A stretch of DNA of 64,000 nucleotides, taken from positions 7,084,066-7,148,065 of the forward strand of contig MU058213.1 of NCBI GenBank assembly GCA_013265495.1. The letters are read 5' to 3'. The stretch is from Vicugna vicugna (lineage: Eukaryota). Positions within the stretch are counted from its first letter, which is position 1. The number at the start of each line of letters is the position of its first letter. A model generated the notes under the pieces. The model was not told the DNA's origin, ran no database searches, and was given only the letters and a program-made list of their open reading frames with translations. Shown here one piece after another: positions 1 to 64,000 of this stretch. A program made the translations under genes and the position numbers.

Positions 1-2439
1 GGAGTGAGTAATCCTTCCGTCAAGGTTTGATGGGCAATCTCAATGTAGTATTTGCAAAGCATCTATTCTTCATTTACTCAACCCCATCCTCCAAAAAAAT
101 TACTCTGTGAAAATCTAAAGCATCCCATCCCTAATTCAAGGACTCTGAAGGGTTATTTTTGGTGGGAGACGCGTGGAGAGGAAGGTGGCTTGCACCACCA
201 GTTGCAGCACAGGGACAGGAAGGTCAGAGGGACGAAGCTGGCAGAAGCTGAAATGGCACCTAGGGCTCAAAGACACAGAGCCTCCACCTCCCCCCTATTC
301 TCCCCACTTCCTGTTACCTTCAGGACAAAGCAGCAGCAATGATGTGTCCATCTTCCCATCATTCTGTGACATTTATCTTAACATTTTAGCTGCCTAAGAA
401 TAGTTTGGGGTGTAGAAAAACATATCAAGTTCTTGGAAAATACACATTTGCATTCATTCATTCTCAATCCTGGGAACCGACAGAAACTGTGAGGATGAGA
501 AGCTGTAGTGAGCTCATGGACGTAAAATTACTTCCCCTGAACCTCATACCACCGTGGATTCAATTCATCCAAAGTGCACTGCAAGTCAAGGAGTGAGAAT
601 TTTGAAGGACTTGTGGGGAGGAAGGGAGAGTCTAAGGATGACGTTCATGAGGGCTTTACACACCCACTCATACACCCATTCATTTCCTCAGTGTCAGAAC
701 ACACCACCACCTACAAGGTGTAACTTTTTTTTTTTAACATGGCATCACCCACTCCACGCGCCTGCCCAGCCCCCACCACCGAAAAAGTCTGCTTTAAAAC
801 ATAATGCTTCTGCCAACTGTGGCAAAACCATCCCCCACTTGCTTTTTTTGATTTGGTGCACCTGCACCATGGGAAAGGCAATATTCCAAGGGGTGGGGAA
901 AGCATGGAACAGGCATCGAGGGAATAAACCAAATCAATGTGACTCACTGTGGACTTGTGTCTGGGGCCAGCCCTCAACTCAGTAATGCTATTACCAAAGC
1001 TCTCTGCACAAGGTATGCCCTTGAGCCATCACAGCAAACCCCTAGTACCGCATTAGCTCTGTTTCACAGCTCAGGAAACAAGCTCGAGTGTGGTTAAGTC
1101 AGAAACTTGGCCAAGATCACACAGCAGGTAAGACGGAGGGGTGGGACACAAACCCAGGCAAGCCTGCCCGGGGGCATCCAGCCATAATCACCAGGCCCGC
1201 CTGGCTTCAGACCCTGGGAGGCAGTTTCACACCCACAGAGAGCAGGGGAGACCAGGTGCACACTGGGAAGTCAAGAGACTTGGGGAGGAGGCAGAGGAGA
1301 ATTCCAGGGCACTGGGAAGTAAGTATTTTTGTTTCATCTATACGTTTGGGTAGCACTGCAGAAGAACAGCCGGAGTGAGGGATTAACTGGGAGTGAGGGG
1401 TTAACTCAGAGGAAGGCTTCCCAGCCAGCGGTAGAGCATAAGCAGCAGGGCTCCCCTGGGAACAGGCTGTATTTGAGGGGTCATCTGTTCTCAGAACTAA
1501 ACAGCACACAGGGACAGAAACAGACCAGGAGTCAGCGAGACTTCTCCGCTCACCACTAAAATTCCAGAGCTCAAAAATATCCATCCACAGATTCAATGAA
1601 CTTCCCAAAACTTGCTTTCTTCAGTGGTGGGGAGTAAAAAAGATGTCTAACTAGGATTTGGAAGATGGGGTTCAAATTCCTGTTCAACTGTCACTGGCTG
1701 TGTGTCTTCAAGCAAAGCTAAACCTTTCTGAGAGGCTAATGTGGTAAATGAAAAATCAAAATTTTAAAAAGTACTGGACTCCAAATCACTGCAGCCAAGT
1801 CACAGCGGAGCCTTACACAGATCAGCTTATAATGGCACCTTCGTCACAGAGCTGCAGGCCAGGGGGTCACAGGTGCCAAGGCTATGTAAAATGACAGCAT
1901 TTGCCTTCACCCGAAAAAAAGAGGGAGTCAAACCAGGAGGTCCTTCCAAACGCAACACAGACGCCTACGCTGAGAAAAGCCCACATTGGGATTAATGCCC
2001 CCATGTCCGTGTCTTTCATTTCTCAATTTCTGAGCAAGGAGCCTTGCAACTTCATTTTGCACCGAGTGCTGCAAATGATGTGGTGGGCCTGGTACCCAAC
2101 ACTACACTTAGCATCTGGGACATCACAACTGTCATAAAAAACGGGCACTCTTTGGGAGCTCCAAGCAAGTATATTGGGAAGCAAATCCTACAAAACAAAC
2201 AGGGCGCTCAAGGAAAGATATTAATGTGCGTGTTTTTTTCCTTAGCCCAACCATAGACTAAGAGCTCTAAAGTTTAAAGGGGTTCCTCAGGACCAGTCCG
2301 GCTTGCTTGCCCATGAAACACACACGTGCACCCCTGCAGACTCACCCAGCTGCACCCTTCTGAGGCGAGGTGTCTTCCCGGACACTCAGCTCCTGGAGGC
2401 ACGTCCATCTGGCCACGCCACAGAGAACTGAGTGCCCAG

Positions 2440-2630
2440 AGCTGTGGTTCTCAGGGCCTGGTCCCCAGCCCAGCCACATCAGCATCACCTGGGAGCTTGT
2501 TAGAGATGCAAATTCTCCAGACCCACCCCAGACCTACTGACTCAAGCTCTAGGTGTGGGGCCCAGCAGTCTGGGTTTTAAAAGTCCTGCGGGTGATTCTG
2601 ATGCATGGACTAAAGTTTCAGAACCACTGG
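2440..2630. mobile_element. MER5A (hAT-Charlie MITE)
   Basis: gtggttctc...catcagcatcacctgggagcttgttagagatgcaaattctc...ggtgattctgatgca...agaaccactg with terminal inverted repeats. Confidence 0.85.
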
Positions 2631-4236
2631 CCCAGATAATCAAATGTAATCACTTTATCACTTGGCAGATGTGTTTGGTATCTTTTCATTTCATTCTTTT
2701 TTGGGGGGGGCTGGGGAGGATGTGTTGGGGCAATTGGTGGGGTGGAGCCCTCTCAGCATCCTCCCCACACCACAATCACCAGCAATTCCCAAAGATCCGG
2801 ATCTCTTTGTGTGTTTCCTGCAAAATTCAATTTAACTGCACACACTTTGTTTTTGCCTGTTCATTTCAGAGATAGTGCAGCCCGGAGTCCCTTGTGAACA
2901 AACATCCCATTTGCACATGTCAAGTATCTGATTCATTTAGTCTTATCCCAATTGCTTAATGTCTGCAACAGAAGCCCCCATGATATTCTTGATCTACGCA
3001 GCTGAGTTAATGCCCTGAGACAAAGGGGCCTGGTGTTTGGGTGAGCTCCCATGGGCCGACAGCCACAAAGAGAAGCTTGTTGAATGCACACATAAAAAGA
3101 AGAGAGATAGGAGGCAGAGACTCTGATCTTTATGACCCTCTGACTATTCTATCAGTTAGTTAAAGCATAAATCCATCCCCCGACCTCACAAAATACTATT
3201 TTACTTCCTTTTACTCCGTATTTTATCTTTTATAGCCAATAAAACATAAAAACCTTACAAAGGTTATGTTCTCATCAGTTTCTGCACTAAATGACAATAA
3301 ATTAAGTGGAAGTTACTGCAGCAGCAACGCAGACGTCAGCTTCAAACTTTCTGGGAGGAGAGTCCTCCCCATCCACCATCGGAGTTCAGAGCTGCCAGTC
3401 AGAGACTTATCCACTCAAATTAAATGTTAATGGTTTTGCTGTTCTATTTCTTTAATAATTAGATGGTGTTTAGCCTTTACTCTTATTTCTTAAAAGTCTG
3501 CTCTGGAGGCCAACAAATGAAAAAGAACGTAAAAACATGAAAACTTAAATATTTGTCAGTCTCGTAAAAGAAAAGCTACACTTTGCCAAATCACGTCGAG
3601 TCCACTATCTCCCAGTTCTTCTATTTCCCAGTAAGAAAGTCTCCCAAACCTCCACAACAGGCAATAGTCCCTGGACTCAAATTTTATTTTTCATCTGTAT
3701 AAAAGTCACTCAACCAATATTTGCCCAAGGTTCCAGTACATGAGTTAGTTGTCAAGCACTTAGAACCAGACCTGGAACACAATAAGGGCTCAATGAGTAT
3801 TACCATTCTTACTCACTATTGTGACTGTTACATTATGTGCTGTTACATGCGATTTGTGCTAAGCGTACACCATGAACAGCAAGACAGGTGTGGCCCTCCT
3901 GCTCTCATGAAACTCACAAGCAAGCAGCAGAGACAGGTACCAAAAAATTAATTACACAAGTAAATCTAAGTTAAAAGCTGTTACAATTAAGATATAACTC
4001 AGGAGGGATGGGAACTAGGAAAAACAGAGTAGTTTTAAGTCCTTTTATTATTTTGAAACCTCTTGGATGTATAATTCGGACCAAACCGTGACCCTTCCCC
4101 GGACATTTTCAAATCCTTCTGTACCACTATGCAAATTCCCAATATAAAACAGCCAAAAAGATTTGTAAACAAATATTCATTTCATTACTAAGCCATTCAA
4201 CATCAGAAACATTTCCCCAACTTTGTGGATGAGAAC

Positions 4237-4238
4237 TT

Positions 4239-4270
<32 letters not shown>
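4237..4270. repeat. Poly-T tract
   Basis: Run of 30 T at 4241-4270. Confidence 0.9.
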
Positions 4271-4272
<2 letters not shown>

Positions 4273-5779
4273 TGTTAACATTTCCAAATACAGAGACTGG
4301 GATTTCCCAAGAAACAAAATATGTTCAGATACATTCAATGACTCTTCCATGAATTTTCTCAGAACTCTGTACACTAAAATTAATTCACAGTTCAATTACC
4401 AGCCAAATTAAAAGCCAGGTTTACCTTTAAGTACGCAAACCACTTCCTTGAAACTTATGACTATTTCTAAATAATAGAAATTGCTTTGTTAAAAATATTT
4501 TTTATTCTATTAAGAACTTTTTAAAAATATATATAAAATGGGCTTTCTGGTGACTTCACTTAGAGCTAAGAGTGAGAAAAAAAAGATGTGACCACAGAAG
4601 GTGGAGACCCATTCTTAGAATGTTTCACAAGGAGAACTGGGGAAATTCAGGAAGGGCCAGGGACGTCCCCACAGACACAGTCACACAAGACCCTGCTAGA
4701 GCAGAAGGAAGCCCTGAGACCCTCCCTCGAACTTCTTCATAGCTTGGCAGGCGGGCCTGGGCTCTGGGTCTAGGGCACCGCAGGCCGTTTTCAGCTCCAC
4801 CTCTTCGTGTCTGAACTTGGGGCCAGTAGCTTAACCTTTTTCAGTTTCAGTCTCCTGTTCTGCAAAATGGGGACCTGGGGCACAAGGAAGCCGCGGGGAT
4901 CAGGTGGGAGGATGCATGCAGACGCTCCTTAGCATGACACTGAAGCCGAGTGGGCGCTGCTCGGCAACCATGGAGCCTCTCAAAACCCTGTCTCCCACTG
5001 AGACAAGATCCAAAGTCACAAGTACAAGAAAACACAAACTCGGACCCGCAGATGCACTTTCCGCTGCCCGTGAACTTCCACTTGAACAGAACGGTCCTCA
5101 CCTGGGACTCCCCGAGGGCCGCCAGGGTTGCTGTTAGGTCCCGGGAATCACATCTCCTCTGAGTCTTGGAGGCCTCTACAGACTGACCCGCTGACATGTT
5201 CATTCCCGGCCTGTGTCTCACAGAGCAATTTATTACCAAAGCAGAGATTGCAGCTAAACCAACAGGTCTAGCAGAACTCGGCCCTCCACGGTTACCTCAT
5301 CAAGCACATGACCGACATGCAGCAGCCATCAATTCCTGCGTGCTTCAGTCCCAAAGACACCCACAAAGGAAAAAAATCTTTAGACTGTCATCCAAGACCC
5401 TTTCATTCATCCATTTCAAACACTTCTGATTCCATGCTGTGTGCCACACTCCGTACTAGGCCCGGGACATAAAAACACCAAGGACTCGGTCCTTGTCACC
5501 AAGGCACACGCAGTCCTGGAGGAGGAAGACGTCTCACAGATAGTTTCAAGACAATGTAGTCAGTATAGTGAAAAAGTTACACCCAAGATGTTAACATGTT
5601 TTTTTCCTGTTAGGTATTTGGCCTGGGAAGTAAAATATTTAAGACCTGAATTTTTTTAAATGCTCTTCCAAAATAACTATAATACCACCTTTGATGAGCT
5701 AATGAAAACACATCAATTGTAAAAGAACCATGAAACAGAGAGAAGCAAAATAAATATATATGTATATATAACTATAATC

Positions 5780-6310
5780 TTACTCTCTGAAATAACTACT
5801 GTTAACATCTAGCTGCACAGCCTTCTGGATTTTAAAGTATGTATCGATTTCTCAATAAGACATGAGATCATTTTATACAGCATGTAACAACCTGGGTTTT
5901 TCACTTTCAACAAACACATATTAACACATTTCTGGAGTATTAAATGCTCCTCTAAGTTATCACTCTAAGTGATTACACAGAATTCCACTACAGCTTCCAC
6001 AATGTAACTATCCTCTGCTGTCTGATATTTAGACCAAGTCCAATTTTTTTGGCTATAATAAACATTATGATATTCCTACTCACACATCTTTTCAAAACAG
6101 TCCAATTATTTCTCCAGAATAACTTCCTAGAGAGTGGAATTATTGGATCAAAGGGTATTCATAAGACTCTTGGCCCCTGTTTCCAAAGTGTCCTCCAAAA
6201 GTTGGAGCACTGAAAACCACCACTTCCCTACACTGTCACCCACACTGTATAGCACCACTCTTTTCACTCTTCACATTTCGAATTGTTAAATTTTAATGCA
6301 CCCACCTTAA
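5780..6310 (-). mobile_element. Ancient L1ME-like fragment
   Basis: ataacttcctagagagtggaattattggatcaaagggtat is the antisense L1M signature. Confidence 0.6.
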
Positions 6311-6415
6311 TTAAAATGTTGCTCACAAGAACATCTTTTTCAGGGGTGGTTATGGCACTTGCTGAAATTAGGCAGCTGCGAGCTGCCCAATCATCCTCGT
6401 TTGGTTTTGGGGCCT

Positions 6416-6580
6416 CAGTGCTTCTCAGACTCAACCACACAGAAATCACTTGGGGACCTTGCTGCCACGCAGATTCCAAGTCAGCAGGCCTAGGGGAGGG
6501 GCTGAGATGCTGCTTGTCTAACAGGCTCCACATGAGGCCCAGCTGCTGGTCCATCAGCCACACTCTGAGGAGCAAGGCAC
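6416..6580. mobile_element. MER5-family hAT MITE
   Basis: cagtgcttctcaga...aatcacttgggg...gcagattc...ctgctggtcc...ccacactctgag. Confidence 0.7.
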
Positions 6581-7470
6581 ACAGCTCTGTGATCTCAAGG
6601 CCCCTCCCAGTCCCTAAGAGATGCCCCCATCTCCCCCGGCAGCTTCCCTCTCAAAGGTGCCCTGCAGGACTGAAGTTATTCTACCACTAACTCCTTGCAT
6701 TGTCTCGAACAATCCACTGAGCTTCCAAGGGCCTCAGTTCACCCATCTGTGAAATGAAAAGCTTGGAGCATCTGGCCTCTTAAGTTCCTTCCTATCTCCA
6801 ACAGCAAAAGATTTCCCTGCCCAAATATAACCAGGTGCGTCCTCAACTTCCCGCTCATTGGGACAATTCTGAGTATCTCCCTCCCTTGGCCCCACAGGAC
6901 CGCACTCAGAATGAGGCCAACAGAGGAGGAGCCATTCCAGCAGCTGGTGACGCTGCAGCCCAAGGAAAAAAGCACCCCTGAAAGGGGAGCTCTTCTCCAA
7001 CTACGTCTCCCCTGGTAGTCCCCAGTTACAACAATGTCCGTCATTTTCTCTTCCCAAAAGGAACAGTTCTAACAAGAACCGAAGGTAATTCGCCCATTAC
7101 CGGAACAAAGAGCGCAATAAGGGAGGAGATAGACAGAAACACCGCATCTGTACATGCCTTGCCAGGGAGCCCCCGGAGTCGGCTCCGGGCACAGGGAGGC
7201 CAGCGCCCTCGGGACTATTCCACCTGTCATGGCTACTCCCTTCGGTTCTGTTTTCCCCTCCTGCTTTTCTGCAACTAGTGTTTCCACAACACTAAAAGGT
7301 GGGCAGAAGCAGCACGAGATCCTTAAGGCCTGAGCTGACAGAAGACACTGTCTAAAACCACGTCGGATCTACAGACCTATTTTCTTATTTGCCAGGAGTA
7401 AGAAATTGCTGCTGTTCTTGTTCTGCAGGAACACAGAGCATGTTTTCTCCATCGTCAATAAGACAGGTTC

Positions 7471-7596
7471 TTTTTCTTTGTGGGGGGGGGGCAGTAATTA
7501 GGTTTATTTATTTATTTTTGGAGGAGATACTGGGGATTGAACCCAGGACCTTGTGTGTGCTGAGTATGCACTCTACCACTTGAGCTACACCCTCCC
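7471..7596 (-). mobile_element. tRNA-derived SINE (camelid Vic-1-like)
   Basis: Reverse complement has A-box (tagctcaagtggtagag) and B-box (gggttcaatccc), then aataaataaacctaatta tail. Confidence 0.85.
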
Positions 7597-10500
7597 TCTC
7601 TCCCAGCTACCACCACGAGAAGACAGATTCTAATGCTCCCCAGGTCAATTAAGTTATTGACTAAGACAAGGAATCGTTGTCTAGTGCAGTCCTCTGTTAT
7701 TTGCAAGACTGAACCAGAAGGATTTATTTTTAGTCATTTAGTGCATTTTCCCCCTAAAATAACCTTTTCCCTCCCCTTCTTTCCATGTCTTGGCTGAATT
7801 CACAAAATTCTTTATCTCACTTTAATTTCCTTGAGCTTCCTTTAAACTCCTTAAGTATTTTTTGAATCCTAAGTGAACTTTTCAAAAAAAGGCCCAGTAT
7901 CCTCTGTTCCTCTTGTACGGATGGTTCCCTGTCCCTCTTCCCAGTGTCTCCCACAAAGTCGGGAGGCCTCTGTTGCTTAAATCAGGCCTGAGTTAGGCAT
8001 GATGCTCAAGTCTAATCAAGGATTTGGCCAACCTGCCAGAACCTAATCAGCACAAATAAATCCGCCAGCATCTTCCACTTTTACCATTTCTGCTGTGGGC
8101 ATAACCCACCCCACCCTGTGAGCCCTGAGCCCCGAGCCCCTCACTTTGCCCTGTTCGCAATCTTTCACTCTCCCATGTTGAGGGGGAGCCCCTGGCCTGG
8201 ATGCATTTCTCTGCAGAGCTGCTACCCTGATTCCTCCCCACTCACTTCGCAGCTTGTCAGCAGGACCCAAGCCATAAAACAGATCAACAAGAAGACAAAT
8301 CCCAGCTTATTAGGTCCTGTTTGATCTTAAACCCACACCATCCAAGGCTGCAGCTACACAATGCTGGCTCGAGACAACAGAAGCAGAGTTTTCTTATGAA
8401 AATAAATTACACAAGGGCATGAAAGAAAGAAAACAGAAGTGCAACTAACTGCTGAAATGTTTGGAGCCTTCATTGTGGCCGGTGAGCTAAGCAAAGGGCC
8501 ATGGTTTCTTTTCCCGTCTTCTTTATTCTACTTTCCATTCTCCCTGCTTAACAAGACCAGTCTTTTTCCCTTGACAAGTATTTCTCAGGTACTACTTTTT
8601 GATTAGGGATGGCTTTCTCTCTTGCACGCTGGGGTTTTGTTTTCCACACCGAAAAGGTAACGTACCCTAAAGACAGCAAACCAAGTCCTAGGAGTCGCCT
8701 AGCTACAATCCATCAGCTGTGATAATATCAAGATGAATATATTGTCAGGAACCTGGATGTAGCATTTCATTTATCCCAGTCCCTCCCCTAAGAGAGGCTC
8801 CACCAGGGATTAGATTATTATGCAAGCTCCCTGGACCCACTCCAAACGCAGACTGCAACTATAGTTCAAAGGGAAACTTACAAAAGGTGATAGGAAATAG
8901 ACCTTCTACAGAACCCTTTTCTTTAAAAAAAAAAAAATTTTTTTTTAACCTTTTCAGAGTTTAATTCCATCCTATGTACCCATAAATAGACCAGCTTTCA
9001 GGAACTAAAAGCTAATCCTATAGTAATAACACAAAGTTGATATCTCATTCCACACAATCATTAATATTGCTTTAAACATCACGAGAAAGCTCTTCGACTT
9101 CTTAAGCTTTGTAATTCATTTCCGTACACCAATTCAAGAAAACTCATTAATTTAGGTGGCCTTTTTGCAGTACATCCGAGGCATGCAAATATTTGGGATT
9201 TTTACCTTAGGTCAGAGATTAAGGAAAAATTAACTTCTCATTTTCAGAAAGGATTTATGAATGTGAAAAAAATGCTTTTGACAGTAACATGTTAATGTTA
9301 GCTAATTCGCAAAAAAAAAGGCTACATAGAATATAGGAAGCAAAAACTGGAAGAAAAACAGAGAAAGGTTTTATATAAATGGTAGGCGTATTTTTTTAAG
9401 GGGAAATAAATCTTGTTACTTCCTCACCATTTTTTCCTATAACCCAGTTTCAATATTCCAATCAAGTGGAAGACGGAAGAGCTCTGATTTGGGAGAGGAA
9501 CAAAAATCCTTTGAACACTGATCGACATGAGATTTGTGCAATTATTTTACCTAGATTTAACTCCCTACACTCCACTCTCCACTCGTGTGATTGACCAAGA
9601 CGCTGTTTCCATTGAGCTGGGTTTATGATTATCCTCAGCGAAACTTCAAAGGCTACTCAATAGGTATCTTCCGTTCTTCATTAGAACTCGTAAATGTATA
9701 ACCTGCACATAAACAAGTCACTCTGCCTAATTAAATGGCATCTCTTGGTCTCTATTAAAAATTTAGAAGTGCTGCCTGAGTATAAACAATGTCATCTCAG
9801 AAGGGGGGAGGGAGACTTGCAATGTCCGTGAAGAACCTGCTGAATCTCCTCTAAGCAAAGCCACGTTGATAATAGCGAAGATGCACGTAAATTTTTCTAA
9901 TGATTTTACTATCAGTAAAGATTGTTTAAATGTAAAGGATCTTCATTTTTGACAATTACACCCTCAAGTATTACCTGTGTGACAGCAAAATGCAATCGGG
10001 TGTTTTCAATTATTTCAGAAACGATCACATAAGCACCTTTCCCCCACTTTTTTTTTCACTGAAGTATAGTCAGTTTACAGCGTTGTGTCAGAAATCTGCA
10101 TCCTGGAATAGGTAACAGCATTTTTCTCTAATAGCTGTTTGTAGCTTGGAGAAGGGGTTTGCTTCGTTTAGTTCCTTAATCATATATCTAGACTTAGAAT
10201 TCCTAGGAGGGTAATCCACAAAAGCTCTATTTTGGAAATGGAAACATTCCTAAAGTGTTTTGAGTTTGTATTGTTTGGCCTGGTAAAGAAAGCAAAGGTT
10301 TTTAAACTACCTTTTTCCAGAAACTGATAGAGGAATTATAAAGCACTTCCAGCTAAACAAAGTAGTTTAACTTGTGCTCAGGGTTCACTTCCCAGGCTCC
10401 CAACATTCTAAAAGAAAATCTGTTTTCGTAAAGTTTGAAACAGTATCTGTGACATTGAGCTTTATGTCATTAGACCAGGCAGAAATTGCAGCATGTAAAT

Positions 10501-12114
10501 GTTTGAGGAGGCAGATGGAGATTTTTGAGCTGTGAGGTGTTTTGTTAGAGCGCTCTCTTGTGGTCAAATGTCATCAACACAGCTTCTGTTTCACATTTTT
10601 TTAGAAGAACACTTTTCTGACAATCCGCAGTAGCATAATTCTAACAAAAATAAGCTGGAACTCAGGGTTGAACTTTCCAGTATTTTGCTGGATTTTGGAT
10701 CCTCTCTTCTTCTCCAAAAACAACTTACAATGCATTCAATAAAAAAATGCAGGAATCTGTGAGAGTTCTTAAATGTCCGAGAACTCAACACAGACATGCG
10801 CAAAGTAAACACAATGTTCCTTAGTGATTTGGTAACAGAGATACTCCTCCTCATGAAATGACATCATCCTCAAATGTCCCCCAGCTGGCCACGGAAAAGA
10901 CGGTTCCTTTCCCTAGCATCAGCACCACTGGCAATAGCGTGAAGTTGATGTAGCAGCTGCAGGCTGGGTGGATAACATCACCCATCACTGCCTGAGGCGT
11001 CTTAAAATGCTGTGATGTTGACTGCACCCATCTGCAAGGAGAATATATATCCCCAGTGGGGCGGGGGCCCAGCTGCCTCAGTCCTTGAGTGGAAGCGAGT
11101 GTGGCTTTTTTGCGACACCCACTTCAAAAGAGCTGTAGGAATTCGAAGTGATGGAGAAAATACTGAAGGGAGTAATTATATTCAGGTATTTCCAGAATTT
11201 ATTAACTGTGTGAAATACAAACCATTTCTATGGCTTCAGAATGTTCTACCTAAAAGCTTCATTGAAAATAAGGATCTTTATAATAAATTCTGCCTTGGAC
11301 CAGAAAACCTGGGTTCTTGAGAAATGAGACCTCTTTGATACATCAAATTTCAGGTCTTGAGGGGAGTCTGGAGACTACATTTCAAATCTGCCATTTTACA
11401 AATTAAAAAAAAAACCAAAGCCCAGTGAGGTGTAGGGATTTGCCCAAGGTCTTCTGGTAAGAAGCAGCAAACCCGGGATTAGAAGCGAGTCTCTCAACCA
11501 CACTAACTAGCCTGACCCATCCTCCTTGGCCCCGTCTTGCCAAAGAGCCGCCTGGCGCCCTACTCCCTGTCGTGGGCTGTGGTCACAATCTGGCTTGTGG
11601 TCCCTCAACTGCTACTAAAACATCTTTCTTGCTACTAAGTGGTCGGTCCTCGCTCTTTCCTCACAATGATAAATAAATGACAATCATGTTTTTTTTAAAG
11701 ACAAGCCTAGCAGCAACTGAAAACCGCAACACACTCAATGTAACACTGAATAGAAAACATCCTTCCTGGAAATTTCTGGAATTCTCATTCAATGCGGGCT
11801 TGTCATGAACTGACTCATGAATGGTGGGGCTTGTCATCCAAACCTCGTGTAGAAAACGTAATTAGGGTGTGCAAGGGATATGATAATGGGCCATTTTTTA
11901 TTATAAAATGCCTGTGTTCGTTCCCTTCCATGACAGACTTTATAGGTTACTGGTCATTTATGAAAAGCTCGTAGAATGAATCACTGTAAGTAAAGGAACT
12001 GAAGGGAGGTCCTCCATCAGTTGCCTCCAGCTGATGACTCATCACAGATGTGTACACAGTGGGTGACAGACTGACGTCCTTCGGGATCTGACGTGGCTGT
12101 GGTAGTAACAGAGA

Positions 12115-12133
12115 AGCCCACCAGATGGCGCTC
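12115..12133 (+). promoter_or_regulatory. Candidate CTCF binding site
   Basis: AGCCCACCAGATGGCGCTC closely matches the CTCF core CCACCAGRKGGCGC. Confidence 0.65.
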
Positions 12134-12759
12134 TTCTCTATTTTTAACTCATCACAAGAAAAAATAAAGTAATTTTTTAGTCTCAGAATGAACTGGATAT
12201 GTAGCTAACTTCATATAATATCATGTTTACCGTTGTAACATGCATCGCAGTTATGAAAATCTGCCCCCTCCACTTCCCTGAGGACGAGGTATGTGATGAT
12301 GGAGGACTCATGCCCCCCGGATGAAGTCTGTGTGTGTGTGTGTATGTGTACCACATGATTCTGTATTTTTCCTAAAAAGTGAGTTCTGTCTCAAAAATGC
12401 ATTAATTTAGATTCTCTCCTCTCTTAGTTTTCTATCTTCAAGGCTAAAGTAGAGGCTCTCTAACTATTGTCCCTTGCTCCATAAATTCCTCTCCAAAGGG
12501 ACCGTACTATCTTTGTCTCACCCACACACAGCACTCCCATTCCTGTGCTGTGAAGTAACAAAATCTTTGCAGCTCATTAGGAGGCAGCAGATAACATCTG
12601 ATTTGGCAGGAAGATGGGCGACAAGAAAGTCACACAGGGAGGTTATAAGAAGACCTCTGTGACTGGGCCAGAGCTCTCAAGGTCTGCTTCCACAGCACAC
12701 CAGTTCCACAAACCAGACAAATATTTTTGTTAATAAGTTTTGTTAAAATTAATGTTGGC

Positions 12760-15700
12760 ATTTTAGCAAATGGTGCCGGAACAATTGAACGTCTACATAC
12801 AAAAAGATGAACTAGACACAGACCTCAGATATTCCACAACAATTAACTCAGGATGGGTTGTAGGCCTCAATGTAAAATGAAAACTATAACGACTTCTTAA
12901 AGAAAACACAGGAGAAAATCTAATGGCCTTGGGTTTGGTGATGGGTTTTTAAATACAATACCAAAGGCACAGTCTATGAAAGAAAAAAAATGATAAATTG
13001 GACTTCATTGAAATTCAGACTTCTGCTCTGTGAAAGACACTGTTAAGAAAATGAAAAGCCAAGCCACAGACTGGAGGAAAGTACGTGCAGAACACATACC
13101 TGATAAAGGGCTTACATCCAAAATAGGGAAGAACTTAGAAGCTAACCAATTTTTTTTAAAAAAGGATGAAAAGGGGTCAAAAGATCTGAGCAGACACTGC
13201 ACCAAAGAAGATACAGGTGGCAAATAAGCACATGAAAAGGAGCGCCACGCCATCTGTCATTAGGGAGTCGCGATACCACTACGGAACGAGCAGAATGACT
13301 CCACCCAAAACCAGCGACAACACCGACTGCCGGAGAGGACGCAGAGCAGCAGGAACCCTCACTCAGCACTGATGGGGACGCCAAATGGTGCGGCCGCCTT
13401 CAAAGACAGTTCGGCAGCTTCTCACAAAACGAAACATAGTCTTACCACCTGACTCAGTAACTGTATTCCTAGGAGTTTCTCCAAATGAGCTGAAACTCAG
13501 GCCACCACAAAAGTCTGCACAGATGTTTATAACAGCTGTATTCATCAACTGTCAAAAACTGGAAGCAACCAACATGTCCTCTAACAGATGAGCAGGAAAA
13601 CAAACTGCGCTACATCTAGACAGGGAAACATGACCCATTTGATAAAAAGAAACAAGTGATCAAGGCACTAAAAGACAGGGAGGAACCTTAAATGCACATT
13701 GCTAGATGAAGGAGTCAGGCTGAAAGCGCTTCTAGCTTCCTACTGTGGGATTCTAATTATATGATATTCTGGAAAAGCAAGCTATAAAGCTGGTAAACAG
13801 ATCAGTGGCTGCCAGAAGTTCGGGGGCTGAGGTTGAGAAGTGCAGTGGATGTTAGGGGTGGTGAAACTATTCTGTGTGAGACCGTAAAGTAAATGCAAAT
13901 TAAGGGGGGAAAAGCATTTAGGAGAACAGGGGATCCCAGAAAGGAATAAAAATATGACAAACAACCCAGTGGTGTTCCAAATGTGTGAAACAATCTTATC
14001 AGCGGAGGTGGGGGGAGAGGTGCTCAGTAACTTCGGAAAAGAGAAAAATCTGAAACACCAAAGGAGAAAGGACCTGCACGTAGCACTGTCCTCTAGTTGA
14101 TAAAGTTGTTTCCCTTGGGGACAGGCATGCACAGCTCTGATACTGCTATACATATACACTGGAATTGAACACTTAAGTAAACAGACAGCAGCTGGCAGGG
14201 ACCAGGTCTCTCACAGTTGGTGTGGGAATTTACAGACAAACAAGAGGAGAAGACAAGAATGAGCTGTGTAGTAGTGGATTAGAGCTGTAGATAGCAGTAT
14301 GAACTCACGTTTAGCTTAACATGGATACAGATAGTTACATATAGAAAAATGCATAGATAGGTGTATGTACAAAGATTAGTACACACACATATATTTCCTT
14401 GCTCTTTCAGCTGAGAGGACCTAGAAGCAATGCCATGCCCACAGCAACAAGCACAACTCATGCCCAGATCTTATACCATTCTCCAATGAAAGGAACCACA
14501 GCTGCTTAGAGAAACGGCAGATTTGAGGACTGGAGCAGGAAACAGACAAGATGAGCTTGGAGCATCTTGTAGATCCAGAAAGTAAGGAAGTGCTCAAAAC
14601 ACAAAAACACTGATGTGTCCTAGGGACACAGGAGCCTACTGAAAGAGCTCTCAGTGGCCAAAGATGGAACACACTGGAGCAACAAAATGAAGCTGTACTG
14701 GATTATAATCCAAAGTAGGGAATAAATATCCATGAGTCCGACAACATAACGCCATTTGCAGCAACATGGATGCTCCTAGAGAATGTCATTCTAAGTGAAG
14801 TAAGCCAGAAAGAGAAAGAAAAATACCATATGAGATTGCTCATATGTGGAATCTAAAGACTCATGGACAGAGAATACAGACTTGTGGTTACCAGGGGGGT
14901 AGAGGGTGGGAAGGGATAGACTGGGATTTCAAAATTGTAGAATAGATAAACAAGATTACACTGTATAGCACAGGGAAATATACACAAAATGTTATGATAA
15001 ATCACAGAGAAAAAAATGTGACAATGAGTGTGTATATGTCCATGAATGACTGAAAAATTGTGCTGAACACTGGAATTTGACACAACATTGTAAAATGATT
15101 TTAAAACAATAAAAAATGTTAAAAAAAATCCATGAGTCCACACTGACATAAACAAATGATTAAATAAGTAAATAGGGAAATGAGACAAATCCACTGTGCA
15201 GAATTCCAGATAACTTATCCAGGTACTCCATCCTCAAGGAGGGGGCACAGAACTTCTTAAGTGGGGGCTGTGCATGGCGACTTCCCGCCACAGAGGGCAG
15301 GCAGTGCGGTAACAGAGGACGAGTAACTTGACAGGGCAGGAACCTGGGACCCACCGCCACAGCCAGGTGGTCAGCATTAACATCTACGTGACAAGTGTCA
15401 TGCCAAGAGGATGACCTTTCATATAAGATGATGAAACAGCATTTAACCTCTGGTGTCTTCCTCCAAAAATATACTCCCCCAATATAATCCTGAGCAAGAC
15501 ACCACACAAACACCAGCTGAGGGACATTCTACAAAATACCCGACCAGCAATCCTCAAAACTGTCAAAGTCACCAAAAATAAGGCAAGTCGGAGGAACCAC
15601 CACAGCTAAGGGCCTGAGGAGATATGACTGTCACATGTAACATGATCCGGATGGACAGAACGGGTTATGTACATAAGGGGAAACTGAGGAACTCTGAATA

Positions 15701-15885
15701 AACCATGGACTTCAGTTAATAATACTGTATCACTGCTAGTTTATTCACTGTGACAAACATATCCCACTCATGTAAGATGTTTTAAAAAGGGAAAACTGGG
15801 TGTGGGATACAGGGACGCTCTTACTATCGTCACAATGATTTTGTAAAGCTCAAACTATTCTAAAATTAAAAGTCTACCTTAAAAA
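12760..15885 (+). mobile_element. Old LINE-1 (L1MC-like), 3' ORF2 remnant plus long 3'UTR
   Basis: ORF2 C-terminal remnants (KDTVKKMKSQATDWRK, QMFITAVFI...KLE); 3' end ...aaaactattctaaaattaaaagtcta typical of L1M; subfamily from memory. Confidence 0.85.
14740..15128 (+). mobile_element. Younger 5'-truncated L1 3' end nested in the older L1
   Basis: gccatttgcagcaacatggatg...tgtatagcacagggaaata...A-tail; flanked by target-site duplication atccatgagtcc (14728-14739 and 15128-15139). Confidence 0.85.
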
Positions 15886-15994
15886 ATGTTGACAGTCTTT
15901 TCCCAACTGACACTCACCAAAAAATTAATGGATAGATTTTCTTCTGTTTTTATGAAAATTCTGATGCAGAGGCAATGGAGTGAGCTAATTTCCA

Positions 15995-16200
15995 GCTGTG
16001 TTGGAGTAAGAGAGTAAGAGATTTGGGTTCTGCTTCTTACTGGCCATGTGATTTGGGGAAAGTCAACCTCACTGAGCCTCAGTTCTCTCATCAGTCAAAT
16101 GGGCTCATGATACCTACTTCCCAGGCTTGTTGTAGGAATTAAACATTGTCATCTTTGTCCAGCATTTATCACGCACTTGCATTAAGCTCAGGAAACAGTT
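15995..16200 (+). mobile_element. MIR SINE
   Basis: MIR core: aagtcaacctcactgagcctcagttctctcatcagtcaaatggg...ttgttgtaggaattaaa. Confidence 0.75.
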
Positions 16201-18218
16201 GTCCTTGTCAGCTAGCCAGTGTGGACTGGTGGACAAAACCAATGTCTTGGTAGTAAAGAGATTTCAACAGAAAGACTCAGAATGTATAAAATCGATGCCG
16301 GGTCCTTTATTGCGGAGGAGAGAGGGATAAAGTCTTACACCGAACCCACCAAGTATTAACATCAGTTCCAGAAAAATATTCAAACAGGTACTTACACCAG
16401 GAACAACTGACAGATTCTAACTCACAGAAACCCTTTCTGGTGGGAGAGACTGGGGGAGTTTCTTCTCTAATCTACTCACTCTGACTTCTGGGTTAAGCCC
16501 GTACAAACAGGTTTCCCATCCCTAGCTTTGTGGGTGCAGCCTGAAAGAGATGCCCTTCTCCTTTCTCACCTCCTGCCCCTTTTTTTGCTCTTCTTTAGCC
16601 TGTCTGTTCTTTCACTCTTTCACGCCCTCCTCTCCCTGAAAGCCCTCCATGTCTCTCCTCTGAGATACATGGATGAACATTCTCTGCTCCATCCCTGCTC
16701 CACAGTCAAGTCCTGAGAATGGAGAAGATGGAGAAGAATAAAAAACAATCCAACCTTATGCCCAGCAAAGGTTAACTTCTACTAGCCAGTCAATGGAAAT
16801 ACTAAAAAAAAAAAAACAACCCTCCCACCAGCAGACCTCCTTATACATCACTAAGCTCACAGGGGGTCTCGCTATGAAAGGCCGCCTTCTAGTCCCCCAG
16901 CCTCAGCAAGGGCGGAGGCAGGAGGCGGGGCAAGGCAGGTGAAAGAAGGACCACCGGCGTACATGCCATTTCCTAGAAATATTTCACACACATGTTACCA
17001 AGGCATGGAATCTCTACAAAGATGATTATAAAATTTTCATTCAAATAAACAACCACCATGTTTTCAAAACAGATTTTTAAAAACTGTATTTCTTACACTG
17101 TGCACAAACCTTTTATACTAAATATCAAACTACATTCTTCCAGGGGGATAAAAAGCTTTCCCATGTTTTCTGACCTTGTGCAACCAAAACTCCCATGAAT
17201 CTAGGGGGTCTGATATTCCTTACAGTTTTTACTAGTAGCATTTAACTGCAGTCATCAACACATGGTTCCAAGAAATGAGCCCTTAACTCCACTCCCTAAA
17301 GGAACCGCTCTGTGTTAGGTCATCAAATTAACGATTTTCAGGACTAGGAGGGATTGGCCATCATGAAACATTATTTCCTACCCACCAACAGTCTACATAT
17401 ACTCACCAACTTGATATGGTCCAAAGTGGATGGGAACTTTAAAAACAAAAACAAAAAAACGGGGTGGAGGGTAGAAACCCTGTCTTGCTGCCAAGATAAA
17501 TGATGTTGGCTGTAAAATAAATTCAAGGACACCCCACACTAAGATCCAAACACAACGTTTTGCCGATGTGCCAGCAGAGTCAGGGTTTTGGGCTTCGTTA
17601 ACAGACAGACAGGAAGGAAGGAGGTAGGAGGCAAATTGCAGGTTCTTTGACAAGAGAAAGCCAAGAGAGCCAAGGAGGCCAAATCCCCAACTGGAAACAG
17701 GCCACAGGAGGATACCCTTGAAACCATTATCCACTGCCCTGTGCAAGCACCACACAGTAGGCAGAGTCTCTCCTAGGTCCACAAAGGCCAAATTTATCGG
17801 ATTATACATTAAATGTATTTATTTGATTTATTAAGAGCCTCCACTGTACCAAGGACAATGCTATAGACATTACATGAATTATCTCATTTAATTCTCACAA
17901 CAACCCTATAAAGTAAATATGGTTATTCCCAGGCAGGGCACACCACCCGGGGAAGACTCCAGGGGAAGAATTCAGCTTAAGTGAACTCCCAGGCTCACAG
18001 GGAACTAGACCTGTGTTGAGGGTGAAACAATCATTGTAACTGTCCCCCTCGCCACGGACTAACAGCAGCACAAGTGAGTCTAGACAGGCTCACCACTGGG
18101 CAACCTCAGGTCTGCATTCTTTATTGGGGGAAGGGATAGAAAATGATTGATTCAACTCCTCTCTGAGAGGAAGCCCTCAAAAACTCTGATACCTAAGCCA
18201 GAGTTCCATTAGAAAACA

Positions 18219-18550
18219 CAGCTGACCCTTGCACAGCACAGGTTTGAACTGTGTGGGTTAGCTTACACGTGGATTTTTTCCAATAAATGTAGCGCCTGTA
18301 TTCTCATTACACAGATCTTTACGTTAATTAAGGGTGTGGGAAAGTCTGCATTCAATTAGGTAACACAATGAGTGGAAACAAAATAACAAGGGCTTGAATC
18401 CTGATTCTATCCAAACTGTTTAGAGCTTCCAGCCCTGAGGTGAGTCACCGACCAATCCCTTTGTTTTTGAGGCAGAAATAGCAATATGAGGATTTTCGAC
18501 CGCCTGGGAGTTCGGTGCCCCTCTCCCTCAGGTGGTTCAAGGGTCAAATG
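18219..18550. mobile_element. Tigger2-family (TcMar) non-autonomous DNA transposon
   Basis: Terminal inverted repeats cagctgacccttgcacagcac... and ...gttcaagggtcaaatg. Confidence 0.8.
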
Positions 18551-18639
18551 ACCCACCTTACCTGGCTCTTCCAGTTAAATGTCTCATCCTCAGTTTCCAA
18601 TTATGCTGCACACTTAGTTTTCCTCAGACCCCATTTAAG

Positions 18640-20262
18640 ACTTCCCGGTGGCCCTTCAGAGGCGCTGAGCGTGCAGGGCGGGAAACGAGAGCCTCGCGGG
18701 CGGGTCCTCGCCATGGGCACGGGCGCGCGGCGTGGGCTGGACTGCGCGTGCTCCGTGGCGTTGGCTGCGCATGCTCCGTGGCCTTGGCCACCTTGGGCAT
18801 GCGCAACTGGCTCCCCACAACCCCCCTCGGCGGCGTGCTCGTGCTGCCCAGGAGGGGGCGCGCGCGGCGGGGTTGCCCAGTGAACCGGTGGCGTCCTGGC
18901 CGCGCGCCTGCCGTCCTGCAGCTGTGTGCTTCCGCCAAGTACTTGTAGGAGGCTTTCTCGGGCATTGCTGCGTGATTATTGCGTGACTGTAAACCCAATA
19001 TCCCCAAAGAGTGCAGCAAATCAGCTAGTGTGGGAAACTAGTGCTCAACATCGGCTACAAGCCGCTTTTGGATCAGGGCTGCCCAGATTCAATCCTTCTG
19101 TTCCTCCACCTTGGAAGTGCATACCAAGCATCCAGGCGCCAGTCCCTCGCCACCCTGCGCGTGATCACCGCCCTGCGGAACGTCTCGCAGCGGACCTCGC
19201 AGGCCAGCATGGCCCACTCGCAGTATCAATGGATCCCCGGGGTGATAGACAGCCACGCGGCTGACATTCGCTCCCGATTCCGAGAAGCGATAGGCTTCAC
19301 TGACTGGATCAGGGAAAAGGAAGGCAAGGGCTGGAACCACTGTGAGGACGAGATCTCCCGTTTGCCTACCATCTGCATGGCTCACCTCATGGAGACGAGC
19401 AGTTCCACCTGAAGGAGGCCTTCGATCCCATTTAGCAGAGGAGCGTGATCTCACCCAACTTCGGCTTCCTGGGCCAGCCCTTGCAGTGTGAACCTGAGAT
19501 CCTGCCCCTCCCTCCACGCCCTCCTCTAGGCTCCCTCCTGCCCGGCGGACGCTGCCCGCTCTTCATTTAAAGCCCATCTGCAGACACTGAGCGCTGACGT
19601 GCAGGGTTCCTGCTGCACGTTCCCTACCTCGCCGCTGGTACCAGTGTCTGCCCTCTCGATGGTTCCAGAACTCAGTAGGAGCTCCAAGCCACAGCCACAT
19701 CCTGCTAAAACTGGGATAGGGGGACCAGCTCAGCCCTAAGAACAAGTGTGGTTTTGTTTTTTAGTCGCGGACATTTCATCCCTATGCGGTACTGAACTCA
19801 CTCTGTCAGGCTGCCGCAGTGGGATAGCCACTGGCCACCAGCCTTGCAAACTTGAGCCTGACCTTGGAGATAGGTTCTCGGAGGAAAGGCAGGCCAAGCC
19901 ATTTTAAGAGCACAGCCTGTGCTGGCTGACTACTGTTCTTCCAGCACCGCCCCCACCCCCCAACCCTCCAACCCTCCACCCAAGGACTGCCCAGTCCCTG
20001 GACTTCAAATTTTGCCTTTTCATTTCAAGCATAAGGCAATCAATACCTGCAGCCACGTGGCAGAAAGCAGTTGCTAGGCCAGAAGAAAGGGCAGCTACGA
20101 AGCCAACTGATTTTGAAGGAAGCACAATTTATACCTTATTTTTTTTTAACTTAGGCTGTCTCACTGTGTCTCTGTTGCTTCAGAGCATAGGCTGATCACC
20201 ATCTAGTCAGGAAAGTAACCTGCTGGACTTGTAAGGACACAGAATACGAGCTAATTTGAAGC
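18640..20262 (+). pseudogene. DUSP5: Processed pseudogene (retrocopy) of dual specificity phosphatase 5
   Basis: ORF 19041..19412 (DQGCPDSILLFLHLGSAYQAS...ITALRNVS...YQWIPGVIDSHAADIRSRFREAIGF...HCEDEISRLPTICMAHLM) aligns to the DUSP5 catalytic domain. After a frameshift it continues QFHLKEAFD...SPNFGFLGQ...EILP to ATATSC*TAA (19706-19708), then DUSP5-like 3'UTR. No introns; stops at 19026 and 19433; boundaries approximate. Confidence 0.93.
18650..18915. promoter_or_regulatory. CpG-dense segment (small CpG island) at the 5' end of the DUSP5 retrocopy
   Basis: Very high GC with many CG dinucleotides compared with flanks; E2F-like GCGGGAAA (18678-18685) and three NRF1-like motifs (18743-18805). 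Confidence 0.6.
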
Positions 20263-20510
20263 TCTTGGGCCAAGTGGAGGCTGATTGTCTCAAAAGGGAG
20301 GGCTGTGGGTGAAAGAACCAAGCAAGTGGTCGTCCCTGGGACAGCTTGGTTTCCCGGGGTTAAGCTGGGCACTACCAAGCGGGAGACACAGATTTCTATA
20401 TGGAGGTTTGGAGACGTCACCAGAGGAGAGAAACAAAGGGTCCAGAGACTAGGAGCAAGGCTGACTTACATTCTCATACTCCAGGTTTGTTAATATTAGA
20501 AGCCAGGTGT

Positions 20511-20570
20511 AGGGGGAACGGTATAGAGCTCAGTGGTAGAGTACGTGCTTAGCATACACAAGGGCCTCCG
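20511..20570 (+). mobile_element. Truncated tRNA-derived SINE head
   Basis: gggggaacggtatagagctcagtggtagagtacgtgcttagcat. Confidence 0.7.
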
Positions 20571-21759
20571 TTAATATATATATATGTAAATTGTGGAGCT
20601 CTGAAGTGTCTGGAATACTTAACGATTTATCTGGGATAGATATTGTAAACCATAAAATGTCAAAAAGAGAATGACGTCAGAAGGACAACATACAAAGATG
20701 CCCTTCCAGCAATTTGTCGTGGGATGTGGGCTGTCCCCGTGACTGGAGGAAGAAGTGGTGTAGAATCAGAGCAAGATTAGAAAACAGATTTTAACACTGG
20801 GCGGGGCCTCATTCCCCATTCACCACGCCAGTCACTAAGCCGCTCCCGGAGGTAGCAAGTACGGTGGTGTGGCCAAGTTTTTGATTCCCTGCAAACACTC
20901 ATGCTCCCCCATTAGAGGTCAGGACACCCCAGGCACTGCAGGGAGCCTGGGCACAGTTCCCCATCCCTTGGGCAGCGCCCTGCTCAGTCTCTGGAAACCT
21001 AGCTGTCCCAGGGGTAGGCTATGTGCTTTTTCCTTTACCTTAGAAACAATTCAGGACCTCTTCTTGAACTAGACTTTGAAAAATCAAAAGCTGCTTAATT
21101 TCTCCATGAGGCAAGGGAAGCTTCACGTTTACTGCCTAAAGCTCAGCTCTCCTTCTTGAGGGTAGGGAGGAAAAACAGCCTCTTGTTCTTTCCTGATGAA
21201 CTTACTGCCAAGGAAACAAGAGCTCATTCTCAAACAGGCCATCCTGCCAAAATGTTTATAGTCACTGGCTCTAGTTGGAGTTCCAGGTGATTCAGACTTT
21301 CCTCTTTCTACTTTCCTGTATTTTTGAACTTTCTACAGTGATTCTGTATTCCTCCTGTATGTCAGAAAAAAACGCACACAAAAATTCCTGTTTTAAGTAT
21401 TGCCCCTCCCCTCAAACTTTGAAGATGTTTTTTATTCTAGGTGAGAATCAGCTACTTTGACCCCTAAGCATCTCACTTGTGCCTTCCTCGATCACAGCCC
21501 TTATCACTCTACATGGTCAGCATTGCCTTGTTTTTCAGGTCCTCTGTGCTTAGTTCGTTCACCAGTATAGAGTAGGCTTGTCTATTGAGTAAATTAATAA
21601 GTCAATGAATGAATAAGTGAATGACTGTGAAATCCTGTATTACCTGCTCAACTCTAAACTTTAAAATTTTTCCTAGTCATTTAGAGTTCATATCTATTAG
21701 GGCAAAGGTGATCCTTTAAGACCAAGATAGTTCCCCAAAGATCAAGAATCCACGATGGA

Positions 21760-22061
21760 GGGGGAAGGGTATAGCTCAAGTGGCAGAGCACATGGTTAGC
21801 ATGCATGAGGTCCTGGGTTCAATCCCCAGTACCTCCTCCAAGAATAAATAAACCTAATTACCTCCCCCCACCAAAAAAACAAAACAAAAAATTGTTAAAG
21901 TTTCTTTAGTATATAGCACAGGCACTATGTTCAGTATCTTGTAATAACCTTTAATGAAAAAGAATATGAAAAATATATGTATGTATATGTGTAACTGGGA
22001 CACTGTGTTGTCCACCAGGAATGGATACATTGTAATTGACTGTCCTTCAATTAAAAAAAAA
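21760..22061 (+). mobile_element. Composite retroposon: tRNA-derived SINE head joined to L1-type 3' tail
   Basis: SINE 21760-21890 followed by L1-like tail 21905-22061; one target-site duplication aagaatcca(c/t)gatgga at 21744-21759 and 22062-22077. Confidence 0.85.
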
Positions 22062-23796
22062 AAGAATCCATGATGGAATTTGAAATCTGGCAACCTTGCT
22101 GACAGAGAAACTTATAACTTACTTGAAACATTTCTGTATTTCTGATCCAAGCTCCTTGCTAATCCTTATATTAATTAATCTTTAGAAATGTACTTGGAAG
22201 TATGAGAGCCTTGGGCTATGATGGAGTATAGCTGGGAACGTTCTCATTTGTCGTCTCCTGCTGTTTAAAAAAGAACAGCCACCTCCATAGCCAGGTTCCA
22301 TTGACGTATATGTGTTTTCTGGTCTGTTTCATAGGAATAGAAAGCTGATGGTTCAAGTGCAGAACAGTAAGAGTGAAGGGGTGGGAGAAGGGCAAGTGAT
22401 TATCCTAAATCCTTAGCTCATTTCTATACTAGGATTTCAGGGGTTCAAGAAAGCCCTCCGGTACTCCAAGCATTCTCCATTTCCTCACTCCCTTAATAGA
22501 GGAAAAAAGCTTCTATTCCAAGATAAGGCCAACCCTATAAACTCACCTCCAGGAAAGGGACATGGGCTCACAGCCATATCACGACTCAAGCTGCATCCCA
22601 CACCTGGAAAGGGGAGAGAGAGGCCCTGCAGAGACCAGGAAGGGAAGTTTGGAGAGCTCAGTCCATCCCTGACCAGTCCCAGTCTTGCCCGGAGATTGTC
22701 TAGCTTTTGGACTCGACGCAGGCTATTTAACATTGGAACTGTTGGGTTTGTATTTCTCTGAGGTCTAGATAACGGAGCTTCGGGTTTTCTCCCCTTACCC
22801 TGTACTGCGGAGAACAGAACTGAGCAGCCTGATGAGGGACGCATAGCTGGGAACAGCACAAATGCAAAAGAGGACTTGCAAAGGGGAAAGAGTTCTTCTC
22901 TGTTTTAAGAAACCTGCTGATATAGGGAATGCGCCTGATTTTGTGCAGAAATGCTGCCTTCGGTGGACCAAATTCAGCCACAATCAAGCTAATTGAATGC
23001 ACAAATGTAATATTTTTCCAGGGCACCTCCAATTTAATGCTTGATGAAATCGTGTCTTTCGCATATATTTACAAAAGCTTTTCTTCATCCAGAAATGTCT
23101 GTTAAAATTGCTTATAGATGCTGAGATAGCAAATCACTCTTCTAATGTAATGAGATAAGTCATCTCTATAAACTTTGCTTGCTCAAATGTACTCGCATAA
23201 AAGAAATCAGGCTACAGGCTTTTTCCAATAAATAGAATGAACAACTGGAACTTGATGGCTATAGCATGTTCTGCCTCATTGCTAAGGGATGTTTAAAATT
23301 GCTCCCTCTCTCTCTCTCTCGCAGCGGAGTTTTCATTTTGGTGGCTGATGGAAAAAGGAGGTCAGGTAAACTGATGTGGTTAAGAAGCCAAAGCCGTTTG
23401 TCAAAACGTGGGGAGAGGCCTGGAGATTGGAGTCATTTAAAGACTAAAAATTGATTTAAAAGATTTCTGTCCTCAAATCATTTTTCTTGCTAAACGTCGC
23501 CACTTGGTGAGCCTGGTTTTCCCTGCTCTAGCTATCTTTACTAATAATTCACGCTGCAGGAACTGCACGTCCTGGGAGGGTGTGTATGCATAGTCGCTGG
23601 TGCACAGTCCAGTAAGATGGGTCCAAAGATCAAGAGTCCGTGGAAAAGACGAGGCCTTGAGAGGTTTATCCATCTGTTTCTAAGTAAGATTTGTCTCCCA
23701 GCTCTAATCTGGAAGCCAGCTCTGGAACAAAAAGGCTTAGGAGGCCATGTCACACACGCCTCCAGTCACCATAGAGAGCCATCATATATGGCCACT

Positions 23797-23890
23797 CAGG
23801 TTGTGCACTGAGTAACTCCAGGGGACATACCATTCACGGAGGCTACAATGTGAAGGGTGCTGTCTGGAGCTGTGCAGTGGGACAGCCGTG
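23797..23890. mobile_element. MER91-like palindromic hAT-Tip100 MITE core
   Basis: ggttgtgcactgagtaactccagggg...cattcac...gtgaagggtgc...ctggagctgtgcagtg inverted structure. Confidence 0.65.
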
Positions 23891-25737
23891 TCCAGCCCCA
23901 GCACACAGGTCAGGGGGGAATAATATCACCTTCATGTTCACAATCATAGTTTGAATTTCCATGTCTGTACTGCCTGCATTTACCTTTAACGCTTCAAAGA
24001 ATAAAAGCCAAGTTCTTATTAACAGCTGACAAAATGTTAAAGCCTGCCCTATTCCTTCTCTTTACAAAGTAAAATCATTTGGGAGAAGATTCAAATCTCC
24101 AGATGGTTCTCTTTACTTCAAGAAATGGTTTGGACAGCTCAACTGTGGAGTCCAGAGTCCAGAGTCTGAGCCCAAATTCCAAGCGCCCTTTCTGTCGGTT
24201 TTGGAAAATACTGTAGGCAGCCACTGCTCCATTCAGGGGAGAGACAGCAGGTGGTGTTTGCAAGGGTTCTCCGGGGGCCTTCCCTGTGCCAGTCTGCCTT
24301 TTGGATTTTTCCTGCCTGCTGGAGGGTCCAGACCAGCCAAACCCATGGCCAAGCCTCTCTGGGGCAGGGCAGGAGCAGAAGCTGCCGTCTGGCGGCCCAC
24401 CCTTGCCTTCCCCCACCCCTGCCTTTCCCAACATGCAGTGTGGTGGAAGGAAGCAATGTCTAAGTGCTTCCTGATCTGAAACACTGCTCCCCACAACCGC
24501 CGCTCAGCCCGATCAGTTCTGGGGTCAAACCATCATGCGGGAGGAAGCAGAAAGTCCCCGCTTCCTATGCAGTTCCTTGAACCCTGCCCCCAGCACACCA
24601 AAAAGTACAGTTTGGGATAGGACATCTGAGAAAACGCCCTATTTTTTGCTTAACTTGCATTTTAAAGACTATCGCCGTGGCCTTTAAGGCACTCTCTGGG
24701 CCGCTGGTGACTCAAGAGCCACGTTCCGTCTGAGTCTCTATGTAAAGTTTGCCAAAGGTCAAAATAGCAAATCAGTCAGCCCACAGATGTGTATCACACG
24801 GTCAACATGGTGTCATTTCCACTGGATCCGAGTGCTGGGAGTAGGGCAGGCGTTCTCCATTTCTCCAGAACCCCCTTTCTGTCCTACCAGCCCGTCTCAC
24901 ACGTGCATTTCTGTTACCTGCCTAGTTCCTGCAGACCACTCAGTGTGTCAAGAATTAGCGACTGACACGGCATCCTCTACCAGGAGGAAATGGTGTGTGA
25001 GAGTTTGGGGACAGTCAGCAACGCCACCCCCAGCCCCGCACCAGCTATAGGGAGGTACCTGTGTGAGCGGGCTGTCTGCGGCGTCCTGGGCGAGCTGCCT
25101 GTCAACAGCACGTTTACCTTATGAATGGAGATAAGGATATAAACACACATACCTGCTTATCATGCAGCCCATCCATGGAAAGGATCAGAAACCAGGTGAT
25201 GCTACAAAGGCCCCTGGCTGGCTGGGAAGGAGTGGGAGTGGGATGTAATTTTCACCATATTTACACGTGCCTTTTGAAACGTGACGCCCTTGCGTGAATT
25301 ACCTATCACCCACTCTCAGAACCATCAGAATGTGCGTGGAGAGCTTCCTCCCAGCTGTAAAACCTCCCCTTAGATTTGAGGGCCCAGCTCACCCGCTTCC
25401 TTCCCTGGGTCGCCTTTTTCAGTCCTCCCAGTCAAAACCAGTCGCTTCCTTTTCTGTGCACCCACCCGCTTTTCTACATCTGCTGGACAAACATGCTGTA
25501 GCCTGACTCACGGATGGGTGAGCCCTTGAGGTTGAAGCAGGATGTTATTTATTTTTGTAATTCTTATGGAAATATTAGCAATATTTGGTAAAGAGTCCAA
25601 CCCCCACCCCCGCTTTCCTCCAGTTTGAGGCCCCCATGGACGCTTGTTTTCATCTGAATTACCAGTAGAAAGATGAACAGACGGAGGTCATTCTGGAATC
25701 TTTCCCCCGATAGGTACTGTCACCCCCTGGGCGCATC

Positions 25738-25940
25738 TAGCTGGCCCAACAGAACCTCCTATTGATGGAAATGTTCTCTGCCTGTGCTGTCCAATGCACT
25801 AGCTGCTAACCACGCGTGGATACTGAGTATCTGTAATGTGGATACCGGGACTGAGGAACTGAATTTTTAATTATTTATTTAAGCAAATTTAAATGTAAAC
25901 AGCCACATCTGGATAGCAGCTACCTTATGGGACAGCCCAG
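25738..25940 (+). mobile_element. MER3 (hAT-Charlie MITE)
   Basis: gatggaaatgttct...gctgtccaat...actgaggaactgaatttttaatt...aaatttaaatgtaaacagccacat...gctacc...ggacagc. Confidence 0.85.
25874..25879 (-). terminator. Candidate distal ANXA2 polyadenylation signal AATAAA inside MER3
   Basis: Plus-strand tttatt about 200 nt beyond the proximal signal, in the AT-rich core of MER3. Confidence 0.5.
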
Positions 25941-26075
25941 TTCCAGAGCCTTCCTCCTCAAGGGGGGGACAGCTTTCCCCTGTCGCACAGGACAACCCTG
26001 AGGCATGTCTGATTCTGAAACAATTAAACTGAGAGCAAGGTCAGCGAAGTACTTGTTCCTAAAGTAAAAATTCAG

Positions 26076-26081
26076 TTTATT
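26076..26081 (-). terminator. ANXA2 proximal polyadenylation signal AATAAA
   Basis: Plus-strand tttatt about 285 nt after the stop codon, at the end of a 3'UTR resembling mammalian ANXA2. Confidence 0.85.
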
Positions 26082-26365
26082 CATCTGTTTATGGCACAGT
26101 ACACAAGAAGCAACGTGTTTCACATCATAGATTTCACTTCCAACTCCTTGGAATGTTCACTTCTTTGGCTAAAATGAGAGACTAGATGGGATAGCCAGGT
26201 AATGCTCAGGCAACTAAAATCAGGCTGGGGAGGGTGGGCGGGCGACGCTGACGTCGTCCTCCCAGGGGTGGGCACGAGGGGGCTGTTAGTCGCAAGCTGA
26301 CTGGGTAGAACTGTTAGCGGGGAGCGTGGGAGCGTCCCTCCCGGGTGCGCGGGCCGTCGCGGGCT

Positions 26366-57942
<31,577 letters not shown>

Positions 57943-59319
57943 TTTGAAAGAAGCTGGAAGAAAAGGAACAACAAAACGTCTTTATTATGAAGAGGCTTTC
58001 CTTTCCCCTGAAGCACAGGGATTCATTGTACTAATCTCTATTTCTTGGACCATTTCATCTGACGATATTAGAGTAATTTTTGCAAATAGATGCCATTCCT
58101 GTTGTATGACCGGGAAAATAAAAGCTGGGAAATGGTTTGCCTTCCGTTTGGGGTGGACCTGCTCTCACTCCGTTTAAAGAGAACCAAGAGAGACTGACTT
58201 ACAAGTACAAAAACAAAACGCTTCTCAAGACGAATGCAACGTGCTCAAGAAGGGTAAGACTGAATCTGCCAGTTCTTGTAAGAAGTGGTTACCTTGTCAA
58301 ACTAGCCATCACTTTGGTAGTTTTCACCAGTAACTTAATATATTGAAAAAGGCCCTGAAAACTAGGGATGTAAATTGAAATCAACAGCATTTTCATGTCG
58401 GCTCGTGCCCAAACGGAACCTTTATTACGATCTAGAATTATTTTCTTAGCTCACCAATGCTTGGAGGATATTAAACTGTTTATGAGAGAGAGAACAGACA
58501 GATTTTCTGACATTAACTCAGTCCCTAGAAGACTGAGCCTTGTATTTAAGATTCAGAACGGCTGAAATGAAGTCATCTTCCAGTTAATACACTTAATCAG
58601 GCAGTGACACTACAGCCTGATGAATCGGCTTTCTAGCTTTGCAATCACACAGTTCTCGGAATTGATACATCAACCCCTGCCAATAAAAAGTGCTCAGTTG
58701 GCATGAAATTTACCTCAACTGAGACAGGACTGGTCATTCAGCAGCAGCATCCCCAAAATAAAGGAAACAGAGCAGAGCTGCATCCTCAAACAGTGGGAAT
58801 GATGTCTGAACTGCAGCAACTCCTGCTTTGGTTTTTGTTTTGTTTTGTTCTGTTTTTGTTTTGCTTTTCTGAATATTCTTTGATCAAGGAAATTGTGCCC
58901 ATGCAATTCCAGCTTTGTGTACTCTTCCAACAGTCTGCTTAGTCTAAATGTTTTCACACAACTGGCTTGGGGGGAGTAATCTAACACAGACATTTGCTAA
59001 TATATCAGAAGGCTTTGGATTAAGCAGATTCCAGGTTCTGTGTGGGGTGAGTTAGAGGAACGGAAAAGAGGATTCGCCTTTATTTATGGTTATCGATATA
59101 TTTCTGCAAGATTGTCATCCTGAGCTGTCTCTCCTACACCACTCCTTTCTTGATGCTTACAGAAGCTTTCTAAGCACAGAAAAAACAGAATCACCGCTAT
59201 TCCATTCCTCTACTCCCACAACTTTCAGACACCGTGACCCCAGCCACCCCAATATGTCCCACCGCTAAAATATAATTCTGATTTGTAAAAAGTTTTCCTC
59301 TATAAACTATATCCAAACA

Positions 59320-59968
59320 GTGTAATATCATTTAGCACTGAAAAGAAATGAGCTATCAAGCCATGAAAAGACATGGAGGAAACTTCATTGTATATTACCA
59401 AGTGAAAGACGCCAGTTTGAAAAGGCTCCACTCTGTATGGTTTCAATTCTACGACTTTCTGGAAAAGGCACAATTATGCAGACAGGAAAAGGATCAGTGG
59501 TTGCCAGGGATTAGAGGGGAAGGAGGGAGGGATGAATCAGCGGAGTACAGATGATTTTTAGGGCCATGATACTGTAATGGTGGATATATGTTGTTATAGG
59601 TTTGTCAAAATCCACAGAACATACAGGGGGAGAATATATCTCAAATGGTAGGGTGCATGCTTAGCATGCACATCCTGGGTTCAGTCCCCAGTACCTCCTC
59701 TAAAAATAAATACATAAATAAACCTAATTACTAATTACCTACCCCCCAACAAACAACAACAAAAATATATAGAATATACACCACCAAGAGTGAACCCTAA
59801 TGTGAACCACAGGTGTTGAGGGAGAATGATATGTTCAACATATTGTTCTGGTGGGCAGTCTTCACAGCTGGGGAGCTTGTGTGCTAGGAATATATGGGAA
59901 CTCTGTACTTCCCACTCGATTCTTCCATGAACCTAGAACTGCCCTAAAATACAAATTCTATTTTTTTA
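59320..59968 (+). mobile_element. Old L1M 3'UTR fragment interrupted by a SINE
   Basis: aagtgaaagacgccagtttgaaaaggct...ggatcagtggttgccagggatta...atatatgggaactctgtactt. Confidence 0.8.
59626..59770 (+). mobile_element. tRNA-derived SINE inserted in L1M
   Basis: Same SINE body; target-site duplication agaa(c/t)ataca at 59616-59625 and 59771-59780. Confidence 0.85.
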
Positions 59969-59984
59969 TGAGTCTTGCTCTGTG

Positions 59985-60310
59985 ACTAGACTATCCAAAT
60001 ACACTAGCCACTAGCCACATGGGGCTACCAAGCATTGAAAAGTGTCCATTTCAAACTGAGACACACTGTCATTGTAAAGTAAGCACCAGATTTTGAAAAC
60101 TTAGTATGAGAAAAATGTAAAATCTCTGAGTAGTTTTTATATTGATTATATATTAGGTTTATAATATGCTGGTTATATCAGATTCAATAAAATACGTTAT
60201 TTAAATTTACTTTCATCTGTTTCTTTAACTTTTTTCAAATGTGGTTATTAGAAAATTTGCAATTCCATATACAGCTCACAGTTTATTTCACTGGGCTGTG
60301 CTGGTCTAGA
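59985..60310. mobile_element. MER33-like (hAT-Charlie) element
   Basis: tagccactagccacatggggcta...accagattttgaaaacttagtatg...aatgtggttattagaaaattt...gtgctggtctag. Confidence 0.75.
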
Positions 60311-60714
60311 GGATCCCAGGATGGGCGTGGTCCAATCCTAGTCCACAAGCCTTCACAGTAGCTGGGTTAGCTGAAGACTAAGTTTGAGATTTCTTGTCAA
60401 GACACAGATAGTTTGAGCCTGTCTTGATACAGCAAGAAATCTCCAACTTCAACTTGGGGCAAGAAGCATTCCAAAGGGACTCATCAGTATCCTTCTGCTG
60501 AGTCACCAAAGTGGAGACAAATTCCCCAGGACATGGGCCACCCAAGCCCTGGGTTTTTGTTTTTTGTTTTTTTTTTCTTTTTCAAGCCCTGGTTTTGACT
60601 CTTACCCCTGGGGCTCAGTCAGAACTGGACTAGGTCTGCAGTGAGGTGTAAACTGGTATCATCTTGTAATTCTAGTCCCCCCTGTAAACAGCTAAGAAAT
60701 AAAAATGTCTAAAC

Positions 60715-60830
60715 ACCTTTAATGAAAAATATGAAAACGACCATATGTATGTATATGCATGACTGGAACATTCTGCTGTACACCAGAAATTGACATGTTG
60801 CAACTGACTATACTTCAATTAAAAAAAAAA
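60715..60830 (+). mobile_element. Short L1-type 3' tail fragment
   Basis: acctttaatgaaaaatatgaaaac...tgctgtacaccagaaattgac...actgactatacttcaattaaaa, the same tail as 21945-22061. Confidence 0.75.
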
Positions 60831-63800
60831 GCCAAAACAAACATAAACCAAAACAAAAAAACAAACAAAAAAACAAACAGAAGACCAGGAAGTCAAACAG
60901 AGATGTTTCTGTGTGGATTAAATTCCACTTCTGAAGTAGACCAGGTTCTTCACATCGGTTCTGGTGTTCAGGAAATCTCAAGCACAGCAGCGCAGTAAGT
61001 TTCTGCCACGTAGCTCTTTCAAGCTGCCTTTCCAGCTCGGGGCCCTGGCTTGGGAGACAGCTGCCCACCCACGTCCCAGATGGCACCCTCAGTCCTGGAC
61101 AAAGACCATCTGATTCATGCTCATTCTTCTCCCTCAGCCACAACACACTGAGCAGTCAGAAAATAAGGATTTTAAAACGCCCAAGAAATCTTCCTTTCTG
61201 TTTAATCAACCAGAGTTGTGCTGCTCTAGCATCAGATCAGTCCTACAGGCCACTAGCAACTAAATTCCTCTATTTTATCGTCATAACAGTTCACAGTCCC
61301 TCCTGAGAGTTCAGTGGTGATCTTTTACTCCAGCTCCAGCCTGCCCTCTCTCCCCTCCCCAGCAACAGTGGACTTGAGCCAAACTGTTACTTGTTCTTCC
61401 CCAAACACACTGTCCGGCTTCAGGGCACAGCACCTGGATTCGCGTTTCCTACCCCACCTCCTTACCCTCGTCTCTTCTAGTTACAGACACTGCCCATCCT
61501 CAAGTCACCACTACTTGGCATCTGCTCTAATAGGGCGGCTGCAGCCCCCAATCCACAGCGCTCCCTCCCACCTTTCAATGCCAGAAACGCTTTCTGGTAT
61601 CACTAGTATCCACTGAGCCAAAGTGTACTGAGTTCCTGCCACTCACTATGTGTTCTAACGGCAAATACGTAGTACAATTCAATGAAGCAGGGAGCCTGTT
61701 CTACCTCATCTGCCCCAGACAGTCCCAGTTCCCCCACAGATTTAAGAGTGCCTCTGCACACCCTAGGTACTAAATAAACTCTCAGGAACAGTGAGCTGCT
61801 CTTTTGCATAAATAACATTTACATTATTTATAATCATCCTGCAGAAAACGCAAAAACGTCACAATAACCGAAAAACAACATCCATGAAGTCTGCTGTTAA
61901 CCCATGCAAGTGTCTCCCGTACCCACATACATATTTCCTACTTCAGGCGAGCTTGATGGCTAACACATTTTCACCTCAGAAGTAACAGACCGCCCTCATT
62001 TCTTCGCTACATCCAATGCCCAGGTTTCTTCACTACATCAGACAATTCCGCCCCCGCTGAGTCCTCATCCTGTGTGTAAAATTCATAAGCGCATTCAAAG
62101 CAGAGCCACCACTCCCTTTCTGGCAGACTTCTCCAGAGTATGAAAATGGTGTCACTCCTTCCAACATGGCAGCCTCACCCAGAACTCCAACTGGTTTCAA
62201 CTTGCAAAGAAAAAAAAAAAAATCAGCAAAAGCACGTCTGTTGATGAGTACCTCCACACACCAGCACCTTCCATTCCCAGAGAAGGGCTGGGTCACTAGA
62301 CAAGATCGTTAAAATCGTCTTTACCAGGGGAAGGTTTTCATTTACAGAAAACAACTAGAGAGGTAGAGAGAGACCTACAGAAAGAGCCACACCCACTTCG
62401 AACTGGTTTGAAATAGCTCACCACTGGGATGGGAACACACTCTTGGCTCCACCCTAACGAAGGGAACAGAAGTTTCCTCTGGTTTTTGAAAATATTAATA
62501 AATGAGACTGTTAATTGCCTGACTGGGAAAACTCTTAGGGTGCAAAGCTAGACACTAATGAAATCTGTGCAGCTGCTGGAAAAATGAGCAACTTACATTT
62601 AACATAAGGACTATCTTAGAGATAATTTAAGGGTTTGTCCTTTTTTTCCCCTAAACCCAACAGATTTTATTGAACTTCACTGTTTCACTTCCAACACAGA
62701 GACACAACAAACATAGTACAAGTGAAACAGCTTTAGCTTCTTCCCCCAACAAGAAAAGTAAAGCAAAGTTTGCAAACAGTTTGAAACAAAGGAAACCTAG
62801 AAGTCAACACTTCAAAGAACAAAAGCAAGTTCTACTGAGATGAATTAAGAACCAGGTCCAGAAAGCCCAAATACTAATTTGCACAAACAAACAAAAACAC
62901 GTTGTCACAGGGCTCGTGTACCTGGCAGAATCTGAGACTAACCCAGCAGTTTGGTGGACACACCCACTTTAGTTTAAATGTGGAGTGTTGATATGTAACC
63001 ACAAAACACATCCTTAGCAACCATGATGAATCAATCAGGGACTGGATGATACAAATGAGGATTTTTAAAGCAAGAAAGTGGTGGTGGTGTGGGGGTGGAG
63101 GATGGGATTCCCCGCCAAGTCCTGACTGTGCACTCCTGGGTCTACAGGACTAGACTGGAATTTTAAACCAAGAGGGGAAAAAAAAATTGCTTGAGTGGGG
63201 GGTACGGGTGAAGTTCCCACTGTACTCCACTCTCCACCCCTCCCCCCAAAGCATTTTTGCTTAACAGAACCTTCCTGAAAGCATACACTTTTCTCCTTGG
63301 TTTTATGGTCTTGATTAATGCCTGAGTCACAGGGGCAAGTCATTCCCCAGAAATCCTGGAATCCTGCCTGGTGGCCTTGAGCAACCAAGCAAGAGGGACA
63401 CAGTGGCACTTGCTCTGGCCTGTCCCTCTTACTGCCTGATCTAAATCAATATTTGTTTGCTACCTCCAGGCACACTGCAGCCTCTTGCTCTCAAGAGCCT
63501 CTCCGTCAGTCTCCTGACAAGGGGTCGGAGTGGGCGGAAAGAGACAAGCAGGAGGAATGATGTCACTTGGCACAAAGCACATTCAGGGTTGGGAAATCAA
63601 GGTCTTCACATCTACAACTCAATTTCGGTGTTTTATGGCCCACATACGCCAGTTCCGATGGGGCCCTGCCGGTTCCAGAAAAAAGTCTAAACTCAGCATT
63701 CAAGATCTCCCACACTAAACTTTTCCATAAATAAAGCATGTGCAAGCACACACACGCATGCACACCAAGCACCAAAGTCAGAGTGGGCTGTCATTCTCCA

Positions 63801-64000
63801 AACACACTCAGCACTGTCTGGCTACCTCCAGGCCCGGGCTCTCCAACTTCCCTCTGCTGGGAAGGTTCAGTCTGCATCAGCTGGCATCCTCATGAGACAT
63901 GGGGATATAAAAAATACTGTTACCTTTCTCCTGTACCTCTCCCCACTCTGTGCTCCTGTCTCTCTCAGTGTGTCTGTGAAATATGAGAGTGGAGTGTCTA

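Follow-up and report, generated by a model that had tools for sequence, protein, structure and literature searches.

The locus at 18640-20262 of the window (the whole stretch of 64,000 nucleotides that was analysed, from Vicugna vicugna) raises two questions: what the segment derives from, and how its 5' half has stayed rich in CpG dinucleotides. CpG islands were called with the Takai-Jones thresholds (500 bp, GC content of at least 55%, observed/expected CpG ratio (o/e) of at least 0.65), and the sole segment of the 64 kb that passes this rule is found here (merged windows 18322-19678). The account that we favour, and regard as probable, is that the segment is a dead DUSP5 retrocopy that predates the crown camelids, and that its CpG-rich 5' half was unmethylated in the germline and so became an orphan island.

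Several comparisons support the view that 18640-20262 is a processed, intron-less copy of DUSP5 mRNA, now old and dead. A stop-free stretch of 127 codons (19029-19412, forward strand) covers most of the catalytic domain and matches DUSP5 and Pfam DSPc, with a score above the Pfam cut-off. When this stretch (19029-19409) was compared with solved structures, DUSP5 (2g6z) was the top match (110 bits, E 6e-31), ahead of the paralogs DUSP1 (72.5 bits), DUSP4 (70.5 bits) and DUSP2 (54 bits). The segment 3' of the frameshift at 19398 also ranked DUSP5 first, and in a full HMMER scan with the catalytic domain the top two matches were both named DUSP5. Among 143 candidates, a direct homologue search with the decayed domain gave no match at E 1e-10. 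Aligned with dromedary DUSP5 (P0323) over residues 139-384, 158 of the 237 aligned codons were identical, and in a 25-row tree the copy nested within eutherian DUSP5 (support 99/97), on a long branch. A contiguous DUSP5-like mRNA copy had been proposed in a sequence-only reading of this DNA; the ranking among DUSP1/2/4/5 and the tree both bear this out.

The copy is not an assembly artefact, because 14 DNA or unlabelled runs from three organisms contain 0.87-0.94 of its words. Intact camelid DUSP5 proteins exist in databases; metagenome contigs searched for DNA of the parent gene gave 253 pattern matches, with 0 confirmed. The parent has four exons and adjoins SMC3 in the species examined, according to the available text of PMC3949351.

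The exon junctions of the parent were mapped empirically, by alignment of 149 database relatives to camel DUSP5. Twenty-six of the 149 start at residue 176 after intron-like sequence, and 47 stop matching at residue 249, with 46 of these 47 continuing with G, as read-through of a GT donor gives. Both junctions are fused in the copy, on the forward strand: the exon 2/3 junction Q176/G177 (DQ/GG; 19074-19079, joint 19076/19077) and the exon 3/4 junction after I249 in phase 1 (FI/DC; 19299-19304, joint 19302/19303) are contiguous in the window, as the sequence-only reading had claimed. The intron-1 junction near residue 127 has decayed, with a weak alignment across it (7/200 shuffles reach the score) and no room for an intron. 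The order along the copy is kept as in a mature mRNA: 5'UTR, exon 2, exon 3, exon 4 and stop codon.

For the 5' end, frameshift-aware alignments were made to the N-terminal extensions of annotated DUSP5 proteins. The extensions of P0319, P0316, P0278, P0287 and P0006 resemble translated 5'UTR in differing frames; DUSP5 N-terminal extensions of this kind are likely annotation artefacts, usable as a proxy for the 5'UTR. A 5'UTR-derived segment was assigned to 18640-18736 (forward strand), with alignment scores reached by 0/200 shuffles for camel P0319 and P0278, 7/200 for P0287 and 18/200 for P0316; with five of the 17 extension proteins, the top match across all 64 kb begins at 18661. The copy starts roughly 170-190 nt upstream of the position of the parental start codon. 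The next segment (18737-18944, forward strand) is assigned to coding exon 1 (rhodanese/docking domain), much of which has been deleted, by its position between 5'UTR and exon 2 only. The alignment of residues 1-127 as protein was not above shuffled DNA (101/200 shuffles reach its score), so that the exon 1 remnant has no evidence as protein, and no Pfam match was found upstream of the catalytic domain. An N-terminal protein remnant that had been seen here (ARRGLDC for ARCVVLDC) is therefore given up, the left part of the motif aligning to camel DUSP5 5'UTR. Exon 1 has lost about 190 nt, including the start codon region, in several events whose positions are not fixable; the matches to translated 5'UTR thus place the start of the copy well within the 5'UTR. 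An internal deletion had been placed near 18885: the loss stands (about 190 nt, several events) but its place does not, as the largest loss is put near 18879 by an alignment that is not significant. A 23-nt unit is tandemly duplicated at 18731-18788 (2.5 copies matching at 82%), overlapping the exon 1 remnant.

At the other end, 19709-20262 (forward strand; CpG o/e 0.26) is probably derived from the DUSP5 3'UTR, assigned by its position after the stop only and with a putative right end. No AATAAA and no run of 7 A were found from 19701 to 21365, and the earlier observation that a poly(A) tail is absent holds over that interval. Candidate target-site duplications were rejected: they were mismatched 10-16-mers only, none behind an A-rich tail. 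Since these hallmarks (poly(A), target-site duplication) are gone, we infer rather than demonstrate that the L1 machinery made and inserted the copy, which is likely. The DUSP5 mRNA would thus have been reverse-transcribed and inserted by that machinery before the living camelids diverged. Just upstream of the copy, 18220-18420 is a candidate fragment of an old DNA transposon; further upstream, 13000-15900 is putative L1-like 3' sequence, with a younger-looking L1 3' end presumably nested at about 14740-15130.

The insertion had been called old, which agrees with the divergence of the copy from the parent and with its residues. Changes are found at 58 of the 340 non-degenerate sites (K2P 0.20; divergence about 17%). 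Dromedary and alpaca DUSP5 share S161, E255 and E196, for which the copy carries C161, K255 and, at 196, a codon derived from K. A crown-camelid source scored 7.8 log units below a pre-camelid source in likelihood, and a tree test, on a long branch, rejected the grouping of the copy with camelids (p 0.009). With three camelid residues missing and about 17% divergence, the copy appears, with fair confidence, to be older than the crown camelids. How much older was addressed with a 12-site likelihood, in which a source on the Laurasiatheria stem was better than Scrotifera by 2.8 log units and than crown Artiodactyla by 4.5. The lean to stem Laurasiatheria rests on two sites (S336 and E288, residues seen beyond Artiodactyla and beyond Scrotifera), the counter-sites A235 and H285 resemble cetruminants, and an artiodactyl placement was not rejected by the tree test (p 0.36-0.41). 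An early-laurasiatherian age is thus favoured weakly.

In a copy of this age, the core of the CpG island extends over 18640-19400, with GC contents of 0.73 and 0.57 in its two halves. The CpG o/e declines from 5' to 3' over the copy (0.91, 0.71, 0.53, 0.26), the first two values being those of the two halves of the core, and the flanks are at 0.22 and 0.31. The median of the window is 0.31, and 51 GC-rich control windows had a median of 0.38 and a maximum of 0.64. Over residues 158-384 the copy has 37 CpGs (o/e 0.64); a new CpG arose in 10 of the 58 changes.

These counts were compared with simulations to a similar divergence (150 runs each), a test that was chosen after the CpG profile had been seen. 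The simulated parents were back-translated and CpG-rich at the start (o/e 0.77-0.95), and methylated models had a CpG rate multiplied by 6-10. The methylated models left 8-18 CpGs (SD 3-4), with an o/e of at most 0.65; the unmethylated models left 36-52 CpGs, with an o/e of 0.85-0.97. Gains of CpG at least as numerous as the 10 observed occurred in 0/150 methylated runs at an equilibrium GC content (GC*) of 0.4. The CpG-rich 5' half of the copy would accordingly have stayed unmethylated in the germline, so that its CpGs survived. From the survival and gain of CpGs only, we judge it likely that the island is germline-unmethylated and hence persists as an orphan CpG island. Because the observed o/e of 0.64 is below that of the unmethylated simulations (0.85-0.97), the protection was presumably partial or intermittent.

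The same dead retrocopy could instead have been methylated, with its CpG excess produced by regional or local GC-biased gene conversion. The substitutions show a mild AT-to-GC excess, with W-to-S changes at 26/174 sites vs S-to-W changes at 19/166 (GC* 0.57, 45 substitutions), which differs from an assumed background of 0.33 (p 0.001) or 0.40 (p 0.018) but not significantly from 0.45 (p 0.08) or 0.50 (p 0.23). Outside CpG-prone contexts the counts, which are small, were 13/81 vs 6/68 (GC* 0.65). On these figures, the island may have undergone a degree of GC-biased gene conversion, which is suggested weakly. Strand-specific A-to-G editing was also considered and rejected (A>G 8/92 vs T>C 9/82). 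The last exon and 3'UTR of the neighbouring gene ANXA2 (26096-26547) are CpG-rich as well (22 CpG, o/e 0.64, GC 0.56) and form the highest GC-rich control in the window, vs the window median given above; with the last exon at this level, part of the excess may come from a GC drive acting regionally. A methylated model at GC* 0.6 attained the 10 CpG gains in 4-6% of runs, yet it left 17-18 CpGs (SD 3.6-3.7; highest o/e 0.56-0.60 in 150 runs) vs the 37 observed, and the CpG-poor flanks of the copy also argue against gene conversion as the whole explanation. We therefore consider it unlikely that conversion on methylated DNA replaces germline hypomethylation as the source of the island.

The coding sequence is disabled throughout. 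The part derived from exon 2 (parent residues 128-176; 18945-19076, forward strand; score 60, 0/200 shuffles) has a frameshift near 19004-19016 and a TAG at 19026. The coding part of exon 4 (19398-19708, forward strand) has a frameshift at 19398, TAG codons at 19433 and 19527, and the ancestral TAA at 19706-19708; further frameshifts lie near 19686 and, as a net one, near 19505-19529. This gives three internal stops, all TAG, and at least four frameshifts, in addition to one deleted codon and two 3-nt insertions that keep the frame. The sequence-only reading had listed the stops at 19026, 19433 and 19706, all of which are present, and a frameshift near 19398, where 1 nt is lost; absent from its list were the TAG at 19527, the frameshifts near 19004-19016, 19505-19529 and 19686, and the codon-size indels. 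The active-site loop (19338-19364, forward strand) has decayed to HCEDEISRL, from HCEAGISRS in dromedary P0323. With the loop changed and the docking domain not in an open frame with the catalytic domain, the copy is not a functional nuclear MKP (DUSP1/2/4/5) and, as read from its frames, makes no phosphatase.

An early life as a working retrogene for the catalytic domain, followed by later death, would fit the 121 catalytic-domain codons that have neither stop nor frameshift and in which both indels are in frame (gap chance 0.04-0.07), and the retention of the catalytic Cys and Arg and of the general-acid Asp. Zero stops in that region were also given by 17% of neutral simulations, and changes, although slightly rarer at conserved sites (24/87) than at variable sites (22/54), do not differ significantly between them (p 0.14). 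The first in-frame ATG of the stop-free stretch is at 19209, leaving only 67 aa, and this, the altered loop and the loss of the start codon region count against a coding past. The long open stretch is mildly unusual and leaves slight room for a coding phase early on; we regard such a phase as very unlikely.

The 3' end of ANXA2 (26076-26368, reverse strand; stop 26366-26368, poly(A) signal 26076-26081) is not part of the copy. Because ANXA2 is encoded on the minus strand, it and the copy are convergent, 5.8 kb apart; the copy had been described as facing ANXA2, which holds, at that distance. Nothing links the two, and the copy most likely does nothing for ANXA2. A 78-nt A-rich tract was noted in an ANXA2 intron (28834-28911).

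If the island were a live orphan promoter, a non-coding RNA would run towards ANXA2 and might oppose it. Besides the presence of the island, such a promoter would have in its favour that human DUSP5P1 is transcribed, as the available text of PMC3949351 states, and that four runs recorded as RNA contain part of the stretch, two of them, both from a single study of the reproductive tract, with 0.30-0.31 of its words. In all six runs that are RNA, or guessed to be RNA, the share is at most the size of the run relative to a whole-genome run, and since none exceeds its relative size the shares fit a genome-wide background. The contigs moreover carry no strand, and ANXA2 ends 5.8 kb off; a live promoter is, in our judgement, improbable to much the same degree as the coding past. 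Runs X17-X20 contain 0.04-0.18 of the words and X21-X24 contain zero; none of them was counted towards expression or habitat.

Six copies of a tRNA-headed SINE, which we take to be camelid-specific, were observed in the window (21760-21840, 31293-31367, 47539-47613, 7524-7596, 59626-59697 and 38633-38708); they are 78-89% like the first, and a shortened copy lies near 20510-20570. The tRNA genes called at these copies were rejected as false (four by ARAGORN, as tRNA-Ala/Thr, and one by Rfam). From 16000 to 27000, Rfam gave nothing but one SINE head.

A recent insertion whose template had diverged beforehand, through the re-copying of a pseudogene, would explain both the high divergence and the CpG retention without local hypomethylation, but a young insertion should retain poly(A) and target duplication, neither of which was found, the 3' part of the copy has already decayed to an o/e of 0.26, and the CpG question is merely shifted to the donor, which makes this barely credible.

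The favoured reading, a retrocopy with a germline-unmethylated 5' half, was set beside known systems. Four processed DUSP5 pseudogenes (DUSP5P1, DUSP5P2, psi3 and psi4) are described for human in the available text of PMC3949351, with DUSP5P1 lying within an ERV at 1q42.13 and being transcribed, and another human DUSP5 pseudogene on chromosome 3. They resemble the vicugna copy in having the same parent and in being intron-less and disabled, so that DUSP5 has been retrocopied repeatedly; unlike it, none is named beside ANXA2 in that text, where two are given as contig accessions only (PMC3949351). Since the text names no human DUSP5 pseudogene beside ANXA2, the vicugna copy looks like a separate insertion, with orthology to one of the two contig-accession copies a slight possibility.

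Retrocopy-derived CpG islands are represented in the available text of PMC4122923 by PPP1R26P1 in RB1, retro-RCC2 in ASRGL1, retro-OTUD4 in PARP11 and retro-KIAA2013 in PDXDC1. Three of these four islands come from the unmethylated 5' island of the parent, and the islands of intermediate methylation that are tabulated were 1-16% methylated in sperm (PMC4122923). The DUSP5 copy is similar in that a CpG island was apparently carried to a new site from the 5' island of the parent; the islands of that text (PMC4122923) are intronic, of primates and with measured methylation, whereas the DUSP5 copy is intergenic and older. Recombination hotspots that do not depend on PRDM9 and lie at germline-hypomethylated DNA, with equilibrium GC as their readout, are described for placental mammals in the available text of PMC11161765. 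The copy shares with these a putatively hypomethylated CpG island and a W-to-S rate that may be raised, but its skew is mild (45 substitutions), and the main text of PMC11161765 is without camel, alpaca or Vicugna.

An account that combines an insertion near the base of Laurasiatheria, which took the parental 5' CpG island to a site past ANXA2, tens of My without germline methylation, a PRDM9-independent hotspot and an orphan promoter directed towards the 3' end of ANXA2 in reproductive tissue is, in our view, very improbable when taken jointly. Literature searches, with most subscription journals outside their scope, found nothing on a DUSP5 retrocopy at ANXA2, an alpaca DUSP5 pseudogene or mammalian DUSP5 retrocopies. 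Within the same scope nothing was found that joins retrocopy, orphan CpG island and GC-biased gene conversion, and the camel retrocopy matches listed were off topic by title and start of abstract.

A DUSP5 retrocopy is an ordinary element of a very common kind, of which the surviving CpG island is the sole notable trait, and the retained island serves as one reasonable instance of a process already known. The copy is thus of little importance as a pseudogene; its value is that of a dated natural test with a known parent and with CpG retention that falls from 5' to 3'. It indicates that a transplanted CpG island can long resist decay at a new site. If laurasiatherians share the insertion, its decay in camelids, ruminants, horse, bats and dog, the last of which is without PRDM9, would test lineage differences in methylation and gene conversion.
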